From Candidatus Aenigmatarchaeota archaeon (GTDB lineage: Archaea; Aenigmatarchaeota; Aenigmatarchaeia; CG10238-14; SCSR01), in NCBI GenBank assembly GCA_039000165.1, contig JAWBTW010000001.1, positions 1 to 64,000 on the forward strand: 64,000 bases of DNA. The letters run 5' to 3'. Positions within the stretch are counted from its first letter, which is position 1; every line of letters starts with the position of its first letter. Position numbers and translations under genes: made by a program. Under the pieces are notes generated by a model. The model saw only the letters and a program-made list of their open reading frames with translations. It had not been told where the DNA came from and searched no databases. This document shows positions 1 through 64,000 of this stretch, piece after piece.

Positions 1-64
1 TAAGAAATATCAGGAGTTTAGCATCAAATTTTTAAGCTTCAATTTTTTAAGAATTATTGAGATT

Positions 65-445
65 ATGCCTTTTGTTTATGTTCCTCTTAAAACTTTTCCA
101 CGAAGCTTAGAAGAAGCAAAAAAGGAATTAGAAAAGCTCTACGAATGTTTCAAGAATTTCATGAGTAAAGACTTTGATTTTATTTCCTGGTTTGAAAACG
201 ATTTTGGAAAAGACATCAAAAGCTTAGAGTGTATAAGTGAAAAAATTTTTACCATTACTAAGGAGGGAAAAATTCTTGGAAGACTTGAATACGTAAGAAG
301 AGAAGCCAGAAAACTTCAAGAAGAAAGAGCCAGACTAATCCTAGGCAACTATTATTCTATTTACTATTCGAGGGCTAAGGAAGTTTTTACTGCTTTTTAC
401 AACCTTTTAGATTACTTAAAAGATTTGTTTCAACTTAAAACTTGA
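65..445 (+). CDS. hypothetical protein
   Basis: 126-aa ORF with a TATA-like element about 30 nt upstream; no recognised motif. Confidence 0.6.
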   Translation: MPFVYVPLKTFPRSLEEAKKELEKLYECFKNFMSKDFDFISWFENDFGKDIKSLECISEKIFTITKEGKILGRLEYVRREARKLQEERARLILGNYYSIYYSRAKEVFTAFYNLLDYLKDLFQLKT

Positions 446-524
446 ATTATATCTTTTGATTCAAAAAATTTTAAATACTTGTTCTTGAATTATTTTTAAA
501 TATCGAAGGAGGAAAATCGCTTAG

Positions 525-680
525 ATGACTGAAATTATAAAAAGTTATTTTAGGGAAATGAGCGATTCTCTGATAGAAATCGACTATTCCTGGAATGAAA
601 TTTACAGAAAGACTAATCCCTACTCTTACGACGCACTAGCTTTTTCCCTCGAAAATTTAGATAAGATGTTTCAACAATAA
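525..680 (+). CDS. small hypothetical protein (51 aa, MTEIIKSYFREMSDSL...)
   Basis: Read manually; ATG preceded by AAGGAGG; fills the intergenic gap. Confidence 0.5.
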   Translation: MTEIIKSYFREMSDSLIEIDYSWNEIYRKTNPYSYDALAFSLENLDKMFQQ

Positions 681-1138
681 TGCTTGCTAACTTGCTCAGG
701 CGCTATCTCACAAGCCACAGAAAGAACTTGAAAACTCTTATCTATAGTAAACTCTTTCAAACAGACAGTTAAATTTTCATAGTCGAAACAGAATATTTCA
801 AAAGGCATTATAGCTCCTCTACAATTAAAAACGCTTTCAGTTTTCTTGCACACAAAATTGGAAAAATAACATACGGTATAATTTTCGTAAATTTTTTCAT
901 AACCTATGGGAAAGCCAGAATCCAAACCAGCGTTAGGAAATGTTTCTGTATATTCTTTTGCTTTTCTAGACAAGAAAGCTTTAATTTCATTTTCAATAAC
1001 ACAACTCTTCCTTTCTTCTCTTCGAAGATTTAATAAATGAGGATTAAGAGCTATCAACCCAACTACTACAAAAATAGAAATAAGTAAAAGCATAGACTTC
1101 AAACTTCCTTTAAAAATTTTATTCACCCTTAAGAGCAA
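671..1138 (-). CDS. membrane-anchored Cys-rich hypothetical protein
   Basis: N-terminal hydrophobic helix, multiple Cys. Confidence 0.6.
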   Translation of the reverse strand: MLLRVNKIFKGSLKSMLLLISIFVVVGLIALNPHLLNLRREERKSCVIENEIKAFLSRKAKEYTETFPNAGLDSGFPIGYEKIYENYTVCYFSNFVCKKTESVFNCRGAIMPFEIFCFDYENLTVCLKEFTIDKSFQVLSVACEIAPEQVSKHYC

Positions 1139-1452
1139 TTAACTTGAAAAGATGTTTTTGCGTTAGTGCAAATAACATCGCCAAACCCTAAGTAATAATA
1201 CTTGTAATCGTAGCCAAAACCATAAAGAGTTTTTGTACAGCACTTAAGCCTTGCATAATTTTGTAGCAAAATATCATATTTTTCTTGTAAATCTTTAATC
1301 TTTGCTTCACAATCTTTAGTAGGAACTCTTGCAAACTGCCCTGAAAAGCTTATACCAGTTATAAAACTCAAGAGAAAAATCAAAACAAAAACTGAAGCAA
1401 GTAAAACATTATTTCTTTTTCTTTTTATAACTGGAGCAGGTATTTCCATCAC
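1129..1452 (-). CDS. membrane-anchored Cys-rich hypothetical protein
   Basis: TM helix, short coiled coil, Cys-rich C-terminus. Confidence 0.6.
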   Translation of the reverse strand: MMEIPAPVIKRKRNNVLLASVFVLIFLLSFITGISFSGQFARVPTKDCEAKIKDLQEKYDILLQNYARLKCCTKTLYGFGYDYKYYYLGFGDVICTNAKTSFQVNCS

Positions 1453-1481
1453 TTTTTTGTTGGTTTGTCAATCTTAAATAT

Positions 1482-1964
1482 TTAAGCCAAAGGGCTAAAA
1501 GTTGAGATTAAATCACCAACGTAATGAGTAATCATAACAACTATAATGGTAATCAACAAGTGCTCCAAAATTACTGGTAATGGTTTCGTTCTTTGCTGTT
1601 TTGCCATATAAAAACTAAAAGATGCTATCAACGACAAACCCCAACAAACACTAACAAGTATAGCTTCTTGCAACTCAAAAATTAAAACAGGAAGTATAAA
1701 AGTAGAGGCAAAAAATAATTTTGACAGAAAAGTTGATAGTGTAGCTAGCCAAATCTCTTTTGGTTTACGCTTCTTTTCTGATTCTTCTGATATATGCATA
1801 CCTATAGCATCAGAGAAAGCATCAGCTATAGCAATAGCAAGGATTCCACCGATAACAGCTATTCCGGAATGGGTGCTTGAGTGTAAGCCTACCATCAAGC
1901 CGAGAGTCGTTATTATACCAGAAGTTAGACCAAAACTAAACCCTCTTCTTACCGATGCTTCCAT
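1482..1964 (-). CDS. VIT1/CCC1-family membrane protein
   Basis: FGLTSGIITTLGL and IADAFSDAIGMHISEE motifs. Confidence 0.8.
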   Translation of the reverse strand: MEASVRRGFSFGLTSGIITTLGLMVGLHSSTHSGIAVIGGILAIAIADAFSDAIGMHISEESEKKRKPKEIWLATLSTFLSKLFFASTFILPVLIFELQEAILVSVCWGLSLIASFSFYMAKQQRTKPLPVILEHLLITIIVVMITHYVGDLISTFSPLA

Positions 1965-2010
1965 AGTTTTAATTTAGTAAGGATTAAATTTAAAGTAAAC
2001 CAATAAATTA

Positions 2011-2271
2011 TTGAGAAAAATGTTCATTTTTTCGATATTTGGAAAGATTTTCAAGAAGAAAGAGTCAGAGAAAGAAGAAGAGAGCAAAGAAAGTAAAGAG
2101 ACTGAAGAAGAATTTCAAAAAATTGAACTTAAGGATACTTCTTTAAGAAATGTTCCAATAGAAAAAGAAGAAAAAGAAATGTTAAAATCTGAGCTTAAAC
2201 CTGGACCCTTAACGGAAAAATTCTTTGACCTTGCTCCAGTGAGAGAAAAAAAGAAAGAAGAAAAAGAGTAA
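2011..2271 (+). CDS. charged hypothetical protein
   Basis: E/K-rich ORF. Confidence 0.5.
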   Translation: MRKMFIFSIFGKIFKKKESEKEEESKESKETEEEFQKIELKDTSLRNVPIEKEEKEMLKSELKPGPLTEKFFDLAPVREKKKEEKE

Positions 2272-2302
2272 TCAAAAATTACATAAAAAACTAAATTATA
2301 TT

Positions 2303-3283
2303 ATGGCCAAATGGTTAATTTTGCTTGTTCTTATTCTAATTCTTTCTTATCTTTTTCTAGAACTTCTTAAAAGTTTTCAAGGTTTTGAATGGTTTTGTAT
2401 AAACTGTGAAAACATTTCTGAAGCTGTTTTTGAGAATTTTACCTTTTCTAACCTAAGCAGTATAGAAACTTCTGCTTTTGCGCCTTTACTTTATGAGAAT
2501 ATAAGATGGAATCATATGCCTTTGAAAGTTTACTTGAACGTTAGTAGTGGTTTAAGCTTGCCTCAGTTTAGTGTTTCAAACATCGAAAACGTAAGAGAGG
2601 CTATGCAAAGGTGGGAAAACGCAACTAACAAATTGATTACTTTTGTTGAAGTGACAAAGGCCGAAGAAAGTGATATCATAGTGAACTGGGTTAAAACTTT
2701 TGAAGCTGGAGGGAAAAAAATTTTAGGTGAAGGCGGACCTGTTGTTAGGGATACAGGCCTGTTTAACTTAACAATAAGGGGTGAAATCTATCTTTTAGTT
2801 CAAAGAATTAAGTGTTTGGATATAACAACAGCTACTCATGAGTTTGGCCATGTTCTAGGTTTTGACCACTCAAAAAACTTTCAGGATATAATGTACCCTA
2901 CTGCTGACTGCTCTCAAAGAATAAGTGAAGCAGAAGTTAAAACCCTTTTTGAGCTTTATAAAGTTCCGCCCAAACCAGAGTTATACTTTCTAAACGCTTC
3001 AGCTAAAAAGCCAGGAAAGTACTTAAATTTAGAGTTTGCAGTTAAGAATTCTGGTTTAATAACTTCTTTAAAAACTTCTGTAGACTTAGTTCTTGACAAT
3101 AAAACAGTAAGGAGTTTTGATATCCCAAAGCTTGAGCCAGGAGAGACTCTCGTAATAAGAATTAGTAACATAATGATTCCAAGCTTTAAGGTTTTACAGC
3201 TTTTTGTTGACTCAAAGAATAGTAATGACGAAATTTACGAGGATAATAATTTCGTAACTTTGGTAAGACTTGAACAAGCTTAA
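2303..3283 (+). CDS. secreted matrixin (M10) metalloprotease with C-terminal CARDB-like domain
   Basis: Signal anchor; HEFGHVLGFDH plus IMYP Met-turn; VDSKNSNDEIYEDNN CARDB-like end. Confidence 0.85.
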   Translation: MAKWLILLVLILILSYLFLELLKSFQGFEWFCINCENISEAVFENFTFSNLSSIETSAFAPLLYENIRWNHMPLKVYLNVSSGLSLPQFSVSNIENVREAMQRWENATNKLITFVEVTKAEESDIIVNWVKTFEAGGKKILGEGGPVVRDTGLFNLTIRGEIYLLVQRIKCLDITTATHEFGHVLGFDHSKNFQDIMYPTADCSQRISEAEVKTLFELYKVPPKPELYFLNASAKKPGKYLNLEFAVKNSGLITSLKTSVDLVLDNKTVRSFDIPKLEPGETLVIRISNIMIPSFKVLQLFVDSKNSNDEIYEDNNFVTLVRLEQA

Positions 3284-3308
3284 ATCTTTTTCTACTACTT
3301 CTTTAAGT

Positions 3309-3530
3309 ATGGGAGAAGATTTAAAATGCCAAATACTTTCTAAACTAGCTTCCTCAAAAAATGGTCTTTACCTTTCCCAGTTTTACGATAAAAATTATGA
3401 TTTCTTAGAGTTCTTCAAAGTGCTCATGAGTTTATACAACGAAAAACTTGTAGAAAGAAATAAAGTTACGAGAAAATATGAAATAACTTCAAAAGGCTTG
3501 GAAGAACTTAAAAAGATAAAGCAAGCTTAA
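3309..3530 (+). CDS. winged helix-turn-helix protein
   Basis: LVER...KYEITSKG wing motif; start moved to ATG 3309. Confidence 0.6.
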   Translation: MGEDLKCQILSKLASSKNGLYLSQFYDKNYDFLEFFKVLMSLYNEKLVERNKVTRKYEITSKGLEELKKIKQA

Positions 3531-3556
3531 ATTTTTTAACTGCGATTCAATAATAA

Positions 3557-4423
3557 ATGGGGGAAAGGAGCTTCCTCGCAGAATCTAGCAAATTTGAAGA
3601 AGCAGACATAGTGATATTCGGAGTTCCCTTAGGGAAAGATGCTAAAAAAATTTTAACCTCTTTAAGAGAAACTAGCTGGTTTGTTGAATTTTTTGATGTA
3701 GACAAAAAAAGAAATTTGATAGAAAAAGTTAAATTTTATGATGCTGGCGATATTCAACTAACAAGCGAAAACGATATTGTAGTTAAAACAAAAGAAATAC
3801 TTGAAAGTAAAAAAATCCCTTTGATTCTTGGAAAATCCCATTTGTTAACTTTGTTTGTTCTAAGAGCTTTTGATAACGTGAAAGTTGTAAGTTTTGACGC
3901 TCATGCAGACATTAAAAATGAATACTATGACGAAAAAATTTCTCAGTCAACAGAACCTTTAAGAATAAAAGAGCAAGCGAGATACAATTGCGCAACTTGG
4001 TTAAGAAGAGCTTTTGAGGAAGGTAAGAAAGATATAGCTATTGTAGGTTTAAGGTCTTGCGATGAAGATGATTTCTCTTTTATAGAAAAAAATAAAATTT
4101 TAGCTTTCTCGCCAAATAAAATAAAAAAAGACTTTTACGAGAAAAAAAGGATAAAAGAAAATCTTAAAAAATTTGTTAGGGATTCGAAAGTTTATTTAAG
4201 CATAGATATAGATGTTTTCGACCCAAGCATTGCTCCTGCTGTTGAGCATCCTGAACCAAATGGTTTACTACTCCCTGAGTTTTTGGAACTATTAGAAATT
4301 TTTAAAGGAAAAATTGTAGGTTTTGACTTGGTTGAAATAGCTTTTTGTGAGAAAAAACTTATGGAAATAACAGAATTCTTAGCTACTAGAGTTATTCTTG
4401 AAGTTCTGTCCAGAATTAAGTAA
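3557..4423 (+). CDS. agmatinase/arginase (ureohydrolase) family protein
   Basis: DAHAD, DIDVFDPS.AP, PEPNGL and GFDLVE motifs. Confidence 0.85.
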   Translation: MGERSFLAESSKFEEADIVIFGVPLGKDAKKILTSLRETSWFVEFFDVDKKRNLIEKVKFYDAGDIQLTSENDIVVKTKEILESKKIPLILGKSHLLTLFVLRAFDNVKVVSFDAHADIKNEYYDEKISQSTEPLRIKEQARYNCATWLRRAFEEGKKDIAIVGLRSCDEDDFSFIEKNKILAFSPNKIKKDFYEKKRIKENLKKFVRDSKVYLSIDIDVFDPSIAPAVEHPEPNGLLLPEFLELLEIFKGKIVGFDLVEIAFCEKKLMEITEFLATRVILEVLSRIK

Positions 4424-5245
4424 GTTAAGGTAGGCTTCCCTTATTCCTCTGAACCCAAGATTTTTTGCTTGCAATTTTGTGAAGTATTTTCTTCCAAGTT
4501 TTTCTATTCCTTTGTGGATTCCTGAGCTGTATTGAAAAGATTTCTTGATTTTGAAAGCAATTTCTTTTGGTACACCAAGCTCAAAAGCAATTTCTCTGGT
4601 TATATGCTTTCTTAAGTTATCTTCTGGGCCTTTAATCTTAAACTCTAACGGGATTTTCTTTGCAAGATTAATAAAATCTAAATCAAGAAAAGGTTCAGAA
4701 TAGTTTATACCAAACAAGTTTGCAATTTTTTTGATAGCTTCTTGATTTTCAAACGCTTTCTTTATAGTTTTTTCTATAAAATCAGAAAGATCTTTTTCGC
4801 TTGTTTTTAAAAATTTACAGCATCTCTTATAACCACAAAATAGTTCATCCAAACCATTTGCACTTAAAATATTTTTTATACTATTTTCTTTTGCGAGCAT
4901 AAAGGTGAAATAAAAACCGACTCTAATTTCTAAGTCGATTAAAGTTTGAGGTTTTGTGAGTGAAATTACTTTTTTAATCCCTTCTTCCAACTCTTCTAAA
5001 CTTAAGGGTTTAGTATAATGAGGAAGATTTAAAGACTGACTCGAGATTTTTGAGTTTTTTAAATCGAAAGAATTTTCTAAACCAACGGTTAAAAGCTTAA
5101 CTTTTTTCCCTAGCTTTTCACAAGCTTTCGCAAGCAAAGAGCTATCACAACCACCGGAAAAAGCAATTCCAACTTCTTTTTCTCTACAATTTCTTTCTAT
5201 GGTTGAAAAAATTTCTTCAATTAATTTTTGCTTTATTTCTTCCAT
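4379..5245 (-). CDS. asparagine synthase C-terminal-domain protein (PP-loop ATP pyrophosphatase)
   Basis: AFSGGCDSS, DELFCGY, PFLD and KKSFQYSSG; no glutaminase domain. Confidence 0.8.
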   Translation of the reverse strand: MEEIKQKLIEEIFSTIERNCREKEVGIAFSGGCDSSLLAKACEKLGKKVKLLTVGLENSFDLKNSKISSQSLNLPHYTKPLSLEELEEGIKKVISLTKPQTLIDLEIRVGFYFTFMLAKENSIKNILSANGLDELFCGYKRCCKFLKTSEKDLSDFIEKTIKKAFENQEAIKKIANLFGINYSEPFLDLDFINLAKKIPLEFKIKGPEDNLRKHITREIAFELGVPKEIAFKIKKSFQYSSGIHKGIEKLGRKYFTKLQAKNLGFRGIREAYLNLLNSGQNFKNNSSS

Positions 5246-5296
5246 AATTTTAAATATTAAGGTAATTAAAAGTTTAAGTTGAATTATTTAATAGAA

Positions 5297-5382
5297 GCAG
5301 GGGTCGCCTAGCCTGGTCAAGGGCGCAGGCCTGAGGCGCCTGTGGCTTAGTGCCTTCCTGGGTTCAAATCCCAGCCCCTGCA
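5297..5382 (+). tRNA. tRNA-Leu(GAG)
   Basis: GCAGGGG/CCCCTGC acceptor stem, CAGGC-CTGAGGC-GCCTG anticodon arm, long variable arm, TTCAAAT loop. Confidence 0.95.
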
Positions 5383-5492
5383 CTAGATTCTATTCCCATA
5401 CACTTGACAGGATTTATCATAAACTCTAAATTATACAAGGAAAGATGGCATCTATTAGTAGACTTAAATCTTTTTCTAACTATATTTTTACC

Positions 5493-6635
5493 ATGGGAAT
5501 AAAATATTCTGATTTTGTTGATTATAGAAAGCTAGACTCTCTTAAAAAAATGGCTTTAGAAATTTTTGAACCAACTCTAAAATATCCCGAAAGATTAGGA
5601 TTAAGACTACTACCAGAAAGTTTAGGGCAGACTGCTCCTATTTTTGAACCTGTTGGAATAAAAGATTCAGATTTTTTGATAGTAGGTCCAAACGTAGAAG
5701 GACTTGGAACAAAAAACTTAGTTGCAGATTGTATGTACAGTGAAATTGTTGAGAAAAAAAGGATTGCAGAAAATTTGGACGTTAAAAAATTGTATAGATG
5801 TATAGGACAAGATACAGCTGCTATGTCAGTTAATGATGTTTTGGCCGTTGGTGCAGACCCATACGTTTACTGTGATATAATTGCATGTGGAAAAGCATCA
5901 TGGTTTGATGACCTTGAAAGAACAAGAGAATTGCTGTTAGGGTACAGACAGGCTGCTGATATAGGACAGTTTGCAATTCCTCAAGGTGAAACTCCTGAAC
6001 TACCTGGAATAGTAAACTCTGAAACTTTGGATTTGGCTGGAGCTTCTTGCGGGCTAGTAAGACCAAAGAGCAGATACATTACCGGAGAAAAAATAGAGGA
6101 AGGAGATATAATTTATGGGCTTGCAAGTAGTGGGATTCATGCTAATGGTTTGAGCAAGGCAAGAAAGATTGCAGAAAAACTTCCTGAAGGTTTCTTTACA
6201 GAGCTATCTAACGGAAAAACCTTAGGTGAAGAACTTTTAACTCCTACTCACATTTACTCTAGGTTAGTAATGGAATTGTTTGAATTTATAGATATTCACT
6301 TTTTACAGCCAATAACTGGGCATGGATGGAAAAAAATTATGAGGGCAAGAAAACCCTTTACCTATGTGATAGAGAATGTTCCAGAACCGCCTTTAATCTT
6401 TCAGGAATTAATTGAGTTTGGGAAAAAATATGGTTTTGATGTTTCTGATTTTGAAAATTATCAAGTATGGAATATGGGCGTTGGATATATTATCATAGGG
6501 CCTAAATTTGATGTAGATGCTATAAGAAAAGTAGTTAGAAGAAAGTCTAATATAGAAGTCTACGAGTTGGGCTATGTAAAAAAAGGAGAAAAGCAAGTAA
6601 TAATAAAACCAAAAAATATTGTGTATAAGGATTAA
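5493..6635 (+). CDS. purM: phosphoribosylaminoimidazole (AIR) synthetase
   Basis: AMSVNDV, GETPELPG, GLASSGIHANG, ITGHG and WNMGVG; start may be 5445. Confidence 0.9.
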   Translation: MGIKYSDFVDYRKLDSLKKMALEIFEPTLKYPERLGLRLLPESLGQTAPIFEPVGIKDSDFLIVGPNVEGLGTKNLVADCMYSEIVEKKRIAENLDVKKLYRCIGQDTAAMSVNDVLAVGADPYVYCDIIACGKASWFDDLERTRELLLGYRQAADIGQFAIPQGETPELPGIVNSETLDLAGASCGLVRPKSRYITGEKIEEGDIIYGLASSGIHANGLSKARKIAEKLPEGFFTELSNGKTLGEELLTPTHIYSRLVMELFEFIDIHFLQPITGHGWKKIMRARKPFTYVIENVPEPPLIFQELIEFGKKYGFDVSDFENYQVWNMGVGYIIIGPKFDVDAIRKVVRRKSNIEVYELGYVKKGEKQVIIKPKNIVYKD

Positions 6636-6651
6636 AAATTTAGGTGATAAA

Positions 6652-8046
6652 ATGAGCGAAGAAAAAGTATCGATATTTGATTTGTTTTCTCCAACAGACT
6701 ATAGGTACTCTGTTGAAGAATTAAAGCAATATCTGTCAGAAGAGGCTTTTGTTAAGTACAAATCAAAAGTGGAAGCAGCGTTAGCTAAAGTTAAAGCAAG
6801 AAGAGGTATAATAACCCAAGAATCTGCTGAAGAAATTTTTAAAGCTTGTGAACAAGTTAAAGCAAAAGAAGTTTACGAGGAAGAAGAAAGAACAAGGCAT
6901 GACATAATAGCTCAAGTCAATATGATAAGGAAAAGAGTTAGTGATGAAGCAAAGCCAGCTGTACATGTACCAGCAACTTCTTATGATATAGTTGACACTG
7001 CTAATATGCTGCGCTATAGAGATGCTTTTAAAAATATTATTATTCCTGATATGGTTTCTTTGGAAAAAGTTTGGATAGAGCTAGCTAGAAAAGAAAAAGA
7101 TACTTTACAAATAGGTAGAACTCATCTGCAGCATGCAGAACCTATAACGTTTGGTTTTACAATGGCCTGGTATGTTAGTAGGTTTGGAAGAAGAATTTTA
7201 AAAGTAAAAGAGGCGGTTGAAAGCTTAGAGGGGAAATTTTCAGGTGCAGTAGGCGCCTATAATGCTCCTTCTTTGTTTTTTGAGGATCCTGAAGAATTTG
7301 AGAGAGAAGTTTTGGTAGAATTGGGAATAAAACCAACTGAAATTTCCACTCAAATAGTACAACCAGAACCTTTAGCGGATTTGATGCATTATGTGTTTAG
7401 TAGCTTTAATATTCTAGCAAACTGGGCAAGGGATATGAGGAACTTACAAAGACCAGAAATAGGAGAAGTAGGTCAGCCAAGAGGTAAAGATATTTCAAGC
7501 TCTTCAACTATGCCACATAAAGCAAACCCTGTAGGATTAGAAAATATAGAAAGTTTATGGAAGGCAACAATTCCCTACATTTTCACAACTTATTTAGATC
7601 AAATTTCAGATCATCAACGTGACTTAACAAACTCTGCTTCCCAAAGGTTTATACCCCAAATACTTGTTCAGTTTGACTACGCTGTAAGAAGAGCTAAAAG
7701 AATTTCTGAAAACCTTAAACCCCATTACCACAATATGCTCAAAAACTTTGAAATGAATAAGGACAAGATAATCGCAGAGCCTCTCCACATCTTACTTTCT
7801 TTCTATGGACATCCAAATTCTCATGAATACGTGAGCAGGCTTGTTGAGCAGTCTTATTCTACTGGTAAACCTTTAACAGAAATTATTACTCAAGATGAAA
7901 ATCTTAAACCTTACCTTGAAAAGTTTACCGAAGAACAAAAAAATATAATTTTTAATCCTTCCAAATATGTAGGAATCGCTTCAAAAAAAGCAGAAAAGAT
8001 TGCAAACTTGTGGGAAAAAAGACTTAGAGAAGCGGGTTTGTTATAA
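6652..8046 (+). CDS. purB: adenylosuccinate lyase
   Basis: TRHD, GRTHLQHAEPITFG and SSSTMPHKANP signature; SD AGGTGA before ATG 6652. Confidence 0.92.
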   Translation: MSEEKVSIFDLFSPTDYRYSVEELKQYLSEEAFVKYKSKVEAALAKVKARRGIITQESAEEIFKACEQVKAKEVYEEEERTRHDIIAQVNMIRKRVSDEAKPAVHVPATSYDIVDTANMLRYRDAFKNIIIPDMVSLEKVWIELARKEKDTLQIGRTHLQHAEPITFGFTMAWYVSRFGRRILKVKEAVESLEGKFSGAVGAYNAPSLFFEDPEEFEREVLVELGIKPTEISTQIVQPEPLADLMHYVFSSFNILANWARDMRNLQRPEIGEVGQPRGKDISSSSTMPHKANPVGLENIESLWKATIPYIFTTYLDQISDHQRDLTNSASQRFIPQILVQFDYAVRRAKRISENLKPHYHNMLKNFEMNKDKIIAEPLHILLSFYGHPNSHEYVSRLVEQSYSTGKPLTEIITQDENLKPYLEKFTEEQKNIIFNPSKYVGIASKKAEKIANLWEKRLREAGLL

Positions 8047-8066
8047 CCAAAGTTTAAAAATTTAAA

Positions 8067-8438
8067 ATGGAAATAAAAAGCATGTGCGTTTCCAGAGGAC
8101 TCTTTTTATTTTTCTTGACTGATCTTCTATTTTTAAAAGAACTTCAAGCCAAAAAACCAAAGGGTATCTCTTTGGTATTCAATACAGACCCTTACGAAGG
8201 TGTTCCAGAAACTGATCATTTTCTAAGTTCTAGAGGGATTAGACAACGAGGTGAAAACTATTATATGTCCTTAGAAAAATTTGTTTATGAATATAATATG
8301 ACTTTGGAAAATTTGGAAGAAACTCTTATAGGTTTACAACAAGAAATTGAAAGATATAACATTAAAGTGGATTGGAAAAAAATATTTAACTTAAGTTCAA
8401 AAGAGTCGCTAGGTAGTTTGGAAAAAAAGCAGATTTAA
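8067..8438 (+). CDS. hypothetical protein
   Basis: 123-aa ORF. Confidence 0.5.
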   Translation: MEIKSMCVSRGLFLFFLTDLLFLKELQAKKPKGISLVFNTDPYEGVPETDHFLSSRGIRQRGENYYMSLEKFVYEYNMTLENLEETLIGLQQEIERYNIKVDWKKIFNLSSKESLGSLEKKQI

Positions 8439-8487
8439 AGAAACCTTAATTATTAACATTTTAAATATTAAATTACAAATTAAAATT

Positions 8488-8964
8488 ATGGATGAAAAGA
8501 CAGAAGCAAAAGCTATTGAGGAAGAATTGAAAAAAGAGCTCGAATCTTACAAGGCAAGAATTTTGCCTCAGTATTCTAAGAAAGCTAGCAAAAAATTAAA
8601 AAGAATACAAAAGTATTTGGCTAAGCTTAAGCCTTTAAAAGTAAAGTTTTCTTCACTCTCAAAAGTTGAAGAAGAAGCAAGCAATGCTCTATCTCAACTT
8701 AAAACTCAAATATCTCAAGCTAGGGAAAAAATAGTTTCCAACAAAGCTAGAATTAAAGCTTTAAAGCAAGAAATTAAGGATCTGAAAAAAGAGATACCTC
8801 TGCTTAAAAAGTACATAAGAGGTTGGAAAAGAGAAAAGAAAAAGGTTGAAAAAAAGCATAAAAAAGCCTTAAAGCTACTAAGAAAATTAAAAACAAAAAT
8901 TGTAAAAATTGAGAAAAAGAAAGAGAAAGTTGTTAAAAGTTTGAGAAAGTATTTTAGCGATTAA
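8488..8964 (+). CDS. Lys-rich coiled-coil protein
   Basis: Heptad-like, highly basic. Confidence 0.6.
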   Translation: MDEKTEAKAIEEELKKELESYKARILPQYSKKASKKLKRIQKYLAKLKPLKVKFSSLSKVEEEASNALSQLKTQISQAREKIVSNKARIKALKQEIKDLKKEIPLLKKYIRGWKREKKKVEKKHKKALKLLRKLKTKIVKIEKKKEKVVKSLRKYFSD

Positions 8965-10931
8965 ATTTCAAGCTTGGCAAGCTCCTCTAACTTTTCTAGG
9001 TTATTCATTTTTATCATTTTGTTCGAGATTGTGTAAAGTATGTCATCAATGTATAGAGCTCTTTTTACTTCATACTCGTAATCATAAGGTTTTTCTGTAT
9101 GAGCAATTCTACCCCTTTCATTTATTCCTTCCAAACTAACGTTAAAAACATAAGCTCCTTGCCACTTTTGTATATAATCTTCTGCTACAGAAACTGGAAT
9201 AACCAACAGGTTTTTAGATTTGCTGAATAAAAATGTTTTGTGGTCAAAAGAAGCAAGAGTATAACTTCCTTTACCTCCTATAACAATCTTCGAAACTTCT
9301 TTGGGATTGGAGAAATCGCTCACATCAAAGAAAGAAACTTTTACTCCCAACTCTCTTCCTTCTTCGTCAGCATCTTTACCTATCCCTATTAAATGTGTTT
9401 CATCGTAAGGATGTAGATAATCGGAATATCCTGGAATTTTTAACTCACCGAGAATTTTTGGATTTCTTTCATCTTCCAAATCAATAACAAACAAAGGATC
9501 GGTTCTTCTGAAAGTTACCATATAGGCCTTATTACCAACAAACCTCACAGCAAAAATTCTCTCTGTTCTTGCTATATTCTCTATTTTTCCCAAAATATTC
9601 AAGTTTTCATCTAAAGTATAAATGTTGTTAAAAACTTCTCTTCCGTAGCTTGAAGTTGTTGCTATCCTAAAATGGTTATTGTATTCATCCATGGAAAACT
9701 GGTTTAAAACACTTCCAGGTACTTCTCCACTAACCTTATACTCGATATTTTCTTCAGAGATTGAGATTTTATGAATAACAGTTTTTTCCAATTCTTTAAT
9801 TATCTCTTCCGTTAGTCTTTCGTAACTGCTCTGTAAATTTTTCATAAAAGAAGCTGCCTGTTCGGGGTCAAGAGTTTCTGTATAATTTTCTATTACTTCT
9901 TCTATTTGTTCCATCTTTTCATAAGCACTAACGTTCAGTTTTTTTATTTCTTTTATTCTTTCTTTTACTTCCTGTGGAACTAAAGGCAAGATTGCTTCGT
10001 CCACTATTCTTTCGTAAAAATCATAAATGCTATAGGTTTTGGTATAGACTATGTAAATGTTGTTCGGAGAAACATAAAGATTTTGAGTAGCTCCTACGAG
10101 AAAAGTTTTAACGTTTATTTCTTCTTCATCATTTTGTGTGTTTAAAGCTATAATATTGGTAAAGGTATAAGAATAATCGAAAGCAGGTGAATAGTAAATT
10201 TGATTAGCCTTCACTTCTTTTACCTTGTTACCTTCCACTATCGAAGGAAGAACTATTTCATCTTCATAAAATTGCAAGGGCTCATTAACTATAACGTAAA
10301 CGTAATCTTCTACCATTCTTGAGTCATAATAGGTTCCGTTAAGGAAGACTTCTCTTGTCACTACTGGGTTAGCTTTATCCGAAATATCATAAACATAAAT
10401 GTAAGTTTTTGGGGTATAACGATAGGGAGGAAGTAGTCCCCCTCTAAACTCTGGAAGAGCATAAAAGTAAGATTCGCTAGCGAAAATCACAAGTTTATCT
10501 TTGTTTATGAAAATCCCTTCAATACTTTTGTTTAAAGAGATTTTTGAAACAACTTTTGCGTTTTCAAAAGGGTAAGCTTCAACTATCGTTAAATTGTTCC
10601 CGTAAACAAAATAAATGTAATGGCCATCAGTTTTAACTATGTCTGCTTCATCGACGCCTAAAACTTGAACGTTTGTTGCTGAATATTCCTGAGCAGCCGG
10701 AACAGCTAAGGGAATTCCCGCTTTTATAGATTCAATCCCATATTCTCTGGCTATGCCTATTCCCACTAAAGGGAAGTATTGTTCGCTAGAAGTTTTAACA
10801 AAATTTTTAAGTTCTTCGTAAGATGAAAACTTCTTAAGCTCTACCTTATAAGTTTCAGGTTTTTTCTGATAAAGCATTGAGAAAACTACTAAACAAATAA
10901 TTAGCAAAAGGATTATTTTCCATAACTTCAT
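8961..10931 (-). CDS. secreted beta-propeller domain protein
   Basis: Signal peptide; TNVQVLGVDEADIVKTDG, NQFSMDEY, DPLFVIDL and GELKIPGYSDYLHP. Confidence 0.88.
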   Translation of the reverse strand: MKLWKIILLLIICLVVFSMLYQKKPETYKVELKKFSSYEELKNFVKTSSEQYFPLVGIGIAREYGIESIKAGIPLAVPAAQEYSATNVQVLGVDEADIVKTDGHYIYFVYGNNLTIVEAYPFENAKVVSKISLNKSIEGIFINKDKLVIFASESYFYALPEFRGGLLPPYRYTPKTYIYVYDISDKANPVVTREVFLNGTYYDSRMVEDYVYVIVNEPLQFYEDEIVLPSIVEGNKVKEVKANQIYYSPAFDYSYTFTNIIALNTQNDEEEINVKTFLVGATQNLYVSPNNIYIVYTKTYSIYDFYERIVDEAILPLVPQEVKERIKEIKKLNVSAYEKMEQIEEVIENYTETLDPEQAASFMKNLQSSYERLTEEIIKELEKTVIHKISISEENIEYKVSGEVPGSVLNQFSMDEYNNHFRIATTSSYGREVFNNIYTLDENLNILGKIENIARTERIFAVRFVGNKAYMVTFRRTDPLFVIDLEDERNPKILGELKIPGYSDYLHPYDETHLIGIGKDADEEGRELGVKVSFFDVSDFSNPKEVSKIVIGGKGSYTLASFDHKTFLFSKSKNLLVIPVSVAEDYIQKWQGAYVFNVSLEGINERGRIAHTEKPYDYEYEVKRALYIDDILYTISNKMIKMNNLEKLEELAKLEI

Positions 10932-10987
10932 AAATACTTCTTGTTTTTTCGTTCTTAAATGTTTAGTTATTTTATCTGGCTTTTACC

Positions 10988-11542
10988 CTAAAGAAAACGT
11001 TTAAGCTTTGCTTCAAATTCACAATATTCATAACCCATAGCTTTACATTTTTTCTCTTCAATCACAACTTCTTCTCCCCAGATTGCAGAAGCTCCTCCTG
11101 CCAAACTTCCCATTAAGAAAGCACAAACTGGTTTTTTAGATTTTCCATAAAATTGGGCTTCAAAAGAATTGTAAATTCTCCCTATGATAGTTTCTCCTTT
11201 TTCCAGCTTACCTTCTTTAACTATTTCTCCCTTCCCCCAACCTTCACCTTCAACTATTTGTAGAACTTTCTTAGCTATTTCTATTCTTTTAACCCCAAGT
11301 TTTGTCAGAATGTAAGCTATTAAATTTCGCTTAAGAGCCTTTTCCACAACTTTATAAGCTTGGTCAAAAGCTCCTTGATAAATTATTCCTTTTGTTGCTA
11401 CCCCAACTATTTTGCTTAGGTCTTTGTTTAGGACCGGCAATACTTCTGCTGGTAAGGCTATATAAGGTAATCCTATAAACTCTAGCTTTCCTTTTCTATA
11501 CTTTACTTCTTTTATCAAAGGCCACCATATCTCCTCTTTCAT
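10988..11542 (-). CDS. V4R-domain protein
   Basis: GWG, PVCAF..G and EKKCKAMGYEYCEF. Confidence 0.85.
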   Translation of the reverse strand: MKEEIWWPLIKEVKYRKGKLEFIGLPYIALPAEVLPVLNKDLSKIVGVATKGIIYQGAFDQAYKVVEKALKRNLIAYILTKLGVKRIEIAKKVLQIVEGEGWGKGEIVKEGKLEKGETIIGRIYNSFEAQFYGKSKKPVCAFLMGSLAGGASAIWGEEVVIEEKKCKAMGYEYCEFEAKLKRFL

Positions 11543-12060
11543 GCTAAACTTACCTCAAATTCACAGAAATTGTCACCAATTGCTTTACATTTTCTTTCCT
11601 TAACAGAAACTTTTTTATCTAAAACCGCTGAAAACAATCCGGCAATAATTCCTGCCGTTATATAACACACAGGCTTATTAGATTTTTCATAATATTGGAA
11701 AAAGGAACAGTCATAAATTCTTATCAAGCTTTTGATTTCTTCTTCAACTTCAAGAGTAACTATATCAACATTACCAAAACCCCAGTATTCAAGATATTTC
11801 AGAAAATCTTCTATAACCTCTTTTTTTGTTAGATCTTTTGGTAAAAATTTTTTCCAGCTTTTATAATAGTTCTTAGCGCTTTTTTCGCAACTTTTATAGA
11901 TTTCAGTGTTAGCTATTTCCCCTATTGTTTTTAAAATGGCTAAATGAATTGAAGGAAGCATTCTTGCAGACATAAAAACTAGTCTTTGCTTATTTAGGGT
12001 TAGTTCTCCTTTTTCAGGCTTATAAGATATTTTTTTAAGGATTGGCCACTCTTCCATCAA
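11539..12060 (-). CDS. V4R-domain protein
   Basis: WGFG, PVCYITAG and ERKCKAIGDNFCEF. Confidence 0.85.
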   Translation of the reverse strand: MMEEWPILKKISYKPEKGELTLNKQRLVFMSARMLPSIHLAILKTIGEIANTEIYKSCEKSAKNYYKSWKKFLPKDLTKKEVIEDFLKYLEYWGFGNVDIVTLEVEEEIKSLIRIYDCSFFQYYEKSNKPVCYITAGIIAGLFSAVLDKKVSVKERKCKAIGDNFCEFEVSLA

Positions 12061-12101
12061 TTAATTTTAATTTTTTAAGTTTAAAATCGTTTTTTATTTT
12101 G

Positions 12102-12980
12102 ATGCCGTTTTTCTCAGTAGTAACAACAGCAAAGAATGAAGAAAAGAAAATGATAGAAGAGGTTTTTCAAAATTGGGAACTAACAAAAGAAGTTTTTGAA
12201 AGGAAAAGGGATAAAAAAGTAGAATTTATAGTTGTAGACGCTGGTAACGATTCAGAAATTCCAAAGCTAAAAGATTCTTTTATCGTTAGCGAAAAGACTT
12301 ACCAAACTTATAGAAAATTTCTTTATTCTTCGGGTAAAATAAAGTATAAATCTTGGGATTCCCCAAGCATAGGAAGAAACCTTGGTTTTAAATATTGCAA
12401 AGGAAAAATAATTGTCTTCCAAGATATAGACACTCTTTTTTCAACAGGTACTGAACTTGATTTTAACTATATAAACCCAAAACTCGACAAGTATGAGAAT
12501 TACTTTGATGTTATGTACAAAGCCTTTAAAGAAAAACCAATAGTTGCAGCTTCACCTTCTGCAAGAGCTTGTGATGTTAAAAAAATTAGCAGGAGGTTTG
12601 GAATGATGGGGGAAAACTACATAGTTCAGTTATCTTGCAAGCTACCAACCTTAAAAATAGGAAATAATTTTGTAATCGGACCAAGCATTCCCGGGTTTAG
12701 TATCGTAGCTTTAAAAGATGTTTGTGATAAAATTTATGAAGAAAAAGGGTTTTTGTTTGATCCTGAGTTAGCCATAGCAGAAGACCATAAGTTTTCTAGG
12801 ATGTTAGGAGTGTATGGCAAAATTTCCTACGAGAGAAGGGCAGGAGTGTTTACCAGAACGGTTAAGAGAGTAAGTCCAGGTTTCGACCTATTAAAATCCC
12901 TTTTATACGCTACAAAATGGGTTTTACCCTATTTTTATCCTGATTTTTTCAAGTATAAGAAGCATGTTTTATCTGTTTAG
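12102..12980 (+). CDS. glycosyltransferase family 2
   Basis: SVVTTAKNEE, IVVD, RNLG, FQDID and AED; start moved to MPFF. Confidence 0.8.
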   Translation: MPFFSVVTTAKNEEKKMIEEVFQNWELTKEVFERKRDKKVEFIVVDAGNDSEIPKLKDSFIVSEKTYQTYRKFLYSSGKIKYKSWDSPSIGRNLGFKYCKGKIIVFQDIDTLFSTGTELDFNYINPKLDKYENYFDVMYKAFKEKPIVAASPSARACDVKKISRRFGMMGENYIVQLSCKLPTLKIGNNFVIGPSIPGFSIVALKDVCDKIYEEKGFLFDPELAIAEDHKFSRMLGVYGKISYERRAGVFTRTVKRVSPGFDLLKSLLYATKWVLPYFYPDFFKYKKHVLSV

Positions 12981-13017
12981 CAAAAAGCTTTTAAATTAAA
13001 AGTGTAGAAGGATAATT

Positions 13018-13299
13018 ATGGAAGAAGAAAAAATGGAAGAAGTGAATAAAAAGCTTGTCGGAAAAGTAACTCATTATTATGGAAAAATTGGAGTGGCAGT
13101 AGTTGAGCTTCAAGATGAGCTAAGTGTTAACGACGAAATAATAATTGAAGGTAAGGTTACTAAGTTAAGACAAAAACCTCCTTTGTCCATCCAAATAGAG
13201 CATAAAAATATTGAAGTCGCAAAAGCAGGCGATTCCATAGGCTTGAAAGTTAACGATAAAGTAAGAGAGAACGACCTGGTCTATAAAATAGTTCATTAA
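13018..13299 (+). CDS. translation elongation factor-like beta-barrel protein
   Basis: VGKVTHYYGKIGVAVV...AKAGDSIGLKV...VRENDLVYK. Confidence 0.75.
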   Translation: MEEEKMEEVNKKLVGKVTHYYGKIGVAVVELQDELSVNDEIIIEGKVTKLRQKPPLSIQIEHKNIEVAKAGDSIGLKVNDKVRENDLVYKIVH

Positions 13300-13308
13300 G
13301 TTACGAGC

Positions 13309-15351
13309 TTAATCTTTTTTGTTTATTTTTTCAATTTTTACATTACAATACTTAAAGGCAGGTATTTTTGAGACAGGATCTAAGATAGGACTTGTTAGCT
13401 CGTTAGCTCTTTTTTCTGAATAATGGTTGGGAATTGACAGCAATCCTTTTGTTACTCTACTGCTAACTTTAGCTTTAATTTCGAGCTTGCCAAAGGGAGA
13501 AGAAATTCTTATCATTTCTCCGTCTTTGATTTTAAGTTCTTCTGCATCCTCTTTGCTAATTTCGACATAAGCTTCTGACATAAGCTTATTTAAAGTATTA
13601 ACTTTTCTTGTCATTACTCCAGTGTTAAAGTGTTCAAGCCATCGATGAGAAATTAAAACATAAGGATAAGCGTGGTCCAAGCTTTGGGGTCCAACGTATG
13701 AAACAGGGTAGAAAACTGCTTTTTTTCCTGGATAACCAAAATCTTTTGTGTACAAGATTTTTGTTCCTTTTGGATTTTTCTTATCGCATGGCCATTGTAT
13801 ACCTTTTCTTCCAAGTTTTTTGTAAGTTATTCTAGAATACTGAGGTACAGCTTTTCTTATTTCATTAAAAATCTCTTCAGCTGAATTAAAGTTAAACTCA
13901 TCTTTAAAGCCCATCCTTTCTGCCAAAAGCTTTATTATCATCCAGTCCTCTTTTGCCTCTCCCGGTGGATTAACTGCTTTGTTGATTAGCTGAACCCTTC
14001 TTTCGCTATTTGTAAAAGTTCCGGTTTTTTCTAAGAAGTCTGCTGCAGGAAGAATTATGTTCGCAAGTTTTGCTGTTTCTGTCATGAAAATATCCTGGAC
14101 TACCAAAAATTCAAGGTTTTTTAAGTTTTCTTCAACTCTATTAGAGTTAGGTAGTGAAACTACTGGATTATTTCCAATTATATACATTCCAAGAATTCTT
14201 TCTGGAATGGCTTCTATCATTTCATACTCTGTTAATCCCTTAGAAATAGGTAAACCTTTTACTCTCCAGATTTTTTCGAATTTCCTTATAGTTTCTTGGG
14301 TTAAGGAAGAATAACCAGGATAAACATTGGGTAGAGCTCCTACATCACAAGCTCCTTGAACATTATTACATCCTCTTAAAGGATTAATTCCTGATCCTGG
14401 CTTTCCAAAATTTCCAGTAAGCAAAACCAAATCTCCTATCGTCAATATATTTTCAACACCATTACTATGTTGAGTCATTCCCATTCCAATCAGTACAGCA
14501 GCCCTCTTGGATTTAGCATAAAGCAAGGCTACTTCTCTTATAGTTTTCTCTTCAACACCAGTGATTCTGGAAATATAGCTGAGGTCAAACTTTTCTAGAC
14601 TTCTTTTAAATTGCTCAAAGCCTAAAGTCCTTTCTTTAATGAACTTTTTGTTTTCCAACTTTTCTTCAATTATAACCTTCATCAATCCAGTAATAAAAAG
14701 TATGTCAGTGTTTGGGTTAATTCTAACAAAAATGTCAGCTTTCTCTGCAGTTTCTGTTTTTCTAACATCTATAACTACAAGTTTTCCTCCATGCTTTTTC
14801 ATCTCTAAAATTCTTTCAAAACCTATAGGTTGAGTGACAGCAGGGTTTACACCAAAAGCCAAAATACATTCAGCTTCTTTCAAATCTTCATAGCTGTTTG
14901 TCATGGCTGACTTTCCAAGAATTTCGTACAAGCCAGTCAGAGTAGAAGCATGACATAAGCGAGTACAATTGTCTACGTTGTTGGTGCCTATAACAACTCT
15001 GGCAAACTTTTGAATCAAATAATTCTCTTCATTGGTGCATTTGGTTGAGGAAAAAATCCCTATGGAGTTTTTTCCGTAAGTGTCTCTTATCCTGGTGAAT
15101 TCTTCCGCTATTATATCTAAAGCTTTTCTCCAAGAAATTCTCTCAAACTTATCCCCTTTCCTTATCAAAGGATACTTTAATCTTTCTGGATGATTTGTCA
15201 TTTCCAGTAAAGTTGCCCCTTTTATGCAAAGTCTCCCTTTACTAATGGGATGATTCTTTCGCGGAGCTATTTTAACTGCTTTACCTCCCTTGATTTCAAC
15301 TTCTATTCCACAACCAACCCCGCAATAAGGGCAAACCGAGAAAACTTTCAT
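13309..15351 (-). CDS. fdhF: formate dehydrogenase alpha subunit (Mo/W-bisPGD, Cys type)
   Basis: CPYCGVGC..C 4Fe-4S motif, DNCTRLCH, PLRGCNNVQG and EKTGTFTNSERRVQ; true start MKVF at 15351. Confidence 0.88.
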   Translation of the reverse strand: MKVFSVCPYCGVGCGIEVEIKGGKAVKIAPRKNHPISKGRLCIKGATLLEMTNHPERLKYPLIRKGDKFERISWRKALDIIAEEFTRIRDTYGKNSIGIFSSTKCTNEENYLIQKFARVVIGTNNVDNCTRLCHASTLTGLYEILGKSAMTNSYEDLKEAECILAFGVNPAVTQPIGFERILEMKKHGGKLVVIDVRKTETAEKADIFVRINPNTDILFITGLMKVIIEEKLENKKFIKERTLGFEQFKRSLEKFDLSYISRITGVEEKTIREVALLYAKSKRAAVLIGMGMTQHSNGVENILTIGDLVLLTGNFGKPGSGINPLRGCNNVQGACDVGALPNVYPGYSSLTQETIRKFEKIWRVKGLPISKGLTEYEMIEAIPERILGMYIIGNNPVVSLPNSNRVEENLKNLEFLVVQDIFMTETAKLANIILPAADFLEKTGTFTNSERRVQLINKAVNPPGEAKEDWMIIKLLAERMGFKDEFNFNSAEEIFNEIRKAVPQYSRITYKKLGRKGIQWPCDKKNPKGTKILYTKDFGYPGKKAVFYPVSYVGPQSLDHAYPYVLISHRWLEHFNTGVMTRKVNTLNKLMSEAYVEISKEDAEELKIKDGEMIRISSPFGKLEIKAKVSSRVTKGLLSIPNHYSEKRANELTSPILDPVSKIPAFKYCNVKIEKINKKD

Positions 15352-15388
15352 TAAATTTAAATTTACTCTTTTGTTTTTAAATTGATAT

Positions 15389-15961
15389 ATGGAAGTTAGT
15401 TGTTTGATCCTCGCCGGTGGGAAATCCTCAAGACTTAGAAACAAACCATTCCTTATCCTGAAGGGTAAACCTTTAGTAAGATATGTTTTTGATAACTTAA
15501 GAGAAATGTTTTCAGAAATAATTGTTGTTGTGAAAAGCGAAAAAGATAAAGAAAAAATGGAAGAGATAATTAAAAACTGTAAAGTAGTTGCTGATAAAAG
15601 CAAGATTTTTTCTCCTATGGCAGGAATAATTGCTGGAATAAAACATATAAAAAATAATTTTGTTTTTGTGGTAGCTTGTGATATGCCTTTTATTGAGAAA
15701 AAAACTGTAAGAGAACTAATTTCAAGAATCGACAAAAATGTGAATTGTGTGTGTTATGCTTATTCTCTGGATAAGTTCGAGCCCCTATGTGCGATTTATA
15801 AAAAAGAATTTCTACAGAAAATAGGTTTGGAAAATAGCTTGAATGAAGCTATAAGGAAAGAGAAAAATAAGGCTCTTGTACCCATAGTCAAGGAAACTTA
15901 CGAATTCTTTAATGTAAATACCAAAAAGGATTTTGAGGTTGCGGAAAAGCTACTCTCCTGA
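15389..15961 (+). CDS. mobA: molybdenum cofactor guanylyltransferase
   Basis: ILAGGKSSR, VACDMPF, EPLCAIY and FFNVNT. Confidence 0.9.
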   Translation: MEVSCLILAGGKSSRLRNKPFLILKGKPLVRYVFDNLREMFSEIIVVVKSEKDKEKMEEIIKNCKVVADKSKIFSPMAGIIAGIKHIKNNFVFVVACDMPFIEKKTVRELISRIDKNVNCVCYAYSLDKFEPLCAIYKKEFLQKIGLENSLNEAIRKEKNKALVPIVKETYEFFNVNTKKDFEVAEKLLS

Positions 15962-16135
15962 AAGGCTTGGTAGAATTCCTATTTTTTCTAAAAGAAACCA
16001 TAAAGTCAATATTAAAAGAAGTATTGAAGCTACAAATATGCTTGAAGAAATTTGCAAGCCCTGGAAATAGCCCCTTATTACTTCATAAACAAGGTAAAAT
16101 ACTATGATATCCCTTGCAAAAGAGCGAAAACCCAT
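15950..16135 (-). CDS. small two-TM membrane protein
   Basis: 61 aa, two hydrophobic segments. Confidence 0.65.
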   Translation of the reverse strand: MGFRSFARDIIVFYLVYEVIRGYFQGLQISSSIFVASILLLILTLWFLLEKIGILPSLSGE

Positions 16136-16162
16136 ATAATTAATTATTCACTAATAAAAATT

Positions 16163-16842
16163 ATGAAAATAGTGATTGGTTTGGGAGGTTCCATTTTAAC
16201 AAAAGAAATCACTTACGAAAATTTTAAGAAGTATGCAGATGTTTTAGTAAAATTGAAAGAGAAAGGTCATAGAGTGGTGGTGATTTGTGGCGGAGGTAAG
16301 ACATGCAGAGAGTATCAAAAAATAGCCAAGCAGTCTAATGCTACAGCAACTTTAACTGATAGAATAGGAATTATAGCAACAAGGCTTAACGCTTTGACTT
16401 TAATTTCGGTTTTGGGGAGCATGCCTTTCAAGATGTTGTTAAAAGTGTGGAAGAGTTAGAAAGTGTGCCAGAAGAGAAAATAGTTGTAGGTGCAGGAATA
16501 TTCCCAGGTCATTCTACAGATTTTGATTCTGCAATATTTGCTGAAGCGGTAAGGGCTGATATTTTAATAAAAGCAACTAACATAGATGGGGTTTATACTT
16601 CTGACCCAACTCAAGATCCTAGCGCCAAGAAGCTTGAAAAATTAAGTTACGAGGAACTAGAAAAGATTTTGTTAAAGAATAAGCAAGGACCAGGAGAGTA
16701 CAAGCTTTTTGATTTGTCTGCTGCGAAGATAATAGCAAGGTCGAAAATAAGAACTATAATAGTTGACGGTAGTGATCCAGAAGAAATTTTAAGAGCAGTT
16801 GAAGGAAAGCATAAAGGAAGCGAAGTTTTAAGTTTAAGCTAA
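16163..16842 (+). CDS. pyrH: UMP kinase, frameshifted near 16414-16417
   Basis: IGLGGS, VVICGGG, PGHSTD and TNIDGVYTSDP split over two frames; one extra G restores LG-EHAFQDVV. Confidence 0.88.
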
Positions 16843-16859
16843 AAATAAATTATTAGAAA

Positions 16860-16944
16860 GCCCTGGTAGCTCAGTTGGTTAGAGCGCATAGCTAGCGTAA
16901 GCTTGGTAAGCATGAGGTCCCGGGTTCAAGTCCCGGCCAGGGCT
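16860..16944 (+). tRNA. tRNA-Thr(GGT) with 11-nt non-canonical intron (16890-16900)
   Basis: GCCCTGG/CCAGGGC acceptor; removing AGCTAGCGTAA yields CATGC-TTGGTAA-GCATG anticodon arm. Confidence 0.9.
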
Positions 16945-16968
16945 TTACCGCACAACCACAAAATTCTT

Positions 16969-17205
16969 TTAATTTCCTTGTCCATAATCAACCTCTTCGA
17001 TTCTATAAAACCTAAACTTTACTTTGTTGTTTTCAAGAGCTTTAATCAAACTTTTAAGAAGCGTGAAGGAATCAACAAAAAAGCTTGCATATACTCTCTT
17101 TTCATAAAGCCAAACGTTCAACTTTTTAACGTAAATAAAAATGATTTCTGCTAATTTTTCCACACTAACCTTTTCGCACTCAATTTTTGCTAGCAGCATT
17201 TTCAT
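16969..17205 (-). CDS. hypothetical protein
   Basis: 78-aa ORF with an SD-like GGGGCTGA at or just before the start. Confidence 0.5.
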   Translation of the reverse strand: MKMLLAKIECEKVSVEKLAEIIFIYVKKLNVWLYEKRVYASFFVDSFTLLKSLIKALENNKVKFRFYRIEEVDYGQGN

Positions 17206-17479
17206 CAGCCCCTATTATTTCGTAGACTCTTCCCCTTTTCTCTCCAATAGCCCTAACAAAACCTTTTGAGCAGAGGTTTTAGTTTCTAAAAGCTGTTTTC
17301 CTCGCTTAAGATAACAGCAAGCCTGTAGTTGTAATAGACACAGGGACAATATCAGAGAGAGCGGAAAGCAGAGAAGCGACAAGGAAAAGGAGATGAGGAA
17401 AAAGCTGTAGACACTATCTTATTGAAGCAGTTATACTATTGCCTGAAAAACCTTTTCTACAACACTCTCTCTTTTCCAT
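17180..17479 (-). pseudogene. degraded winged-helix DNA-binding protein
   Basis: Terminal frame KGFVRAIGEKRGRVYEII resembles a wHTH wing; upstream broken by stops. Confidence 0.4.
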
Positions 17480-17743
17480 CTACTCATGTAGTTCATAGAA
17501 GACAATATAATCTTCGGGGTCAGAAACGTTCTCATAGTGTTTCTCTTTGAACAGTTGAGCTACCCTGACATCTAGTAACTTCTTCTTCACTAGCTTACCA
17601 CAGACCTCACAGTTGAAGTATCCAGTGTAGTGCGACTTGTCTTCACGAGACTCGGGAGACCAGAATGACCAGATGTTTGTGCTTATCCACCTTGGATATC
17701 TTTCCAACTTATGGACACCAAATAGACAAAGCACTCTTCTCAA
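17480..17743 (-). CDS. small Zn-finger-like hypothetical protein (mobile-element-like)
   Basis: Strong SD GGAGGTG; CLFGVHK and CEVCGK motifs. Confidence 0.6.
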   Translation of the reverse strand: MRRVLCLFGVHKLERYPRWISTNIWSFWSPESREDKSHYTGYFNCEVCGKLVKKKLLDVRVAQLFKEKHYENVSDPEDYIVFYELHE

Positions 17744-17956
17744 ACCATTCCACCTCCTAAATGTTTATGTTTTTAGTGAGATCTCAAAGTATAAATATTT
17801 GATGTTAGCGGAATTTCTGTGAACGTAAAAATCATTTGAATTTGTTCAACTTAAATGAACACCTATCGATGGAAAAGTTAAAATTATGGTCAAAACGAAA
17901 ATTTCAATTAAAGGTTATTTTTCAGCCTATAAGTTATTTTCTCGTTTTAAAACTTT

Positions 17957-18253
17957 CTATTTTTTCTTACTTCTCTTTAATTTTCTTCTTACTATTTTTG
18001 GCTTTGAAACCTTAGTTTCAACTATTTTTTCAAGCAAGCTACTTATCTTGTTGAAAATGTCTGTTAAGTTAGAAATGCTTAATGAAAGGTCGTGAAAATC
18101 TTCTGTCATACTTTCCATAACAGTAGTCATATTTTCTATACTTGCTGTTAAATGAACTATAGCCCTCATTGCTGAGCCTTCTTCATCAAAAACGTTTTTT
18201 CCAGCGCTATCAACAATTCTAAATTCTTTTATCTCTTCGTTCGTGTGCTTCAC
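17957..18253 (-). CDS. hypothetical coiled-coil protein
   Basis: 98 aa, basic C-terminus. Confidence 0.55.
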   Translation of the reverse strand: MKHTNEEIKEFRIVDSAGKNVFDEEGSAMRAIVHLTASIENMTTVMESMTEDFHDLSLSISNLTDIFNKISSLLEKIVETKVSKPKIVRRKLKRSKKK

Positions 18254-18383
18254 CTCCCATAATTAAATAAGTTTATTTAGTAAAAAAGTGAATCTTAAAC
18301 TTCTACAAGCTTCCTTTTTAAAACTTTTGAAACAAACAGTTTCTTTCTACTAATTTTATTTAGTTGTTTGAGTAAATACTATT

Positions 18384-18590
18384 ATGAACTTTTGGTTAAT
18401 AATTGGGATAATTTTCATAATTTTTGCAATTATTCTTTGGTTTCTTCCTTTCGAATGTGAAACTACAGCAATAAGCCTAGGGAATTGTTATTGCAATTCA
18501 ACAGTATGTAGAAATATCTTTGGAAATAAACTTTATGGAGAAGAATGCTTACGTTGCGAGTCCATTTTTAACTCAACTAAAACTTCTTAA
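18384..18590 (+). CDS. small membrane-anchored Cys-rich protein
   Basis: N-terminal TM, six Cys. Confidence 0.55.
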   Translation: MNFWLIIGIIFIIFAIILWFLPFECETTAISLGNCYCNSTVCRNIFGNKLYGEECLRCESIFNSTKTS

Positions 18591-19065
18591 TGTCTTCTAT
18601 AGTTTCTTTTTCAATATTATCTAAGAATTCGCTTAGTTTTTTTGTAAATTCCACATACTCCACATTCTTTTCAAGTTCAGTCTTTATGCTTTCTTTATCT
18701 ATTTTTGTTTCATCAAAAGTTGGAGCAAGGCTTTTGAAAAGTTCGGTCTTTATGAAAATTCTTATACTTTCTGGAATTACTTCCTTGTGAATCAAATCCT
18801 CGATTTTATTTCTCTTTTCTATCAGAACTTCTTCACATTTTCTCATAAAATTTGAGGCATAAGTTTCAAACTTTTTTCTCAAAATAGAAACATCTTTTTC
18901 TAAGGATTTTTTCTTTTCGAAAAAGTATAAGGCTAAGGCGAGTACAAAGATAGGAAAAATACCAACAAAAAGCAGAATATATTCATAAGGAACGGATTTT
19001 AAAAGAGAATCGAAGGAAGATAAGAGCGAGGTTATTAAATTCTGTAAGGCTTGAATAGGGTCCAT
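18577..19065 (-). CDS. membrane hypothetical protein
   Basis: TM helix; start overlaps the ppsA stop. Confidence 0.6.
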   Translation of the reverse strand: MDPIQALQNLITSLLSSFDSLLKSVPYEYILLFVGIFPIFVLALALYFFEKKKSLEKDVSILRKKFETYASNFMRKCEEVLIEKRNKIEDLIHKEVIPESIRIFIKTELFKSLAPTFDETKIDKESIKTELEKNVEYVEFTKKLSEFLDNIEKETIEDIKKF

Positions 19066-21341
19066 TATTCTTTCCTCCTCAAATCCTCTAAAATCCTTTT
19101 TTCAGTTTTTGCAACTATCTCTCTTACTCTTTTTATTGCATCAATGTTAACAGAAATGCTTGAAATTCCACACTCAACCAAAAATTCGACCATTTCGGGT
19201 ATATTGCTTGGAGCTTCTCCACAGATTGAACTTTCCACGTTATACTTGTTGCAGGTTTTTATCGTTTCTTTTATTAACCTTAAAACAGCTGGATGCATTT
19301 CTGAGTAAAGATGAGATAACCTTGCATTATTTCTATCAACCCCCAATGTAAGCATGGTCAGATCATTTGAACCTATGGAAGCAAAGGCTATACCTTCTTT
19401 ACAGAATTCTTCTATAGTTAAAGCACAAGAAGGTACTTCAACCATTATTCCAAGCTTACAACTTTTGGGTAGCCTTACTTCTAAGGCAATTTCTTTTGCT
19501 CTTCTAAATTCGTCGACAGAAATTATAAAAGGTAGCATTACATGAACGTTATCTAAACCTTCTTCATGCAATCTTTTAATTGCTTCAAACTCTGCTTTTA
19601 ATATTTCTGGCTCGTCAAGGCTTCTTCTTATACCATGCCATCCAAGCATAGGGTTATCTTCTTTTGGTTCTTCTTCTCCACCTTCTAAATGCTTAAGCTC
19701 GTCAGTTCTTGCATCCAAAGTTCTTACCCACACAGGTTTGGGATAGAAAGCTTGAGCTATTGGTCTTATGCCGTTAAGAAGAATTTGAATGTATTCTTCT
19801 TCTCTCCCTTCTCTTACAAGTTTTGCAGGATGTTTTCCTGATTTGAGTATCATATGCTCTATCCTTAGCAAACCAACACCGTCAACTTTTTTTACTATTT
19901 CTTCTATTCCTTCTGGAAAAGCAAGGTTGACTTTTATCTGAGTAATTGTTGGTTTTATTTCTTCTTCCTCTTCTTCTGGAGCTACTATTTCTGGTCTCTC
20001 TACCTCAATTATCCCAGGATAAATTAAGCCACGATAAGCGTCAACAGTAACTTCTTGTCCGTCCTTTAAAATTTTTGTTGCAGCTAAAGTTCCTACCACA
20101 CAAGGAATTCTCATTTCTCTTGAAACTATTGCTGCATGACAAGTTTGTCCTCCAGAATCGGTTATTATAGCTGCACACTTGCTCATAGTAGGAACCAGAT
20201 CAGGAGAAGTCATTGTTGTAACTAAAATATCTCCCTTTTCAACTTTATCTATATCTTTTAGGTCTAAAACAATCTTAACATTTCCTGAAGCTATTCCAGG
20301 CGAAACTCCTAGACCCTTAAGAATAGGTTCACCAACAACCTCCACTTTCTCAACTTTTCCTACAGTAGTTATCGCTCTTGTCTGAACTATATAAATTTTG
20401 TTTTTTTCTATAGCAAACTCGATATCTTGAGGCCTGCCGTAATGATTCTCCAAAATTACTCCATAATGAGCGAGTTTAGCTAATTCTTCTTCTGTTAAAA
20501 TTTGTTTTCCTTTTTTATCTCTCGGAACAGGAATTTCTTCTGTTTTGTCAGTAGCCAAATCTCTTATACGCATAATTTCCTTAAGTCCGATTTTTTTGTC
20601 CAAAACTTTGCCATCTTTTGAGACTATATAAATATCCGGAGTAACTCTTCCAGAAACTAAAGTTTCACCCAAGCCCCAACAAGCCTCTATAACTATATTG
20701 TCCTCGCCTGTAGCAGGATTTACAGTAAACATTACCCCAGCTTTTTCGCTGTTAACCATTTTTTGGACTACTACTGCGATACTAGCATGCTTAAAACCTT
20801 GTTTAGCTCTGTAAAAAATTGCTCTAGGTTCGTATAAGCTTGCAAAACATTCCTTCACGCATTGTAATAACTCTTTATGACCTTTAACGTTTAGGAAAGA
20901 AGCTTGTTGCCCGGCAAAGCTCGCAGTTGGTAAATCTTCTGCTGTTGCTGAACTTCTTACTGCAACTAATGCTAAATCTCTTCCTGACCTTACAATTTCT
21001 AGTTCTTTCCCTATATCGCTATAAGAAAGTGTTTCGTAAGCTTCTATGATTTCATTTTTAATAGTAGCTGGATATTCTTGAGAAACTATAATTTCTTTTA
21101 TTTTTTGTGATGTCTCAAGGAGTTGGGTAGTGTTATCAACATCACATTCCCTTAAAAGATCATCTATTATTTCTTTTATTTTGTTAATCTCTATGAACCT
21201 TTCAAAAGCTTTTGTCGTTACGACAAAACCAGGAGGAACAGGAAGACCAAGTTTTATCATTTCTCCTAAGTTTGCACCCTTCCCTCCAGCTATGTTTACA
21301 GAATCCTTAGAAAGTTCATCGAGCCACTTAACGTATTCCAT
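19065..21341 (-). CDS. ppsA: phosphoenolpyruvate synthase
   Basis: GGKGANLGE, AVRSSATAED, TCHAAIVSRE, NPMLGWHG and SIGSNDLT. Confidence 0.95.
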   Translation of the reverse strand: MEYVKWLDELSKDSVNIAGGKGANLGEMIKLGLPVPPGFVVTTKAFERFIEINKIKEIIDDLLRECDVDNTTQLLETSQKIKEIIVSQEYPATIKNEIIEAYETLSYSDIGKELEIVRSGRDLALVAVRSSATAEDLPTASFAGQQASFLNVKGHKELLQCVKECFASLYEPRAIFYRAKQGFKHASIAVVVQKMVNSEKAGVMFTVNPATGEDNIVIEACWGLGETLVSGRVTPDIYIVSKDGKVLDKKIGLKEIMRIRDLATDKTEEIPVPRDKKGKQILTEEELAKLAHYGVILENHYGRPQDIEFAIEKNKIYIVQTRAITTVGKVEKVEVVGEPILKGLGVSPGIASGNVKIVLDLKDIDKVEKGDILVTTMTSPDLVPTMSKCAAIITDSGGQTCHAAIVSREMRIPCVVGTLAATKILKDGQEVTVDAYRGLIYPGIIEVERPEIVAPEEEEEEIKPTITQIKVNLAFPEGIEEIVKKVDGVGLLRIEHMILKSGKHPAKLVREGREEEYIQILLNGIRPIAQAFYPKPVWVRTLDARTDELKHLEGGEEEPKEDNPMLGWHGIRRSLDEPEILKAEFEAIKRLHEEGLDNVHVMLPFIISVDEFRRAKEIALEVRLPKSCKLGIMVEVPSCALTIEEFCKEGIAFASIGSNDLTMLTLGVDRNNARLSHLYSEMHPAVLRLIKETIKTCNKYNVESSICGEAPSNIPEMVEFLVECGISSISVNIDAIKRVREIVAKTEKRILEDLRRKE

Positions 21342-21372
21342 ATTAATTATTTAGTCTATTAAAGATATCTTA

Positions 21373-21885
21373 TTATTCTTCTACTTCAACTCTTACAGGA
21401 GTGGAAATTTTGAGACCAGCTTTTTTCAAGGCTTTTTTACCAACTTCTAAGTTTTCTTTGTCAAGCTTGAGCATCATAATTCTTTGACCTTCCTTGACTT
21501 GAACAGCAGTTCCAACAGGTTTTCCAAAAGCTAGTCTCATTCCTCTTGAGTATCTGTCAGCTCCTGCACCTGTTGCTATAGGTTTTTCTCTTAACACATG
21601 ATGAGGGTAAAGTAAAATCTTGAAAAAATAATTCGAGCCTAAATTTTTTTCAAGAAACTTGTGAGCAACCACTCTTGCTGCTTCCAAAGCATTGTCTCTT
21701 ATTTGCACGCTGTTCTTTGCCACTAAGTACAAGGTCAAGTCATATTCCTTCCTCGTTCCCATTTCAAATTGATGTGTTTTTGGATAAGGCACTCCCACAA
21801 CATAACTTTTCCTTGGGACTTTTTTGCTGATTCTAGTGTAAGGTCTTTCTATTCTTCTCATCGTTCTTCCAGGTCTTAGCGCCAT
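21373..21885 (-). CDS. rpl10e: 50S ribosomal protein L10e (uL16)
   Basis: QIRDNALEAAR and GAGADRYSRGMRLAFGKPVGTA. Confidence 0.95.
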   Translation of the reverse strand: MALRPGRTMRRIERPYTRISKKVPRKSYVVGVPYPKTHQFEMGTRKEYDLTLYLVAKNSVQIRDNALEAARVVAHKFLEKNLGSNYFFKILLYPHHVLREKPIATGAGADRYSRGMRLAFGKPVGTAVQVKEGQRIMMLKLDKENLEVGKKALKKAGLKISTPVRVEVEE

Positions 21886-21991
21886 AAAACCACTTTAATC
21901 AAATTCTAGCTAGCAAATATTTAAAGTTTTAAAAGAAAAAAGTATTTAATTTAAATATCGGTTATATTAATAGAAGAAAGGAGGTGTAAAG

Positions 21992-22156
21992 GTGGCATTA
22001 GTTGTTAAGTCCGCAGTTAAGAATCAACTTAAAGGTTTCAGAGTTGGGGGAGACTTCTTCACAGCTTTAGACAAACAGATTACAGAAATCCTTAAAACTG
22101 CTATGGCAAGAGCTAAAGCAAACGGAAGAAAAACTTTAAGGGCATGCGACTTATAA
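21992..22156 (+). CDS. short histone-fold protein (DUF1931-like / face-to-face-type histone), 54 aa
   Basis: Read manually: MALVVKSAVKNQLKGFRVGGDFFTALDKQITEILKTAMARAKANGRKTLRACDL; SD GGAGGTG; T-tract downstream. Confidence 0.88.
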   Translation: MALVVKSAVKNQLKGFRVGGDFFTALDKQITEILKTAMARAKANGRKTLRACDL

Positions 22157-22223
22157 ACTAAGATTTAGAATTTTTCTTTTTCTTTTTTTTAAATTTTTAT
22201 AGATGAAGGAGTAAAATAATTTA

Positions 22224-22799
22224 ATGGAAAAAATAGTTGGAATAACAGGAACTATCGCTTCTGGGAAAGATACGGTTAAAAAAATTTTACAAAGTAAGTT
22301 TAATTGCTATACCGTTTCTCTTTCTTCCATAATAAAGGCAGAACTTGAAAAAAAGAAGAACAGAAATTTTAGTAGAAAAAATATGCAAGATTTAGGAAAT
22401 GAACTAAGAAGGAAGTATGGAACGCATATTTTGGCTATGCTTGCTGTAGAGTACTTGCAGAAAGATAAAGAGATGATAATAATAGATGGGATAAGAAATC
22501 CAGGAGAAGTTGACTTTCTTAGGAAGAAGTTCGGCAAAAAATTTGTTTTGATCGGCGTAGATGCCAAACCAGAGATAAGGTTTGAAAGAGTGATAAAAAG
22601 AATGGACGCTTCTGATCCAAAGACATGGGAAGAGTTTTTAGAGATAGACAAAAGGGATCAAGGAGAAAACGAGCCAGAGTATGGTCAAAGAACTAAAGAA
22701 TGTTTAGAAAAAGCAGACTTTCTAATAATCAACGAAGGAAGTCTTGAGGACTTGGAGAAAAAAGTGAATGAAATAGCTGAAAAAATTAAAGACTGGTAA
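22224..22799 (+). CDS. P-loop kinase (archaeal dephospho-CoA kinase-like)
   Basis: GITGTIASGKDT, IDGIRNPGEV and ADFLIINEG. Confidence 0.75.
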   Translation: MEKIVGITGTIASGKDTVKKILQSKFNCYTVSLSSIIKAELEKKKNRNFSRKNMQDLGNELRRKYGTHILAMLAVEYLQKDKEMIIIDGIRNPGEVDFLRKKFGKKFVLIGVDAKPEIRFERVIKRMDASDPKTWEEFLEIDKRDQGENEPEYGQRTKECLEKADFLIINEGSLEDLEKKVNEIAEKIKDW

Positions 22800-22833
22800 A
22801 TTTAAATAGAATAATTGTTAATTACTTGTAATT

Positions 22834-23550
22834 ATGAGAGTTAAGCTTTTAGCTTACACTCCGAACCCTGAGTTAGTGGTTGCAGCTTCTGCTACTACTT
22901 CTTTTAAAAAGAAACCACCTTCCCATACTTTTGAAAAATATAAAAGAGAAATGTCTAGAGAAAAAATTAAAAAGATAATAAGGGATTTGCTTAGACATAA
23001 TCACCTTTCTCCTTTAGAGCATGTTTCATTTACTTTTGCTTTGGAAGAAGTTTCAAGAAGTTTAACACATGAGCTTGTAAGGCATAGAATAGCTTCTTAC
23101 ACTCAACAAAGTCAAAGATATGTGAAAGTTGATACTAATGAAGAGTGGTATGTGATTCCACCAAAATTTGATGAAGAGAAGAAAAGAAAATTCGTTGAAA
23201 TAATGAAGAAAATAGCAGAATGGTACGAAGAATTTATAAAAGAAGGAGTAGCTTACGAGGATGCAAGGTTTATTCTCCCCAATGCTACAAAAACCAACAT
23301 TGTTGTTACTATGAACGCTAGGGAGCTTTACCATTTTTTTAGCTTAAGATGCTGTGCAAGAGCACAATGGGAAATAAGGAGTGCAGCCACAGAAATGTTA
23401 AGAATAGTTAAAAGAATAGCTCCCACATTGTTTGAAAGAGCAGGCCCTAGTTGTATGAAAGGTTTTTGTCCAGAAGGAGATCTTATGCCAGAAGAATGTA
23501 GAAAGATTGGAATAGCAAGAATACAGAAAAAGTTTAGGGAGCTGAAATAA
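22834..23550 (+). CDS. thyX: FAD-dependent thymidylate synthase
   Basis: HLSPLEH, ELVRHRIASYTQQSQRY and AQWEIR. Confidence 0.95.
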   Translation: MRVKLLAYTPNPELVVAASATTSFKKKPPSHTFEKYKREMSREKIKKIIRDLLRHNHLSPLEHVSFTFALEEVSRSLTHELVRHRIASYTQQSQRYVKVDTNEEWYVIPPKFDEEKKRKFVEIMKKIAEWYEEFIKEGVAYEDARFILPNATKTNIVVTMNARELYHFFSLRCCARAQWEIRSAATEMLRIVKRIAPTLFERAGPSCMKGFCPEGDLMPEECRKIGIARIQKKFRELK

Positions 23551-23702
23551 TGGGAATAAAAGGGCTAATAAGAGATGCTGTTATGATTTTTGTCGCGTTT
23601 CAGCTTTTAACTAATGGTATGGAAAAAACTCACTTAGCTTATCTTCTTATAGGTGTTGTTATCTTCTTTACCCTTCTCGGTTTTTGGAGGTTAGTTTCTT
23701 GA
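23550..23702 (+). CDS. small two-TM membrane protein (50 aa)
   Basis: Read manually: MGIKGLIRDAVMIFVAF...; overlaps the thyX stop and glyA start. Confidence 0.65.
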   Translation: MGIKGLIRDAVMIFVAFQLLTNGMEKTHLAYLLIGVVIFFTLLGFWRLVS

Positions 23703-24934
23703 AAGAAAAAGTTTTGGATATAATAAAAAAACAGAACGAATGGAGAAGAAAAGAATGCATAAATTTAATAGCCTCTGAAAGTGTTTTGTCACCTTTGGCA
23801 GAAAAGTGTTTTGTTTCTGATTTTGAAGGAAGATACAACGAGCATTCAGGAAAAGAATGCCATTACCAAGGAACCAAGTATTCTTACGAAATTGAAGAAT
23901 TTTGTAACGAAATTTTTAGAAAAAAATTTAAAACAAGGTTTGCTGATGTAAGACCGATTTCTGGAGGAATAGCCAATCTTATAGTTTACACAGCTTTCTG
24001 TAAACCAGGTGACATAATAGCAAGTCTGGGGATTCAAAACGGAGCCCATGTAAGCTCAAGCCAGTATGGTTTAGCAGGAGTGAGAGGTTTAAAAAGTGTA
24101 GAAATGTTTTTCGATGAAAAGAGAATGAACATAAACGTTGAAAAAAGTATCGAGTTGATAAGAAGAGTTAAACCAAAGCTTATAATGCTTGGAGCTTCTG
24201 TTATTCTTTTTCCTGAACCCATAAAGGAAATAAGTGAAGAGATAAAGGATGTGAAAATTGTTTACGATGCTTCTCATGTTTTTGGTTTAATCTATAACGA
24301 TGAGTTTCAAGAACCACTAAAAGAAGGAGCAGATTTGATAACTTCTTCCACTCATAAAACTTTTCAAGGGCCACAAGGTGGCTTAATAATCGGAAGCAAT
24401 AGTTTAAGTGAGGAAGAATGGGAAAAAATCCAAACAGCTATTTTTCCTGGAATATTATCAAACACTCACATTCATAGATTCCCTGCTCTTGCTATAACTG
24501 CTTTAGAGATGAATGAGTTTGGAAGAGATTATGCCAAACAAGTAATTAAAAACGCAAAAACCCTAGCAAGAGAACTTTATAATCTTGGTTTTAAGGTTCT
24601 CTGTCCTGAACTTGATTTCACAGAATCTCATCAAGTAATAGTTAACGTTAAGGAGTTTGGCGGAGGGAAGATAGTAGCTGAAAAGCTTGAAAAAAACAAT
24701 ATAATTTGCAACAAGATTGCTCTTCCTTCAGATTCTCCTCATGATGCAACAAAAAATCCTAGCGGAATAAGGCTTGGAGTTCAAGAGCTAACAAGGTTTG
24801 GAATGAAAGAAAGCGAAATGAAGGTTATAGCTGAATTTTTCAAGAAAGTTTTAATTGAAAATAAGAATGTTGAGGGAGAAGTAAAAGAATTAAGAAAAGA
24901 ATTTCAAAAAGTTTGTTACTGTTTTGAGTCTTAG
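23699..24934 (+). CDS. glyA: serine hydroxymethyltransferase
   Basis: INLIASE, YDASHVFG, SSTHKTFQGPQGG and SGIRLG; TTG start after GGAGGT. Confidence 0.93.
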   Translation: MKEKVLDIIKKQNEWRRKECINLIASESVLSPLAEKCFVSDFEGRYNEHSGKECHYQGTKYSYEIEEFCNEIFRKKFKTRFADVRPISGGIANLIVYTAFCKPGDIIASLGIQNGAHVSSSQYGLAGVRGLKSVEMFFDEKRMNINVEKSIELIRRVKPKLIMLGASVILFPEPIKEISEEIKDVKIVYDASHVFGLIYNDEFQEPLKEGADLITSSTHKTFQGPQGGLIIGSNSLSEEEWEKIQTAIFPGILSNTHIHRFPALAITALEMNEFGRDYAKQVIKNAKTLARELYNLGFKVLCPELDFTESHQVIVNVKEFGGGKIVAEKLEKNNIICNKIALPSDSPHDATKNPSGIRLGVQELTRFGMKESEMKVIAEFFKKVLIENKNVEGEVKELRKEFQKVCYCFES

Positions 24935-26118
24935 ATTTCAAACAACTTTGGCTTTTTTCTCTCTCTTTTTTCCATAATCTTGATAACTTCTCTGATTTTC
25001 CTTTCACTTTCTTCAACTTCTTTTTTAGTGTTCCCTATCCCACAACTATTGCCAACACCAACAACAATTATTTTTCCCTTCTCCTTAGTTCTTTCTATTT
25101 CCTTTTCGACAAGTTTCAAAACCTTTTCTTTTGCTCCTAGGATTTCCTTTTTCATGGGTTGAATAGCTTCTTCTTCACTCATTTTGATTACTATAGTGGT
25201 TATGGGAATTTTCTTTTGTACAGCTATGTTTTCTATGTAGGCTTTATCAACTCCTATTCCACCGATAGCAACTCCTATTCCTTCAGCTATACTTCCTGTT
25301 TCTTCACCTTCAAGCTTGACAGCAGCATCTATCGTTATTATTTTTGCTATTTTTTCCTTTTTTGTTAATTTCTCAACAGCTTTACCTAGCCTCCCTAACC
25401 TTCCACCAGGTCCTTTAGCTCTTATTATGTAAACTTCCTTTCCTCTTATTTTTCTCTTTGCAAGCAGAGTATCTTTTTCTATTTCCATTAGCCTGCTGTT
25501 CTCTACTAAACTTGCACCTATCAAGTTTCCTATCGCGTCACCTATAGGCCAACCGTTAGTTAATGCTTCAGTTCCGTAATATAAGGCTTTTGAGACTCTT
25601 TCTATAAGAGGCATGTTGAACTGGAACAACAAACCAAGTTGGAAATTTTTAGTTTTTTTCACTAAGCCTAAGTAATGCTTAACAACTTTAGAAAGATAGT
25701 TTAAACTTATAGCTCCAGACAATCCCATCATCAAGTTTGCTTTTGTTTCTGCATCATTTTCTTTGGCAATTTGGTCCACAAAATAGCTAAGCCTCTCTTC
25801 GGCCAAATTTGAGATGTGTTCAAACTTGCTTATTATCCCGTACGGGTCCAGCTTTACAGGCTCTATCGTGAAAAATTCAAGAAAGTGTTTAATCTTTTCT
25901 TTAAGTTCCTTAGAAGGTTTTTTTGCAATCTTTCTGATTAGTATATTTTGGGCGTCAGCAAGATATGAATCTATAGTTCTTGCTATCTCTTCCATCCTCC
26001 AAACAACTTGGAAATAGTTGAGCCTTAAGTAGAGTACGGGTAAGACTACAAAAATTATTATTAGGTAAATGATTGTCCAAATGTTAATTTCAGGTTTAAA
26101 AATATCCATTTTTATCAA
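24931..26118 (-). CDS. DUF1512-family membrane protein
   Basis: PIGDAIG, AKGPGG, IDAAVKLEGE and VGVGNSCGIG. Confidence 0.8.
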   Translation of the reverse strand: MIKMDIFKPEINIWTIIYLIIIFVVLPVLYLRLNYFQVVWRMEEIARTIDSYLADAQNILIRKIAKKPSKELKEKIKHFLEFFTIEPVKLDPYGIISKFEHISNLAEERLSYFVDQIAKENDAETKANLMMGLSGAISLNYLSKVVKHYLGLVKKTKNFQLGLLFQFNMPLIERVSKALYYGTEALTNGWPIGDAIGNLIGASLVENSRLMEIEKDTLLAKRKIRGKEVYIIRAKGPGGRLGRLGKAVEKLTKKEKIAKIITIDAAVKLEGEETGSIAEGIGVAIGGIGVDKAYIENIAVQKKIPITTIVIKMSEEEAIQPMKKEILGAKEKVLKLVEKEIERTKEKGKIIVVGVGNSCGIGNTKKEVEESERKIREVIKIMEKRERKKPKLFEI

Positions 26119-26197
26119 TTTTATAATGTGCCTAGTCTTTTTAAATGTTTGGTATATAAATATATCTTTTAAGCTCTAATAAATTTTTAGTGGAAAT

Positions 26198-26890
26198 ATG
26201 CGTTTTAAACCTGTACTAGCTGCCATAATAATAATAGCGATAATTGGTTTACTTTTTTTCACAGATTCTGGTAAAAAGTTAGTTGAATTTTTAAGCGGAA
26301 AAATTGGCGAAACCGCTTCTTTTATTCTTGGAAGAAATACAAAAACTTTCAAGATGATTCTAGAATTAAGTTTAGAGAATAAGAAAAACTTCTATGGGAA
26401 AAGTTTCTTGGCAGAAAATTCCAACTTTACAGCCAAAAGTGTTTACAACTTCATTTCTGTAGATGGAGGTATAGAAAAAATTTCTGGAAGCAAAAGGGTC
26501 GAAATAGAATTGAAAGGGTTGAAAGGTAGACTTGAGGTTTCAAATGTAGGAACTTTAAGAATTTCTGGGGAGGCAAATTACATAAGGATAGGAGAATATG
26601 AAAGAAGTAGAGATAAAGCTTATCAAGTCGAAATAGAAGCTTTACCCTTTGATTGTTCTCCTACCTGTACCTTTAAGGCTGAAAATCTTAAATCAGACTT
26701 AAGCTTTTCCGTGATTAATGGAGAAGTAAAAAAACTTAGGAATGACGGAAGCGTGGACCAAATAAAGTATTTAAAAGAAGAGAGTTTGATAATCCAAGGG
26801 TTTATTGGCAGCTTTGAGTTGAACAATTCTTTAATACTCAGTGGGGAAGCTACTCAAGTAAGAGGAAGTGATTTCCTTTACACAGGCTGA
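26198..26890 (+). CDS. membrane-anchored hypothetical protein
   Basis: N-terminal TM, beta-rich body. Confidence 0.6.
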   Translation: MRFKPVLAAIIIIAIIGLLFFTDSGKKLVEFLSGKIGETASFILGRNTKTFKMILELSLENKKNFYGKSFLAENSNFTAKSVYNFISVDGGIEKISGSKRVEIELKGLKGRLEVSNVGTLRISGEANYIRIGEYERSRDKAYQVEIEALPFDCSPTCTFKAENLKSDLSFSVINGEVKKLRNDGSVDQIKYLKEESLIIQGFIGSFELNNSLILSGEATQVRGSDFLYTG

Positions 26891-27338
26891 GCGAATGAAT
26901 GCTAAAAAAGAAAAACCTAGAATAGCTGTTTTTGTTGATGGTCCAAATATGCTTAGGAAAGAGTTTGCTATAGACTTGAGAGAGCTTAAGAAAAGAGTGA
27001 AAAAGTATGGCAGAATAGTTATAGCAAGGGTGTTTTTAAATCAATTTGCTCCTGAAAAGTTGATAGAAGCTGTTATAAACGAAGGTTTTGAAACTATAAT
27101 GGTTTTGGCAAAAGAAGAGGAAGAAGCTCAAGATGTAGATGTTGCTTTAGCCGTTTCAGCAATGGAAGCTATTTTAACAAAAAATATCGATGCGATAGCC
27201 TTAGCGACAAGAGATGCTGACTTTTTGCCAATAATTCAGAAAGCTAAGGAATATGGAAAAAGGGTAATAGTTTTAGGTGCTCAACCAGGTTTTTCAGCTT
27301 CACTAAGAAATGCTGCAGATTTTGTTGAAGAGCTCTGA
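26868..27338 (+). CDS. NYN-domain protein (TIGR00288-like)
   Basis: FVDGPNMLRKEF, DVDV and TRDADF. Confidence 0.85.
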   Translation: MISFTQAERMNAKKEKPRIAVFVDGPNMLRKEFAIDLRELKKRVKKYGRIVIARVFLNQFAPEKLIEAVINEGFETIMVLAKEEEEAQDVDVALAVSAMEAILTKNIDAIALATRDADFLPIIQKAKEYGKRVIVLGAQPGFSASLRNAADFVEEL

Positions 27339-27384
27339 AAGGGTTTAAATCTATAAAATACAATATAAAAATAAGGTGGTGTAA

Positions 27385-27714
27385 ATGGGTTTGATTACAG
27401 ATTTGCTCAAAGGTCTGAAAAAAGAAGAGACTCTAGTAGAATTGCCAGCAGAGGAAGAAGAGAAACCTTTAGTTCATGTGAGAGTTGAAACTTTACATGA
27501 TTTTGTTGATGTTGACAGAATAACAAGGTTAGTTAAAGAAGGAAATATTGTTTTCTTAAGAACTGCTCAGATGCAAAAACATGACCTAGGAGAATTCAGG
27601 AACAGCGTAGAAAAACTGAAAAGAGCAAGCAAACAGTTTGGTTGGGACATAGTTGGATTAGAAGAAGGTTATCTAATAATAACACCAAGCTTTGCAAGAG
27701 TAGAAAGAAGCTAG
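27385..27714 (+). CDS. sepF: cell division protein SepF
   Basis: N-terminal amphipathic helix; EGNIV and GWDIVGLEEGYLIITP. Confidence 0.8.
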   Translation: MGLITDLLKGLKKEETLVELPAEEEEKPLVHVRVETLHDFVDVDRITRLVKEGNIVFLRTAQMQKHDLGEFRNSVEKLKRASKQFGWDIVGLEEGYLIITPSFARVERS

Positions 27715-28070
27715 AGCTTAAAGAAAAGCCAGTAGTTTTTCTTGAAATTGACCAAGCAATACTTCCCTTGTAACTTTTTACCGTTTACTCTGAAAACTAT
27801 TTTTTTGTTGTCTTTTTCCTCGAGAAAATATGTTCCTTTATCCCAAATTTCAACTTTTCCAGCTCCGTATTGTCCTTCTGGAATTTCTCCTTCAAAATTA
27901 GCATACTCCAAATCATGGTCTTCAACTTGAATTGCAAGTCTTTTAACACCTTTTTCTTTTGGAGGTTCTTTTGGAACAGCCCAGCTTTTTAGTTTACCTT
28001 CCATTTCAAGTCTTAAGTCATAATGCAAATGCCTAGCTTGATGCTTGTGGATTACATAAATTTTTTCCAT
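27711..28070 (-). CDS. stand-alone LigD 3'-phosphoesterase
   Basis: HQARHLHYDLRLE, SWAVPK, VEDH and YGAGKVEIWDKG. Confidence 0.92.
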   Translation of the reverse strand: MEKIYVIHKHQARHLHYDLRLEMEGKLKSWAVPKEPPKEKGVKRLAIQVEDHDLEYANFEGEIPEGQYGAGKVEIWDKGTYFLEEKDNKKIVFRVNGKKLQGKYCLVNFKKNYWLFFKL

Positions 28071-28100
28071 ACTTATATTTTAGGAATAGAAAAATATGAT

Positions 28101-28724
28101 GTGGAGCAATTAGTTCAATTGATAGAAAAATTGAAAAAAAGCGAAGTAAGTAAATTAATTGAAACTAGGATTAAAGAATTCGAAGAAAACAGAAAAAAGT
28201 CAAGCGAAGAAATTTTTAAAGAGCTTTGTTTTTGTATTTTAACTGCAAACTTTAACGCAGAAAAGAGCATAAGAATTCAGGAAAAAATTGGTAACGGATT
28301 TTTGTTTCTGGAAAAAGAAGATTTAGAAAAAAAGTTAAAAGAGCTTGGCCATAGGTTCCCAAAGACAAGAGCTTATTATATAGTTGAAGCAAGAAAGTTT
28401 AAAGATAAGTTAAAAAAAATTATGGAAAGTTTAAAAGAAGAAGAATTGAGAGAATGGTTAGTAGAAAATGTTAAAGGTTTAGGATACAAGGAGGCGAGCC
28501 ATTTTTTAAGAAACATTGGTTATAAAAATTTTGCGATTATAGATTTCCATATTCTTAACTTACTTGAAAGATTTGGATTAGTTAAAAAGCCTAAAACTTT
28601 ATCAAGAAAAAAGTATTTTGAAATTGAAAATTTGCTTAGAGAAGTTGCTAAAATAGTTGAGTTAAATTTAGCAGAACTTGATTTATACCTTTGGTACTTA
28701 GAGACGAAAAAGGTATTAAAATAA
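28101..28724 (+). CDS. ogg: 8-oxoguanine N-glycosylase/DNA lyase
   Basis: ELCFCILTANF, VKGLGYKEASHFLRNIG and DLYLWY...VLK; start moved to GTG 28101. Confidence 0.9.
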   Translation: MEQLVQLIEKLKKSEVSKLIETRIKEFEENRKKSSEEIFKELCFCILTANFNAEKSIRIQEKIGNGFLFLEKEDLEKKLKELGHRFPKTRAYYIVEARKFKDKLKKIMESLKEEELREWLVENVKGLGYKEASHFLRNIGYKNFAIIDFHILNLLERFGLVKKPKTLSRKKYFEIENLLREVAKIVELNLAELDLYLWYLETKKVLK

Positions 28725-28749
28725 TTTTTTAGAAGTTCAAAGTAAAATT

Positions 28750-29470
28750 ATGAAAAAAAAAGGATTAAACTAAGTGTTAAGAAAGGATACGAGATCTGGT
28801 CAAAGACCTACGATTTAGATGAAAATCCTTTAATTACTTTAGAAGAAAACCGTTGTTAAAAATTATAAGGAATGTTAGGGGTAAAAAAGTTTTAGACGTA
28901 GGCTGTGGTGCCGGAAGAATAACCCTTAAACTTCTTAAGAAAGGGGCAAAAGTTTATGGAATAGATATTTCTAAAAAAATGTTAGAAAAAGCCGAGACTA
29001 AAACAAAAAATTTTAAGAGTAAAGTTGAATTTAAAGTAGCGTCTGTGTATAAAATTCCTTATCCTAAAAATAGCTTTGATTTGGTTGTATGTAACCTGGT
29101 AACTTCGCACTTAAAAAACTTAAATAAAGCTGTAGCCGAGATGGCGAGAGTTTTAAAACCAAAAGGTTTCTTGATAATCTCTGATTTACATCCTTATGTG
29201 ATTGTTAACGGAGGAGTTGCTAACTTCTTTCAAAATGGTAAAGAATATGTGATAAAAAATTATTACCACTCTTTTGAAGAGTATTTCAACAGTCTGAAGA
29301 AAAATGGACTCAGAATAGTTGAAGTTAAGGAGTTGAAAGACACAAAAGAAGCTATAAACGTTGTTATAAGGCTCTACAGAAAGTATAAGAGAAAAATCAT
29401 TCCTAAAAAAGAATACGAAAAATGGTTGGGAAAACCTGGGGCAATAATAATCAAAGCACAAAAGTTTTAA
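28750..29470 (+). CDS. class I SAM-dependent methyltransferase (N-terminus frameshifted in two A-runs)
   Basis: VLDVGCGAGR and RVLKPKG; upstream frame GYEIWSKTYDLDENPL. Confidence 0.8.
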
Positions 29471-30543
29471 AATGGTCTTTGTTCTCTTCTCAATGAAAAC
29501 AAACTTGCAAGATTCCCAACTTTTGTTAACAAATCGTAGTAAAATAACTCTAAATCTTTTTCTGTAAGTTTTGCTCTTTGGTCTGCTTCTATAAGAACAG
29601 AAGGCATTCCATAGCCTGCATGCCCGCTCAAAGCAAGCAAAACAGAAGAAATAAAATTTGCAGTTTTTACACAATCTTTTTCTCCTAGAAAATCAACTCT
29701 AATTGGTCTATCAAACTCAGCAGTTTTTAGATAGAATGAAAATATTGAATTTGAAAATTCACCAAACTCTTTTAGAATAGGATGCTTTTCTGGTTCAGGA
29801 GAATAGTTGAAAACACAAGTCCTTTCGTTTAGCTTTAAAGCATAAGTTAAAAGATTGGTATCTTTTGAGTTTTCAAGCAAAGGTTTAAACTCTATCAGTT
29901 CAGGATTAAGGTTAGCTTTTTCTTTAACTATCTCACAAAATCTTGTTCCTCTTGAGTCTTCTATTACTCCAGCCAAAATACAATTTTTTTCTCTAGCTTT
30001 TGAAAAGAGGTTTAAATAAGATTGAATCAAGTTTTCGTAAGTTGGAAAAAGTATCGAATCTTTAGCTGGTTTTTCTGTATAGTGAGGGATTATTGAACCG
30101 TCAAGAAAAACTATGTCAGGTTTAAAATTCTCTATAACCTCAAAAGCTATAGAAGTCTCAACTATTTGTCTCTCGTAATTTGAATTAAGCTCAAGCTCTA
30201 TCTCATGCAAAGGTTCAAAAATTATTTTTGGAATAGGCGTTGGTAAAGCTTCAGGATAATATTCAACTTTTTCAAGCTTTCCTCTTGAGTAAAAGAATAT
30301 TACCCCAACTGCTCTTAAAAGCATCAAATCCACACCGTGTAAAGAACGCTTCACTATTCCTCCATCTATACCAGCAATTTTCAAGTTTTCAAGTTTTGAC
30401 TTTTCAACTTCAAAAAAAGTTTTTTCCTCTATTCCAGAAGAAATAGAAATTTTTCTTAGAACTTCAGCAAGCCTTATTCTCTCTGATTCCATTTTTTCGA
30501 TTTTCTTAGCAAGCTCTTCCGTTATCTTGAACAAATCTTCCAT
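29467..30543 (-). CDS. nurA: NurA nuclease
   Basis: AGIDGG, FLDGS and GYGMPSVLIEADQRAK. Confidence 0.88.
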   Translation of the reverse strand: MEDLFKITEELAKKIEKMESERIRLAEVLRKISISSGIEEKTFFEVEKSKLENLKIAGIDGGIVKRSLHGVDLMLLRAVGVIFFYSRGKLEKVEYYPEALPTPIPKIIFEPLHEIELELNSNYERQIVETSIAFEVIENFKPDIVFLDGSIIPHYTEKPAKDSILFPTYENLIQSYLNLFSKAREKNCILAGVIEDSRGTRFCEIVKEKANLNPELIEFKPLLENSKDTNLLTYALKLNERTCVFNYSPEPEKHPILKEFGEFSNSIFSFYLKTAEFDRPIRVDFLGEKDCVKTANFISSVLLALSGHAGYGMPSVLIEADQRAKLTEKDLELFYYDLLTKVGNLASLFSLRREQRPF

Positions 30544-30606
30544 CCATTCTTATTTGGAATCAGAAGTAATAAAAAGTTTTTTAACTTACAAGAAGGAAAA
30601 AAGATT

Positions 30607-31359
30607 ATGGTAGATTTCAAAAAATTTAATACTTTCATTTTTGATTTAGACGGAACTGTTTGGAACTGGGTAAGTTTGCTTCCAGGAGCAAAAGAAATTA
30701 TTCAAAAATTAAAAAAAGAAGGAAAGCAAGTTCTTTTTGTCTCAAATAATAGTATGCTTTGCAGAAGAAAGATGGTAGAGAAGTTAAGAAGCTTTGGGAT
30801 AGAGGTTAAAGATAACGATTTGATAACTTCAAGTTTTGTTGCCGCGAACTACTTAAAAATTAAAAATGCTAGTGCTTTTCCTATAGGTCAAGGAGTGAAA
30901 GAAGAGTTGGAAGAAAATGGTGTAAAAATTGATGAAAATAAACCAGAATATTTGGTTGTCGGTCAAGACTTAAGCTTTAACTGGGAAAAACTGATGAAAG
31001 CTTACGAGATAGTAAAAAATGGAGCAAAGATATTGGCTACAGCAAGAGGAAAGGTTTATTTTGAAGGAGAAAAATTGATGCCAGCTACAGGAGTTTGGGT
31101 CAGTGCTATAGAATACATAACGGATAAAAAAGCAAAGCTTATAGGCAAACCTTCTAACGAAATGTTAGAAACTATTCAGCTTTTTGTTTGCTCACCAAGA
31201 AAAGAAACTGTTTTGATTGGTGATGAATGTGATTCAGATATAATGGCAGGAAAGATTCTTGGTTACTATACTGTTTTGGTTAAAACAGGAATAGATAAGG
31301 AGGCAAAAAAGGTCAAACCAGACTTGATAATAGATTCTTTAGAAGAAATAAAGATTTAA
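30607..31359 (+). CDS. HAD-IIA (NagD-like) hydrolase
   Basis: FDLDGT, SNNS, IGKP and IGDECDSDI. Confidence 0.9.
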   Translation: MVDFKKFNTFIFDLDGTVWNWVSLLPGAKEIIQKLKKEGKQVLFVSNNSMLCRRKMVEKLRSFGIEVKDNDLITSSFVAANYLKIKNASAFPIGQGVKEELEENGVKIDENKPEYLVVGQDLSFNWEKLMKAYEIVKNGAKILATARGKVYFEGEKLMPATGVWVSAIEYITDKKAKLIGKPSNEMLETIQLFVCSPRKETVLIGDECDSDIMAGKILGYYTVLVKTGIDKEAKKVKPDLIIDSLEEIKI

Positions 31360-31826
31360 TCACTTACTTTTCTTAGATATTTTTTGTACCAGTTCTGAAT
31401 CGAGGATTTAACGTTTATTTTTCTAACTAAAGCTTTAAGTTCGCTTACCCCTACTCGGAAGTGCCACCTTCCTTTTTTTGTTATAGAATAAACTCTTCTT
31501 GGTTTTTCGGCTATAATCATTTGAGATTCTACAAGACCTCTTTCTTCTAAAGACCAAAGAGTTGGATAAACTGTGCTTGCTCCTGGATTATAACCAAACT
31601 TTTCTCTTAATTTTTTCATGATCTTATAGCCGTGAAGATTTCCGTAATGTTCCAAAAAATAAAGTATTAAAAAATCTATACAGCTTCTAATCCATCTTCT
31701 TCTGTATTGCCTAGCAACATCTCCATAATTTTCAGTAGGCAAAATTACTGGATATTTTTGAGTTACTTGTGGAAAACTCATGAAAATTAAAGGAAAAGTA
31801 AACTTTTTATGTTTTTCTAAAACCAT
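31356..31826 (-). CDS. PadR-family transcriptional regulator
   Basis: HGYKIM, TVYPTL..LEERGLV and RRVYSITKKG. Confidence 0.85.
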   Translation of the reverse strand: MVLEKHKKFTFPLIFMSFPQVTQKYPVILPTENYGDVARQYRRRWIRSCIDFLILYFLEHYGNLHGYKIMKKLREKFGYNPGASTVYPTLWSLEERGLVESQMIIAEKPRRVYSITKKGRWHFRVGVSELKALVRKINVKSSIQNWYKKYLRKVSD

Positions 31827-31859
31827 TTAATTTTTAAGTTCAAAATAATAAATCTATAG

Positions 31860-33539
31860 GTGATTAATTTCGAGAAAGAAAGATGGCTTGTAACAGCAGC
31901 TTTACCTTATGTGAACAATATCCCACATGTAGGTAACATAGTAGGTTCTCATTTACCAGCAGATATTTTTGCAAGATTTCTGAGACTTTTTGGTTACGAT
32001 GTTGTTTTCGTTGGTGGTACTGATGAGCATGGTTCACCAACAGAAGTTGCAGCTTTTAAAGCTGGTTTAAGCCCAAAGGATTTTTGTGATAAACTATACG
32101 AAGTTCATAAGCTTATTTATGACTGGTTTGGCATAAGCTACGATAACTTTTCTAGAACTTCTAAAGAGATAAACCATAAAGTTACGACTGAAATTTTTTT
32201 GAGATTGCTTAAGAACGGATTTATAATAAGGAAGAAACTTTTGCTTCCTTATTGCCCTGTAGATAAAAGATTTTTACCCGATAGATGGATAGAAGGCACA
32301 TGCCCTTATTGTGGTTATAAACCTGCAAGAGGCGATCAATGTGAATCTTGTACTCGTTTGCTTGATCCTTCTGAACTTATAGAACCTTATTGTATAATTT
32401 GTAAAAACAAACCAGAAATAAAAGAAGTTGAGCATTTATTCTTAGACTTGCCAAAACTTGAAAAGCAACTTGAAGAATGGATAAAAGGAAACAAGCATTG
32501 GAAGCCTAACGTGAGAAATTTAGCTTTATCTTGGATAAAAGAAGGTTTAAAACCAAGATGCATTTCAAGAGATTTAAAATGGGGGATTCAAATTCCTCTA
32601 GAAGGATTCAAGGATAAAGTTTTCTATTGCTGGTTTGATGCTCCTATTGGTTACATTTCTTCAACAGTTGAATGGGCTGAAAAAGTTGGTAAGCCAGAAG
32701 AATGGAGAAAGTATTGGCAGGAAAAAGGTTCAAAAATAGTTCATTTTATAGGAAAGGATAATATTGTTTTTCATACGATAATTTGGCCTGCTATTTTGAT
32801 GGGGACCGGAGAGTTTAATCTTCCTTATCAAGTTGGTGGCCTAGAGTTTTTGAATTATGAAGGGGATAAAATTTCAAAAAGTAGAAACTGGGGAGTTTTT
32901 CTAGATGTTGAGAATAGTAAGGTTATAGTAAAGGTTGGTGATAAGAAAATAGATATAGAGCCTGATTATTTAAGGTTTTACTTAAGCTTGATAATGCCTG
33001 AGACAAAAGATTCAAATTTTGTTTGGAAAGAATTTGAAAAAAAGGTTAACGCTGAGCTTGTTGGTAATTTTGGGAATCTTGTTTTTAGAGTTTTGATTTT
33101 CGTTAGAAACAATTTTAATTCTACAGTTCCTGAGCCTGAAAAGTTGGGAAGAAAAGAAAACAATCTAATTAAAAAGATAACTACTACAAAAAATTCTGTG
33201 AAAGAACTTGTTTTGCAACTTAAGTTTAGAGACGCTTTGAAAAAGATTTTAAGTTTAAGTAAAGCTGGTAATGCTTACTTCCAAAGCAAAAAGCCTTGGG
33301 AAACTCTTAAGGAAAATCCTGAAGATTGTAGAACAACCTTATTTGTTAGCGTGCATCTAGTTAAAGCTTTAGCTGTGCTTCTCGAACCTTTTATTCCTTT
33401 TACTTCTGAGAAAATTTGGTCTCAGCTTAACTTAGAAGGTTCAGTCCACAAACAAGATTTTGATAGCTTAGACAAACTTGATATTCAACCTGGACATAAA
33501 ATTGGAAAAGTTGAGCCTTTGTTCAAGAAATTTGAGTAA
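31860..33539 (+). CDS. metG: methionyl-tRNA synthetase (catalytic part)
   Basis: ALPYVNNIPHVGN, GTDEHG, Zn knuckles, GKDNIVFH and KISKS. Confidence 0.95.
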   Translation: MINFEKERWLVTAALPYVNNIPHVGNIVGSHLPADIFARFLRLFGYDVVFVGGTDEHGSPTEVAAFKAGLSPKDFCDKLYEVHKLIYDWFGISYDNFSRTSKEINHKVTTEIFLRLLKNGFIIRKKLLLPYCPVDKRFLPDRWIEGTCPYCGYKPARGDQCESCTRLLDPSELIEPYCIICKNKPEIKEVEHLFLDLPKLEKQLEEWIKGNKHWKPNVRNLALSWIKEGLKPRCISRDLKWGIQIPLEGFKDKVFYCWFDAPIGYISSTVEWAEKVGKPEEWRKYWQEKGSKIVHFIGKDNIVFHTIIWPAILMGTGEFNLPYQVGGLEFLNYEGDKISKSRNWGVFLDVENSKVIVKVGDKKIDIEPDYLRFYLSLIMPETKDSNFVWKEFEKKVNAELVGNFGNLVFRVLIFVRNNFNSTVPEPEKLGRKENNLIKKITTTKNSVKELVLQLKFRDALKKILSLSKAGNAYFQSKKPWETLKENPEDCRTTLFVSVHLVKALAVLLEPFIPFTSEKIWSQLNLEGSVHKQDFDSLDKLDIQPGHKIGKVEPLFKKFE

Positions 33540-33572
33540 AAGATTTAAAAATAAAACAAGAAATAAAATAGC

Positions 33573-33902
33573 ATGACAGAGATATCTTTCGCTCAATTTA
33601 AAGAGCTTGACCTAAGAGTAGGGAAAGTTTTGGAAGCAGAGCAAATACCAAACTCAAGGAATTTAATTAAACTAATAGTTGATTTTGGAACAGAAAAAAG
33701 GCAAGCAGTTGCTGGGCTTGTTGGTTATTATAAACCTGAGGAACTTGTTGGAAACAAGTATGTTTTCATCCTTAACCTGGAAAGGAAAAAGTTTTTTGGA
33801 ATAGAAAGTCAATGTATGATTCTTGCTGCAGAAGATAGTAAAGGAAATGTGGTTTTGATAAAGCCAGAAAAAGATATAGAAGAAGGAAGTAAGATAACTT
33901 AA
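33573..33902 (+). CDS. tRNA-binding OB-fold protein (MetRS C-terminal domain / Trbp-like)
   Basis: LDLRVGKV and NLERKKFFGIESQCMILAA. Confidence 0.88.
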   Translation: MTEISFAQFKELDLRVGKVLEAEQIPNSRNLIKLIVDFGTEKRQAVAGLVGYYKPEELVGNKYVFILNLERKKFFGIESQCMILAAEDSKGNVVLIKPEKDIEEGSKIT

Positions 33903-33931
33903 GTTTGCTTCTAGATAATAAAGGTTTAGAC

Positions 33932-33950
33932 AAGCATAAATTTTATGCTT
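33932..33950. promoter_or_regulatory. perfect inverted repeat (possible operator)
   Basis: AAGCATAAA-T-TTTATGCTT. Confidence 0.35.
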
Positions 33951-34029
33951 TAGAGAGAGGAAATAGAAGAATTAGTGAAAAGGCTGAACGAGTTTTTACT
34001 TTAAATTTTCTTAAATCAAAAAAATTTAT

Positions 34030-34500
34030 ATGAAGAAAGTTAGGGATTTCATGAATTATAACGTTATTTTTGTAAGTCCTGAAGACTCAATTTTTGAGGC
34101 TGCAAAAATTTTCTGTGAGAAAAACATTTCCGGAGCTCCAGTAGTAGAAGAAGGAAAAGTTGTCGGAGTGATAAGCATTTCCGATATAATAAGGTTTGTT
34201 AGTATGAAATTAAAAAAAGCAGACTTGACACAAATTCCTTCGCTAAGCTTGCTTTTGTTCGATTTCATAAAGAGCAGTAAAGAATACTTACAAATGAAAA
34301 AAGAAATAAACAAGATTTTGAAAGTTAAGGTAAGAGATGTTATGAGTAAGGAAGTTGTTTCAATAAACCCAGAAGCTAGCTTAATAGAGGCAGCTTCGCT
34401 GATGGAAAAAAATGATGTTAATAGGTTACCCGTAATAGAAAATGAAAAGCTTGTTGGAATAATAGCTAGAGAAGACTTGATAAAAGCTCTTATAGAATAA
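34030..34500 (+). CDS. CBS-domain protein
   Basis: Tandem CBS motifs ISGAPVV and VNRLPVI. Confidence 0.9.
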   Translation: MKKVRDFMNYNVIFVSPEDSIFEAAKIFCEKNISGAPVVEEGKVVGVISISDIIRFVSMKLKKADLTQIPSLSLLLFDFIKSSKEYLQMKKEINKILKVKVRDVMSKEVVSINPEASLIEAASLMEKNDVNRLPVIENEKLVGIIAREDLIKALIE

Positions 34501-34969
34501 AAGGAATCCTTCTACTTTTTGGAATCATATTTTTTATACCTTGCTCAGTAAGCAAACTACTTCCAAGTATTTTATCCTTGAATTTAACTATGACAAAGTT
34601 GTGATATTCACAGTTTATTTTTTTCTCTGGCTTAACATCTAAGCCTTGCATAAATTTTAAAGCATTTTCTTGGTTTAAAATCACTATGTTTTTTGTTGCA
34701 TTTTTACCAACAATTTGTGAACCTTCTATGGTTAAATGAATTTTCTCATTTCTCTTTAATTTACCAAAGTTAAATCCTAGGGAATTAACTTGAAGTTTTG
34801 AAAAATCAAAATTTAAAACTTCTTTGCTTGTTAGCCAAATTTTTTCTTCCTTATCTTTTGCTACACCAAAATCTTTTAAACTAACTTTTGTTCCGTAATT
34901 TTTCTCCAAAATTCTCTCTAATTCTTCTATCTCTTCTCTACCTAGAAAAGTCATTTTCTTAGTTTGCAT
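34490..34969 (-). CDS. RsmF/NIP7-like PUA-type RNA-binding protein
   Basis: HLTIEGSQIVG...KNMIPKSRR; coupled to the m5C methyltransferase. Confidence 0.65.
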   Translation of the reverse strand: MQTKKMTFLGREEIEELERILEKNYGTKVSLKDFGVAKDKEEKIWLTSKEVLNFDFSKLQVNSLGFNFGKLKRNEKIHLTIEGSQIVGKNATKNIVILNQENALKFMQGLDVKPEKKINCEYHNFVIVKFKDKILGSSLLTEQGIKNMIPKSRRIPFIL

Positions 34970-35838
34970 ACAAAAAATCCCTCTGTTTTTTGAGAAGGAA
35001 TGATTCTTAAAGCTTTAGCCAAAGATTTATCGAACTCTTTTTCTTCAAACGTGGTTAAACCTTTAATACAGGGAAATTTAAGCTTTATTTCTTCTACTTT
35101 TAAACCAAGTGTTTTAATCGCAAAATCTATAACCTCTTCGTTTTCCATCGGTTCTATAGAACAAGTTGAATAAACTAAAGTTCCGTTCTCTTTCAAACAT
35201 TTGGAAGCAGAAATTATCAGTTTTTTTTGCAAATTTTGTAAAGCTTTTATACTTGTTAAACTTGTTTGTTGAAATATTCTTTCCTTAAGTTGACCTGTAC
35301 CTGAGCATGGCACATCTAAAAGAATTTTGTCAAATTTTAAGCCAAGTTTCCAAAACCTTTCTCCAAAATGTATAGTTATTATTGTGTTAGCCACTCCGCA
35401 TCTTTGCAAGTTTCCTCTCAGAGCTTTTATTCTCTTGTAGGTTATGTCGTTAGCGATTATTACTCCCTTGTTTTCCATCATAGCAGCAATCTGGGTTGTT
35501 TTTGCTCCAGGAGCTGCGCATAAGTCAAGAATTATTTCTTCAGGCTTAGGTTCTAGAACTAAAGGAGGAATCATGCTAGAAGCATTTTGAATAAAAAAAT
35601 AGCCTAGAACATGCTCTATAGTTTTTGCTAAATTTTCTTTAGTTTTTACCCAAAAACCTTCTTTTATCCAAGGTATTTTTTCGTATTCAAAACCTTTTTC
35701 TTCAAAAAATTTAATTGCTTCGTCTACCGAAAACTTTAAAGTATTTATTCTAACATGCCACAAAGGTAGAAAAGGTTCAGCAAATTTTTCTTTAAAGCCT
35801 GGATAGATTTTTTCATATCTTTCTAGTTCTAAGGTCAT
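34951..35838 (-). CDS. RsmB/NOP-family RNA m5C methyltransferase
   Basis: DLCAAPGAKT, ILLDVPCSG and VYSTCS. Confidence 0.92.
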   Translation of the reverse strand: MTLELERYEKIYPGFKEKFAEPFLPLWHVRINTLKFSVDEAIKFFEEKGFEYEKIPWIKEGFWVKTKENLAKTIEHVLGYFFIQNASSMIPPLVLEPKPEEIILDLCAAPGAKTTQIAAMMENKGVIIANDITYKRIKALRGNLQRCGVANTIITIHFGERFWKLGLKFDKILLDVPCSGTGQLKERIFQQTSLTSIKALQNLQKKLIISASKCLKENGTLVYSTCSIEPMENEEVIDFAIKTLGLKVEEIKLKFPCIKGLTTFEEKEFDKSLAKALRIIPSQKTEGFFVCKLRK

Positions 35839-35971
35839 AAAATTAAGTAAGATTTTTTATTATTTTAAATCAATTAATTATTAGAAAGATTAAGGTTGAA
35901 AAAGGCGTGTTCAAGATTACTGAAGTAACTATCCAGTGCGAAAAGGTTTAGAATATTTTTGTTGATCAAAA

Positions 35972-36199
35972 ATGAGAGGGGAATATGCTGAGCTTACATG
36001 TCCATTTTGTGATAAGGGAAGAATACGAGCGTGGTATATTCCAGGAGCAATAAGTGTTAAGAGAGGAAGCTGTAGAAGCTTACCAAGGTTTACAAAACAC
36101 AAAAGCCCAGACGTTTGGATAATAAAATCTGGTTGCGAAGTTTGTGGTAAGTCGCAAGAGGAAGTTGAAAAAGAATTGAGGAGAAAGGGGATTATCTAG
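35972..36199 (+). CDS. small Zn-ribbon protein
   Basis: CPFC and CEVC. Confidence 0.65.
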   Translation: MRGEYAELTCPFCDKGRIRAWYIPGAISVKRGSCRSLPRFTKHKSPDVWIIKSGCEVCGKSQEEVEKELRRKGII

Positions 36200-36368
36200 A
36201 AAGTTTTTTCCAAGCATAGCTAAGAGTTTCGTAAAGAACAGTGCAGCCCCCATAGACTACAAAAGAAGCAAGAATATCCTTTAGAGCTTCAGGATTTTTA
36301 GAGGCATAATAGCTTAAATAACCTAAGGCACAAGCTCCAGCGAGGTAACCTAAGTGTCTTAGCTTCAT
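36192..36368 (-). CDS. small membrane protein (58 aa)
   Basis: Read manually: MKLRHLGYLAGACALGYL...; two hydrophobic segments. Confidence 0.5.
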   Translation of the reverse strand: MKLRHLGYLAGACALGYLSYYASKNPEALKDILASFVVYGGCTVLYETLSYAWKKLSR

Positions 36369-36399
36369 GATTAAGAGTTAAAAAGAAAACTATAAAAAA

Positions 36400-37065
36400 T
36401 TATCGAACAATTTTAAGTAATTCTTCTATACTTTTAATTTCAAAATCTGCTCTTCCTCTTTCTTTTCTTTCTTGTCCATACTTTGCAAGTACAGTTTTGA
36501 TTCCAAGCTTTTTCGCTGGTTTTATGTCTCTTTCTACAGAATCCCCGACTAAAAGAACTTCTTCTGGCTTAAGTTCAAGTTTTTTTAAAGCAAGTTTCAA
36601 AGGTTCTAGGCTTGTTTTTTCTTTTCCTGTATCCTCTTTTCCTATGAGAAAATCAAAGTATTCATCTATTCCCAAAGCCAGAACTCTTTGATAAGCCTTT
36701 AATTTGGGGGCATCAGTAACTATTGCAAGCTTCAAACCAAGCTTTCTTAATTTCCTCAAAGTTTGCTTAACCTTTGGATAAGGCTTTAGGAATTTTTGTT
36801 TTTTCTCAAGGTAAGCATTTATTCCAGCCGCTAAGATTTTCTCGTTCAAAAAACCTTGGCTTTCCAAAAATTTTTCAAAAGCTTTGTCTGATTCTATCCC
36901 AACTTTAAAATAGGTTTCCATAAGTTTTTTGTAAGCTTTTTTGAAAGGAAGTCTCAAACCATTTTTTATCATTGCTTTTACAGCTGCCTTACAAGCTTCT
37001 TGCTTCATTTTTATAAAATCTATTAGAGTATTGTCCAAATCAAAAATTATTGCCTTGATTTTCAT
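36400..37065 (-). CDS. HAD-IA hydrolase
   Basis: FDLDNTL and VGDSVERDI. Confidence 0.9.
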   Translation of the reverse strand: MKIKAIIFDLDNTLIDFIKMKQEACKAAVKAMIKNGLRLPFKKAYKKLMETYFKVGIESDKAFEKFLESQGFLNEKILAAGINAYLEKKQKFLKPYPKVKQTLRKLRKLGLKLAIVTDAPKLKAYQRVLALGIDEYFDFLIGKEDTGKEKTSLEPLKLALKKLELKPEEVLLVGDSVERDIKPAKKLGIKTVLAKYGQERKERGRADFEIKSIEELLKIVR

Positions 37066-37097
37066 AAACTTTATTTTTAAATCAAATCTAATTAAGA

Positions 37098-37553
37098 TTA
37101 CGTAACGTCTTCCCTTGTAAAAATCCTTTCACAAAAGTAACATCTTAACCTTAAAGGTTCTTTTTCCTCCACCACAAACTTTGTTTCTACTTCCTCATAA
37201 TTTGTTATACAGTTTTTGTTTGGGCATTTAATTACACCTTCCAAAATTTCTGGCAAGGAAATTTTTCTTTTTTCAACAACTTCCCAATTTCTTATTATGT
37301 TTAGAGTTGCAGAAGGGGCTATCAAAGCAATTCTACTCACTTCTTTTTCGGTTAATTCTCGGTTTTCAACTTTAACTACATCTTTTTTTCCTAGTTTTTT
37401 GCTTGGAACGTTCATTAAAATTACGCTGATAGAATTATTTTCTTCTAGGTTTAAAAGGGACGCAACCTTTAACCCCAGATTGGCTGGAATGTGATCTATC
37501 ACTGTACCGTTTTCTATTTTCCTTACAAGCAATTCTTTCTCGCTCATGGACAT
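37098..37553 (-). CDS. pyrI: aspartate carbamoyltransferase regulatory subunit
   Basis: IENGTVIDHI, CPNKNCIT and CYFCE. Confidence 0.95.
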   Translation of the reverse strand: MSMSEKELLVRKIENGTVIDHIPANLGLKVASLLNLEENNSISVILMNVPSKKLGKKDVVKVENRELTEKEVSRIALIAPSATLNIIRNWEVVEKRKISLPEILEGVIKCPNKNCITNYEEVETKFVVEEKEPLRLRCYFCERIFTREDVT

Positions 37554-38467
37554 ACCAGATTCAAAACAGCCATTCTTACAGGAATTCCATAATAAACTTG
37601 CTCAAAATACTTTGCCTTTTTTGTTTTATCTATACTTGGCTCTATCTCACTAGTTTTTGGCAGAGCATGCAATATTACAACATCTTCCTTAGTTTTTTCA
37701 AGGATTCGCGGAGTTATCTTAAAGCTCTTTTGAATCTTTTCTGCTTCATAAACATCTTCAAACCTTTCCTTCTGAATCCTGCAAACATAAATTACATCAG
37801 CGTTTTTTATTCCTGAGATTATGTTGTCTGTTTGGATTATATCAGCGTCAAACTTTTTCAAAATTTCCATTATAAATTCTTCTGGAAATTCTAAACCGAT
37901 AGGTGAAACTAAGGTTAAACTAACTTTAAACATAGCTAAAGCGTAAGCAAGACTTTTCATAACTCTTCCGTGCTTTAAATCTCCAACCAAAGCAACGTTT
38001 AAACCTTCTATTCTTCCCTTTAATTTTTTGATAGTATATAAGTCTAAAAGAGTTTGGGTAGGATGTTGATTTGCTCCATCACCTGCATTTATCACAGGCT
38101 TTTCTGAAATTTCTGCTGCAAGCCTTGCAGCACCTTCTTTTGGATGGCGAATAACCATTACGTTACAATATTTCTCTACTGTTCTAATCGTATCGATTAA
38201 GGTTTCACCTTTTGCTATAGAAGTTCCTTCAATACTTTCAAAACCTATCACGCTGCCACCAAGCTTTTGCATCGCACTTGCAAAAGAAAGCCTTGTCCTT
38301 GTGCTTGGCTCAAAGAATAAGTTTGCAAGAATTTTTCCTTTCAGTAAATCTAGACAACCTTTTTCAGCAAGCAATGATTCCATTCTTTCTGCTTCCTCAA
38401 GAATTTTTTCTATTTCTCTTTTTTCTAAATCTCTTATCGATATAATATCTTTTCCTTTGAAATTCAT
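37544..38467 (-). CDS. pyrB: aspartate carbamoyltransferase catalytic subunit
   Basis: FFEPSTRTRLSF, HPTQTLLD and HALP. Confidence 0.95.
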   Translation of the reverse strand: MNFKGKDIISIRDLEKREIEKILEEAERMESLLAEKGCLDLLKGKILANLFFEPSTRTRLSFASAMQKLGGSVIGFESIEGTSIAKGETLIDTIRTVEKYCNVMVIRHPKEGAARLAAEISEKPVINAGDGANQHPTQTLLDLYTIKKLKGRIEGLNVALVGDLKHGRVMKSLAYALAMFKVSLTLVSPIGLEFPEEFIMEILKKFDADIIQTDNIISGIKNADVIYVCRIQKERFEDVYEAEKIQKSFKITPRILEKTKEDVVILHALPKTSEIEPSIDKTKKAKYFEQVYYGIPVRMAVLNLVCP

Positions 38468-41400
38468 ACTAACGCCCTTAAAAGCCTTTCAAGTAAGTTA
38501 AAGTTTGTGATCAAAGGAATTCCAAATTCTACAGCCTTTCTTCTTAAATAATATTCTAAATCACTCTCTTCTGAAGGTACGTTTATCACTAGCTTTATTT
38601 CTTTGTTAGCTAGCAAATCTAATACCTCTTCTTTTATTTCTCTTGCGTGGAATAAATAGTTAAAGTTTTGGTAAATACTTGAAGGGACAAAAACTTGGAA
38701 TCCTTTATTTTCGAGCAACCTTCCTATCTCTGCTCCTAAGCTGTTGTTTGAGATTAATAAAACTTTGTCACCTGGCTTTGGTATATTAATACCGCTTGCC
38801 ATCAAAGATTTAATAAAAGCTTCCTCAAAACTTTGACCAAAGCAGGCTACTTCTCCTGTAGAAACCATTTCAACGCTTAGTATAGGATCTGCTTTTTCTA
38901 GACGCATAAAAGAGAACTGTGGTGACTTTACTCCATACTTCTTAGGAACTTTTTCTCCATCAAGAATCTCTTCTCCAAAAATTGCTTTAGCAGCTAGTTC
39001 CATCAAGTTTATTCCTATTGTTTTTGAGACAAAAGGCATGCTTCTACTTGCTCTTAAGTTGCATTCAATAACGTAAGCTTCATTATCCTTAACAAGGAAC
39101 TGAACGTTAAAAGGGCCAATAATCTTAAGTTTTCTTGCTATGTTTTTTACATAAACCCTAATCTTTCTTTTTATTTCTTCGCTTAAACTTATAGGAGGAA
39201 TTGTCATGGTAGCGTCGCCTGAATGAACTCCTGCTTGTTCGATATGCTCAATTATTGCTCCTATGAAAACGTTTTCTCCATCACTTACTCCGTCAACTTC
39301 AACCTCTTTTGCTCCTTCTATAAACTTCGAAACAACAACAGGGTACTCTCTTGAAACTTTCGAAGCAAGTTTCAGGTATTCTTCTAGTTCTTTTTCATTT
39401 TTTGCAACTTTCATGGCAGAACCTGAAAGGACGTAAGAAGGCCTGATCAAAACAGGATAGCCAAAATCTTGAGCAAACTCTTTTACTTTATCTATACTTT
39501 CAGCCTTGCACCATTCTGGTTGAGGAATTCTTAATTCGTTTAGCAAAGAGCTAAACTTTGCTCTATCTTCAGCTCTATCTATGCTTTCTGCGCTTGTTCC
39601 AAGAAGTTTTACACCAAAGCTTGCAAGTTTCAAAGCTAAGTTGTTTGGAATTTGACCACCAACGCTTACTACTACTCCTAAAGGATTTTCCTTTTCAACT
39701 ATATCCAAAACTCTTTCTAGGGTTAATTCCTCAAAGTAAAGTTTGTCCAAAACGTCAAAATCTGTAGAAACGGTTTCTGGGTTATAGTTTATCATTATAA
39801 CTTCATCAACCTTATTTTTTAAAGCCCAGGCCATGTTCACGCAGCACCAGTCAAACTCTACGCTTGAACCAATTCTATAACAACCTGAACCAAGAACAAT
39901 TGCTTTTGTTTTGTTTGGAAATTCTATATCATCCTTTTCGCCATTATAAGTTAGGTAAAGGTAATTTGTTTGAGCAGGCCACTCAGCCGCTAGCGTATCT
40001 ATTTGTTTTACTACAGGCAAAATTCCAAAAGATTTTCTTTTTTCTCTAACTTCTTTCTCACTTATTCCCAAAAGTTGGGCGATTTTCTTGTCAGAAAAGC
40101 CAAGCTTTTTCATTTCTCTTAAGCTTTCTTTGTCTAAACTCTTGAAATTTCTTTCAGCTTCAACTATTTCTTTTATTTTAAACAAGAACCATTTGTCTAT
40201 TCCTGTGAGCTGGTAAATTTCTTCTATTTCCATCCCTTTTTGTATAGCTTTGACTATGTAGAAAAGTCTTTGGTCTGTCGGGTTTTCCAATTCTTCTTTT
40301 ATTCTTTCTAAATCCTCTTCTAAATCTTGAGTATCAGTAAGCTCTTTTCCTATATCAAGCATTCTAACTGCTTTTTGCAAGGCTTCTTCAAACCTTCTTC
40401 CTATTGCCATTACTTCACCTACAGATTTCATTTGAGTTCCTATTCTTCTGCTAACTTTCCTAAACTTTTGAAAATCCCATCTAGGAATTTTAACAACTAT
40501 GTAATCCAAAGCAGGTTCGAAGCATGCAGTAGTAACTCCAGTAACTTTGTTTTTAAGCTCTGGTAAAGTATAACCTAGAGCAAGCTTAGCAGCTATATAA
40601 GCTATAGGGTAGCCTGTAGCCTTTGAAGCTAAGGCAGAACTTCTTGAAAGTCTTGGATTAACTTCTATAACTCTAAACTCTTCGTTTTTCGGGTTAAGAG
40701 CAAATTGAATGTTGCATTCCCCTATAATTTTTAAAGCTCTTACTACTTTGAAGCTTACGCTTCTTAGTAAATGATATTCTCTGTTTGTCAAAGTTTGGGA
40801 AGGAGCAACAACTATACTATCGCCAGTATGAATTCCCATGGGGTCAAAATTTTCCATATTGCAAACTATTGCGCAATTATCTTCACAATCTCTCATCACT
40901 TCATACTCAACTTCCTTCCATTTTCCTAAGTATTCTTCTATTAAAACTTGTTTTATTCTGCTGTGAGCTAAGCCACGAGAAACAATTTCTTTAAGCTGGT
41001 TTTCATCATAGGCTACGCCTGTTCCTTGGCCGCCAAGAGTATAAGCTACCCTTACCATTACAGGATAGCCTATTTTATTAGCAACTTCTATAGCTTCTTC
41101 TATACTATTTGCTTTCCCGCTTCTTGGAACAGGAATTTTATTTTCAGTTAAAATTCTTCTGAATTTTTCTCTGTTACTTGCGTTTTCTATTGCTTCTACA
41201 CTAGTTCCCAAAACTCTTACGTTATACTTTTCATAAACCCCTCTTTCAAAAAGTTCAACTCCGCAATTCAAAGCAGTTTGGCCACCAAAAGTTAAAAGAA
41301 TTCCATCTGGCCTTTCTTCTTCTATCACTTTTTCGACAAAATCCGGAGTAATTGGTAAGAAATAAACTTTATCCACAAACCTCTCATCAGTTTGAATTGT

Positions 41401-41556
41401 TGCAACATTTGGATTAACAAGAATTACTTTTATTCCTTCTTCTTTTAAGGCTTTTATTGCTTGCGCTCCTGAATAATCAAACTCCCCAGCTTCACCTATT
41501 TTTATAGCTCCTGAACCAAGGATTAAAACTTTATTTATTCCTTTTAGCCTTGGCAT
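38464..41556 (-). CDS. carB: carbamoyl-phosphate synthase large subunit
   Basis: GEFDYSG, duplicated ATP-grasp domains, IEVNPRLSRSS. Confidence 0.96.
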   Translation of the reverse strand: MPRLKGINKVLILGSGAIKIGEAGEFDYSGAQAIKALKEEGIKVILVNPNVATIQTDERFVDKVYFLPITPDFVEKVIEEERPDGILLTFGGQTALNCGVELFERGVYEKYNVRVLGTSVEAIENASNREKFRRILTENKIPVPRSGKANSIEEAIEVANKIGYPVMVRVAYTLGGQGTGVAYDENQLKEIVSRGLAHSRIKQVLIEEYLGKWKEVEYEVMRDCEDNCAIVCNMENFDPMGIHTGDSIVVAPSQTLTNREYHLLRSVSFKVVRALKIIGECNIQFALNPKNEEFRVIEVNPRLSRSSALASKATGYPIAYIAAKLALGYTLPELKNKVTGVTTACFEPALDYIVVKIPRWDFQKFRKVSRRIGTQMKSVGEVMAIGRRFEEALQKAVRMLDIGKELTDTQDLEEDLERIKEELENPTDQRLFYIVKAIQKGMEIEEIYQLTGIDKWFLFKIKEIVEAERNFKSLDKESLREMKKLGFSDKKIAQLLGISEKEVREKRKSFGILPVVKQIDTLAAEWPAQTNYLYLTYNGEKDDIEFPNKTKAIVLGSGCYRIGSSVEFDWCCVNMAWALKNKVDEVIMINYNPETVSTDFDVLDKLYFEELTLERVLDIVEKENPLGVVVSVGGQIPNNLALKLASFGVKLLGTSAESIDRAEDRAKFSSLLNELRIPQPEWCKAESIDKVKEFAQDFGYPVLIRPSYVLSGSAMKVAKNEKELEEYLKLASKVSREYPVVVSKFIEGAKEVEVDGVSDGENVFIGAIIEHIEQAGVHSGDATMTIPPISLSEEIKRKIRVYVKNIARKLKIIGPFNVQFLVKDNEAYVIECNLRASRSMPFVSKTIGINLMELAAKAIFGEEILDGEKVPKKYGVKSPQFSFMRLEKADPILSVEMVSTGEVACFGQSFEEAFIKSLMASGINIPKPGDKVLLISNNSLGAEIGRLLENKGFQVFVPSSIYQNFNYLFHAREIKEEVLDLLANKEIKLVINVPSEESDLEYYLRRKAVEFGIPLITNFNLLERLLRALV

Positions 41557-42656
41557 TTTTTCACCTCTTTTAAGAACAAGTCAAAAAGGAATTCTGTGTC
41601 TAAAGGACCAGGAGAGGCTTCTGGATGGAATTGCACTCCGAAAATACTTTTTTTCTTGTGTTTTATTCCTTCTATTGTTTTATCGTTAGCGTTTATGAAC
41701 CAAGGCTCAAAATCGGTTTCTTTCAAAGATTCTTCTTCTACAGCATAGCCATGGTTTTGACTTGTTATGTAGCATTTTTTTGTTTTCAAATCAATTACAG
41801 GGTGGTTTTGGCCTCTGTGACCAAACTTAAGTTTGTAAGTTTTTGCACCAGAAGCTAAGGCGAGAATTTGGTTTCCAAGGCAAATTCCCATTATCGGTAA
41901 CTCAGTTTCTAAGAGTTTTTTCACTGTTTCTATGGTTTCTTTAACCATTTCTGGATTTCCTGGGCCGTTTGAAATAACTATTCCGTTTGGTTCAAAGTCA
42001 AGAATTTTATCACAAGAAAAATTGTAAGGAACTCTTATCACACTAAAATTTCTTTCAAGCAGACTTCTTAAAATTCCGTATTTTGTCCCACAATCTATCA
42101 AAACAACTTTTCTTTTCCCAGAATTATATTCTATTGGCTTAGAAATACTAACCTCTTTAACCAAATTTCTTTTGTTTGGGTCCTCTATTTTATTCAGTTT
42201 TCCTTTTATTTCTTCTAAATCATAATCTCCAACTTTTAGAATTCCAAGCATAACTCCCTTTATTCTTAATTTTTTTGTTAGTTCACGAGTATCTATTCCT
42301 TCTATTCCTGGAATTTTTTGCTCATAAAGCCATTCTTCTAAACTTTTCTTACAAGTCCAGTGGCTTGGGTTTCTCTGAAGCTCAGAAATAACATAACCTT
42401 TAACTTTTATTCCTTCGGACTCGAAGTGCAAAGGAATCCCTTTTTCTTTTATAGAAAGGGAAGGTACTCCATAGCAACCTATAAGAACATAAGTTTGAAC
42501 AAGAATTTGACCGAAATAAGAAGGATCTGTTAAAGCTTCTGGGTAGCCTACCATTCCAGTATTAAAAACAACCTCACCAGAAACTTCACAAGGATAACCA
42601 AAGCCTTTCCCTTCAAGAATTGTTCCATCTTCAAGGGCTAAAATTGCTTTAACCAA
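41544..42656 (-). CDS. carA: carbamoyl-phosphate synthase small subunit
   Basis: TDPSY, SNGPG, GICLG and QFHPEASPGP. Confidence 0.96.
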   Translation of the reverse strand: MVKAILALEDGTILEGKGFGYPCEVSGEVVFNTGMVGYPEALTDPSYFGQILVQTYVLIGCYGVPSLSIKEKGIPLHFESEGIKVKGYVISELQRNPSHWTCKKSLEEWLYEQKIPGIEGIDTRELTKKLRIKGVMLGILKVGDYDLEEIKGKLNKIEDPNKRNLVKEVSISKPIEYNSGKRKVVLIDCGTKYGILRSLLERNFSVIRVPYNFSCDKILDFEPNGIVISNGPGNPEMVKETIETVKKLLETELPIMGICLGNQILALASGAKTYKLKFGHRGQNHPVIDLKTKKCYITSQNHGYAVEEESLKETDFEPWFINANDKTIEGIKHKKKSIFGVQFHPEASPGPLDTEFLFDLFLKEVKKCQG

Positions 42657-42697
42657 TGCCCACTCTTATTTTTGTTTTTTGAAGTATTTAAAATTAA

Positions 42698-43396
42698 TCA
42701 AATTATATTGTAAAGTCTTAGAACGATTTGTTTCGAATCTGGTTCAAACAAGCCGTATTTTTCAAGGTTTGAGGAATAAGAAATGAAAGAATCTTCATAA
42801 TCTTCAACTTTTTTTCTAAACTCTTCTATCTTATTTTCTTTTATCCATTTTCCAATCTTAATTTTTTCTCCTTCAAAGCAGCCTGGACAAAGCTCTATTT
42901 CCACATACTTTTTATCAACATGTAAAAAAGGATATTTCTTACAAACTCCAGGCCTAACAGGATAAATTTCGCATAAGTTTGAATTGCTCAGGAAAATGCA
43001 TTTACCGTCAGGCTTTTGTTTAAGAGTTAGAATATCATCAGAAACTTCAAAGTAGTGCTTGAAGGTTTGTTTTCTATCAAGGCCGATAAAAGAACAGATT
43101 TTTTCAAATTCTTCTGGAAGAACAGAAACTTTCCTTTTGATACAGCAATCGCCATCTTTTATACAATTGAAGTAAAAAAATTCTTCTTTGTTCAAAATGA
43201 GGATTGGGAGGAAAAATTCTCCTGTGTATTGCAATTTTATAAGTTTATCTCTTCCGTAAACTTTTGTTACAAGCTTACAAGCTTGTATAGCATACTTGTT
43301 TCTTGAAAAGATTGCTGGGTCATTTCGAAAAAGGCCTAATATAGAAAGAGTTCTTAGGATTTCTTCTGGTTTTATCACGACTTCAAATTTTTCCAT
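42698..43396 (-). CDS. YkgJ-family cysteine-cluster protein
   Basis: CIKDGDCC and CIFL...CEIYPVRPGVCKKYPF. Confidence 0.8.
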   Translation of the reverse strand: MEKFEVVIKPEEILRTLSILGLFRNDPAIFSRNKYAIQACKLVTKVYGRDKLIKLQYTGEFFLPILILNKEEFFYFNCIKDGDCCIKRKVSVLPEEFEKICSFIGLDRKQTFKHYFEVSDDILTLKQKPDGKCIFLSNSNLCEIYPVRPGVCKKYPFLHVDKKYVEIELCPGCFEGEKIKIGKWIKENKIEEFRKKVEDYEDSFISYSSNLEKYGLFEPDSKQIVLRLYNII

Positions 43397-43454
43397 AATG
43401 AAATTTTAGAAAAAAAGCTTTTAAGATTATAGTAACTCAGATAACTAAGTTCAG

Positions 43455-43599
43455 CGCCGAGGCTGGGATTTGAACCCAGAAGGGGCAAAGCCCCACCAGC
43501 TTTCTCAACTCACCTCCGACTCATCATTAGTCAGAGTCAAGCCATTTTATCATTGAAAGACTCAAGGCTGGCGCGTTAGCCAGGTTCCGCCACCTCGGC
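43455..43599 (-). tRNA. tRNA-Ser(TGA) with 59-nt canonical 37/38 intron (43502-43560)
   Basis: GCCGAGG/CCTCGGC acceptor, CCAGC-CTTGAG|A-GCTGG anticodon arm, long variable arm, G73. Confidence 0.93.
43502..43560 (-). ncRNA. intron-encoded box C/D sRNA
   Basis: C ATGATAA, 12 nt, D' CTGA, 3 nt, C' ATGATGA, 12 nt, D TTGA; terminal TTC/GAA stem. Confidence 0.8.
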
Positions 43600-43628
43600 T
43601 TCCTCATCTTTATTCAGACCTTGAGTCT
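43600..43628 (-). ncRNA. tRNA 5'-leader guide plus D/C' kink-loop module targeting own U34
   Basis: AGACTCAAGGT-CTGA-ATAAAG-ATGAGGA; guide antisense to pre-tRNA GCCTTGAG|TCT. Confidence 0.7.
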
Positions 43629-43694
43629 AATTAAAATATGAGTTTTAATTTTAAAATATTAGAACTTAAAAATTAAATTTATCAAATTAATTTT

Positions 43695-44054
43695 ATGAGT
43701 GCTGTTTTACAAGCTTTAAGTATATTGCTTTTGTTTCTTGGAGAAGCTTTAGCGATTTATTCTGAGATTGCTGGCGCAAACAAAGTTTTAAATGAGAATA
43801 AAATATCAAGCGAAACATTCCTTTGGTTTTTTCTTTTGATAACTATCGCAGGATTACCTTTAATAGCTGGTTATTTTTTGGGAATAATTGCTTTTAAAAA
43901 CATTTGGATAGTAAGCGTAGTTTCAATAGTTTCTATTTTGATAGTAGAACCAATTTTAGCCTATTTAATTTTTAAACAATTCCCAACTTATGGAGCGTTA
44001 ATTGGTTTAATTCTAGGTTCAGTTGGTTTGATTATAACCTTAGTTGTAAAGTAG
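43695..44054 (+). CDS. four-TM SMR/DMT-like membrane protein
   Basis: Four hydrophobic helices, 119 aa. Confidence 0.65.
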   Translation: MSAVLQALSILLLFLGEALAIYSEIAGANKVLNENKISSETFLWFFLLITIAGLPLIAGYFLGIIAFKNIWIVSVVSIVSILIVEPILAYLIFKQFPTYGALIGLILGSVGLIITLVVK

Positions 44055-44084
44055 AAAATTTTTGTAAAATTTAAATAAGAAAAA

Positions 44085-44333
44085 TTAATCTCTTTTCTTT
44101 AAACTTTTGAGAAATTTGACGTAATTCTTTAAAAAAAGAAAATCCCCTAAAATTGTAATTCCTAGCTCTGCCCCAAGAATGTATGGATTTTGTTCGGCAG
44201 CCCTAAAATATCCTTTTGTTGCTATCTCATAAAACAAAAGGTTTTGAAGAAAAAGAGCGCCACCTGTTATACTATAATAAGCTATGTCTAAAATCTTTTC
44301 CTTATAATTCTTCAATCTTACTGCTTTTTTCAT
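44085..44333 (-). CDS. small membrane protein
   Basis: Two hydrophobic segments. Confidence 0.55.
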   Translation of the reverse strand: MKKAVRLKNYKEKILDIAYYSITGGALFLQNLLFYEIATKGYFRAAEQNPYILGAELGITILGDFLFLKNYVKFLKSLKKRD

Positions 44334-44414
44334 GGGAAAAAGTTAAAAACAAAAAAATTTAAGCTTTTTTTGCTTCTCGGAAATAAAAAATACCATAAAA
44401 GTTAATTTTAATTT

Positions 44415-45062
44415 ATGAATGAATTTTTGCTTAACAGGTTTTTAATTCCTTTGGTTTTAACTGCAATTTTCTTTTATTTTCAAGCTTATTGGAAAAATTT
44501 GGAAAATTTTCTCAAAAAAAGAATTAAAAATAAAAGGAAGCTTGAAACCTTTTTGTTTTTATTAGATTGCTTAAAAGTTAAGAGAGCAAGTTTAAAAAGA
44601 ATTGTTTTTGTTCCTGTAGTTTATTCTATCCTGCTTGAAGTTTTTCTTTCTTTAATTTTTCATAGCCCTTTGCACGGATTTTTTGAGCCAGTTTGGTTTG
44701 CAGGTTTGACCTCTGGCTTTCTTTCTCCAATTGCTGAAGAATTTTTAACAAGAGCTGTATTTCTTGGCTTTTGTGGTTCAGGCTTACTAGCTGTTTTAAA
44801 GTTGAGAGGAGTGAAATTTAACAGAGAAAAAGAGTATGCTTATTATTTTGTATGGCTTCTTATTTCCTCGCTTGTTTTTGTTCTTGCTCATGAAAATTTT
44901 ACTCTTTTCCAGTTTATTCTTAGGTTTTCTCTTTCTATGCTTTACGGAATTCTTTACTTAGTTAACAGAAGAAATGTTTTACCCAGCATAGTAGCTCATG
45001 CTAGTGCTAACTGGTTTATAATCTTGAAGGATTATATACTTGGGTTTGAAAGTATTATTTAA
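44415..45062 (+). CDS. CPBP (CAAX/Abi) intramembrane glutamic protease
   Basis: PIAEEFLTRA, FVLAH and IVAHASAN. Confidence 0.85.
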   Translation: MNEFLLNRFLIPLVLTAIFFYFQAYWKNLENFLKKRIKNKRKLETFLFLLDCLKVKRASLKRIVFVPVVYSILLEVFLSLIFHSPLHGFFEPVWFAGLTSGFLSPIAEEFLTRAVFLGFCGSGLLAVLKLRGVKFNREKEYAYYFVWLLISSLVFVLAHENFTLFQFILRFSLSMLYGILYLVNRRNVLPSIVAHASANWFIILKDYILGFESII

Positions 45063-45072
45063 AGTAAGTTTT

Positions 45073-45357
45073 TCACTCCCTCACTATTCTTCCACTTCTT
45101 GGTACAGAAACCTGAAGCTTATCCCTAAACTCAGTAACAAAAGCTCCTGTTATTGAAACAGTATCACCTATGCTTACAGCTTTTATTTGCTCTCCCCATA
45201 AGGTTAAAGTTACTTGCCCAGTTTCATCTTCAATAGTAGCGTCGGCAACACTTCTTTTTCCATACCTTGTCATTACTTCACGCTTATCAGAAATGTCAAT
45301 AACTTTTGCTCTTAAGCTTACATTACTCATTCCATTTTTTAACTCGTTTATCTTCAT
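45073..45357 (-). CDS. ssb: single-OB-fold ssDNA-binding protein
   Basis: MKINELK, VADATIEDETG and LTLWG. Confidence 0.85.
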   Translation of the reverse strand: MKINELKNGMSNVSLRAKVIDISDKREVMTRYGKRSVADATIEDETGQVTLTLWGEQIKAVSIGDTVSITGAFVTEFRDKLQVSVPRSGRIVRE

Positions 45358-45361
45358 TCTT

Positions 45362-45562
45362 TCACAATTTTAAATCGTGTTTAAAGTTATTAAGCTTTGC
45401 TTTCTCTAAAGGCCAGGCATCTTCTAAAAGCAGGTCAGGAACGTTTTCTAGAACAGGAAAAGCAAGCTCGCATTTTTTGCAAACCAAAAACATTTCCCTT
45501 TCTTCTATCTTTTCCTTACATTTTGGACAAGCCAAAATTTCTAAAAGCTCTTTTGGAAGCAT
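45362..45562 (-). CDS. Trm112-family protein
   Basis: LLEILACPKCK...CKKCELAFPV..VPDLL. Confidence 0.88.
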   Translation of the reverse strand: MLPKELLEILACPKCKEKIEEREMFLVCKKCELAFPVLENVPDLLLEDAWPLEKAKLNNFKHDLKL

Positions 45563-45596
45563 AAGGATTATTTGAAAATTTAAAAATAAAACTTTT

Positions 45597-46556
45597 TTAT
45601 TTGAAACTTGGATAAGTTCCAGGTTTTATGAAAACCTTATCAGTTTTTATTGCTATCCCTTTTTTCCTTTCAAACATTTCCTCGCTATTCAAAACAGCTT
45701 TTCCTAAGGCAACTAACTCTTCTTTCAAAGAATAAACAGCTACTATTTCATTTTTCTCTATTCCTTCTTGAATTCTTGTTAAGCCTGAGCAGAAAACTGG
45801 CGCTCCATGACAAATTGAATCGACAGCAGAATCTTTAACAAAAACTCTTTTTAAGTGCAAAACAGCAAACTCAACAGGAATCAAAATTTCTTTTAAAAAT
45901 TTTTCATTTCCTTCTTTCCAAAATTCATAAGCATCCCTAATCTCCACTAAGGAATGAGCCTGCTCTTCAGTAAAATTTCCTGCTTTTGTCCTTCTTAGCT
46001 CAGTTAAATGAGCTCCTATTCCTAAGCTTAAGCCTAAATCGCTAACAAGCTTTCTTATATAAACTCCAGCTTGGCATCCAACTTTAAACAAAACATCCTT
46101 TCCTTCAATTTCCAAAATATCAAAAAAATAAACTTTTTTTTCTCTTGGTTTTCTTGCAACTGCACTTCTTACAGGCGGGACTTGAACTATTTTCCCAACA
46201 AACTTTTTTACTCCTTCTCTTAAAATTTCTTCATCAACTTGCTTGTGTAAGTGCATCACTCCTACGTATTCTTTATCTAAACCTAAAAGCACACTCATAG
46301 CTTTTGTTGCGTTATCTAAGGCTACAGGTAAAACTCCGGTCACGCCAGGATTTCCTCAAAGTTCTAAGGTCCCAGCATGACCAGCCTTTTTTGCTTGAAA
46401 TATTTCCTTTACCCACTGAGTTACTTGATGGCTTGTTGGTCCTGCATGCTTATCAACTATTATCACTGAATTTTTTATTTGCTCTTCTATGCTTCTCTCG
46501 CTAGGTCTTTTACCATAACTTTCGTCAGTTTCTTCCTCTGCTTTAATCAGCCAGAT
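45597..46556 (-). CDS. cbf5: H/ACA RNA-guided pseudouridine synthase Cbf5, interrupted by a 12-nt intron (46352-46363)
   Basis: Exon 1 ...DKHAGPTSHQV...KKAGHAGTL-G, exon 2 AT-PGVTGVLP...QVPPVRSAV...PUA; 315 aa after splicing; probable ATC start. Confidence 0.9.
46352..46363 (-). other. bulge-helix-loop pre-mRNA intron in cbf5
   Basis: AACTTTGAGGAA carries an in-frame TGA; CCTT/GAGG central helix; 13-bp exon-exon helix. Confidence 0.88.
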
Positions 46557-47497
46557 TTTTTCACCCCCTTGACTTTAAGGCCATGCGCAAAAAACTCTTT
46601 TATCATAAGAAAAACAAAGACTATAGCTGCTATAAGAATTACTAGAAAAACTGGAAACAGTTGAGAGGAAATTTTCCAATTTCCTATGGTAATTTCAGGG
46701 AATTGGATATTGCCAATAGACCAAGTTGGAAATTGGATTTCGCCTTGAGGTTTTTGAGTTTGAGTTGTAATTTTTTTAACTTTTATGCTAAAAGGAAAGG
46801 TAAAGTTACACTCTCTACTAGTTACGTTTAAAACAAAAGAATAATACTTGTCCTCAGTTAAATTTGGTGTTACAAAATCAAACTTTATGTCAACATAACC
46901 AAAAGGAGGAAGGGAAACTAATTCTAAAGGTTTAGGATAAACTTTAAGCTCAGAAAAAATTGAGTAGTTTAAGCCAAATAAACTGTTACCTAAGTTTGTC
47001 ATTCTTACGGAATAATTTATTGTTTGAGAAGAGTTAAACTCCTGAGCTTGTAGACTAAAGTTTACATTGCAAGAAAGGTTCTGTGAAGTTTCATTCCTCA
47101 CATTTGTTATATTTGTTGTGTTTTTAATAACAATAAAATCTAGGAAAGGTTCAACAGTTACCGAAGTTCCGTTTATATCTTCAGCAGTGATGTTTGCTAA
47201 CACATAGTAGCCTTCTTTTTCTTTTATTGAAGAAAACCATAAACCATTTCTGTTTGTCCCTATTTCAAGGCTAAGATTAATGATTTTATAGCCAACTACC
47301 TTAAAATCTAGAGTATGAGTTAAAAGAGTTGCATAAACTTTTGTTACGTTAGTATCAGAAGTAACATTAGCTGAGAGAATTAAAGAAGTGTTTTCATAAA
47401 CTATTCCTTTAGGAGTGAGTCTGTAGGAGTTTATAGAAATGGCTTGAGAAACTGGAATTAAAAGGAAAAAAATTAAGAGCAAGAGTGACTTCTTCAT
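46547..47497 (-). CDS. cell-surface glycoprotein (signal peptide, Ig-like, C-terminal TM)
   Basis: Signal peptide, many NxS/T sequons, C-terminal anchor. Confidence 0.7.
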   Translation of the reverse strand: MKKSLLLLIFFLLIPVSQAISINSYRLTPKGIVYENTSLILSANVTSDTNVTKVYATLLTHTLDFKVVGYKIINLSLEIGTNRNGLWFSSIKEKEGYYVLANITAEDINGTSVTVEPFLDFIVIKNTTNITNVRNETSQNLSCNVNFSLQAQEFNSSQTINYSVRMTNLGNSLFGLNYSIFSELKVYPKPLELVSLPPFGYVDIKFDFVTPNLTEDKYYSFVLNVTSRECNFTFPFSIKVKKITTQTQKPQGEIQFPTWSIGNIQFPEITIGNWKISSQLFPVFLVILIAAIVFVFLMIKEFFAHGLKVKGVKKSG

Positions 47498-47522
47498 AAT
47501 TACTTTTTTGTTAAACTTGGAA

Positions 47523-48359
47523 TTATTTCTTTCCTTTTTTAGGTTTTGTCCAAAATCTTATCGCAACAACAATTATTGCCACGATTGCTAATATAATAGT
47601 TGCTAAAAGTTGTGGGCTGCTTGTTATTAAACCAAATAAACCTGTTGGAATTGGTGCTATTATCTCCTCTTGATAAGGAGTAATTTTGCTGCTTTTTGCT
47701 TCTAGTTGATAGGTTTTTCCTTTAACCTTGAAGGATACCTTTGCTATTATTTCCCCTTCTTCTAATGAAGGATAAACCGAAAAGTAAGAGACTTTTGTTT
47801 CACCTGGTTTGATTTCTTGAGTTACTTGTGAGGGAGTATAATTCCATGTTTCTGGAACACTTAAGTTTAGAGACACACTTACAGTTTCTGATTCTTCATT
47901 TTTAATTCCAATTCCAAAACTAAACTTTTTATCTGCTAATACAGACTCAGGCTCTATTAAATATTCAACACTTACTTTCGGAACCTCTTCCTTTTTAACT
48001 TCTAAGTCAACTGTTTTTATGTCATAAAATCTTGGAGAAGATAGCTTTACGTATAGCTTGTAATTTCCTTCGAGATAACTTGGAATTGTTAAATTAACCT
48101 CAATATCTTTTGTTTCTTTTGGTTGAAGCTCAAAAGATTTTGGAAAAATTGTAGCACCAGAGATTCCGCTTACTTCTAATGTTAAGTTTGCAAGAGTTGA
48201 ATTGAGCAAGTTTGTTGCTTGAACTTTAAAGCTTACCGTAGAGCCTGCGTTTACGCTTAAATTTTGTGGGACTGAAAGCTTAAAAGGAAGAAAGAAGTAT
48301 GCTCTAACTAAAGGTAAAGATAGTAAAATTGCAGCTGCGAGTATTATAAACTTTTTCAT
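47523..48359 (-). CDS. cell-surface protein with NEW3/Ig-like repeats
   Basis: Signal peptide, VPETW and IKPGETK motifs, C-terminal TM. Confidence 0.7.
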   Translation of the reverse strand: MKKFIILAAAILLSLPLVRAYFFLPFKLSVPQNLSVNAGSTVSFKVQATNLLNSTLANLTLEVSGISGATIFPKSFELQPKETKDIEVNLTIPSYLEGNYKLYVKLSSPRFYDIKTVDLEVKKEEVPKVSVEYLIEPESVLADKKFSFGIGIKNEESETVSVSLNLSVPETWNYTPSQVTQEIKPGETKVSYFSVYPSLEEGEIIAKVSFKVKGKTYQLEAKSSKITPYQEEIIAPIPTGLFGLITSSPQLLATIILAIVAIIVVAIRFWTKPKKGKK

Positions 48360-49270
48360 GCTGTTTCACCCTTTTTCATAGTTTCTTCCTTTTTCCTTAT
48401 TTCCTTAGATTTATACATACCATAAATGTTCCAGGCTATGATGATTAAAAAGATTATGTTTAAAACTATAAGAACTGGTGAAATTTCCTGAATCGCAGCT
48501 AAATAGCTTGTTATTTCTTCCTCAGGAAATTCTTCTTCAGGTTTAAATGAAATGGGGGTTAAAATTGGCCCAAGTTTTGTAAAATTGGCCAATTCTCCCT
48601 TATAAGGATATTCAAGTACTATTGAAACACTTCCTGTTATGTTTGAGGGGGTAATGTTAAAGGTTAGAGTGGAAGCCTCACCTGGTTTAAGTTTTAAAGA
48701 TTTAATTCCATCTTCATAAACCCATTGTTGAGGGAGTTTTAAGTAAATTTTTATTTCTTCTTCAACACTTCCTTTATTCTCTATGGTAACGTTCAAAGGA
48801 AAGCTTTGGTTTTCTATTATAGTTTGCGGGACTATTATTCTTGAAAGAGAAAATTCTGCCTTTGGCTTTGCTCTAATTTTTAAAGTTGCTACTCCTTCTG
48901 TCCTGTAGGCAGTGTAAGTTTCTTGAGCTATAATAGTTGCTACATAAACCTTTTCTTCTTCTATGTTGTCAGGGATTTTTATTTTAAGCTGGAATTCTCC
49001 TGGTTTAGTGAAAGGAATAACTTCAAAATAATCTGGCTCGATCACGTAAGTAAGAGGCAAGTCTTCAACAAAGACAAAAACTTTTCTCATCCAAGTTCCT
49101 TTTGAAGAAATCTTTCCAGAGACTACTATTTCTTCTCCTGCAAAACCTTCAATCTCTTTTGGCAATGTTACAATCAATTTTCTTCTTGTTGGAGATATGG
49201 AATTTGCTACCTCAACAAAGGTTAAGCTTACTACCAAACAAGCAATAACAGCTAAGGCTAATTTTTTCAT
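48356..49270 (-). CDS. cell-surface protein with NEW3/Ig-like repeats
   Basis: Signal peptide, IENKG, LPQQW and LKPGE motifs, C-terminal TM. Confidence 0.7.
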   Translation of the reverse strand: MKKLALAVIACLVVSLTFVEVANSISPTRRKLIVTLPKEIEGFAGEEIVVSGKISSKGTWMRKVFVFVEDLPLTYVIEPDYFEVIPFTKPGEFQLKIKIPDNIEEEKVYVATIIAQETYTAYRTEGVATLKIRAKPKAEFSLSRIIVPQTIIENQSFPLNVTIENKGSVEEEIKIYLKLPQQWVYEDGIKSLKLKPGEASTLTFNITPSNITGSVSIVLEYPYKGELANFTKLGPILTPISFKPEEEFPEEEITSYLAAIQEISPVLIVLNIIFLIIIAWNIYGMYKSKEIRKKEETMKKGETA

Positions 49271-49532
49271 TATTACTTAATAGTATGCAAAGCTTTTTAT
49301 TTGCATATGAAAAAACCTTTTTAACTTTTCTGTTTTTTTGTCAAAAAACTTATAAACTTAATCTTTCTTTCATCACCGACTGATAAAAAATGTTATATTT
49401 TTACCTCGCTCCTTTAGCTAAAATTTTCTAAAACTTGTTTTTAAGTTTTTAATAATTGGTTTTTTTTAATTAATAATTAATTAATATAAATCAGAAAAGT
49501 TAATTTATAATTAAAGGAAATCGGCATAATAA

Positions 49533-49838
49533 GTGAGAAAAATGCCAAAAAAGGTTTTTGAATATCCAGACGAAGAAAGACTTGAAATACTTATCCTTGC
49601 AAACTCACCTTGCACGCCTACAGAAATACTTGAACTTGAAAACATTCCTATAAGACCTGATACACTAGAAACTATAAAAAAGAGAATGGACTGGCTTTGT
49701 AATCAGGGAAAGGTGAAGAAAAAGAAAATAGCTCAGGGTAACATTTACTGGCATTCTAAAATAGAAGAATTTAAAAAAAGAATTGTACTTAAATTGACTA
49801 AGAAAATAATCTCTGTTCCTGGCAATCATATCGAGTAG
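49533..49838 (+). CDS. winged helix-like hypothetical protein
   Basis: TPTEI...LCNQGKVKKKKI..GNIYW pattern. Confidence 0.55.
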   Translation: MRKMPKKVFEYPDEERLEILILANSPCTPTEILELENIPIRPDTLETIKKRMDWLCNQGKVKKKKIAQGNIYWHSKIEEFKKRIVLKLTKKIISVPGNHIE

Positions 49839-50183
49839 CTACTTTTTCTTTTTGGGTTTTTCTTCCTTAGCTTCTTTAAGTTTTTCTTTCTCCTTTGCTG
49901 CTTTTATTTGTCCCTCACTTGGAAACTTAAGCCCAAGCTTGTTTGCTATTTCTGAATTTTTAAAGGCCTGAATAACTTCTTCGTCGCTAGCATCTTCTTT
50001 TATCTCAAGCTTATAAGGTAATGGCTCAAGATGAGCTACATTGCACTTTCTTCTTTTTATTCCTGTTAAAAGTTTTGGCCCTGTCACTAGAACGAAGCTT
50101 TTATCTATTTTCTTTAAAACCACGCAATATTTTCCCGCTTCCCTTCCACTAATTTTCATACAAACTCTTCCAACTTCAAGCAT
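49839..50183 (-). CDS. rpl14e: 50S ribosomal protein L14e
   Basis: VGRVCMKISGREAGK and IKRRKCNVAHLEP. Confidence 0.93.
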   Translation of the reverse strand: MLEVGRVCMKISGREAGKYCVVLKKIDKSFVLVTGPKLLTGIKRRKCNVAHLEPLPYKLEIKEDASDEEVIQAFKNSEIANKLGLKFPSEGQIKAAKEKEKLKEAKEEKPKKKK

Positions 50184-50436
50184 TTTCCCACTCCTTCCTT
50201 GCCTTTTCCTTTAAAAATTCTTTAAGGCATGCGCTACACAAATAGCCACCGAACATCCTTTCTGGTCTTTTTTCACTTTTTCCCAATTTTTTCATTTCTG
50301 AAGGCGAAAGCCTTTTTATCCCATGTAAAGGCTTTTTACATATTGCGCATTTTGCGATACTTGGTTTTTTCTTTTTTAAATGGATTACAAGCCTATTTCC
50401 AGGAGTTCTAACTTTTACTTTTTTAATGCTACTCAC
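50176..50436 (-). CDS. rpl34e: 50S ribosomal protein L34e
   Basis: RTPG, CAICKKPLHG and RPERMFGGYLC. Confidence 0.93.
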   Translation of the reverse strand: MSSIKKVKVRTPGNRLVIHLKKKKPSIAKCAICKKPLHGIKRLSPSEMKKLGKSEKRPERMFGGYLCSACLKEFLKEKARKEWENA

Positions 50437-50872
50437 CTTCCAGTAGTTTTTTTGCTACCCATCCTACTGAAAAAGAAACCAATATATACCAAATACTCCA
50501 GTTTAGTTTTGAGCCTATAAAGGGAACTTCAAACGGGATTGAAACTGTCATACCACTAAAAGCGTTGCTTAAGAAAGGTAGAACCGCTATCAATACTAAC
50601 ATAGAAGCTACTAATACTTTAAGGTTTTGACGCATGTATTCTGAGTTAACTTTCAAAAGTTCGTTTAAGTAAAGATTTACTTCTTGAGTATTGCCTAAGG
50701 CCTGGGCTTTGGTCAGATTTTCCCTTATTTCAATCATTCTTGTTTTTATTTCTTTTAAGACGTCTTTTTTTACCAGAATTCTGTTTAGAAGAAGGAGAAA
50801 TAAAGTGATAGCTGAAGAAATCATTAACAATAAGATATGGGGTTTGTATAATATTTCAAGCATTTTAATCAA
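50429..50872 (-). CDS. DUF106 / EMC3-TMCO1 (Oxa1 superfamily) membrane protein
   Basis: TM-coiled coil-TM, WYILVSF; conserved position after secY. Confidence 0.82.
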   Translation of the reverse strand: MIKMLEILYKPHILLLMISSAITLFLLLLNRILVKKDVLKEIKTRMIEIRENLTKAQALGNTQEVNLYLNELLKVNSEYMRQNLKVLVASMLVLIAVLPFLSNAFSGMTVSIPFEVPFIGSKLNWSIWYILVSFSVGWVAKKLLEGE

Positions 50873-52332
50873 CCTAAGATTTTCTTTATCAATGGGTGCA
50901 TTTCTTCCTCTCTTTGCATACTTAATTCTTCATAATAACTATAAATAATCATAACAGTTAATAAGATTCCTGTTCCTGTACCTATTGCTCCCAAGAAATC
51001 TGCAAATGCAGCTAAAATTCCTACTATTATTCCACCTAATACTGCAAGATAGGGGATATATCTTCTCAAAACGTTTTCCATAATCTTTTTATCGCTTCTA
51101 TAGCCTGGGATGTGTAAACCTATAGCATCTATTTGCTCAGCAACGCTTGCAGGATCCATTCCTGAAGTGTTTATCCAGAAATAAGAGAAAATAGCGCATC
51201 CAACCACCATAAAAGAAAGGTAAGTCATTGCTCTAACTATTTCCCAAGAGTTGAAAGTTGTGGTTGAAAGATTTGGAAAAGCTAAACTTAAAAGTTCGAG
51301 TAATAGATTCCTTGGAGATGAAAGAAAATAAACAACTCCACTTATGGGGTTACCAGGAGTGTAGCTTCCGTCTGGTTGGGCTACCTTTTCAAAACAACCC
51401 AGAAAGCTACAAAAAGCATTCTCTGTTTCTTGTAAGCCTACTCTACTGAAAAGCTGAATGTTAGCCAACAGTGCAGCCACCAAAATCACTGGAATGTTAC
51501 TTGTATACAAAAGTTTTAAACTCCATGTTCTTCCAAAACCTCTTATTGCTGTAAAAGACAAAGGAATTGGGATATGGATTCCTTGAATGTAAACTACTAT
51601 CAAGAAAATTATAACCGTTGAAAGCAAGGGGATTAAATAAGATAAAGCAAGCCAATTATTTCCTGCTAAGATGTTAGCAAAAAAACCCCACAGCCTACCT
51701 ACAAACTCCCCAGTGGGAGTTGTTGTTTTGCAAAGCCATACCATGCTAGATGGGCCACAAGGACTAAAAACGTTTATTATTATTTGAGTTGCAACTCCTG
51801 CTGCTATAAAAAGACTTACTCCTGAACCAAAACCCCATTTACTCACTAACTCGTCTAAAAGAATTACTATTACACCACCTGCCGCAAGTTGAAGAATTAC
51901 GAAAATATACATTCCAACTCCTCCTATAACTGGAATGTTTCCTGCTACAACAAAAGCTATTGCTTCTAAAAAGCAGAATAAGAAAGCCAAAAACTTACTC
52001 CAAGCCTGAAATTTTTCTCTTCCTTCTGGTTTTGTCATATCCCAGTTTATTATTTTCGAACCTACCAAAAGTTGAAGAATTATTCCTGAAGTTACTATCG
52101 GTCCAATCCCTAAGGTTAATAAGCTGCCAAACCTTGCTCCTAGAAGAGTTTGAATTTGAACTAATGCCTCAAATTGTGGTGTTGAGGCAATACCATAAAC
52201 TGCTATATGAGACAATGCTAAGTAAAGAACTAATGCTATCAAAGTCCAGGTTAATTTTTTGTTAAAGCTTTGCTTGTAAGTTGGTTTTTGGATCGAAGGC
52301 AAAAATCTTGTTATTTTTTCTATTTCTACCAT
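50869..52332 (-). CDS. secY: preprotein translocase SecY
   Basis: LGIGPIVTS, GFGSGVSLFIAAG, YTSNIPVIL and GTGILLTV. Confidence 0.96.
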   Translation of the reverse strand: MVEIEKITRFLPSIQKPTYKQSFNKKLTWTLIALVLYLALSHIAVYGIASTPQFEALVQIQTLLGARFGSLLTLGIGPIVTSGIILQLLVGSKIINWDMTKPEGREKFQAWSKFLAFLFCFLEAIAFVVAGNIPVIGGVGMYIFVILQLAAGGVIVILLDELVSKWGFGSGVSLFIAAGVATQIIINVFSPCGPSSMVWLCKTTTPTGEFVGRLWGFFANILAGNNWLALSYLIPLLSTVIIFLIVVYIQGIHIPIPLSFTAIRGFGRTWSLKLLYTSNIPVILVAALLANIQLFSRVGLQETENAFCSFLGCFEKVAQPDGSYTPGNPISGVVYFLSSPRNLLLELLSLAFPNLSTTTFNSWEIVRAMTYLSFMVVGCAIFSYFWINTSGMDPASVAEQIDAIGLHIPGYRSDKKIMENVLRRYIPYLAVLGGIIVGILAAFADFLGAIGTGTGILLTVMIIYSYYEELSMQREEEMHPLIKKILG

Positions 52333-52418
52333 TATCTTTAAAATTGAGTGTTCTAATTTAAATATTTAGAAGAAGCTCGTTTATCCCTATACCAAAAACT
52401 TTTTAAATTCTTGAAAAA

Positions 52419-52859
52419 CTATTGAACAACTACAGCTTTCCCCCCAGCTTCTTCTATCTTTCTTACGGCTTTTTTAGAGAAAAACTTTGCTTCAATTATT
52501 AAGGGTTTGGTTATTTTTCCTGTACCTAGGACCTTTTCATAACCGAGTTTTAAGACATTTATTTTTATTTTTTCTCCATCTTTTTCTGCAATTTTTTGTT
52601 CTAAGAGGCTTTCTGCTTTTTTATCTAGTTCTTCAAGGTTTATGGACTTAATTTCTTTAACATCAAAAGGCCTTTTAAAACCTCTTTTTCCAAAATGATC
52701 TTTCGCGTACTTAACAGTATAGGTCCATTTGTGCTTATGCATCCCGGCAAAGCCTCTACCTCCTCTGCTTCCTTTCCCTCTGTGCTTCTTGTGGCTTCCG
52801 TAGCCATAAGTACGATGTCCTCTGTATTTTCTAACCTTTTTCTCCCTTCTCACGACCAT
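52419..52859 (-). CDS. rpl15: 50S ribosomal protein L15
   Basis: RGGRGFAG, KVLGTG and KIEEAGG. Confidence 0.95.
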   Translation of the reverse strand: MVVRREKKVRKYRGHRTYGYGSHKKHRGKGSRGGRGFAGMHKHKWTYTVKYAKDHFGKRGFKRPFDVKEIKSINLEELDKKAESLLEQKIAEKDGEKIKINVLKLGYEKVLGTGKITKPLIIEAKFFSKKAVRKIEEAGGKAVVVQ

Positions 52860-53311
52860 TAAATCATCCTCTTAAGCAATTCGTTTATTTCTTTTCCTCT
52901 ATAGCCTAAATCTCCTTTTGGATAGTGCTCTTTTACGGATTTAAACCCCTTTGAAGGTGGTGTTAACCTAAAAACAGGTTTAAGTTTTTCAAAATCCTTT
53001 AACTTAACCTTTTCTTCAAGCAAGGCAGAAGCAAAATCTTCAAAACTATCAAAATTTGTTATTTCTTTTAAAATCTTTTCATCAACTCTTTTATCTCCCA
53101 AAGCTCTTAACCTTTTCCTTAGAAGCTCTACTAAAGTTTCTTTGTCTATTTCACCCCATGTTACAAAATCTTTGACTTTTTGTACCATTCCTTTAAAGCT
53201 TGGAGTTTCTGGCAAGATTACACAGTTATTCACATGCTTAAGCCTAAGCATTCTCAAAGTATCTTCTATTTCTTTTCTAGCTTTACCTCTTATCCTTATA
53301 ACCGCTAACAT
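52859..53311 (-). CDS. rpl30: 50S ribosomal protein L30
   Basis: AVIRIRG, FRLTPP and INELLKRM. Confidence 0.95.
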   Translation of the reverse strand: MLAVIRIRGKARKEIEDTLRMLRLKHVNNCVILPETPSFKGMVQKVKDFVTWGEIDKETLVELLRKRLRALGDKRVDEKILKEITNFDSFEDFASALLEEKVKLKDFEKLKPVFRLTPPSKGFKSVKEHYPKGDLGYRGKEINELLKRMI

Positions 53312-54010
53312 TTATTCACCTTTCTCGTAAATGTATAGATTTTTCAAAGCGTCAAAAATCGCTCCTATTAGGTTCATTCTGGTCGAAGTGTTCCCAAAAG
53401 TTTTTACCCAAACATCCTTTATTCCGGCTAGTTTTAAAATCTTCTTTGCTTCATCGCTAGCTACCAAGCCAACCCCTTTTGGCGCAGGTAGCAAAACTGC
53501 TCTTACTGAGCCACATTTTCCCTCAATTTTGAAAGGAATAGAATGAGGTTCATCACAGCTACACTCAAAGCTACCACATCCTCTTTTAATTTTTAGTATG
53601 TTAAGTTTTGCTTTTTGTATAGCTTTAGCTATAGCATCTCTTGCTTCAGGAGCTGATCCTTTTCCAATACCAACAATTCCGTCTTCATTTCCAACAACAA
53701 CAAAAGCAGTCATTTTGAACCTTCTTCCTGATTTGTGCATGGTTGCGGTAATCTTCACAGGAATTCTTTGGATTCCCCCACCTTTTCCTGTTCTTCCTCC
53801 TATAAGAATTAGCTCGCTTTTCAAGTTTGGTAAAAGTTTGTCGACAATTTCAGGTTCAGTAATCTTTCTTCCGGACTTGAAAATTTCCTCTATACTTGTA
53901 ATCTTTCCTTCAAAAACCTCTTTTCCTAGGGAAGTTCTTGGCTGCCATTTTTCTAAAGGTGAAACCGTTTCTATCTTAGGTAGCTCCTCTTCTACTTTTT
54001 CTTCTACCAT
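53312..54010 (-). CDS. rps5: 30S ribosomal protein S5
   Basis: WQPRTSLG, RGCGSFEC, PAPKGVGL and AGIKDVW. Confidence 0.95.
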   Translation of the reverse strand: MVEEKVEEELPKIETVSPLEKWQPRTSLGKEVFEGKITSIEEIFKSGRKITEPEIVDKLLPNLKSELILIGGRTGKGGGIQRIPVKITATMHKSGRRFKMTAFVVVGNEDGIVGIGKGSAPEARDAIAKAIQKAKLNILKIKRGCGSFECSCDEPHSIPFKIEGKCGSVRAVLLPAPKGVGLVASDEAKKILKLAGIKDVWVKTFGNTSTRMNLIGAIFDALKNLYIYEKGE

Positions 54011-54011
54011 T

Positions 54012-54530
54012 CTATTCACCTAAAATTTTTTTCTTCATTTTTTCAAAATCTTCCGGTATATTCTTAAACTTTTCTAAGTAGTTAGAGATGTGCATACCTT
54101 TTATTCTCTCTTCACTAGGCAAAACTTCCTCACTAACTCTAACTTTAAGTCCAGCGTCCAAAGCACCTTTTACACAAGCATAAATCCTTGAACCTTTCGT
54201 AGAAGGGCTCAAACCAAGGTCTAAAATTGCTTCCTTTATTCCCTTTTCCAAAGCCCTTTTTCCTAGAAGTAAACCTGTTAGGTATGATGCAGGTAAATTA
54301 TCACAAGCATAGTTCCAACCAAGCTTTCTTAACTCCTTAGAAAAAGCAAAAACTATGGTTCTATCCCCCCTTTTGTCGAACTCAACGATATGAGCTCTTA
54401 TATATTTTAGGCTTTTTCTTACTACTAGCCTAGGTTTTTTGGAAAGTAAAAGCTTAAGTCTTCTCTTATAATCTGTTTTTCCTTCTCTCCTTCTTTTGAA
54501 AGGCATTTTGTATGTTGGCTTAAGCTTCAT
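54012..54530 (-). CDS. rpl18: 50S ribosomal protein L18
   Basis: RRREGKTDYKRRL and NLPASYLTG. Confidence 0.95.
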   Translation of the reverse strand: MKLKPTYKMPFKRRREGKTDYKRRLKLLLSKKPRLVVRKSLKYIRAHIVEFDKRGDRTIVFAFSKELRKLGWNYACDNLPASYLTGLLLGKRALEKGIKEAILDLGLSPSTKGSRIYACVKGALDAGLKVRVSEEVLPSEERIKGMHISNYLEKFKNIPEDFEKMKKKILGE

Positions 54531-54952
54531 TTTTTCCCTCTTTTTTTTATCAAATCATGTTGCTCAAGATAAATTTTCAAGTGTGACTTGCTTCTAAACA
54601 TTCCTCCTTTTACAAGTCTGTAAAGCCTTTTAAAGGTAACATTATCTATTTCTCTTTTACTTTTCATTTCCTTCAGCATCTCTCTTAAAGCTCTCACTGT
54701 TGAAACCCATCTTTCCTTTCTAGAAACAACAGCATACTTTGCTCCCTTTCTCAATTTTCCTCTTTTTTTCTTTTCCTTAGGTTTTTTCACTTTTTCCGGT
54801 AAAACTTTTATCGCTCCTTTTTTAATCAACTTTCTTATGTCAGCGGCTGTTATAGCTTCATCTATTTCCTTTTTTCTGGTTGGATCAAGCCAAACTCTTG
54901 ATTCTCCAACCTTAAGTATTTTTGCTGCAAGTCTTCTTTGAAGTCTTGTCAT
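54527..54952 (-). CDS. rpl19e: 50S ribosomal protein L19e
   Basis: QRRLAAKILKVGESRVWLDP and KGGMF. Confidence 0.95.
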   Translation of the reverse strand: MTRLQRRLAAKILKVGESRVWLDPTRKKEIDEAITAADIRKLIKKGAIKVLPEKVKKPKEKKKRGKLRKGAKYAVVSRKERWVSTVRALREMLKEMKSKREIDNVTFKRLYRLVKGGMFRSKSHLKIYLEQHDLIKKRGKK

Positions 54953-55290
54953 GGGTTTAGCACCTTTATTTTTAATTCTTCTGCTTTTTTCAAAATTTCT
55001 TGTCTTTTTTTCTTTCCTACAGTATGAGCGATTTTTATGGCTTCTTTTTCTGGGTTGATTTTTTCAAGTTCTTTGAGGTTGTGAACCAAAACTTCTTTGT
55101 AGCCTGAGGGATGTAAATATCTTAAATTTTTTGGAGCTCCATAGCCTGGGGATGGCATTTTTCCTTTTGATTTTTCTTTCCTTCTAAGCTTGCTATGCAT
55201 TCCTCTTGGTCTTCTCCATTTTTCCCCTAACCTTTTATAGGCTTTTGCACCTTGCCTTAAGAATTTTGGTTTTTTCTTTGGGTTAACCAT
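54949..55290 (-). CDS. rpl32e: 50S ribosomal protein L32e
   Basis: WRRPRGMHSK and LHPSG; start MVNP. Confidence 0.95.
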   Translation of the reverse strand: MVNPKKKPKFLRQGAKAYKRLGEKWRRPRGMHSKLRRKEKSKGKMPSPGYGAPKNLRYLHPSGYKEVLVHNLKELEKINPEKEAIKIAHTVGKKKRQEILKKAEELKIKVLNP

Positions 55291-55814
55291 TATTCTCGCC
55301 CTACAATCCATATACCATCTTGGAAAACTCTTCTATCTCTAGCTTTTATCCTACAGGCTTGCTCGATGTTTGCTGCCGTTTGTGAAACATCTTCTAAATC
55401 TATTCCAGAAACATAAATTTCTGGTGGAACTACTTCAACCTTAACATTACCCTTTATTTTTGCAATTCTTGGAACCCTTTCTCCTAAGAAATTTTGAATT
55501 AAAACCCTATCTCCTTCAACTTTTACTGTTACTGGAAAATGTGAATAAACGATCTTAAGCTTGTACTTAAAACCTTTTTGAACACCTTCTACCATATTTC
55601 TTAAATGGGCAATTACAGTTCCTACCATAGCTTTTAACTTCCTTCTTTCTTTTTCACAAGAAACTTTTATAAGATTGTTAAGTTTTTCCACTTTTACTTC
55701 TTTTGGGATTTTAAGTTCTTTTTCTAATTTTCCTAAGGGTCCTGAAACTTTAAACTTACTTCCTTCTATTTCAACACTAACTCCTTCTGGAATTTTAAAC
55801 TCAACAAAGTACAT
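55290..55814 (-). CDS. rpl6: 50S ribosomal protein L6
   Basis: YSHFP, NFLGE and DRRVFQDGI. Confidence 0.95.
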   Translation of the reverse strand: MYFVEFKIPEGVSVEIEGSKFKVSGPLGKLEKELKIPKEVKVEKLNNLIKVSCEKERRKLKAMVGTVIAHLRNMVEGVQKGFKYKLKIVYSHFPVTVKVEGDRVLIQNFLGERVPRIAKIKGNVKVEVVPPEIYVSGIDLEDVSQTAANIEQACRIKARDRRVFQDGIWIVGRE

Positions 55815-55822
55815 CCTATCAC

Positions 55823-56209
55823 CTAATAAAAGTATGCTAAAAGTCTACCTCCCAAATGTAACTCTCTAGCTTTTCTATGGTCCATTATTCCTTTTGGTGT
55901 TGTTAAGACCAAAAAGCCAAACTCTCTCGCAGGTAAAAATCTTTTTTCCCATTTCTGCAATTCTTCAACTTTAACGGAGTAGTTTGGCTTGATAACGTTA
56001 CAATCTATTATTTTTCCCTTAAGCTCAACCCTGAACTTTCCTGATTTACCATCATCTATAAATTCGAAAGCCCCAATGTAGCCTCTTTCCTGCATAACTT
56101 TCAAAACACTTCTAACAACCTTAGAGGCAGGAGTAACACATTCCTTTTTTCCTACTCTTTCTGCGTTTTTTATTGCCGATAAAACATCAGCAAGCGTGTC
56201 ATGACGCAT
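55823..56209 (-). CDS. rps8: 30S ribosomal protein S8
   Basis: IKNAERVGK, TTPKGIM and GGRLLAYFY. Confidence 0.95.
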   Translation of the reverse strand: MRHDTLADVLSAIKNAERVGKKECVTPASKVVRSVLKVMQERGYIGAFEFIDDGKSGKFRVELKGKIIDCNVIKPNYSVKVEELQKWEKRFLPAREFGFLVLTTPKGIMDHRKARELHLGGRLLAYFY

Positions 56210-56279
56210 AATCTCACATAATAGTAAAATGTAATTTTAGTTTAAAAGGTTTTTAAAGTTTGCCAAACAGAAAGAATTT

Positions 56280-56588
56280 ATGAGTTATGAGATTGAACTT
56301 GAAAAATGCACAATTGCCTTGGGAGGTCTTTTGTTAGAAGATGGTACTTATCTTAGAAAAGATATTGTTAGAACTTACTATAGAAATTTCTGTTTGGGTG
56401 ATTTTCAAGCCGAGAAAATCATTAAAAATTTAAATTTATTTTTAACTGAAGCACAAAAAATGATAGAAGAGATGAAAAAAGTAAGAACTGAAGATTTACG
56501 GTTAGCTGCAAGCTTAGGGGTAATAATCAATTATTACCCAACTTTGAAAGATGAGTTAAAGAATCTTGCTAGAAAGTATTTTGGTTAA
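56280..56588 (+). CDS. hypothetical protein
   Basis: 102-aa ORF. Confidence 0.55.
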   Translation: MSYEIELEKCTIALGGLLLEDGTYLRKDIVRTYYRNFCLGDFQAEKIIKNLNLFLTEAQKMIEEMKKVRTEDLRLAASLGVIINYYPTLKDELKNLARKYFG

Positions 56589-56920
56589 ACTCTTCCGTAC
56601 TTATCTTCTATTCTAATTATGTCCTTTTCTGAAAATTTACCACAACAAATCTCGGTTACTATTGAAGGTTCGTCTATTCCTATGATTCTGTGTTCACATT
56701 TTTTTGGGATAATTTCGAAAGTGTCGCTTCTCAAGATAATTTCCTTACCTTTTTTTATGATTTTCACAGGTCTTACAGCATGCCAAAACTCGGACCTTTT
56801 ATTATGATACTGTAAAGAGGTGCACTCGTTAGGAAAGATTATAAGGGTTTTTATCGTTATCCCATCTTTATGTAAGGAGTGTAAATGGTCTATTCCCCAT
56901 TTTTTTAGTTTAAGTTTCAT
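56585..56920 (-). CDS. cupin (mannose-6-phosphate isomerase type II C-terminal-like)
   Basis: KKWG, SLQYHNKRSEFW, HRI and DIIRIEDKYGR. Confidence 0.85.
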   Translation of the reverse strand: MKLKLKKWGIDHLHSLHKDGITIKTLIIFPNECTSLQYHNKRSEFWHAVRPVKIIKKGKEIILRSDTFEIIPKKCEHRIIGIDEPSIVTEICCGKFSEKDIIRIEDKYGRV

Positions 56921-56954
56921 CTAATCAATAGTTAGGAGTTTAAAAATTTATTTT

Positions 56955-57164
56955 TTAAAATAAAAGGTAAGCTACAAGCAAAAAACCAAATACTACACAA
57001 ACGAAGACAAAATCCAGTATGCTTACAGAAGAAGGAACTTCCAAAACGAAAAATCCTGTCGAAGAGCCTAGGGTAAAAAAGAAAAGGGGAATTAAAAATA
57101 AGGAAGAAAGGAATATAAAAAATTTATATAAGTTATCCTTCTTTTCTTCTTTATTTAACCTCAT
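56955..57164 (-). CDS. small two-TM membrane protein
   Basis: Hydrophobic 69 aa. Confidence 0.55.
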   Translation of the reverse strand: MRLNKEEKKDNLYKFFIFLSSLFLIPLFFFTLGSSTGFFVLEVPSSVSILDFVFVCVVFGFLLVAYLLF

Positions 57165-57206
57165 AATTAATATTAAACGAATGAAAATAAAAAGGCTTGC
57201 AAGAGC

Positions 57207-57795
57207 TTATTTTTTGAGGTGTTTGATGTCGTTTATAGCCACAATTTTTATTTCTTTATCCTTTGTTACCTCTATTATATTCAGGGATGCTTTCTCTTGT
57301 TTTAATTTTTCTCTGGGTAATTTAGTTAGATACACCAAAAGTTCAACTATTATTGAAGCATGAGTTACTACCAAAACTGTTTTATTAAAATATTTTTTTT
57401 AATATTTTATTGAAAAATTTGACAGCTCTTCTTTGAACACTTTGACAGCTTTCTCCCCCTTCTGGTACAAACTCATGAAATTGCTTACCACTCTCTTTCA
57501 ATGCTCTAAAAAATTCTTCCTTGGGTCTGCCTTGGAAAATTCCAAAATCTCTTTCCTTGAGCAGTTTATCAAACTTTATAGGCAAACCATGATACCTGTT
57601 TATTATTTCTGCAGTTTCTTTCGCTCTTTTTAATTTGCTAGAAAAAATTACATCTATTTTTTCCTTTTTAAGTCTCTCGGCAAGCTTTTCTGCTTGTTTT
57701 CTTCCTTTTTCATTTAAACTTTCATCTATTGAACCAAGGAAAATTCCTTTTTCACTTCCTTCAGTTTCTGCATGTCTTACTAGTAGAATCTTCAT
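57207..57795 (-). CDS. histidine phosphatase family protein, frameshifted at an A8 run (57393-57400)
   Basis: LVRHAET and GGES; the second frame supplies TVLVVTH...INDIKHL. Confidence 0.85.
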
Positions 57796-57833
57796 TTTCT
57801 CTGCAAATTTCTAAGGGAATATTTTATTAAACA

Positions 57834-57908
57834 TGCGCCAGCCGGGATTTGAACCCGGGTTACGAGCTTGGAAGGCTCGTGTCTTAGACCAGGCTGGACC
57901 ACTGGCGC
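57834..57908 (-). tRNA. tRNA-Gly(TCC)
   Basis: GCGCCAG/CTGGCGC acceptor, CGAGC-CTTCCAA-GCTCG anticodon arm. Confidence 0.95.
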
Positions 57909-57946
57909 TTCGTTACTTTTATAAATTATTAATTCAAGGTTTAAAT

Positions 57947-58093
57947 ATGCCTACTGAAGAAATTATAAAAAAATCAATAAAAAAATTGAAGAAAAAATTT
58001 CCTGAGTTAGGAGAAACTTTAGAAAGAGAGCTTATTCCTTTGAAAGGAGAAGAAATTCAACCAAGAGTTATAAAGAAAAAGAAAAGAATTTAA
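57947..58093 (+). CDS. small basic hypothetical protein
   Basis: 48 aa MPTEEIIKK..., divergent from tRNA-Gly. Confidence 0.45.
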   Translation: MPTEEIIKKSIKKLKKKFPELGETLERELIPLKGEEIQPRVIKKKKRI

Positions 58094-58434
58094 CCAATGT
58101 AAGGAGTTGGAGGGACTGGTTGAGCAGGTTTGAGCTTTGGTCTTTTTCTAAAGTATTCCTTGTAATATTCCCAAGTTTTTCTTGCTTTTTCTCCTCTCAA
58201 AATTTTTATTATAATCATCTTTGGCCTAAAAGGTTGTTGAGAAGTTGGGTTGTAATCTATTAAAACAATATCCCCAATTTTAAGCTCGTTTGCAATTCTC
58301 GGGTCAACTTCATAAGTTATCACATTTTCATCCCAGGTTTCGACTAAAGCCTGAACAGAAGAATCAGAGCTTGCTATTTCTTTATCTTTCGAAGAAAAAA
58401 TTTCTAAAATTTTTCCAACATGATAGTAAACCAT
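58090..58434 (-). CDS. hypothetical beta-barrel protein
   Basis: 114-aa ORF co-oriented with the ubiquitin-like gene. Confidence 0.6.
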   Translation of the reverse strand: MVYYHVGKILEIFSSKDKEIASSDSSVQALVETWDENVITYEVDPRIANELKIGDIVLIDYNPTSQQPFRPKMIIIKILRGEKARKTWEYYKEYFRKRPKLKPAQPVPPTPYIG

Positions 58435-58437
58435 TTT

Positions 58438-58707
58438 TCATCCTCCTGCTATCAAATATCCAACAATTATTTCATCTGTACTTATAGGTTCGTTTTCAAT
58501 ATTCTTAAGTATTCTTCCTTCCTTAGTTAGCAAGATAACTTCATTCAAAAAATCAACTTTATCCTTATTTTTTGCCAAAAATTTTTCTCTTAATGCCTGA
58601 ATTGCATCCTTATAAAAGGCATTTTCTGGAAGGTATAGGAATTCTTCTTTTTCGTTTAAACCAAAAAGTTCGTTGGCTTTGCCAATGTATCTAACTTTTA
58701 TCTTCAT
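58438..58707 (-). CDS. MoaD/ThiS/SAMP ubiquitin-like protein
   Basis: MKIKVRY start and C-terminal AGG. Confidence 0.75.
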
Positions 58708-59195
58708 AGTTTATATCCTATTTTTCTTAGGAATTCTTTTCTTTCTTTTATCTCGTCATCTTTTTCGACACCTTTGGGTTTTAGTCCGTCTATTACGCCA
58801 ATTACTCCTCTTCCTTGTTCTGTTTCTGCTATTATTACTTCTACAGGGTTTGCAGTTGCGCAAAAAATCGAACAAACTTCTGGGACTTCTTTTATTCTGT
58901 TCAGAACATTTATTGGGTAAGCATTCCTTATGAAAATCAGAAAAGTATGACCGCAACCAATTTCAAGGGCCTTCTCACTAGCAAGTCTTTCTAGTTCTTC
59001 ATCGTTTCCTGAGTGTCTTACCAAGCATTTTCCTGAAGATTCGCAAAAGGCTAAGCCGAACTTTATGTTTGGAACAGAATTGACCAAGGCTTCGTGCAAA
59101 TCTTCAACACTTTTTATAAAATGTGATTGACCAAAAATCAAATTACAGTTTTCTGGTGCTTGAATTTTAACTATTTTGAATTCCATAATATTCAT
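58704..59195 (-). CDS. adenosine-specific kinase family protein
   Basis: [20 protein letters not shown] and CATANP. Confidence 0.88.
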
Positions 59196-59209
59196 TTTTA
59201 AATTCAGAT

Positions 59210-59986
59210 TTAAATTTTATTCTTCAGAAAAGAATAAAGGTGTGACTTAAACTTGAGTTTTTTATCTTCTTTCCTTGAAATTTTTCCTTGAGTTAAAAGT
59301 TCGAACATTCTTTGAGCATTCTCTAGCATTGCATGATTATTGTTGAAAGCGACGAAAACTTTTTCTGGGTTTAAGCTCAAAATCTTTTCCTTCACTTCAT
59401 CTAACTCTTTATCAGTGTAATAATGGGAATACCAAGCAGTTCTCCCATGCATTCTTTCATAAACTGTTTTATTTGAGGAATAAACCTCAAGTGGAAAGTC
59501 TGGTGAGTCAACACTTACCCAAGTAATTTTAAGCTTTCTTGCCCATTCTATCCATTCTTCCTTAAACCAATCTGAATTTCTAACCTCTAAAGCAAACCTT
59601 TCTTTTAAATTAGTTTTCTTGATAAACTCTTCTAGCTTTGATGAAAACTTTGAAGTAAGGCTTGGTGGTAGTTGAAATAAGTAGAACTCTATGTTTTTCT
59701 CTAAAGGTTTAAACAAATCTTTAAACCTTTTCCAGAGCTCGAAAGCTTTTTCATTGAACTTATAAGTATGCGTAACGGTTTTGTTAACCTTTACAGCCCA
59801 TCTAAATTCAGGGTTTATTTCCCGAGTTTTCTTGGCCCAAGATTTTACTTGGTTAGGAAAAGGAAAACGATAAAAGCTTGCGTTTAGCTCGATTGCGTTC
59901 AAGTTAGAGTTTTTTATATACCAATCAAAGCTAAGTTCAGGGTTCCAACTATAAAACCAGCCTGAGGTTCCGACAAAAACTTCCAT
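59210..59986 (-). CDS. DUF72 protein
   Basis: VGTSGW, ELNASFY, FQLPPS, RMHG and FNN. Confidence 0.9.
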
Positions 59987-60059
59987 AATACTCTTTTGTT
60001 CTTATAAACTCTTAATTCCTTCAAATTCCTTTCCTGATGCAAGAAATTTCAACAACTTT

Positions 60060-60908
60060 TTAAGAATGAAAAGCTCCTTCAAAACCTTTAATCAGTTCAT
60101 CTATATCCTCACCTAAATTCTTACCTATGTAACCTCCCTCTAGGACAAAAAAAGTCGGTTTTTTGATCTTTCCTATAATTCTTCCTACTTTTCTATAACA
60201 GGTTGAGCTTAATCCTAACGAAGCCAAATCGCCTTTGTGAGCGTCAAAACCCGCAGAAACTGCCACAAACTCTATTTTACCTAAATCAACTTTTTCTATA
60301 GCTTTTTTCAAAGTTTTTAAATAAACCTCGTCTCCACATTCTGCCCTTAAAGGAAAATTTAAACAATTTTTCTCAGAGTTGAAGCCTGTTCCTGGATAAA
60401 AAGGAAATCTATGTAAAGAGATGAAGGTAACTTTCTCGTCATCTAAAAAGATTTCTTGTGTACCGTTGCCATGGTGTCCATCTATATCTATAATTAAAGT
60501 GTTTAGGTTCATTTTCTTAACAGCTATTGCTAAATTGTTGAAATAACAAAATCCTCTTGTCGCAGCATTCAAAGCTATTCCATTTTTTCCTGCATGATGT
60601 CCAGGAGGTCTCATAAGGGAAAAGCCGTTAATTTCAGCAGCAAGTATCGCTCCTCCCGCAGAAAGTCTTGCATACTCGTAAATATTGGGATAAGCTGGGG
60701 TATCCACATCTTCTATTTCCCCTTTCTTTACTTTTGCAACATAACTTTTTGTATGGACTCTTAACAAATCTTTTAGAGAAGCTGGTTTTGGTTCTAAAAA
60801 TTCGTAACCTTTGCTATTAAGAATATTGTAAGCTATTATAATTCTGTCCGGACTTTCAAGATGATATTCACCATATTCTAAACATTTTCTTGAAAATACT
60901 ATTTTCAT
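60060..60908 (-). CDS. histone deacetylase family (Zn-dependent deacylase)
   Basis: RPPGHHA, GFCYFNN, DIDGHHGNGTQ, SAGFD and LEGGY. Confidence 0.92.
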   Translation of the reverse strand: MKIVFSRKCLEYGEYHLESPDRIIIAYNILNSKGYEFLEPKPASLKDLLRVHTKSYVAKVKKGEIEDVDTPAYPNIYEYARLSAGGAILAAEINGFSLMRPPGHHAGKNGIALNAATRGFCYFNNLAIAVKKMNLNTLIIDIDGHHGNGTQEIFLDDEKVTFISLHRFPFYPGTGFNSEKNCLNFPLRAECGDEVYLKTLKKAIEKVDLGKIEFVAVSAGFDAHKGDLASLGLSSTCYRKVGRIIGKIKKPTFFVLEGGYIGKNLGEDIDELIKGFEGAFHS

Positions 60909-60969
60909 AAACTCAAGCCATTTTATTTTAAGACTTATTGTTTTTAATTTTTAAAGCAATCTTTTTATT

Positions 60970-61206
60970 ATGTATGGGGTTAAAATTTACAAAGTTTCAA
61001 AGGAAAAGCTGAGAGGAGCTCTGGGAAGAGCGTGGCCTTTTAAGGGAATAATAGAAATATCTGCAGAACTTTATGGTTATAAAGAAAAAGAGGTTTTGGA
61101 ACATGAACTAATGCACATAAAATATCCTTTTCTTTCAGAGTATGAAATAAGGATAAGGACAAGGCTTAAACTTATTTCCTTAGGAATAGTTCCCTCTTTT
61201 CATTAA
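60970..61206 (+). CDS. minimal HExxH (zincin-like) protein
   Basis: VLEHELMH plus downstream Glu. Confidence 0.6.
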   Translation: MYGVKIYKVSKEKLRGALGRAWPFKGIIEISAELYGYKEKEVLEHELMHIKYPFLSEYEIRIRTRLKLISLGIVPSFH

Positions 61207-61703
61207 GCTAGTTGAATTTTCCTTTTTATCCAGTAGGTTTCCTCTTCGCTTCTTTCCTCTTCCTTCTTTTCCTCTTCCACTTTTTCTTCTCTGGGTTTTT
61301 CTTCTGTTGGAGCAAACTCTCTTATTTTATTAGCAATACTTTTTATTTCCTCTTCACTCATAGCTATAGGCTGAGCTTCCATTAAAGGAATTTCTTTCTC
61401 GAAGATAGGATAAATCCTCACGTGAAAGTGGGGAACTATTTCCGAATTTATGACCGAGAAGCTTATTTGTCTTGGCCTTAAACTTTTCTTAATCATTTCT
61501 GCAACTTTTAAGGCAGAAGAAAAAACCTTTGTTGATATCTCAAGATTTTCGTCAAAATTTTGGTAATGTTGTTTAGGAATAACTATGCTCATTCCTACGC
61601 TTCTTGGGTTGATGTCAAGAAAAGCAAGCGTGGCTTCGTCTTCATAAATTATGTTACTCGGAATTAATTTTTTTACTATGTTGCAAAACACGCACTTTTC
61701 CAT
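61203..61703 (-). CDS. HIT-family protein
   Basis: CVFCNI, AFLDINP, VIPKQH and PHFHVR. Confidence 0.85.
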   Translation of the reverse strand: MEKCVFCNIVKKLIPSNIIYEDEATLAFLDINPRSVGMSIVIPKQHYQNFDENLEISTKVFSSALKVAEMIKKSLRPRQISFSVINSEIVPHFHVRIYPIFEKEIPLMEAQPIAMSEEEIKSIANKIREFAPTEEKPREEKVEEEKKEEERSEEETYWIKRKIQLA

Positions 61704-61808
61704 AGTTTTAAATTCCTTTCCCGAGTTATAAATTTATTGCCTCGAATTAAACTTTTATTTATTTGCATATAAACATTATAAATCAAAAAAGTCTAGAAAG
61801 GTGGAAAA

Positions 61809-62789
61809 GTGGTTAAAGAAAGTAAACCAAGGAGCGGAAGTTTAGCCTTTTACCCAAGAAAAAGAGCTAGAAGAATCTATCCAAGAATCAAAACTTATCC
61901 AGAATCCGAAAAAGCTAAAATTCTTGCGTTTGCTGGTTATAAAGTTGGGATGGCTCAGGCTATCGTGGTTGATACAAGAAAGGAATCACCCACTTTCGGT
62001 CAAGAAATTTCTGTTCCAGTAACCATACTGGATTGCCCTCCTCTTAAGGTTGTAGGAATAAGGGCGTACCAACAAACAAAAAAAGGTTTAAAAGTGTTTA
62101 CAGAAGCTTGGACAAAAGATTTGCCAAAGGATTTGGAAAGAAAAGTAAAAGTTAAGCCAAAAGAGGAAAATCTAAAAAAAATTGAAGAAAATATCGATAA
62201 GGTTTCTAAGATAAGATTGATAGTTTGCACTCAACCAAGAATTTCTGGGGTAAAAAAGAAAAAGCCAGAAGTTTTTGAGATAGAAGTTGGTGGGAAAGAC
62301 GTAAAAGAAAAGTTTGAGTTTTCAAAAAGCTTGTTCGGAAAAGAAATAAGCGTAAAAGATTTTGTTAGAGAAGGCGAGCTTGTTGATGTTATAGCAGTAA
62401 CAAAGGGAAAAGGTTTTGCTGGTCCAGTAAAAAGGTTTGGTGTTAAAATTCAAGTGAGACACGCGAAAAAAAAGAGAAGGCATGTTGGTACTTTAGGTTC
62501 ACAAGTTCCAAGAAGGGTTTTGTATACAGTACCCCAAGCAGGCCAGCTAGGTTTCCAAACGAGAACAGAGTTCAACAAAAGAGTTTTGAAGGTTGGAGAA
62601 AACGGAAAAGAAATAACTCCAAAAGGAGGGTTTGTAAGGTATGGAATATTGGGTTCACACTATATTTTACTTCAAGGCTCTGTTCCCGGGCCTAGAAAAA
62701 GGTTAATAATGCTTAGGCATGCTATAAGGCCAGGAAGAGTTAAGTTCCTTCCTGTAGAAATAAAGGAAATAGTAGTAAAAAGTGGTTAA
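61809..62789 (+). CDS. rpl3: 50S ribosomal protein L3
   Basis: PRSGSLAFYPRKRA, GYKVGM, TKGKG and GSVPGPRKR. Confidence 0.96.
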   Translation: MVKESKPRSGSLAFYPRKRARRIYPRIKTYPESEKAKILAFAGYKVGMAQAIVVDTRKESPTFGQEISVPVTILDCPPLKVVGIRAYQQTKKGLKVFTEAWTKDLPKDLERKVKVKPKEENLKKIEENIDKVSKIRLIVCTQPRISGVKKKKPEVFEIEVGGKDVKEKFEFSKSLFGKEISVKDFVREGELVDVIAVTKGKGFAGPVKRFGVKIQVRHAKKKRRHVGTLGSQVPRRVLYTVPQAGQLGFQTRTEFNKRVLKVGENGKEITPKGGFVRYGILGSHYILLQGSVPGPRKRLIMLRHAIRPGRVKFLPVEIKEIVVKSG

Positions 62790-63141
62790 AATGGATGAAA
62801 TAGAAGAATTGACAAAAAAAATCGTTGAGTTTAGAGATAAAAGAGATTGGAAAAAGTTTCACACTTTTAAAGATTTAGCCATAGACATTTCTGTAGAGGC
62901 TGCAGAACTTTTGGAAATATTTTTATGGAAAAAAGAAAACGAACTAGAAAAAGTTGTAAAAGAAAAAAGAGAGGAAATAAAGGAAGAGTTAGCAGACGTT
63001 TTAATTTCATCATTTCTTTTGGCGCATGATTTGGGTTTGGATGTTTATGAAATAGTTAAGGAAAAAATTAAGAAAAATGAAATAAAGTATCCAGTAGAAA
63101 AATTTAAAGGTGTGGCTAAAAAATACAGCGAAGTGGTATAA
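62782..63141 (+). CDS. MazG-like nucleotide pyrophosphohydrolase
   Basis: RDWKKFH, EAAELLE, EELADV and NEIKYP. Confidence 0.88.
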   Translation: MVKMDEIEELTKKIVEFRDKRDWKKFHTFKDLAIDISVEAAELLEIFLWKKENELEKVVKEKREEIKEELADVLISSFLLAHDLGLDVYEIVKEKIKKNEIKYPVEKFKGVAKKYSEVV

Positions 63142-63947
63142 TGAAAGCAAACGTTTTTGATTTAGAAGGGAATGTTGTAGAAAAAGTAGAATTACCTAAG
63201 ATTTTTGAGGAAAAGGTTAGAGAAGACTTGATACTTAGAGCTTTTCTAGCTACTATGAGCAAGAAAAGACAACCTTATGGCACGGATGTAATGGCAGGGA
63301 AAAGAAGTTCGGCACATTATCATGGAGTGAGAAGAGAAAGATGGACTATGATGAATCGTGAAATGGCAAGAATGCCTCGTTTACACGGAAAAATTTCTCC
63401 TCATCTGATGTGGCGGGCAAGGTTTGTGCCCCAAGCAGTCAAAGGAAGAGAAGCTCATCCGCCAAAAGTTGAAAAAATTTGGGAACAGAAAATAAATAAA
63501 AAGGAAAGAAGAAAAGCTATTCGTTCAGCAATAGCTGCCACTGCGATTAAGGATTTGGTCCTGAAAAGGGGACATAAAGTTGAAAAAATAGAGGTGCCTA
63601 TAGTTGTTGAAGACAAAATCCAGGAAGTAAAGAAAAGTAAGGAGCTTGAGGAATTTCTCAAAAAAATTGGTCTAGAGGAGGAGCTTAAAAGAATAAGGAA
63701 AAAAAAGGTAAGAGCAGGAAAAGGAAAGATGAGAGGGAGAAAATACAGAAGAAAAGTTGGACCTTTGATAGTTATAGCAGAAGATAAAGGAATAGTTAAA
63801 GCTGCTAAAAACTTACCTGGAATAGATGTCTGTAGAGTTGAAAATTTGTCTGTTGAAATGCTTGCTCCTGGAGCACATGTTGGCAGATTGACTATATGGA
63901 CAAAATCGGCTTTGGAGAGATTGGGTGAGAAAGGTGGATCCTTATAA
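63141..63947 (+). CDS. rpl4: 50S ribosomal protein L4
   Basis: GREAHPPK, RAGKGKMRGR and LAPGAHVGRLTIWT. Confidence 0.95.
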   Translation: MKANVFDLEGNVVEKVELPKIFEEKVREDLILRAFLATMSKKRQPYGTDVMAGKRSSAHYHGVRRERWTMMNREMARMPRLHGKISPHLMWRARFVPQAVKGREAHPPKVEKIWEQKINKKERRKAIRSAIAATAIKDLVLKRGHKVEKIEVPIVVEDKIQEVKKSKELEEFLKKIGLEEELKRIRKKKVRAGKGKMRGRKYRRKVGPLIVIAEDKGIVKAAKNLPGIDVCRVENLSVEMLAPGAHVGRLTIWTKSALERLGEKGGSL

Positions 63948-64000
63948 AATTTTACGTTATCCTTATTTAACAGAAAAATCGATAAGTTTGGTGGAGAAGG
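63934..64000 (+). CDS. rpl23: 50S ribosomal protein L23 (5' partial)
   Basis: GTG start, MDPYKILRYPYLTEKSISLVEK; follows L4. Confidence 0.8.
   Translation, partial: MDPYKILRYPYLTEKSISLVEK

Follow-up and report, generated by a model that had tools for sequence, protein, structure and literature searches.

A conserved one-K-loop guide module in the 5' leader of an archaeal tRNA-Ser(UGA) gene, predicted to target the wobble uridine of its own precursor

Introduction

Why should the 5' leader of a tRNA gene carry a stretch complementary to the anticodon arm of that same tRNA, followed at once by the sequence boxes of a methylation guide? The question is raised by the tRNA-Ser(UGA) gene of a Candidatus Aenigmatarchaeota archaeon (GCA_039000165.1; G000 below), which lies on the minus strand of what we call the window, the whole 64,000-nt stretch of DNA analysed (JAWBTW010000001.1:1-64000). 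Box C/D guide RNAs carry two consensus words, RUGAUGA and CUGA. They are, to our knowledge, defined by two such box pairs, and we know of function with a single pair being argued only from engineered RNAs. The leader examined here holds one pair, and an initial annotation had proposed that it is half of a box C/D guide acting in cis on U34. From its layout, its conservation and its covariation with the target, we conclude, with a probability of roughly 0.7, that the leader encodes a natural single-K-loop (monopartite) box C/D guide for Um34 that would act on the unspliced precursor.

Results

A tRNA-Ser(UGA) gene preceded by a guide-like module

With introns allowed, ARAGORN places tRNA-Ser(UGA) at 43454-43599 with a 59-nt intron, and a search with the Rfam tRNA model (RF00005), confined to that region, gives 42.3 bits (threshold 29) on 43455-43599. 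The gene has the attributes of a class II tRNA-Ser, namely a cloverleaf above threshold, a long variable arm and a UGA anticodon. It was missed by default ARAGORN and by the whole-window Rfam run. Across the 25 contigs (783 kb) of the assembly it is the single tRNA-Ser(UGA) gene; ARAGORN's remaining 'Ser tga' calls are Leu genes that were mis-read. Elsewhere in the assembly (C4:35665-36557), ARAGORN joins a tRNA to a copied tRNA 5' end that lies about 800 nt upstream of it, with an open reading frame in the intervening stretch; a tRNA 5' end may have been duplicated there beside an inserted gene.

Read 5' to 3' on the minus strand, the module upstream of the tRNA consists of AGACUCAAGG, U, CUGA, AUAAAG, AUGAGGA and A, and then G1 of tRNA-Ser(UGA) (Table 1). 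What the initial annotation had described can be seen directly. A repeat finder returned 43628-43619 as a perfect complement of 43567-43558 (10 nt, 100%, arms 51 nt apart), with every annotated coordinate correct, and U43618 lies opposite G30 (43568) to give the additional wobble pair. The CTGA box and the ATGAGGA box 6 nt later are at 43617-43614 and 43607-43601. The TATA-like element said to lie about 20 nt upstream is TTTTAAAA at 43656-43649. Inspection of the local sequence found no C-type box upstream of the guide, as had been claimed, nor any D-type box in the interval from the C' box to G1, which is just 1 nt long. The fifth nucleotide upstream of CUGA, A43622, faces U34 (43564), as the proposed N+5 register demands. 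CUGA occurs twice in the 3' trailer (at 43454-43451 and in the 43430-43427 region); these words were considered as part of a second box pair and rejected, as relatives do not conserve them.

Table 1. Positions of the features at the tRNA-Ser(UGA) locus (window coordinates) and of tRNA genes with related intron modules elsewhere in the assembly
Feature	Position	Strand	Basis or remark
TATA/box-A-like element TTTTAAAA (TTTAAA 43655-43650)	43649..43656	-	20 nt upstream of guide
Antisense guide AGACUCAAGG	43628-43619	-	10/10 complementary
Guide plus U	43618..43628	-	pairs with tRNA positions 30-37 and intron nt 1-3
U opposite G30 (43568)	43618	-	sequence; G-U pair beside 10 Watson-Crick pairs
D'-type box CUGA	43614..43617	-	letter 1 pairs with C' letter 6
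6-nt loop of the K-loop, AUAAAG	43608..43613	-	loop length 4-9 nt among 39 copies, mostly 6 or 7
C'-type box AUGAGGA	43601..43607	-	AUGAUGA in 16/39 relatives
Single A between C' box and G1	43600	-	sequence
G1 of tRNA-Ser(UGA)	43599	-	sequence
tRNA-Ser(UGA) gene, 59-nt intron after position 37	43455..43599	-	ARAGORN, Rfam
Guide target, G30-G37 and first three intron nt	43558..43568	-	complementarity; U34 = 43564
Intron, a complete box C/D sRNA	43502..43560	-	sequence; sub-threshold Rfam C/D matches
Intron sRNA C box AUGAUAA	43553-43547	-	sequence
Intron sRNA D' guide	43546-43535	-	sequence
Intron sRNA D' box CUGA	43534-43531	-	sequence
Intron sRNA C' box AUGAUGA	43527-43521	-	sequence
Intron sRNA D guide	43520-43509	-	sequence
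Intron sRNA D box UUGA	43508-43505	-	sequence
Six intron-module tRNA genes of G000	C6:33224-33346, C9:26832-26949, C4:46763-46874, C8:10369-10476, C9:15028-15146, C13:14410-14514

Set against the attributes of the box C/D class, the module has a C-type and a D-type box able to form a K-turn or K-loop (CUGA, a 6-nt loop, AUGAGGA) and an antisense stretch, some 10-12 nt long, that adjoins the D/D' box on its upstream side and has its target at the fifth nucleotide, and it resides in a genome with L7Ae, Nop5 and fibrillarin. It lacks the two box pairs that complete the class, where they are set in an RNA of about 50-70 nt whose two spacers each measure some 12 nt, and is therefore a one-motif variant rather than a canonical member. 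Judged by these elements, it most likely works like a box C/D guide without the second motif. The leader matches no Rfam family, and for 43600-43628 this holds for the C/D families even at E values up to 10. The 11-bp duplex has a computed energy of -17.0 kcal/mol at 37 °C, -10.8 at 60 °C and -6.8 at 75 °C, and the predicted minimum-energy fold of the precursor at 37 °C includes it.

The module is conserved beside tRNA-Ser(UGA) in related genomes

A DNA search of 60 relatives returned similarity that frequently starts precisely at the guide, and the loci extracted carry the same module. With a strict pattern, which fixed TGA in D', ATGA in C' and positions 3-8 of the guide, 28 of the 118 genomes of the order matched, as against 2 matches for a reversed control. 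The matches were spread unevenly over the families (G000 left out): f1 21/69, f2 3/3, f3 1/1, f4 2/23 and f5 0/19. When 26 distinct matches were extracted, 24 proved to lie directly upstream of tRNA-Ser(UGA); the two from f4 are in coding sequence. A loose pattern, which also left guide positions 1-2 and D' letter 1 free, matched in 107 of the 371 genomes of the phylum, with control matches in 24 genomes. We inspected 40 loose-pattern loci, a biased sample comprising 20 as returned and 20 picked by eye for a K-loop appearance; 17 were linked to tRNA-Ser and 23 were not. After removal of duplicates, and with L082 (no tRNA target) and L068 (Ns) left out, the final set comprises 39 distinct modules from 38 genomes, and every one of the 39 is linked to a tRNA-Ser(UGA) gene. 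An exact-motif scan of public genome contigs added nothing to this set: among the matches listed, 3 of 120 were tRNA-Ser loci, all known already, and the others were chance matches, mostly bacterial.

The module can also be lost. A genome of the same genus (G004, locus L011) has mutations in guide, D' and C' boxes alike while its tRNA and intron sRNA are intact, and neither family f4 nor genus g3 has the leader module, the intron of tRNA-Ser(UGA) being retained in both. The module is therefore dispensable.

Guide and target covary, as do the two boxes

As evidence for pairing we used only those positions that the search patterns had left free. Guide nucleotide 2 forms a Watson-Crick pair with tRNA position 31 in 37 of the 39 modules (G-C in 28, A-U in 4, U-A in 3 and C-G in 2), the remaining two being A-C mismatches. 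At the other end of the duplex, guide nucleotide 9 pairs with the nucleotide after G37 in 38/39 (A-U 22, U-A 7, G-U 5, G-C 4). Pairing then fades, from 30/39 for nucleotide 10 and the next nucleotide of the target to 16/39 for nucleotide 11 and its partner; guide nucleotide 1 pairs with position 30 in 25/39. In an alignment of 21 leader-type loci, guide nucleotide 9 and intron nucleotide 1 pair in all 21 and nucleotide 10 and intron nucleotide 2 in 20, with compensatory changes. The covariation score for these loci, in which kinship is ignored, is 0.149 against a shuffled mean of 0.094 and was reached in none of 500 shuffles; 90.9% of cells are paired, a figure that falls to 50-55% when the partners are slid by one column. 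Related genomes are not independent, and kinship by itself can outscore such shuffles, but compensatory pair types recur across families f1, f2, f3, f8 and f25.

Compensatory guide pairs in different families indicate that the duplex is real and that intron-bearing genes need the unspliced precursor to form it: the duplex includes intron nucleotides, so the full substrate exists only before splicing. In G011, whose tRNA has no intron, the 5' end of the guide pairs with positions 38-39 instead.

The two boxes obey a rule of their own. Letter 1 of D' and letter 6 of C' form a Watson-Crick pair in 39/39 modules (C-G 30, U-A 6, A-U 3), and each non-standard type occurs in at least two families; both letters were hidden from view while loci were being picked. 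This pair is the one expected beside the sheared G-A pairs of a C/D-type kink, and its covariation is, on comparison of these sequences, a K-loop signature. The initial annotation had called for a scan of leaders in related genomes for covarying guide, CTGA and C' elements, and it had envisaged a kink-loop layout and a full duplex confined to the unspliced precursor; the scan yielded these 39 modules with covarying boxes and guide, the D'1/C'6 pair of three types bears out the kink, and the covariation of the guide's 5' end with the first intron nucleotides agrees with the restriction to unspliced RNA. That the pairing and the K-loop are functional RNA features is in our judgement very nearly assured.

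Register is constant and placement is not

Guide nucleotide 5 faces U34 in all 39 modules. Thirty modules sit in the leader, upstream of G1, and the others are found in introns: five in an intron at 30/31 (L075, L076, L077, L079 and L108; families f8 and f21), three in the 37/38 intron (L101-L103; family f5) and one in a D-loop intron (L105; genome G228). In this distribution it is linkage to the precursor, together with register, that is conserved rather than placement, and the module seems to shift from one removable part of the precursor to another.

The 'leader' boundary is ambiguous in 5 of the 30 genomic placements so classed (G013, G099, G011, G033 and G020), where a copy of the acceptor 5' strand precedes the module. 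At these loci (L035/L100 in G013, L059 in G099, L093 in G011, L055 in G033 and L057 in G020) a direct repeat of the first 6-8 nt of the tRNA flanks the module, which may be the trace of an insertion or the sign of an acceptor-stem intron. G020 has two modules in tandem.

Two relatives, L014 (G043) and L018 (G038), have a second antisense stretch directly after the C' box, complementary to the 3' splice junction and positions 38-45. The match is 10 nt exact in G043 and, judged by eye, 11 pairs with one G-U in G038, and nucleotide 8 of the spacer faces G39. It is followed in G043 by AUGA at the place of a D box, and in G038 by no D-like word.

Sister modules in other tRNA introns of the same genome

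The strict motif matches once in G000, at the tRNA-Ser(UGA) locus only. Six other tRNAs of this genome carry a one-K-loop module in the 37/38 intron, each laid out as guide, one nucleotide, D', a 6-7-nt loop and C', and each obeying the D'1/C'6 rule (Table 1). In Leu(UAA), Leu(CAA), Trp(CCA), Met(CAU) and the two-intron Gln(UUG), nucleotide 5 of the guide faces position 34; in Cys(GCA) the guide spans the 3' splice junction and nucleotide 5 faces C39. With the leader module of tRNA-Ser(UGA), the genome thus has seven, six in register with position 34 and one with position 39. A 10-bp match near position 90615 of contig 1 was discarded as a further module because it apparently lies in coding sequence.

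The intron of tRNA-Ser(UGA) is a separate sRNA

The 59-nt intron gives sub-threshold Rfam matches to Pyrococcus and other C/D families, the best being RF00095 (21.9 bits, E 0.019), and has both box pairs of a complete box C/D sRNA (Table 1). Its 12-nt D' guide has 9 contiguous complements in the conserved decoding-centre stretch of the organism's own 16S rRNA, and its 12-nt D guide has 8 at the 3' end of that 16S rRNA, rising to 10-11 in relatives. The predicted targets, which we take to be about A1408 and C1535 in E. coli numbering, are approximate. In the terminal motif, AUGAUAA/UUGA, a compensatory A/U replaces G/C, so that the D1-C6 pairing rule holds here as well. Conservation of both intron guides extends across the order and takes in family f4, which is without the leader module. 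One may speculate that an rRNA guide occupying the intron is the reason why the tRNA's own guide sits elsewhere.

No leader module accompanies the paralogous tRNA-Ser(CGA) gene of G000 (C14:6986-7124, L002), whose 53-nt intron is likewise a complete box C/D sRNA, but a different one. The upstream regions of the two genes have two AT-rich blocks in common, and in this comparison the 26-nt module seems to have been inserted between the second AT-rich block and G1.

Promoter, processing and protein machinery

If the guide is to be part of the precursor, transcription must begin at or before it. In the window, the last letter of TTTAAA lies 24 nt ahead of CTCAAG. Among the 30 leader-type loci, box-like hexamers (any of six) occur 24 nt upstream of CTCAAG in 8, with no more than 4 at any other offset; TTTAAA itself is at this distance in 6 of the 30, from three genera, and the AT block at -31 to -27 has G or C in just 1-4 of the 30 loci. 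In Nanoarchaeum, box A is reported to lie 26 nt upstream of the transcription start (PMC3491384). By analogy with this spacing the start is predicted at about 43628, the first nucleotide of the guide, so that a box-A-like element is found where the start near 43628 expected in the initial annotation requires one. TTTTAAAA is thus likely, from its position, to be the promoter of a leader-tRNA transcript. The single nucleotide between the C' box and G1 leaves no room for a separate tRNA promoter between them. Against the predicted start, the AT-rich stretches that separate the guide from the upstream box (43636-43629 is one) could act as a promoter and start the RNA downstream of the guide. Contigs from two runs labelled metatranscriptomic (probably DNA) and from two DNA runs represent a relative with a short intron, whose likeness to the window ends at 43627, and are uninformative on start and expression. 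A scan for bacterial-type promoters and terminators, irrelevant for an archaeon, gave nothing useful.

The genome encodes the three proteins that had been invoked for the module: fibrillarin (PF01269, 283.6 bits), Nop5 (PF01798, 231.4) and L7Ae (PF01248, 109), the Nop5 and fibrillarin genes being adjacent on contig 6. An RNase P RNA is encoded too, at 135.8 bits where the threshold is 84, so a leader can be removed.

Discussion

How the module would act and what else it might be

We infer the transcription start, RNP assembly, methylation, cis action and the order of events as follows. The box-A-like promoter would drive the tRNA-Ser(UGA) gene, and the RNA would start at about 43628 with the guide itself. 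In the unspliced precursor, the first 11 nt of this RNA would pair with anticodon-arm positions 30-37 and the first 2-3 nucleotides of the intron, while CUGA, the 6-nt loop and AUGAGGA would fold as a K-loop and bind L7Ae. The L7Ae-bound K-loop would recruit Nop5-fibrillarin, which would place a 2'-O-methyl group on U34, opposite the fifth guide nucleotide. RNase P would then cut off the 29-nt leader at 43600/43599 and the splicing endonuclease would remove the intron, making the guide a disposable part of its own substrate. The product envisaged has precedent, as Um34 and s2Um34 are reported in Sulfolobus tRNAs (PMC7668247).

Of the alternatives, the one that survives best is that the leader acts in trans only, as a tiny sRNA gene from which RNase P frees a K-loop RNA of about 29 nt that methylates other unspliced tRNA-Ser(UGA) precursors. 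The pre-tRNA-Trp intron guide has been reported to act in trans or intramolecularly (PMC7994747, citing Singh et al. 2004 and Bortolin et al. 2003), and Nanoarchaeum has dicistronic tRNA-sRNA transcripts (PMC3491384). Within our own collection, the Leu(CAA) and Met intron modules are such that the maximal guide-target duplex would leave a hairpin loop of 1 nt, which favours, or at least hints at, pairing between two molecules, and G020 has an extra upstream copy of the module that is followed by an AT-rich stretch of its own. However, the module is physically linked to a tRNA-Ser(UGA) precursor in 39 of 39 cases and in four different places, and the confinement of the motif to this locus in G000 means that there is no free-standing copy. 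Moreover, the 11-bp duplex is so weak at 75 °C that linkage would help it to form. We therefore regard action in trans alone as unlikely, though a serious competitor to a guide acting on its own precursor.

Could the leader instead be a folding or timing device that involves no methylation, its helix and L7Ae-bound K-loop shielding the anticodon loop and 5' splice site or setting the order of RNase P cleavage and splicing? By inspection, the splicing motif would consist of C32-G35 paired with 43507-43504 between the bulges A36 G37 U and A A A38. The guide covers the 5' splice site and the same nucleotides 32-35 that the central helix of this motif needs, so the endonuclease helix should be unable to form while the guide is paired. 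L7Ae also binds many K-turn RNAs that are not guides (PMC5539422), and a fully single-site box C/D complex, active in vitro, was non-specific for the methylated site (PMC1635284), a result that also counts against a one-pair guide. Yet a shield needs no fixed distance to D', whereas nucleotide 5 of the guide faces position 34 in every one of the 39 copies, and the modules of G000 are in register with 34 or, in the seventh, with 39, both known C/D-guided positions in archaeal tRNAs (PMC7994747). These registers make a device of this kind improbable as an account of the module. The chance explanation, that fortuitous complementarity lies beside fortuitous box-like words, draws on the abundance of such short words in AT-rich intergenic DNA and on a noisy genome-wide scan for K-loop words with a nearby 8-bp complement (52 matches, as against 25-31 with shuffled guides), but it is refuted by the covariation and has a negligible probability, since at least 38 genomes conserve the module, compensatory changes occur at four free pair positions, and the window holds a single instance of the combination guide core, CUGA, 3-9 nt and AUGA, whereas 100 shuffles of it yielded none.

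An effect on timing need not be separate from methylation by a guide on its own precursor. Some nucleotides of the splicing helix belong to the guide duplex as well, and others to the D box of the intron sRNA, so the three structures would be mutually exclusive. On this structural argument, sRNP assembly on the intron, pairing of the guide and splicing should exclude one another (43504-43508, 43561-43566).

Relation to known guides

A full-text literature search, in which subscription journals were thinly covered, found no paper on a leader-encoded or a tRNA-Ser-directed guide. The closest relatives differ from the module in instructive ways. Like it, the euryarchaeal pre-tRNA-Trp intron guide (Haloferax volcanii; Pyrococcus sR50) resides in a removable part of the precursor of its own substrate, finds its wobble target by the N+5 rule, and forms a duplex across the exon-intron junction of an unspliced substrate; it guides Cm34 and Um39 (PMC7994747). 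That guide, however, lies in the intron and has C/D and C'/D' pairs with two guides, whereas the module in the window lies in the 5' leader, upstream of G1, with one box pair and one guide. Its target is U34 of tRNA-Ser(UGA), and the intron holds a separate, rRNA-directed sRNA; the three relatives in f5 do have the guide in the 37/38 intron. Free-standing sRNAs directed at wobble positions share the same position 34 and the same logic: in Pyrococcus, position 34 of tRNA-Leu(CAA), Leu(UAA), Met and Trp is a predicted C/D target (PMC7994747), and G000 carries self-directed intron modules in these same four tRNAs. Those sRNAs are full-size and have two motifs, and tRNA-Ser(UGA) is not a named target in the relevant parts of the two accounts (PMC7994747, PMC7668247).

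The anatomy of the module, with a 5'-terminal guide, a single K-loop and a target at position 5, is that of the engineered RNA MMG5 (Wang, Yang and Ye 2022, PMC9670817), which is described as active and specific once L7Ae is added. MMG5 is artificial and was used with Sulfolobus proteins and short substrates in trans, whereas the module here, as known from sequence, is natural, conserved and fused to its substrate. A natural counterpart comes from another DPANN archaeon, Nanoarchaeum equitans, which has a C/D-like RNA with one box pair in the intron of elongator tRNA-Met (Randau 2012, PMC3491384). Its sRNAs are reported to be co-transcribed with tRNAs either downstream, for release by RNase Z, or within an intron, whereas here the module is in the leader (PMC3491384). 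As described in that study, the tRNAs of N. equitans are leaderless and the organism has no RNase P, so a leader guide would not be possible there (PMC3491384); the genome studied here, unlike that of N. equitans, encodes RNase P RNA.

Implications

The sister modules and the changing placement raise the wider prospect of a phylum-wide 'self-guiding pre-tRNA' system in DPANN, with one-K-loop guides in the 5' leader or in a 37/38, 30/31 or D-loop intron, to which we give somewhat less than an even chance. As part of that same tentative picture, each such tRNA would bring along the guide that directs methylation of its own wobble base or of position 39, and the guide duplex and the substrates of splicing and RNase P would exclude each other, giving the order methylate, then trim and splice. 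Were such a system to exist, it would provide a function for leaders and for many of the tRNA introns that these archaea have in unusual numbers, and the 29-nt leader would be the smallest natural methylation guide known.

Annotation is affected as well, since the tRNA and its guides were both missed by standard tRNA and sRNA finders. The module itself is a conserved one-pair guide whose sequence covaries with that of the target and which is built into its own substrate, in the 5' leader, where we found no guide reported. If our reading is true, it would be a natural minimal guide RNP, and U34 of tRNA-Ser(UGA) would join the tRNA modifications that are guided by RNA. The pre-tRNA leaders and introns of genome-reduced archaea would then acquire a testable function, including a built-in ordering of maturation.

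Follow-up and report, generated by a model that had tools for sequence, protein, structure and literature searches.

The 59-nt intron of the only recognisable tRNA-Ser(UGA) gene in the genome of a Candidatus Aenigmatarchaeota archaeon is, probably, a gene in its own right: it reads as a dual-guide box C/D sRNA, a likely homologue of sR13 of Nanoarchaeum equitans, which would act in trans on the 16S rRNA precursor (pre-16S). The tRNA gene lies on the minus strand of the window, i.e., the whole stretch of 64,000 nucleotides that was analysed (contig JAWBTW010000001.1, assembly GCA_039000165.1). This reading draws on the anatomy of the intron, its conservation in relatives, the covariation between guide and target, the presence of the genes for the partner proteins and the similarity to sR13.

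The tRNA-Ser(UGA) intron and its box C/D anatomy

With introns allowed, ARAGORN reports tRNA-Ser(tga) at c[43454,43599] and places a 59-nt intron at position 37/38, and under relaxed filters the Rfam tRNA model scores 42.3 bits at the locus, against a gathering score of 29. The locus is missed by ARAGORN without the intron option and by Rfam at gathering thresholds. On the minus strand, the 5′ exon (43561–43599) ends with the anticodon-loop nucleotides C32 U33 U34 G35 A36 G37 and is followed by the intron (43502–43560) and the 3′ exon (43454–43501). ARAGORN sets an intron of the same length 2 nt more 5′ (AGTC...TTGAG); the borders given here are preferred because they fit two 3-nt bulges and give the anticodon loop CUUGAGA, which resembles the loop CUGGAGA of the intron-less tRNA-Ser(GGA). 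Read by hand, the junction shows the features of a bulge-helix-bulge tRNA intron: a 4-bp central helix between exon and intron nucleotides 54–57 (C32-G57, U33-A56, U34-G55, G35-U54), two 3-nt bulges (A36 G37/U1 and A58 A59/A38) and the anticodon stem as the outer helix. The inner helix of the motif is weak, with 3 pairs, 2 of which are G-U. The genome encodes both splicing proteins, EndA (95.1 bits) and RtcB (549.3 bits).

Re-extraction by coordinate reproduced the layout proposed by the first-pass annotation, TCTTTCA/ATGATAA/AATGGCTTGACT/CTGA/CTA/ATGATGA/GTCGGAGGTGAG/TTGA/GAA on the minus strand, including the 12-nt length of both guide spacers. The 5′ tail UCUUUCA (43554–43560), read as one side of stem I, leads into the C box AUGAUAA (43547–43553), which departs from the consensus RUGAUGA by a G6 to A change found in 41 of 42 homologues. 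The 12-nt D′ guide AATGGCTTGACT (43535–43546) precedes the D′ box CUGA (43531–43534), invariant in all 36 aligned homologues. After the 3-nt loop CUA comes the C′ box AUGAUGA (43521–43527), which would form a K-loop with D′ and this loop; among the 36 aligned homologues, five of its seven positions never vary and one more shows at least 90% conservation. The 12-nt D guide GTCGGAGGTGAG (43509–43520) is followed by the D box (43505–43508), UUGA rather than the consensus CUGA in 36/36 aligned and 40/42 homologues, and by the 3′ tail GAA (43502–43504). Stem I could extend over 5 bp in the precursor (CUUUC/GAAAG, using intron GAA and exon A38 and G39) and over 3 bp in the excised linear intron (UUC/GAA). 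Stem I covaries among homologues, and the box-flanking sequences form at least five contiguous pairs in 32 of 42 copies, versus 11.8% of 2000 mismatched-flank controls. These flanks differ from one homologue to another while the boxes stay invariant.

The kink-turn cores (UGA/GA) are intact in AUGAUAA and UUGA, and able to form tandem G-A pairs. The deviation on each side still gives a Watson-Crick pair, A-U in place of G-C, and the terminal boxes qualify as those of a kink-turn. The first-pass annotation had called the two deviations compensatory, and the A-U pairing holds in 39/42 homologues; judged by this alignment, A6/U1 is a lineage-wide compensatory pair and not a private double mutation. 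The same annotation had staked its reading on conservation of the boxes in orthologous introns, and D′, C′ and D are indeed invariant or nearly so among the 36 homologues. As for chance occurrence, the box pattern as found has a single match on both strands of the whole 783-kb genome and none in 20 shuffled genomes. When relaxed, the dual-guide pattern matches twice, in the tRNA-Ser(UGA) intron and in the tRNA-Ser(CGA) intron on contig C14, versus a mean of 0.15 in shuffled genomes; the strict-consensus pattern has no match in the whole genome. The box pattern in the intron is not due to chance, and anatomy, conservation and chance test together uphold the original description of the intron as a complete dual-guide box C/D sRNA. 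Under relaxed Rfam filters, 7 of 13 weak matches are archaeal C/D families spanning the intron on the minus strand, 6 of them matching the model end to end. Since the archaeal C/D models of Rfam are built on Pyrococcus and other lineage-specific sets, it says little about class membership that all these matches lie far below gathering, the best being RF00095 with 21.9 bits against a gathering score of 45. The partner proteins fibrillarin (283.6 bits), Nop5 (231.4 bits) and L7Ae (109 bits) are encoded in the genome.

It had also been pointed out that the D box overlaps the central helix of the splice motif. The UGA of UUGA does pair with U33-G35 as well, so that, as follows from the sequence, the kink-turn and the splicing conformation would be mutually exclusive in pre-tRNA-Ser(UGA). 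RNAfold returned, for both intron and pre-tRNA, a minimum-free-energy fold (z = -2.6 to -3.0) whose 8-bp hairpin sequesters the D′ box together with nucleotides 1-7 of the D guide, and gave neither the cloverleaf with splice motif nor the kink-turn. Kink-turns lie outside the RNAfold energy model, and the fold was thus not used to choose between conformations.

The 5′ leader of the gene carries a further guide (43601–43628, minus strand), recognised from sequence and conservation. It comprises the guide AGACUCAAGGU, a D′-like CUGA, the loop AUAAAG and a C′-like AUGAGGA. The guide pairs with G30-G37 and intron nucleotides 1-3, the nucleotide five positions upstream of CUGA lies opposite U34 in this duplex, and the leader seems to guide a cis modification at U34. 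Its existence agrees with the first-pass annotation, and it is conserved, but it is only half of a C/D module (guide, D′, loop, C′) and not the full module that had been counted.

Predicted 16S rRNA targets and the likeness to sR13

The best complement of the D′ guide in rRNA or tRNA is GUCAAGCCA, with 9 Watson-Crick pairs to nucleotides 1405-1413 of 16S rRNA, in helix 44 (the numbering is anchored on fragments quoted in section 13 of PMC5389701). In this duplex, A1408 (genome position G000:C8:6454) is the partner of the nucleotide five positions upstream of D′. Within the D guide, GGAGGUGA forms 8 Watson-Crick pairs, its best such run, with the 16S 3′ tail UCACCUCC (1532-1539), in which C1535 (G000:C8:6337) is the partner of the nucleotide five positions upstream of D. 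The D guide is itself Shine-Dalgarno-like, its partner being the anti-Shine-Dalgarno tail. As a control, each guide was shuffled 2000 times and compared with the rRNAs of this genome: 9 pairs were attained by 76 shuffled versions of the D′ guide, and 8 pairs by 400 of the D guide, which makes the significance of the complementarity weak to modest from this genome alone. Across genomes, guide and target covary: at the 40 loci where both are readable, guide position 7 and 16S nucleotide 1410 are C:G in 33, U:A in 4, U:G in 3 and C:A in none. Neither guide has a useful complement in the tRNA-Ser(UGA) exons, and the sole match in the pre-tRNA is the intron's own hairpin. The most likely targets for 2′-O-methylation, as predicted from these pairings, are A1408 in the decoding site for the D′ guide and C1535 for the D guide.

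The same two regions are targeted in N. equitans, where sR13 pairs with 16S 1405-1415 and 1531-1540. The corresponding sites Am1408, verified by MALDI-MS and RiboMeth-seq, and Am1534, also verified, are stoichiometrically methylated, and Seistrup et al. (2017) proposed an assembly-checkpoint or timing role for sR13 (PMC5389701). Both RNAs are dual guides, with D′ for helix 44 (A1408) and D for the anti-Shine-Dalgarno tail. Compared by eye with sR13 as given in supplementary file 1 of Dennis et al. (2015; PMC4644070), the intron shares the blocks TGGCTTGACTCTGA, TGATGAG and GGAGGTGA (14, 7 and 8 nt), a likeness that could be due in part to convergence, given that both RNAs face conserved rRNA targets in common. 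There are also differences. The terminal boxes have G and C in sR13, according to the same supplement, and A-U in the intron RNA. The spacing from D guide to D box is one nucleotide shorter than in sR13, and the predicted target is accordingly C1535 in place of A1534: paired to 1532-1539, the D guide selects C1535 by the five-nucleotide rule. The intron RNA is always intronic here, whereas no tRNA- or rRNA-intron context for sR13 appears in the portions of the PMC5389701 and PMC4644070 texts consulted. Both lineages are DPANN with tiny genomes that lack RsmA/KsgA/Dim1; N. equitans is a hyperthermophile, and the present genome comes from hot springs. A PF00398 search of 70 family genomes (56-96% complete) found no full-length match and no true KsgA/RsmA/Dim1. 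The best match scored 36.8 bits, and all matches above 24 bits cover the N-terminal SAM-binding part only; the two PF00398 matches of any score in the present genome are a PCMT and a GCD14 protein.

Host sites of the RNA among relatives

BLAST of the locus against the 70 family genomes found the C-to-D core, 87-100% identical, in many genera. A covariance search of related genomes, which the first-pass annotation had proposed as a check, recovered the core with a sequence-only model in 49 of the 70 family genomes, or 19 of 20 when only high-quality genomes are counted; the positive genomes carry a single copy, apart from one with two. In a spread sample of the phylum, the model finds the core in 82/151 genomes at E<=0.01. 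All 66 copies examined lie within a splicing-endonuclease-type intron, 24 in tRNA-Ser(UGA) and 42 in 16S rRNA. In the latter, the same 49-nt core stands outside any tRNA and between unrelated flanks, at four sites in the last 50 nt of 16S that adjoin the targets: A1492/A1493, 1499/1500, 1513/1514 and 1520/1521. These 16S-borne introns are 93-161 nt long and lie within about 200 nt of both targets, and in the sister genera removal of the insertion at a bulge-helix-bulge-like motif restores an uninterrupted 16S. The junction scan required the spliced product to restore such a 16S, as the bulge-helix-bulge score alone favoured chance AT-rich pairings over the true tRNA splice sites; under its thresholds, 3 of 36 loci (L029, L042 and L044) gave no junction.

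Genera thus differ in where the RNA resides, and so do genomes of one genus; five hosts or sites are in use, and the within-genus differences could partly reflect 16S contigs placed in the wrong genome bin. In other genera the tRNA-Ser(UGA) intron is only 10-14 nt long, which means that the core is not needed for splicing. One genome (G010) carries a different C/D cargo in the same tRNA-Ser(UGA) intron.

Sequencing reads were also considered. No RNA run containing the locus was listed. Two runs labelled metatranscriptomic and two DNA runs were mapped on 43300-43800, and reading the resulting joints as splicing was rejected, since joints also occur in DNA runs. Joints that skip 51 and 53 nt and put 5-6 other letters in their place match the short-intron tRNA-Ser genes of relatives. 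The 51-nt joint is present in both DNA runs, the 53-nt joint only in the two runs labelled metatranscriptomic, which were rated as probably DNA, and a third joint, which replaces 82 nt by 22 letters, in one DNA run. These joints derive from relatives and are uninformative on splicing.

Proposed role, alternatives and significance

These observations suggest a model in which the pre-tRNA would be transcribed with the sRNA inside and cut by EndA at the bulge-helix-bulge motif, the D box forming part of its central helix. RtcB would join the exons and probably circularise the 59-nt intron. The freed intron could then fold its terminal C/D kink-turn, with A-U for the usual G-C in stem II, and its internal C′/D′ K-loop, bind L7Ae, Nop5 and fibrillarin, and act in trans on pre-16S rRNA. 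The D′ guide, on 1405-1413 at the top of helix 44, would direct a 2′-O-methyl group to A1408 in the decoding site, and the D guide, on the anti-Shine-Dalgarno tail (1532-1539), would direct methylation of C1535. By holding both flanks of helix 45, the guide RNA may time the last folding of the small subunit without KsgA/Dim1, as proposed for sR13.

The alternative that deserves most attention accepts an RNA pairing with 16S, and makes it mainly or only an antisense chaperone or timer of 3′-domain folding, which would keep the helix-44 strand and the 3′ tail occupied until assembly is well advanced, with weak or absent methylation. The two guides do bracket helix 45, the duplexes are short (9 and 8 bp), true KsgA/Dim1 was not found in the family, 42 of the 66 copies are part of the 16S precursor itself, next to their targets, and a checkpoint role has been proposed by Seistrup et al. 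for sR13 (PMC5389701). However, boxes, 12-nt spacers and the pairing five positions upstream of each box are preserved exactly as a methylation guide needs them, fibrillarin and Nop5 are encoded, and the counterpart sites of N. equitans are stoichiometrically methylated according to the same source, so that we consider a role confined to chaperoning unlikely. Chaperone and methylation roles are compatible with each other. It is much harder to see the box-like words as a chance by-product of an intron that merely forms a hairpin presenting the splice motif and is degraded after splicing. The predicted 8-bp hairpin over the D′ box and D guide, with its low z-score, would suit such an intron, as would two non-consensus terminal boxes. 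The idea is already contradicted by the 49-nt core in 16S rRNA genes with unrelated flanks, by the 10-14-nt introns with which other genera splice tRNA-Ser(UGA) and by guide-target covariation; the pattern is also absent from shuffled genomes, and the probability left to this reading is very small.

Equally improbable is a selfish cargo of mobile introns, kept through spread between splice-motif sites and with little or no function in the tRNA intron. Variable location between and within genera, at five hosts or sites and with one copy in all but one genome, fits such a history, as does the other C/D cargo in the tRNA-Ser(UGA) intron of G010. Yet single copies in all but one genome, presence in 19/20 high-quality genomes, near-invariant guides and guide-target covariation point to selection on the guide function itself, and part of the within-genus shifts could stem from misbinned 16S contigs. 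Least credible of all is a cis guide methylating the anticodon arm of its own pre-tRNA-Ser in the manner of the euryarchaeal tRNA-Trp intron, even though position (37/38) and kind of RNA are the same as in that case (PMC7994747): the exons offer neither guide a useful complement, identical guides reside in 16S introns of genomes whose tRNA-Ser intron is short, and the U34 job seems covered by the separate leader module.

Beyond the trans-acting dual guide, a wider scenario can be put forward tentatively, as possible but doubtful. The sR13-like guide would be the cargo of a mobile bulge-helix-bulge intron moving between the tRNA-Ser(UGA) anticodon loop and at least four 16S sites. In 16S it would serve as a cis assembly checkpoint in place of KsgA/Dim1: the guide would hold the decoding strand and the anti-Shine-Dalgarno tail, methylate them, and only afterwards be spliced out, allowing helices 44 and 45 to close. 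In tRNA-Ser, this device would have been relocated so as to act in trans.

In agreement with the first-pass annotation, the tRNA introns described as hosting C/D RNAs are those of tRNA-Trp and of N. equitans tRNA-Met (PMC7994747, PMC3491384). It knew of none in tRNA-Ser, and a literature search, which cannot prove absence in print, likewise found no C/D RNA in tRNA-Ser introns. The tRNA-Trp intron (Haloferax volcanii; Pyrococcus sR50) is likewise a complete C/D guide in a bulge-helix-bulge intron at 37/38. In Euryarchaeota it guides its own tRNA, at Cm34 and Um39 (PMC7994747), whereas the tRNA-Ser intron is without a complement in its host, including at pre-tRNA positions 34 and 39, and appears to aim at 16S. 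The 66-nt intron of N. equitans elongator tRNA-Met is described with one C and one D box, a GC hairpin and no assigned target in the part of Randau (2012) consulted (PMC3491384). The two introns have in common that they show C/D features within a tRNA of a DPANN archaeon, the tRNA-Met one being stable; unlike it, the tRNA-Ser intron has the full set of C, D′, C′ and D, two assignable targets and a different host tRNA. In a 2013 review, non-coding RNAs from archaeal rRNA introns were described as still to be sought (PMC3608112). A literature search, again no proof of absence, found no published C/D RNA in archaeal rRNA introns or in Aenigmarchaeota.

Archaeal rRNA bulge-helix-bulge introns occur in the 23S of Desulfurococcus and in the 16S of Pyrobaculum and Thermoproteales and, to our knowledge, carry homing-endonuclease reading frames or nothing recognised. 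The 16S introns of the sister genera resemble them in that bulge-helix-bulge-like removal restores the 16S, and differ from them in being short and in carrying a guide RNA aimed at the neighbouring rRNA. In eukaryotes, snoRNAs reside in spliceosomal introns, whether the host gene yields an mRNA or is non-coding, and are released by debranching and exonucleases. Eukaryotic intronic C/D snoRNAs are likewise rRNA methylation guides that come from an intron of a translation-apparatus gene and act in trans, but the host here is a tRNA intron, whose excision would fall to the tRNA splicing endonuclease.

Annotation is affected too, as these genes escape standard tRNA and rRNA tools or are misread by them, and introns at the 3′ end of 16S affect primer-based surveys of the phylum Aenigmatarchaeota. 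The tRNA-intron guides known so far are those of tRNA-Trp, which modify their host tRNA, and one proposed in tRNA-Met; here, the guide would serve the decoding site and the anti-Shine-Dalgarno tail. In archaea, it would correspond to the snoRNAs that eukaryotes encode in introns, and its conservation extends across a phylum. The alternation of this RNA between a tRNA intron and 16S introns makes the movement of archaeal C/D sRNA genes testable. It also becomes testable whether an RNA-based checkpoint, proposed so far only for Nanoarchaeota, replaces KsgA/Dim1 in reduced DPANN genomes.

A predicted dual-guide C/D RNA in the tRNA-Ser(UGA) intron

The tRNA-Ser(UGA) gene lies on the minus strand of the window, where ARAGORN, with introns allowed, reports tRNA-Ser(tga) at c[43454,43599], interrupted at position 37/38 by a 59-nt intron. 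ARAGORN in default mode and Rfam at gathering thresholds return no gene at this locus; with relaxed filters, the Rfam tRNA model scores 42.3 bits there. Re-extracted by coordinate, the intron (43502-43560, minus strand) reads, from 5′ to 3′, UCUUUCA, the C box AUGAUAA, the 12-nt spacer AAUGGCUUGACU, the D′ box CUGA, CUA, the C′ box AUGAUGA, the 12-nt spacer GUCGGAGGUGAG, the D box UUGA and GAA, exactly as parsed box by box in the first-pass annotation. The borders proposed by ARAGORN lie 2 nt further 5′ than those of that parse, with equal length. The borders of the parse each cut after nucleotide 2 of a 3-nt bulge and give the anticodon loop CUUGAGA, which resembles CUGGAGA of the intron-less tRNA-Ser(GGA) of the same genome. 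The C/D pattern is far from chance: the arrangement as found occurs once in the 783-kb genome and in none of 20 shuffled genomes, while a relaxed dual-guide pattern has two matches versus a mean of 0.15 in shuffles, the second match being the tRNA-Ser(CGA) intron on contig C14.

A BLAST search of the locus against the 70 genomes of the family returned many matches to query positions 88-136, i.e., the C-box-to-D-box core alone. Forty loci were extracted, and the 36 that are non-identical were aligned. The first-pass annotation had tied its reading to box conservation across related genomes, and this holds: across the 36 loci, the D′ box (all four positions) and the D box do not vary, and C′ is invariant at five of its seven positions. 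Within the guides, the invariant stretches are the 3′ two-thirds for D′ and the GGAGGUG core for D. Outside the boxes, the sequences are unrelated from one context to another. A sequence-only covariance model built from this alignment finds the guide RNA in 49 of the 70 family genomes, including 19 of the 20 with a completeness of at least 90%, at one copy per genome (two in one genome). Of 151 genomes sampled evenly across the phylum, 82 have a match to the model at E<=0.01, with declining scores. The flanks adjoining the boxes form at least five contiguous pairs in 32 of 42 parsed copies (44 given) versus 11.8% of controls (n=2000, flanks combined from different loci), and C-box position 6 is A and D-box position 1 is U in 39 of the 42.

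Predicted 16S targets and the likeness to sR13

By its sequence, the intron RNA is an archaeal dual-guide C/D sRNA and, in its predicted function, of the type of sR13, a C/D box sRNA of Nanoarchaeum equitans. Among tRNA introns, C/D RNAs have been described in tRNA-Trp and, tentatively, in N. equitans tRNA-Met (PMC3491384, PMC7994747). The host tRNA offers no useful complement to either guide, and a tRNA-Trp-type guide was rejected because the complementarity to the host that defines that type is absent. Compared with all rRNAs and pre-tRNAs of the genome, the D′ guide pairs best with 16S GUCAAGCCA (9 Watson-Crick pairs), and for the D guide the best Watson-Crick run lies at the extreme 3′ end of 16S, on UCACCUCC. 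With numbering anchored on RNase fragments reported in PMC5389701 (UCAAG = 1406-1410, AC = 1534-1535), the nucleotide opposite the fifth guide position upstream of D′ is A1408 (G000:C8:6454, G000 being the source genome), and that opposite the fifth position upstream of D is C1535 (G000:C8:6337). The complementarity statistics from this genome alone are modest: among 2000 shuffled versions of each guide, 76 for D′ and 400 for D reach the real pairing length at some place in the rRNAs. Stronger evidence comes from comparison between genomes: the pair formed by guide position 7 with 16S nucleotide 1410 is C:G in 33 loci, U:A in 4, U:G in 3 and C:A in none (40 readable loci, 42 given), and the U:A cases come from three genera.

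The methylations of N. equitans 16S include Am1408 and Am1534, and the D′ and D guides of sR13 pair with 1405-1415 and 1531-1540, respectively (PMC5389701). Compared by eye, the intron and sR13 as listed by Dennis et al. (PMC4644070, supplementary file 1) have three stretches in common: a 14-nt block spanning the D′ guide and D′ box, the C′ box, and, within the D guide, the 8-nt GGAGGUGA. In the terminal boxes, the A and U of the intron correspond to G and C in sR13, and sR13 has one more nucleotide between GGAGGUGA and the D box, which explains why the predicted target here is C1535 instead of A1534. Part of this likeness must be forced by the shared targets.

The parallel with N. equitans extends to an enzyme, the near-universal rRNA dimethylase KsgA/RsmA/Dim1 of late small-subunit maturation. 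According to Seistrup et al. (PMC5389701), this enzyme is missing in Nanoarchaeota, N. equitans being without RsmA/Dim1, and sR13 was proposed to replace a protein checkpoint of late small-subunit maturation. No true rRNA dimethylase is found in the present family either: a search of the 70 genomes with RrnaAD (PF00398) gave no full-length KsgA/RsmA/Dim1, the best match scoring 36.8 bits and the highest-scoring matches (>24 bits) covering the N-terminal SAM-binding part only. The two RrnaAD matches in the source genome were rejected as KsgA/Dim1, one being a PCMT and the other a GCD14-type protein.

Host genes of the guide RNA

The 50 copies of the family are located either in the tRNA-Ser(UGA) intron (14 copies, 13 of them classified by script and one, cut by a contig end, reading into the tRNA-Ser 3′ exon) or inside the 16S rRNA gene (36 copies). 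The latter occupy the 3′ strand of helix 44 (10), the helix 44/45 linker (11), the 5′ strand of helix 45 (14) and the loop side of helix 45 (1), lying 103-197 nt 3′ of the helix-44 target and 76-144 nt 5′ of the GCGGCUGGAUCACCUCC motif at the end of the gene. In 33 of the 36, a junction restoring in register the uninterrupted 16S of the source genome, which itself has no insertion, falls within a bulge-helix-bulge-like motif. The motif comprises a 4-bp helix (4/4 pairs in 29 copies, 3/4 in 4) and two 3-nt bulges; its outer helix is weak, and its inner helix has 4-5 pairs in most copies and 3 in one. These junctions are at about A1492/A1493, 1499/1500, 1513/1514 and 1520/1521. We infer that the insertions are probably introns, because a ribosome that retained an insertion at one of these sites could not function.

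Sixteen more copies were examined outside the family; tRNA-Ser(UGA) introns hold 10 of them and 16S genes 6. Four of the 10 carry another ARAGORN name owing to extra introns and were assigned by their CUUGAG anticodon loop and serine-type long arm. In total, 42 of the 66 copies examined are in 16S and none is free-standing. The related loci are L025-L060 and L099-L106 in the family and L131, L134-L136, L138 and L145 in other families; the 16S insertions are 93-161 nt long. In L134, L136 and L145, all of family f3, the helix 44/45 linker has, upstream of the guide-bearing insertion, another one of about 70 nt that contains the word AAUGAUGA or AAUGACGA.

In the five genomes with a 16S copy whose tRNA-Ser(UGA) locus was read (G001, G002, G003, G005 and G068), this gene has a 10-14-nt intron at the same position, starting with UCYU or UUUU and ending, like the 59-nt intron, with GAA. 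The tRNA-Ser(UGA) intron of another genome, G010 (L022), holds a different 58-nt C/D cargo related to the tRNA-Ser(CGA) intron RNA of the source genome. The location of the copy varies even within genera, which suggests recent movement, a pattern that 16S contigs wrongly binned in MAGs could inflate. A 2013 review described non-coding RNAs from archaeal rRNA introns as still to be looked for (PMC3608112), and none of the papers covered by our literature search reports a C/D RNA from Aenigmarchaeota, from a tRNA-Ser intron or from an archaeal rRNA intron. Guide-RNA-bearing rRNA introns beside their own targets appear to be undescribed so far.

Neighbouring modules and proposed processing

Directly 5′ of tRNA-Ser(UGA), a leader module (43601-43628, minus strand) consists of AGACUCAAGGU, CUGA, AUAAAG and AUGAGGA. 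Its 11-nt guide pairs with G30-G37 and the first three intron nucleotides, with U34 at the methylation position, and its self-match score of 10.5 is the best of such modules in the genome. When 32 tRNA-Ser(UGA) loci were searched with a regular expression, 14 loci from several genera had the module, and in G068 the leader guide and intron nucleotide 2 change together, by eye. The first-pass annotation expected one transcript to yield a tRNA and two C/D modules. The leader guide recurs in several genera; it is a half module (guide, D′, loop, C′) and not a full C/D RNA. A transcript yielding a tRNA and two guide modules would be a reasonable reading. Further modules lie at C9:26832-26949, C6:33224-33346 (-), C8:10369-10476 (-), C4:46763-46874 and C13:14410-14514 (-). 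In all of them, as in the leader, the guide pairs with the anticodon arm of its own precursor, hand pairing selecting position 34, or 39 for Cys. The set of tRNAs with such modules is the set modified in Pyrococcus by trans-acting C/D sRNAs (PMC7994747).

Outside the window, tRNA-Ser(CGA) (G000:C14:6986-7124, minus strand) contains a second complete C/D sRNA in its 53-nt intron (core C14:7037-7083), whose D guide places C56 of tRNA T-loops at the methylation position. Trm56 (PF01994), the protein enzyme for Cm56, was not found in the source genome; Pyrobaculum aerophilum is the known case of Cm56 made by a C/D guide (PMC5372735).

The source genome (25 contigs, 783 kb, 33% G+C, 91.6% complete) has genes for fibrillarin, Nop5 and L7Ae as well as for EndA, the splicing endonuclease, and RtcB, the ligase. 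Its fibrillarin shares 91-93% identity with proteins from hot-spring MAGs labelled Candidatus Aenigmatarchaeota. Within the precursor, the D-box UGA has a second use: it pairs with U33-G35 as part of the splice motif's central helix. The predicted mutual exclusion of the kink-turn and the splicing-competent fold, already proposed in the first-pass annotation, follows from this double use. RNAfold returned neither fold. The predicted fold of the intron is dominated by an 8-bp hairpin, CUCUGACU/AGUCGGAG (43509-43534, minus strand), built from the D′ box, the nucleotides adjoining it and the initial 7 nt of the D guide. By eye, homologues keep part of this hairpin, which might mask the guide until proteins bind or might simply follow from the conserved guide sequences.

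In the proposed pathway, EndA would cut the precursor and RtcB would join the exons and probably circularise the 59-nt intron; both C/D sRNAs and introns have been described in circular form in archaea (PMC7994747, PMC3491384). The UUC/GAA stem, the A-U variant kink-turn and the canonical K-loop would then recruit L7Ae, Nop5 and fibrillarin, and the particle would methylate 16S A1408 and C1535 in trans. An additional, hypothetical role as a chaperone or in timing on the 16S 3′ domain is plausible. Because this is the sole tRNA-Ser(UGA) gene recognised in the genome, each functional tRNA-Ser(UGA) made would release one guide RNA.

Follow-up and report, generated by a model that had tools for sequence, protein, structure and literature searches.

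The cbf5 gene of the Candidatus Aenigmatarchaeota archaeon analysed here (genome G000) is interrupted by 12 nt that very probably form an endonuclease-spliced pre-mRNA micro-intron, of the relaxed bulge-helix-loop form within the bulge-helix-bulge class. The insert lies on the minus strand at 46363..46352 of the window, by which we mean the whole 64,000-nt stretch of DNA under analysis, and splits the catalytic Asp codon into G and AT. From 46382 to 46338 the minus strand reads GGT CAT GCT GGG ACC TTA G|AACTTTGAGGAA|AT CCT GGC GTG ACC. Left unspliced and translated with table 11, this frame gives ...KAGHAGTLEL*GNPGVTGVLP..., with an in-frame TGA at 46358-46356 that separates cbf5 into two ORFs of 36 and 248 aa. 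Intron-less relatives carry GHAGTLDPxVTG at the same place, where G000 has four extra codons instead of the Asp codon; deletion of 46363..46352 yields TTA GAT CCT and restores the protein to GTLDPGVTG. The preliminary description of this DNA had reported the same sequence, the same TGA and the same repair of the frame, and on all of these points it was accurate.

When the stop is read as X, the product contains the DKCLD, TruB_N, TruB_C_2 and PUA domains, which by domain content is the architecture of archaeal Cbf5/dyskerin; the proposed gene identity is thereby borne out by all four domains. The closest cbf5 relatives, up to 97% identical, belong to Candidatus Aenigmatarchaeota, in agreement with the DPANN-like lineage suggested earlier, and a search of the genome returned this one copy of cbf5 and no second. 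The G000 genome assembly totals 783 kb over 25 contigs, with a completeness of 91.6%. DNA of the organism is present in hot-spring metagenomes. None of the sequencing runs listed with this DNA was an RNA run, and in one labelled metatranscriptomic (X10, flagged 'probably DNA', share 0.10) the 4 short contigs leave 46257-46421 uncovered. Because ATG, GTG and TTG are absent in frame, the start codon is probably an ATC at 46556-46554, preceded by GGGGGTGA. The features of the gene and of the predicted RNA structure are as follows.

46364..46556, minus strand: cbf5 exon 1, from the putative ATC (Ile) start at 46556-46554 to the G of the Asp codon at 46364, with the DKCLD region and the motif ...DKHAGPTSHQ...KAGHAGTL
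46352..46363, minus strand: predicted 12-nt intron AACUUUGAGGAA, which holds the in-frame TGA
45597..46351, minus strand: cbf5 exon 2, from AT of the Asp codon through PGVTGVLP... to the stop at 45599-45597, with the remainder of TruB_N, TruB_C_2 and PUA
46370..46384, minus strand: 5' strand of the 15-bp exon-exon helix, codons Ala-Gly-His-Ala-Gly-T (from the fold and pair counts)
46336..46350, minus strand: 3' strand of the 15-bp exon-exon helix, codons (D)-Pro-Gly-Val-Thr-Gly (from the fold and pair counts)
46366..46369, minus strand: 5' strand CCUU of the 4-bp helix, exonic, in the Thr-Leu codons (from the fold and covariation)
46354..46357, minus strand: 3' strand GAGG of the 4-bp helix, intronic (from the fold and covariation)
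46351..46353, minus strand: 3-nt bulge AA|A, with the predicted 3' splice site between 46352 and 46351 (from the fold and the cleavage rule)
46358..46365, minus strand: loop AG|AACUUU, with the predicted 5' splice site between 46364 and 46363 (from the fold)

A 61-nt segment spanning the site has a folding energy of -30.7 kcal/mol, whereas shuffled versions average -14.47 (sd 2.64, n=200; z = -6.15), and none of the 200 shuffles folds as well as the native sequence. Both the 3-nt bulge AA|A and the 4-bp CCTT/GAGG helix named in the preliminary description are present in the computed fold. The exon-exon helix of 13 bp that it proposed lies within a helix whose full length is 15 bp, and its 8-nt loop, AGAACUUU, is obtained when two weak extra pairs (A-U and G-U) on the 4-bp helix are left out; with these pairs, as in the minimum-energy fold, the loop is reduced to 4 nt and the G at the 5' splice site pairs with U in the two-pair extension. 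A loop at the 5' site replaces the second bulge and gives the structure its bulge-helix-loop form: the strict motif, a 3-nt bulge at both sites, is absent from G000, with the 5' site outside a canonical bulge, and the relaxed motif, a 4-bp helix with one site in a bulge and the other in a loop, is present.

For crenarchaeal cbf5 introns, cleavage is predicted between the second and third residue of each bulge, according to PMC2738675. Applied to the G000 fold, this rule of cutting two nt from the 4-bp helix on each strand places the sites at UUAG|A and GGAA|A and restores GAU, and the excision that recreates GAU is unique, save for an equivalent one-base slide over identical A's. The structural cleavage rule and the coding requirement converge independently on the same excision. 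In the mechanism that we propose, the codons flanking the catalytic Asp would pair into the long exon-exon helix, and the 4-bp helix, formed by exonic CCUU and intronic GAGG, would stand between the AAA bulge on the 3' side and the loop on the 5' side. A single EndA would cut two nt past this helix on each strand, at UUAG|A and GGAA|A, and RtcB would ligate the ends to give GAU (Asp) and an open frame for full-length Cbf5. The single-subunit EndA would have to accept a loop in place of the second bulge, which is plausible because the protein shares an insert with the broad-specificity Nanoarchaeum and ARMAN-2 enzymes. From the comparative evidence, which we rate as strong, we infer that the cbf5 insert is spliced.

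A cbf5 pre-mRNA intron was reportedly described from the Crenarchaeota (Desulfurococcales and Sulfolobales), in work said to date from 2002 (Watanabe) and 2006 (Yoshinari). The crenarchaeal introns interrupt the catalytic Asp codon directly after its first letter, most of them have an unconventional (relaxed) motif and their sizes range from 16 to 44 bp, as given in Yokobori 2009 (PMC2738675), and their cleavage by EndA has been published. The insert in G000 therefore occupies the classic position, as had been claimed, and at 12 nt is unusually small against the published range, again as claimed. As a control, 301 Thermoproteota genomes were scanned; 297 had a match, the best 150 of these 297 were listed, and we took from them 16 genes that were flagged by stops or splits or by a match starting at residue 67, together with two unflagged genes. 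Among the matches listed, all 16 flagged genes are interrupted at this very G|A point, by inserts 17-39 nt long, and neither of the two unflagged controls has an insert. The Thermoproteota genes form the same exon-exon helix, with 4-bp helices such as CCCU/GGGG, CCUU/GAGG and CUCU/AGAG, a 5' splice site that is mostly AG|A and a 3' site that is AA|A, AG|A, AU|A or AC|A. An inner hairpin in these introns makes the 5' site a true bulge, and the predicted intron of G000 is the Thermoproteota plan minus this inner hairpin.

The likeness to the crenarchaeal intron thus extends to gene, codon and phase, to the exon-exon helix, to a 4-bp helix built from the Thr-Leu codons and the 3' end of the intron, to splice sites two nt from that helix, and to a patchy distribution that implies gains or losses. 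The G000 case differs in its host, a DPANN archaeon (Aenigmatarchaeota), in its length of 12 nt (outside the published 16-44 bp and the 17-39 nt of the 16 Thermoproteota examples), in the lack of the inner hairpin, which leaves the 5' site in a loop, and in the presence of one EndA gene where the crenarchaeal intron is linked to a hetero-oligomeric (alpha-beta)2 enzyme. Relaxed tRNA introns (hBH or bulge-helix-loop in the nomenclature of Marck & Grosjean, PMC6379350) likewise combine one canonical bulge and a 4-bp helix with a loop for the other bulge, and the published minimum for archaeal tRNA introns, 11 nt, is near the 12 nt seen here; in G000, however, the host RNA is an mRNA and the exon-exon helix comes from coding sequence. 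The intron of HVO_1309 in Haloferax volcanii, as described in PMC7714728 and PMC10485636, is also an archaeal mRNA intron processed by EndA, but it lies in a 5' UTR, interrupts no codon and belongs to another gene and another lineage.

G000 encodes an EndA of 188 aa (G000:C4:31804-32367) with both Pfam domains (E 1.5e-27 and 1.4e-18), and RtcB is present (E 1.4e-165). Neither PF01974 nor PF02778 at E <= 10, nor a search with the protein itself, revealed a second EndA subunit in this 91.6% complete genome. The closest solved relative of the EndA is the homotetramer of M. jannaschii. Compared with the latter, the G000 protein carries six additional residues, located within KLKRGPKAP, in the segment from the catalytic Tyr to His. 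This insert can be aligned to the N. equitans catalytic subunit with no gap and to the ARMAN-2 enzyme with a single one. Enzymes of the homotetramer type are described as cutting strict motifs only (PMC6379350). In Kaneta 2018 (PMC5829648), a 'Nanoarchaea/ARMAN-2 specific loop' (L3) is reported in single-subunit EndAs of several DPANN lineages, and EndAs bearing it are associated with many disrupted tRNA genes. The six-residue insert is probably this L3 loop, and the broad specificity that we propose for the G000 enzyme would rest on it. ARAGORN with introns allowed made 45 tRNA calls in G000, 22 of them with introns, several of these spurious (800 and 1,806 nt), a rough sign that tRNA introns are common in the genome.

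These features of the enzyme bear on the alternative that the insert is a real RNA-level intron removed by other means, whether another nuclease, self-cleavage or a second endonuclease subunit that escaped assembly. We consider this very unlikely. The 5' site in a loop and not a bulge, and the published description of single-subunit EndAs as strict (PMC6379350), would fit such an account, and in a genome that is 91.6% complete a second subunit could be absent from the assembly. Yet the 4-bp helix, the 3-nt bulge and cuts two nt from the helix reproduce exactly the geometry of an EndA substrate and match the Thermoproteota cbf5 introns, for which cleavage by EndA is published; 12 nt are too few for a ribozyme; and single-subunit DPANN EndAs with the extra loop occur in genomes rich in disrupted tRNA genes, according to Kaneta 2018 (PMC5829648).

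G000 was also screened for further mRNA introns, defined by an outer helix, a 4-bp helix and a 3-nt bulge whose removal restores an ORF. The loose form of this screen gave 28,173 structural candidates, of which 240 restored an ORF, mostly at boundaries of neighbouring genes. The strict form, which required 8 or more outer pairs in an unbroken run, gave 1,764 candidates, compared with about 915 in three shuffles, and 12 of the 1,764 restored an ORF; 11 of these 12 were rejected as gene boundaries or intact ORFs. Within the reach of the strict screen, which is blind to weak outer helices, no credible mRNA intron besides that of cbf5 was found in G000.

The insert recurs widely among the relatives of G000. 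All six genomes of its genus carry a 12-nt insert at the same point; the inserts vary only at positions 2-4 (ACT, GCT, GAT or AAA) and their last 8 nt are invariant, in genes that have diverged at synonymous sites by up to about 1.0. Of 118 genomes searched across the order, 107 yielded cbf5 at E <= 1e-20; internal stops flagged 19 of these genes, all of which were examined. An insert in the Asp codon is present in 11 of the 19, those beyond the genus being 12 nt long in G029 (another family), 15 nt in G093 and G019, 13 nt in G059 and 14 nt in G072. Two of the 19 (G097 and G059) have an insert of 21 or 20 nt at a second site, which separates Thr from Ser in GPTSH, in one (G034) a Glu codon is replaced by a point TAG, and in six the stops fall outside the aligned core. 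At the level of the class, 371 genomes were searched, 319 had a match and the best 150 of the 319 were listed; among the matches listed, the three genes with stops from outside the order all carry an Asp-codon insert, of 30, 15 and 15 nt in G140, G216 and G125, respectively, which represent three other families and bring the number outside the order to at least three. Beyond G000, at least 13 more Aenigmatarchaeota genomes (at least 14 in total) have Asp-codon inserts of 12-30 nt, five in the same genus and at least eight elsewhere. The regular expression used to find the inserts demanded G...A[TC]CC, so that the recovery of Asp in the relatives is to some extent built into the search.

The structures of these introns follow a common plan with variations. 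The longer Aenigmatarchaeota introns (G140, G125 and G216) retain small inner hairpins, and some motifs are imperfect: the 4-bp helix of G093 contains a C.A mismatch, and the outer helix of G125 forms only 8 of its 15 pairs. Within a family the introns look related (...ATTGAGGAA; AACTTTGAGGAA versus AACTTTAGGGGAA). Genus g20 includes one genome with the Asp-site intron (G093), one with the second-site intron (G097) and one with neither (G024).

An alignment of 14 Aenigmatarchaeota motifs (A1), in which the 19 pairs of the named structure were counted, shows standard pairs in 87.6% of cells, against 38-49% when the 3' partners are slid by 1-3 columns. Eight of the 19 pairs change on both sides, and the covariation score was reached by none of 500 shuffles. 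In the 4-bp helix, 98.2% of cells are paired over the 14 genomes and two of the four pairs change on both sides: the second pair is C-G in 10 sequences and U-A in four, and the third is U-A in eight, C-G in five and unpaired in one (G093). The 5' strand of this helix consists of synonymous variants of the Thr-Leu codons, with matching changes in the intron strand. Neither the AAA bulge nor the G that precedes the 5' cut varies among the 14 introns. The motif is maintained in evolution with compensatory changes.

Of the 15 possible pairs of the exon-exon helix, the 14 genes with the intron form a median of 13.5 (range 8-15) and 88 distinct intron-less genes a median of 9 (range 5-13), a difference with a nominal p of 1e-7 whose significance is overstated, the relatives being non-independent. 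Pairing is high even in intron-less genes because the codons involved are intrinsically complementary, Gly-His (GGN CAY) and Val-Thr (GUN ACC) matching at four of six positions regardless of the wobble bases. Among the six genes of the genus, dN/dS of the spliced frame is 0.07-0.17 in all 15 pairs; the spliced cbf5 frame is under purifying selection.

That cbf5 is a pseudogene or a split gene in which the insert is kept, the cell having no Cbf5 or two fragments without the catalytic Asp and perhaps with a structural H/ACA role, is very unlikely in the light of these values. Table 11 does yield the two ORFs of 36 and 248 aa, and a GTG codon (Val of PGVTG) follows the insert in G000; the corresponding codon in G072, G216 and G125 (GCA, GTT and GCA) is no start. 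Both halves of the gene show the low dN/dS of 0.07-0.17 in the joined frame, at dS of up to about 1, the helix strand and the bulge are invariant in six of six species with compensatory pairs in at least eight more genomes, and no second cbf5 copy was found in G000.

Recoding during translation, whether by read-through or decoding of the TGA (as selenocysteine, for instance) to add four residues or by a ribosomal hop that bypasses the insert, strikes us as exceedingly improbable. The insert in G000 is a multiple of 3 with a single in-frame TGA, and ARAGORN with introns allowed labels one gene as tRNA-SeC, probably a mis-call, both of which would suit recoding. Among the relatives, however, the frame is lost with inserts of 13 and 14 nt, and several inserts carry TAA and not TGA, elsewhere in the insert; read-through or recoding is therefore no general answer. 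In G000 itself no translated or hopped product has the Asp codon, GAT arising only by removal of the 12 nt; SepSecS was not found at E <= 0.01 in the 91.6% complete genome; and the RtcB and EndA genes are free of internal stops. Finally, although the window comes from a metagenome-assembled genome, the probability of an assembly or sequencing artefact is negligible, as a check of DNA contigs from two further runs, one of them from an independent study, and of five other species-level genomes showed the insert in all. One contig from another sample (X4, record 10) and contigs from the independent study (X5, records 16, 18 and 19) bridge 46352-46363 without indels and with at least 44 letters on each side; a variant in the bridging contigs, 46362 T>C on the plus strand, corresponds to A>G at intron position 2, as in G001.

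The evolutionary history of the predicted endonuclease-spliced intron was explored with two trees of Cbf5. A FastTree of 103 distinct rows, from which sequences shorter than 250 aa, duplicates and two unparsed loci had been dropped and which is enriched for intron-bearing genes, implies at least eight changes in the state of the Asp-codon intron, six of them forced by well-supported branches. A 'quick' IQ-TREE tree with 84 rows separates the intron-bearing genes of Aenigmatarchaeota (14) from those of Thermoproteota (16) by one branch (support 90), and the genus of G000 falls inside a 42-row cluster composed entirely of Aenigmatarchaeota (support 94). Given their position on opposite sides of one branch and this cluster, the Cbf5 tree holds no sign of a recent whole-gene transfer of cbf5 from Thermoproteota, and such a transfer is therefore unsupported. 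The other origins still stand side by side: the intron may be ancient with many precise losses, may have been transferred on its own, or may have been gained repeatedly at a predisposed site. Sequence likeness cannot separate homology from convergence here, because the 3' end of the intron is dictated by its pairing to the Thr-Leu codons.

The range of the intron extends to a second DPANN phylum. In a sample of the phylum that contains a 'Candidatus Woesearchaeota' genome, 301 genomes were searched (a tally that includes the unpublished G917 and G918, on which no claim rests), 291 had a match and the best 150 of the 291 were listed. Among the matches listed, four genes have stops; two of them, in G782 (15 nt) and G821 (18 nt), are split at the Asp codon by introns built on the same plan, and in the other two the stop lies at the C-terminal end of the aligned gene. 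The wider range claimed in the preliminary description is thus upheld, with at least 14 Aenigmatarchaeota genomes and at least two from this second phylum.

According to reviews from 2020 and 2023 (PMC7714728, PMC10485636), endonuclease-spliced mRNA introns are known from only two archaeal genes, and that of cbf5 only from a small related group of crenarchaea; the 2020 paper names the cbf5 intron 'in crenarchaeota' as the sole other mRNA intron of this sort on record. Among the open full-text papers listed, we found no earlier report of cbf5 introns outside the Crenarchaeota, DPANN included. What is known, then, is the kind of intron in the Asp codon of cbf5; what appears to be new is the DPANN lineage, the 12-nt size, the genome with a single-subunit endonuclease and the lively gain and loss among kin.

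It is conceivable, although we offer the idea only tentatively, that the catalytic-Asp codon of cbf5 is a recurrent landing or retention site for endonuclease-spliced introns. The complementary Gly-His ... Val-Thr-Gly codons may offer a ready-made exon-exon helix, on which the introns of Thermoproteota and those of two or more DPANN phyla may have originated, or been retained, independently of each other; turnover may be fast, with gain, loss, shrinkage to a 12-nt bulge-helix-loop and use of a second site (GPT|SH); and the introns may couple the production of Cbf5 to tRNA-splicing capacity. If all this were true, a single-subunit EndA with the DPANN-type loop would splice mRNA.

As it stands, the finding would extend the codon-splitting cbf5 intron to DPANN, in at least 14 Aenigmatarchaeota genomes and at least two of the phylum containing the Woesearchaeota, and would mean that the length of a cbf5 intron can drop to 12 nt, smaller than any published. 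Annotation is distorted in such genomes, since gene callers will show cbf5 as broken or split. Close relatives with and without the intron provide a natural series in which its gain, loss and shrinkage can be followed, and the predicted structure makes for a simple biochemical question, namely whether the single-subunit endonucleases of DPANN archaea take loop-type mRNA substrates.

A second intron site in cbf5 is indicated by two of the relatives compared, whose genes carry inserts of 21 nt (locus L033, genome G097) and 20 nt (L034, G059) at the Thr/Ser junction of the GPTSH codons, a site that corresponds to approximately 46436-46425 of the window, where cbf5 of the genome under study (G000) has no insert. 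Both inserts are predicted to adopt the same arrangement, in which an ACA bulge and an AAA bulge accompany a 4-bp helix and an inner hairpin of sequence GGAGC UUAA GCUCC; the 4-bp helix contains one compensatory pair, U-A versus C-G. G059 contains both introns, that at the Asp codon and that in GPTSH. In the literature searched, no mRNA intron is described for the GPTSH site. In another relative (L019, G034), a TAG replaces the Glu codon of the AHLTELRR segment seen in other cbf5 genes; the length is the same as in the relatives, and the TAG is not due to an intron but to a nonsense mutation at a single position, an error in sequencing or some other cause.

Further features lie at the beginning of the gene and in its surroundings.

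46554-46556, upstream to 46568, minus strand: putative cbf5 start region, first conserved codon ATC
46547-49270, minus strand: three consecutive ORFs of 316, 278 and 304 aa upstream of cbf5 (translations)
43454-43599, minus strand: tRNA-Ser(UGA) with a 59-nt intron (ARAGORN, introns allowed)

No in-frame ATG, GTG or TTG lies ahead of the conserved N-terminus, and the ATC codon is preceded at Shine-Dalgarno distance by GGGGGTGA, an arrangement shared with four other genomes (G001, G002, G003 and G005); G004 has a GTG in frame, and G012 a nearby ATG. The upstream ORF, 46547..47497, ends inside cbf5, so that its last codons and the cbf5 start overlap. Each of the three ORFs begins with a signal-like hydrophobic stretch, is rich in N-x-S/T sites and carries towards its C-terminus a second hydrophobic stretch with basic residues after it; on the basis of the translations only, they look like cell-surface proteins. 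With default settings, ARAGORN does not report the tRNA-Ser(UGA) in the window.

Asp-codon introns of cbf5 are also present outside Aenigmatarchaeota, in the phylum that includes a 'Candidatus Woesearchaeota' genome, where those of L146 (G782, 15 nt) and L147 (G821, 18 nt) follow the same helix and bulge plan; at least two of the 301 genomes searched thus have the intron, both among the 150 top-ranking matches, and more may exist. Furthermore, the 15-nt intron AAAATAATTGAGGAA is identical in L032 (G093) and L038 (G019), genomes of different genera; neither of the two trees places their Cbf5 proteins as sisters, and the identity hints at intron exchange or strong constraint.

L038:821-2422, plus strand: G019 cbf5, with the 15-nt Asp-codon intron and an in-frame insertion of 534 aa

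The insertion, located between ...YVRKL and DLG..., has a match to Intein_splicing at E 1.1e-20 and another to LAGLIDADG_3 at E 2.6e-15. The single gene cbf5 of G019 thus has one interruption at the RNA level, the intron, and one at the protein level, this intein-like insertion.
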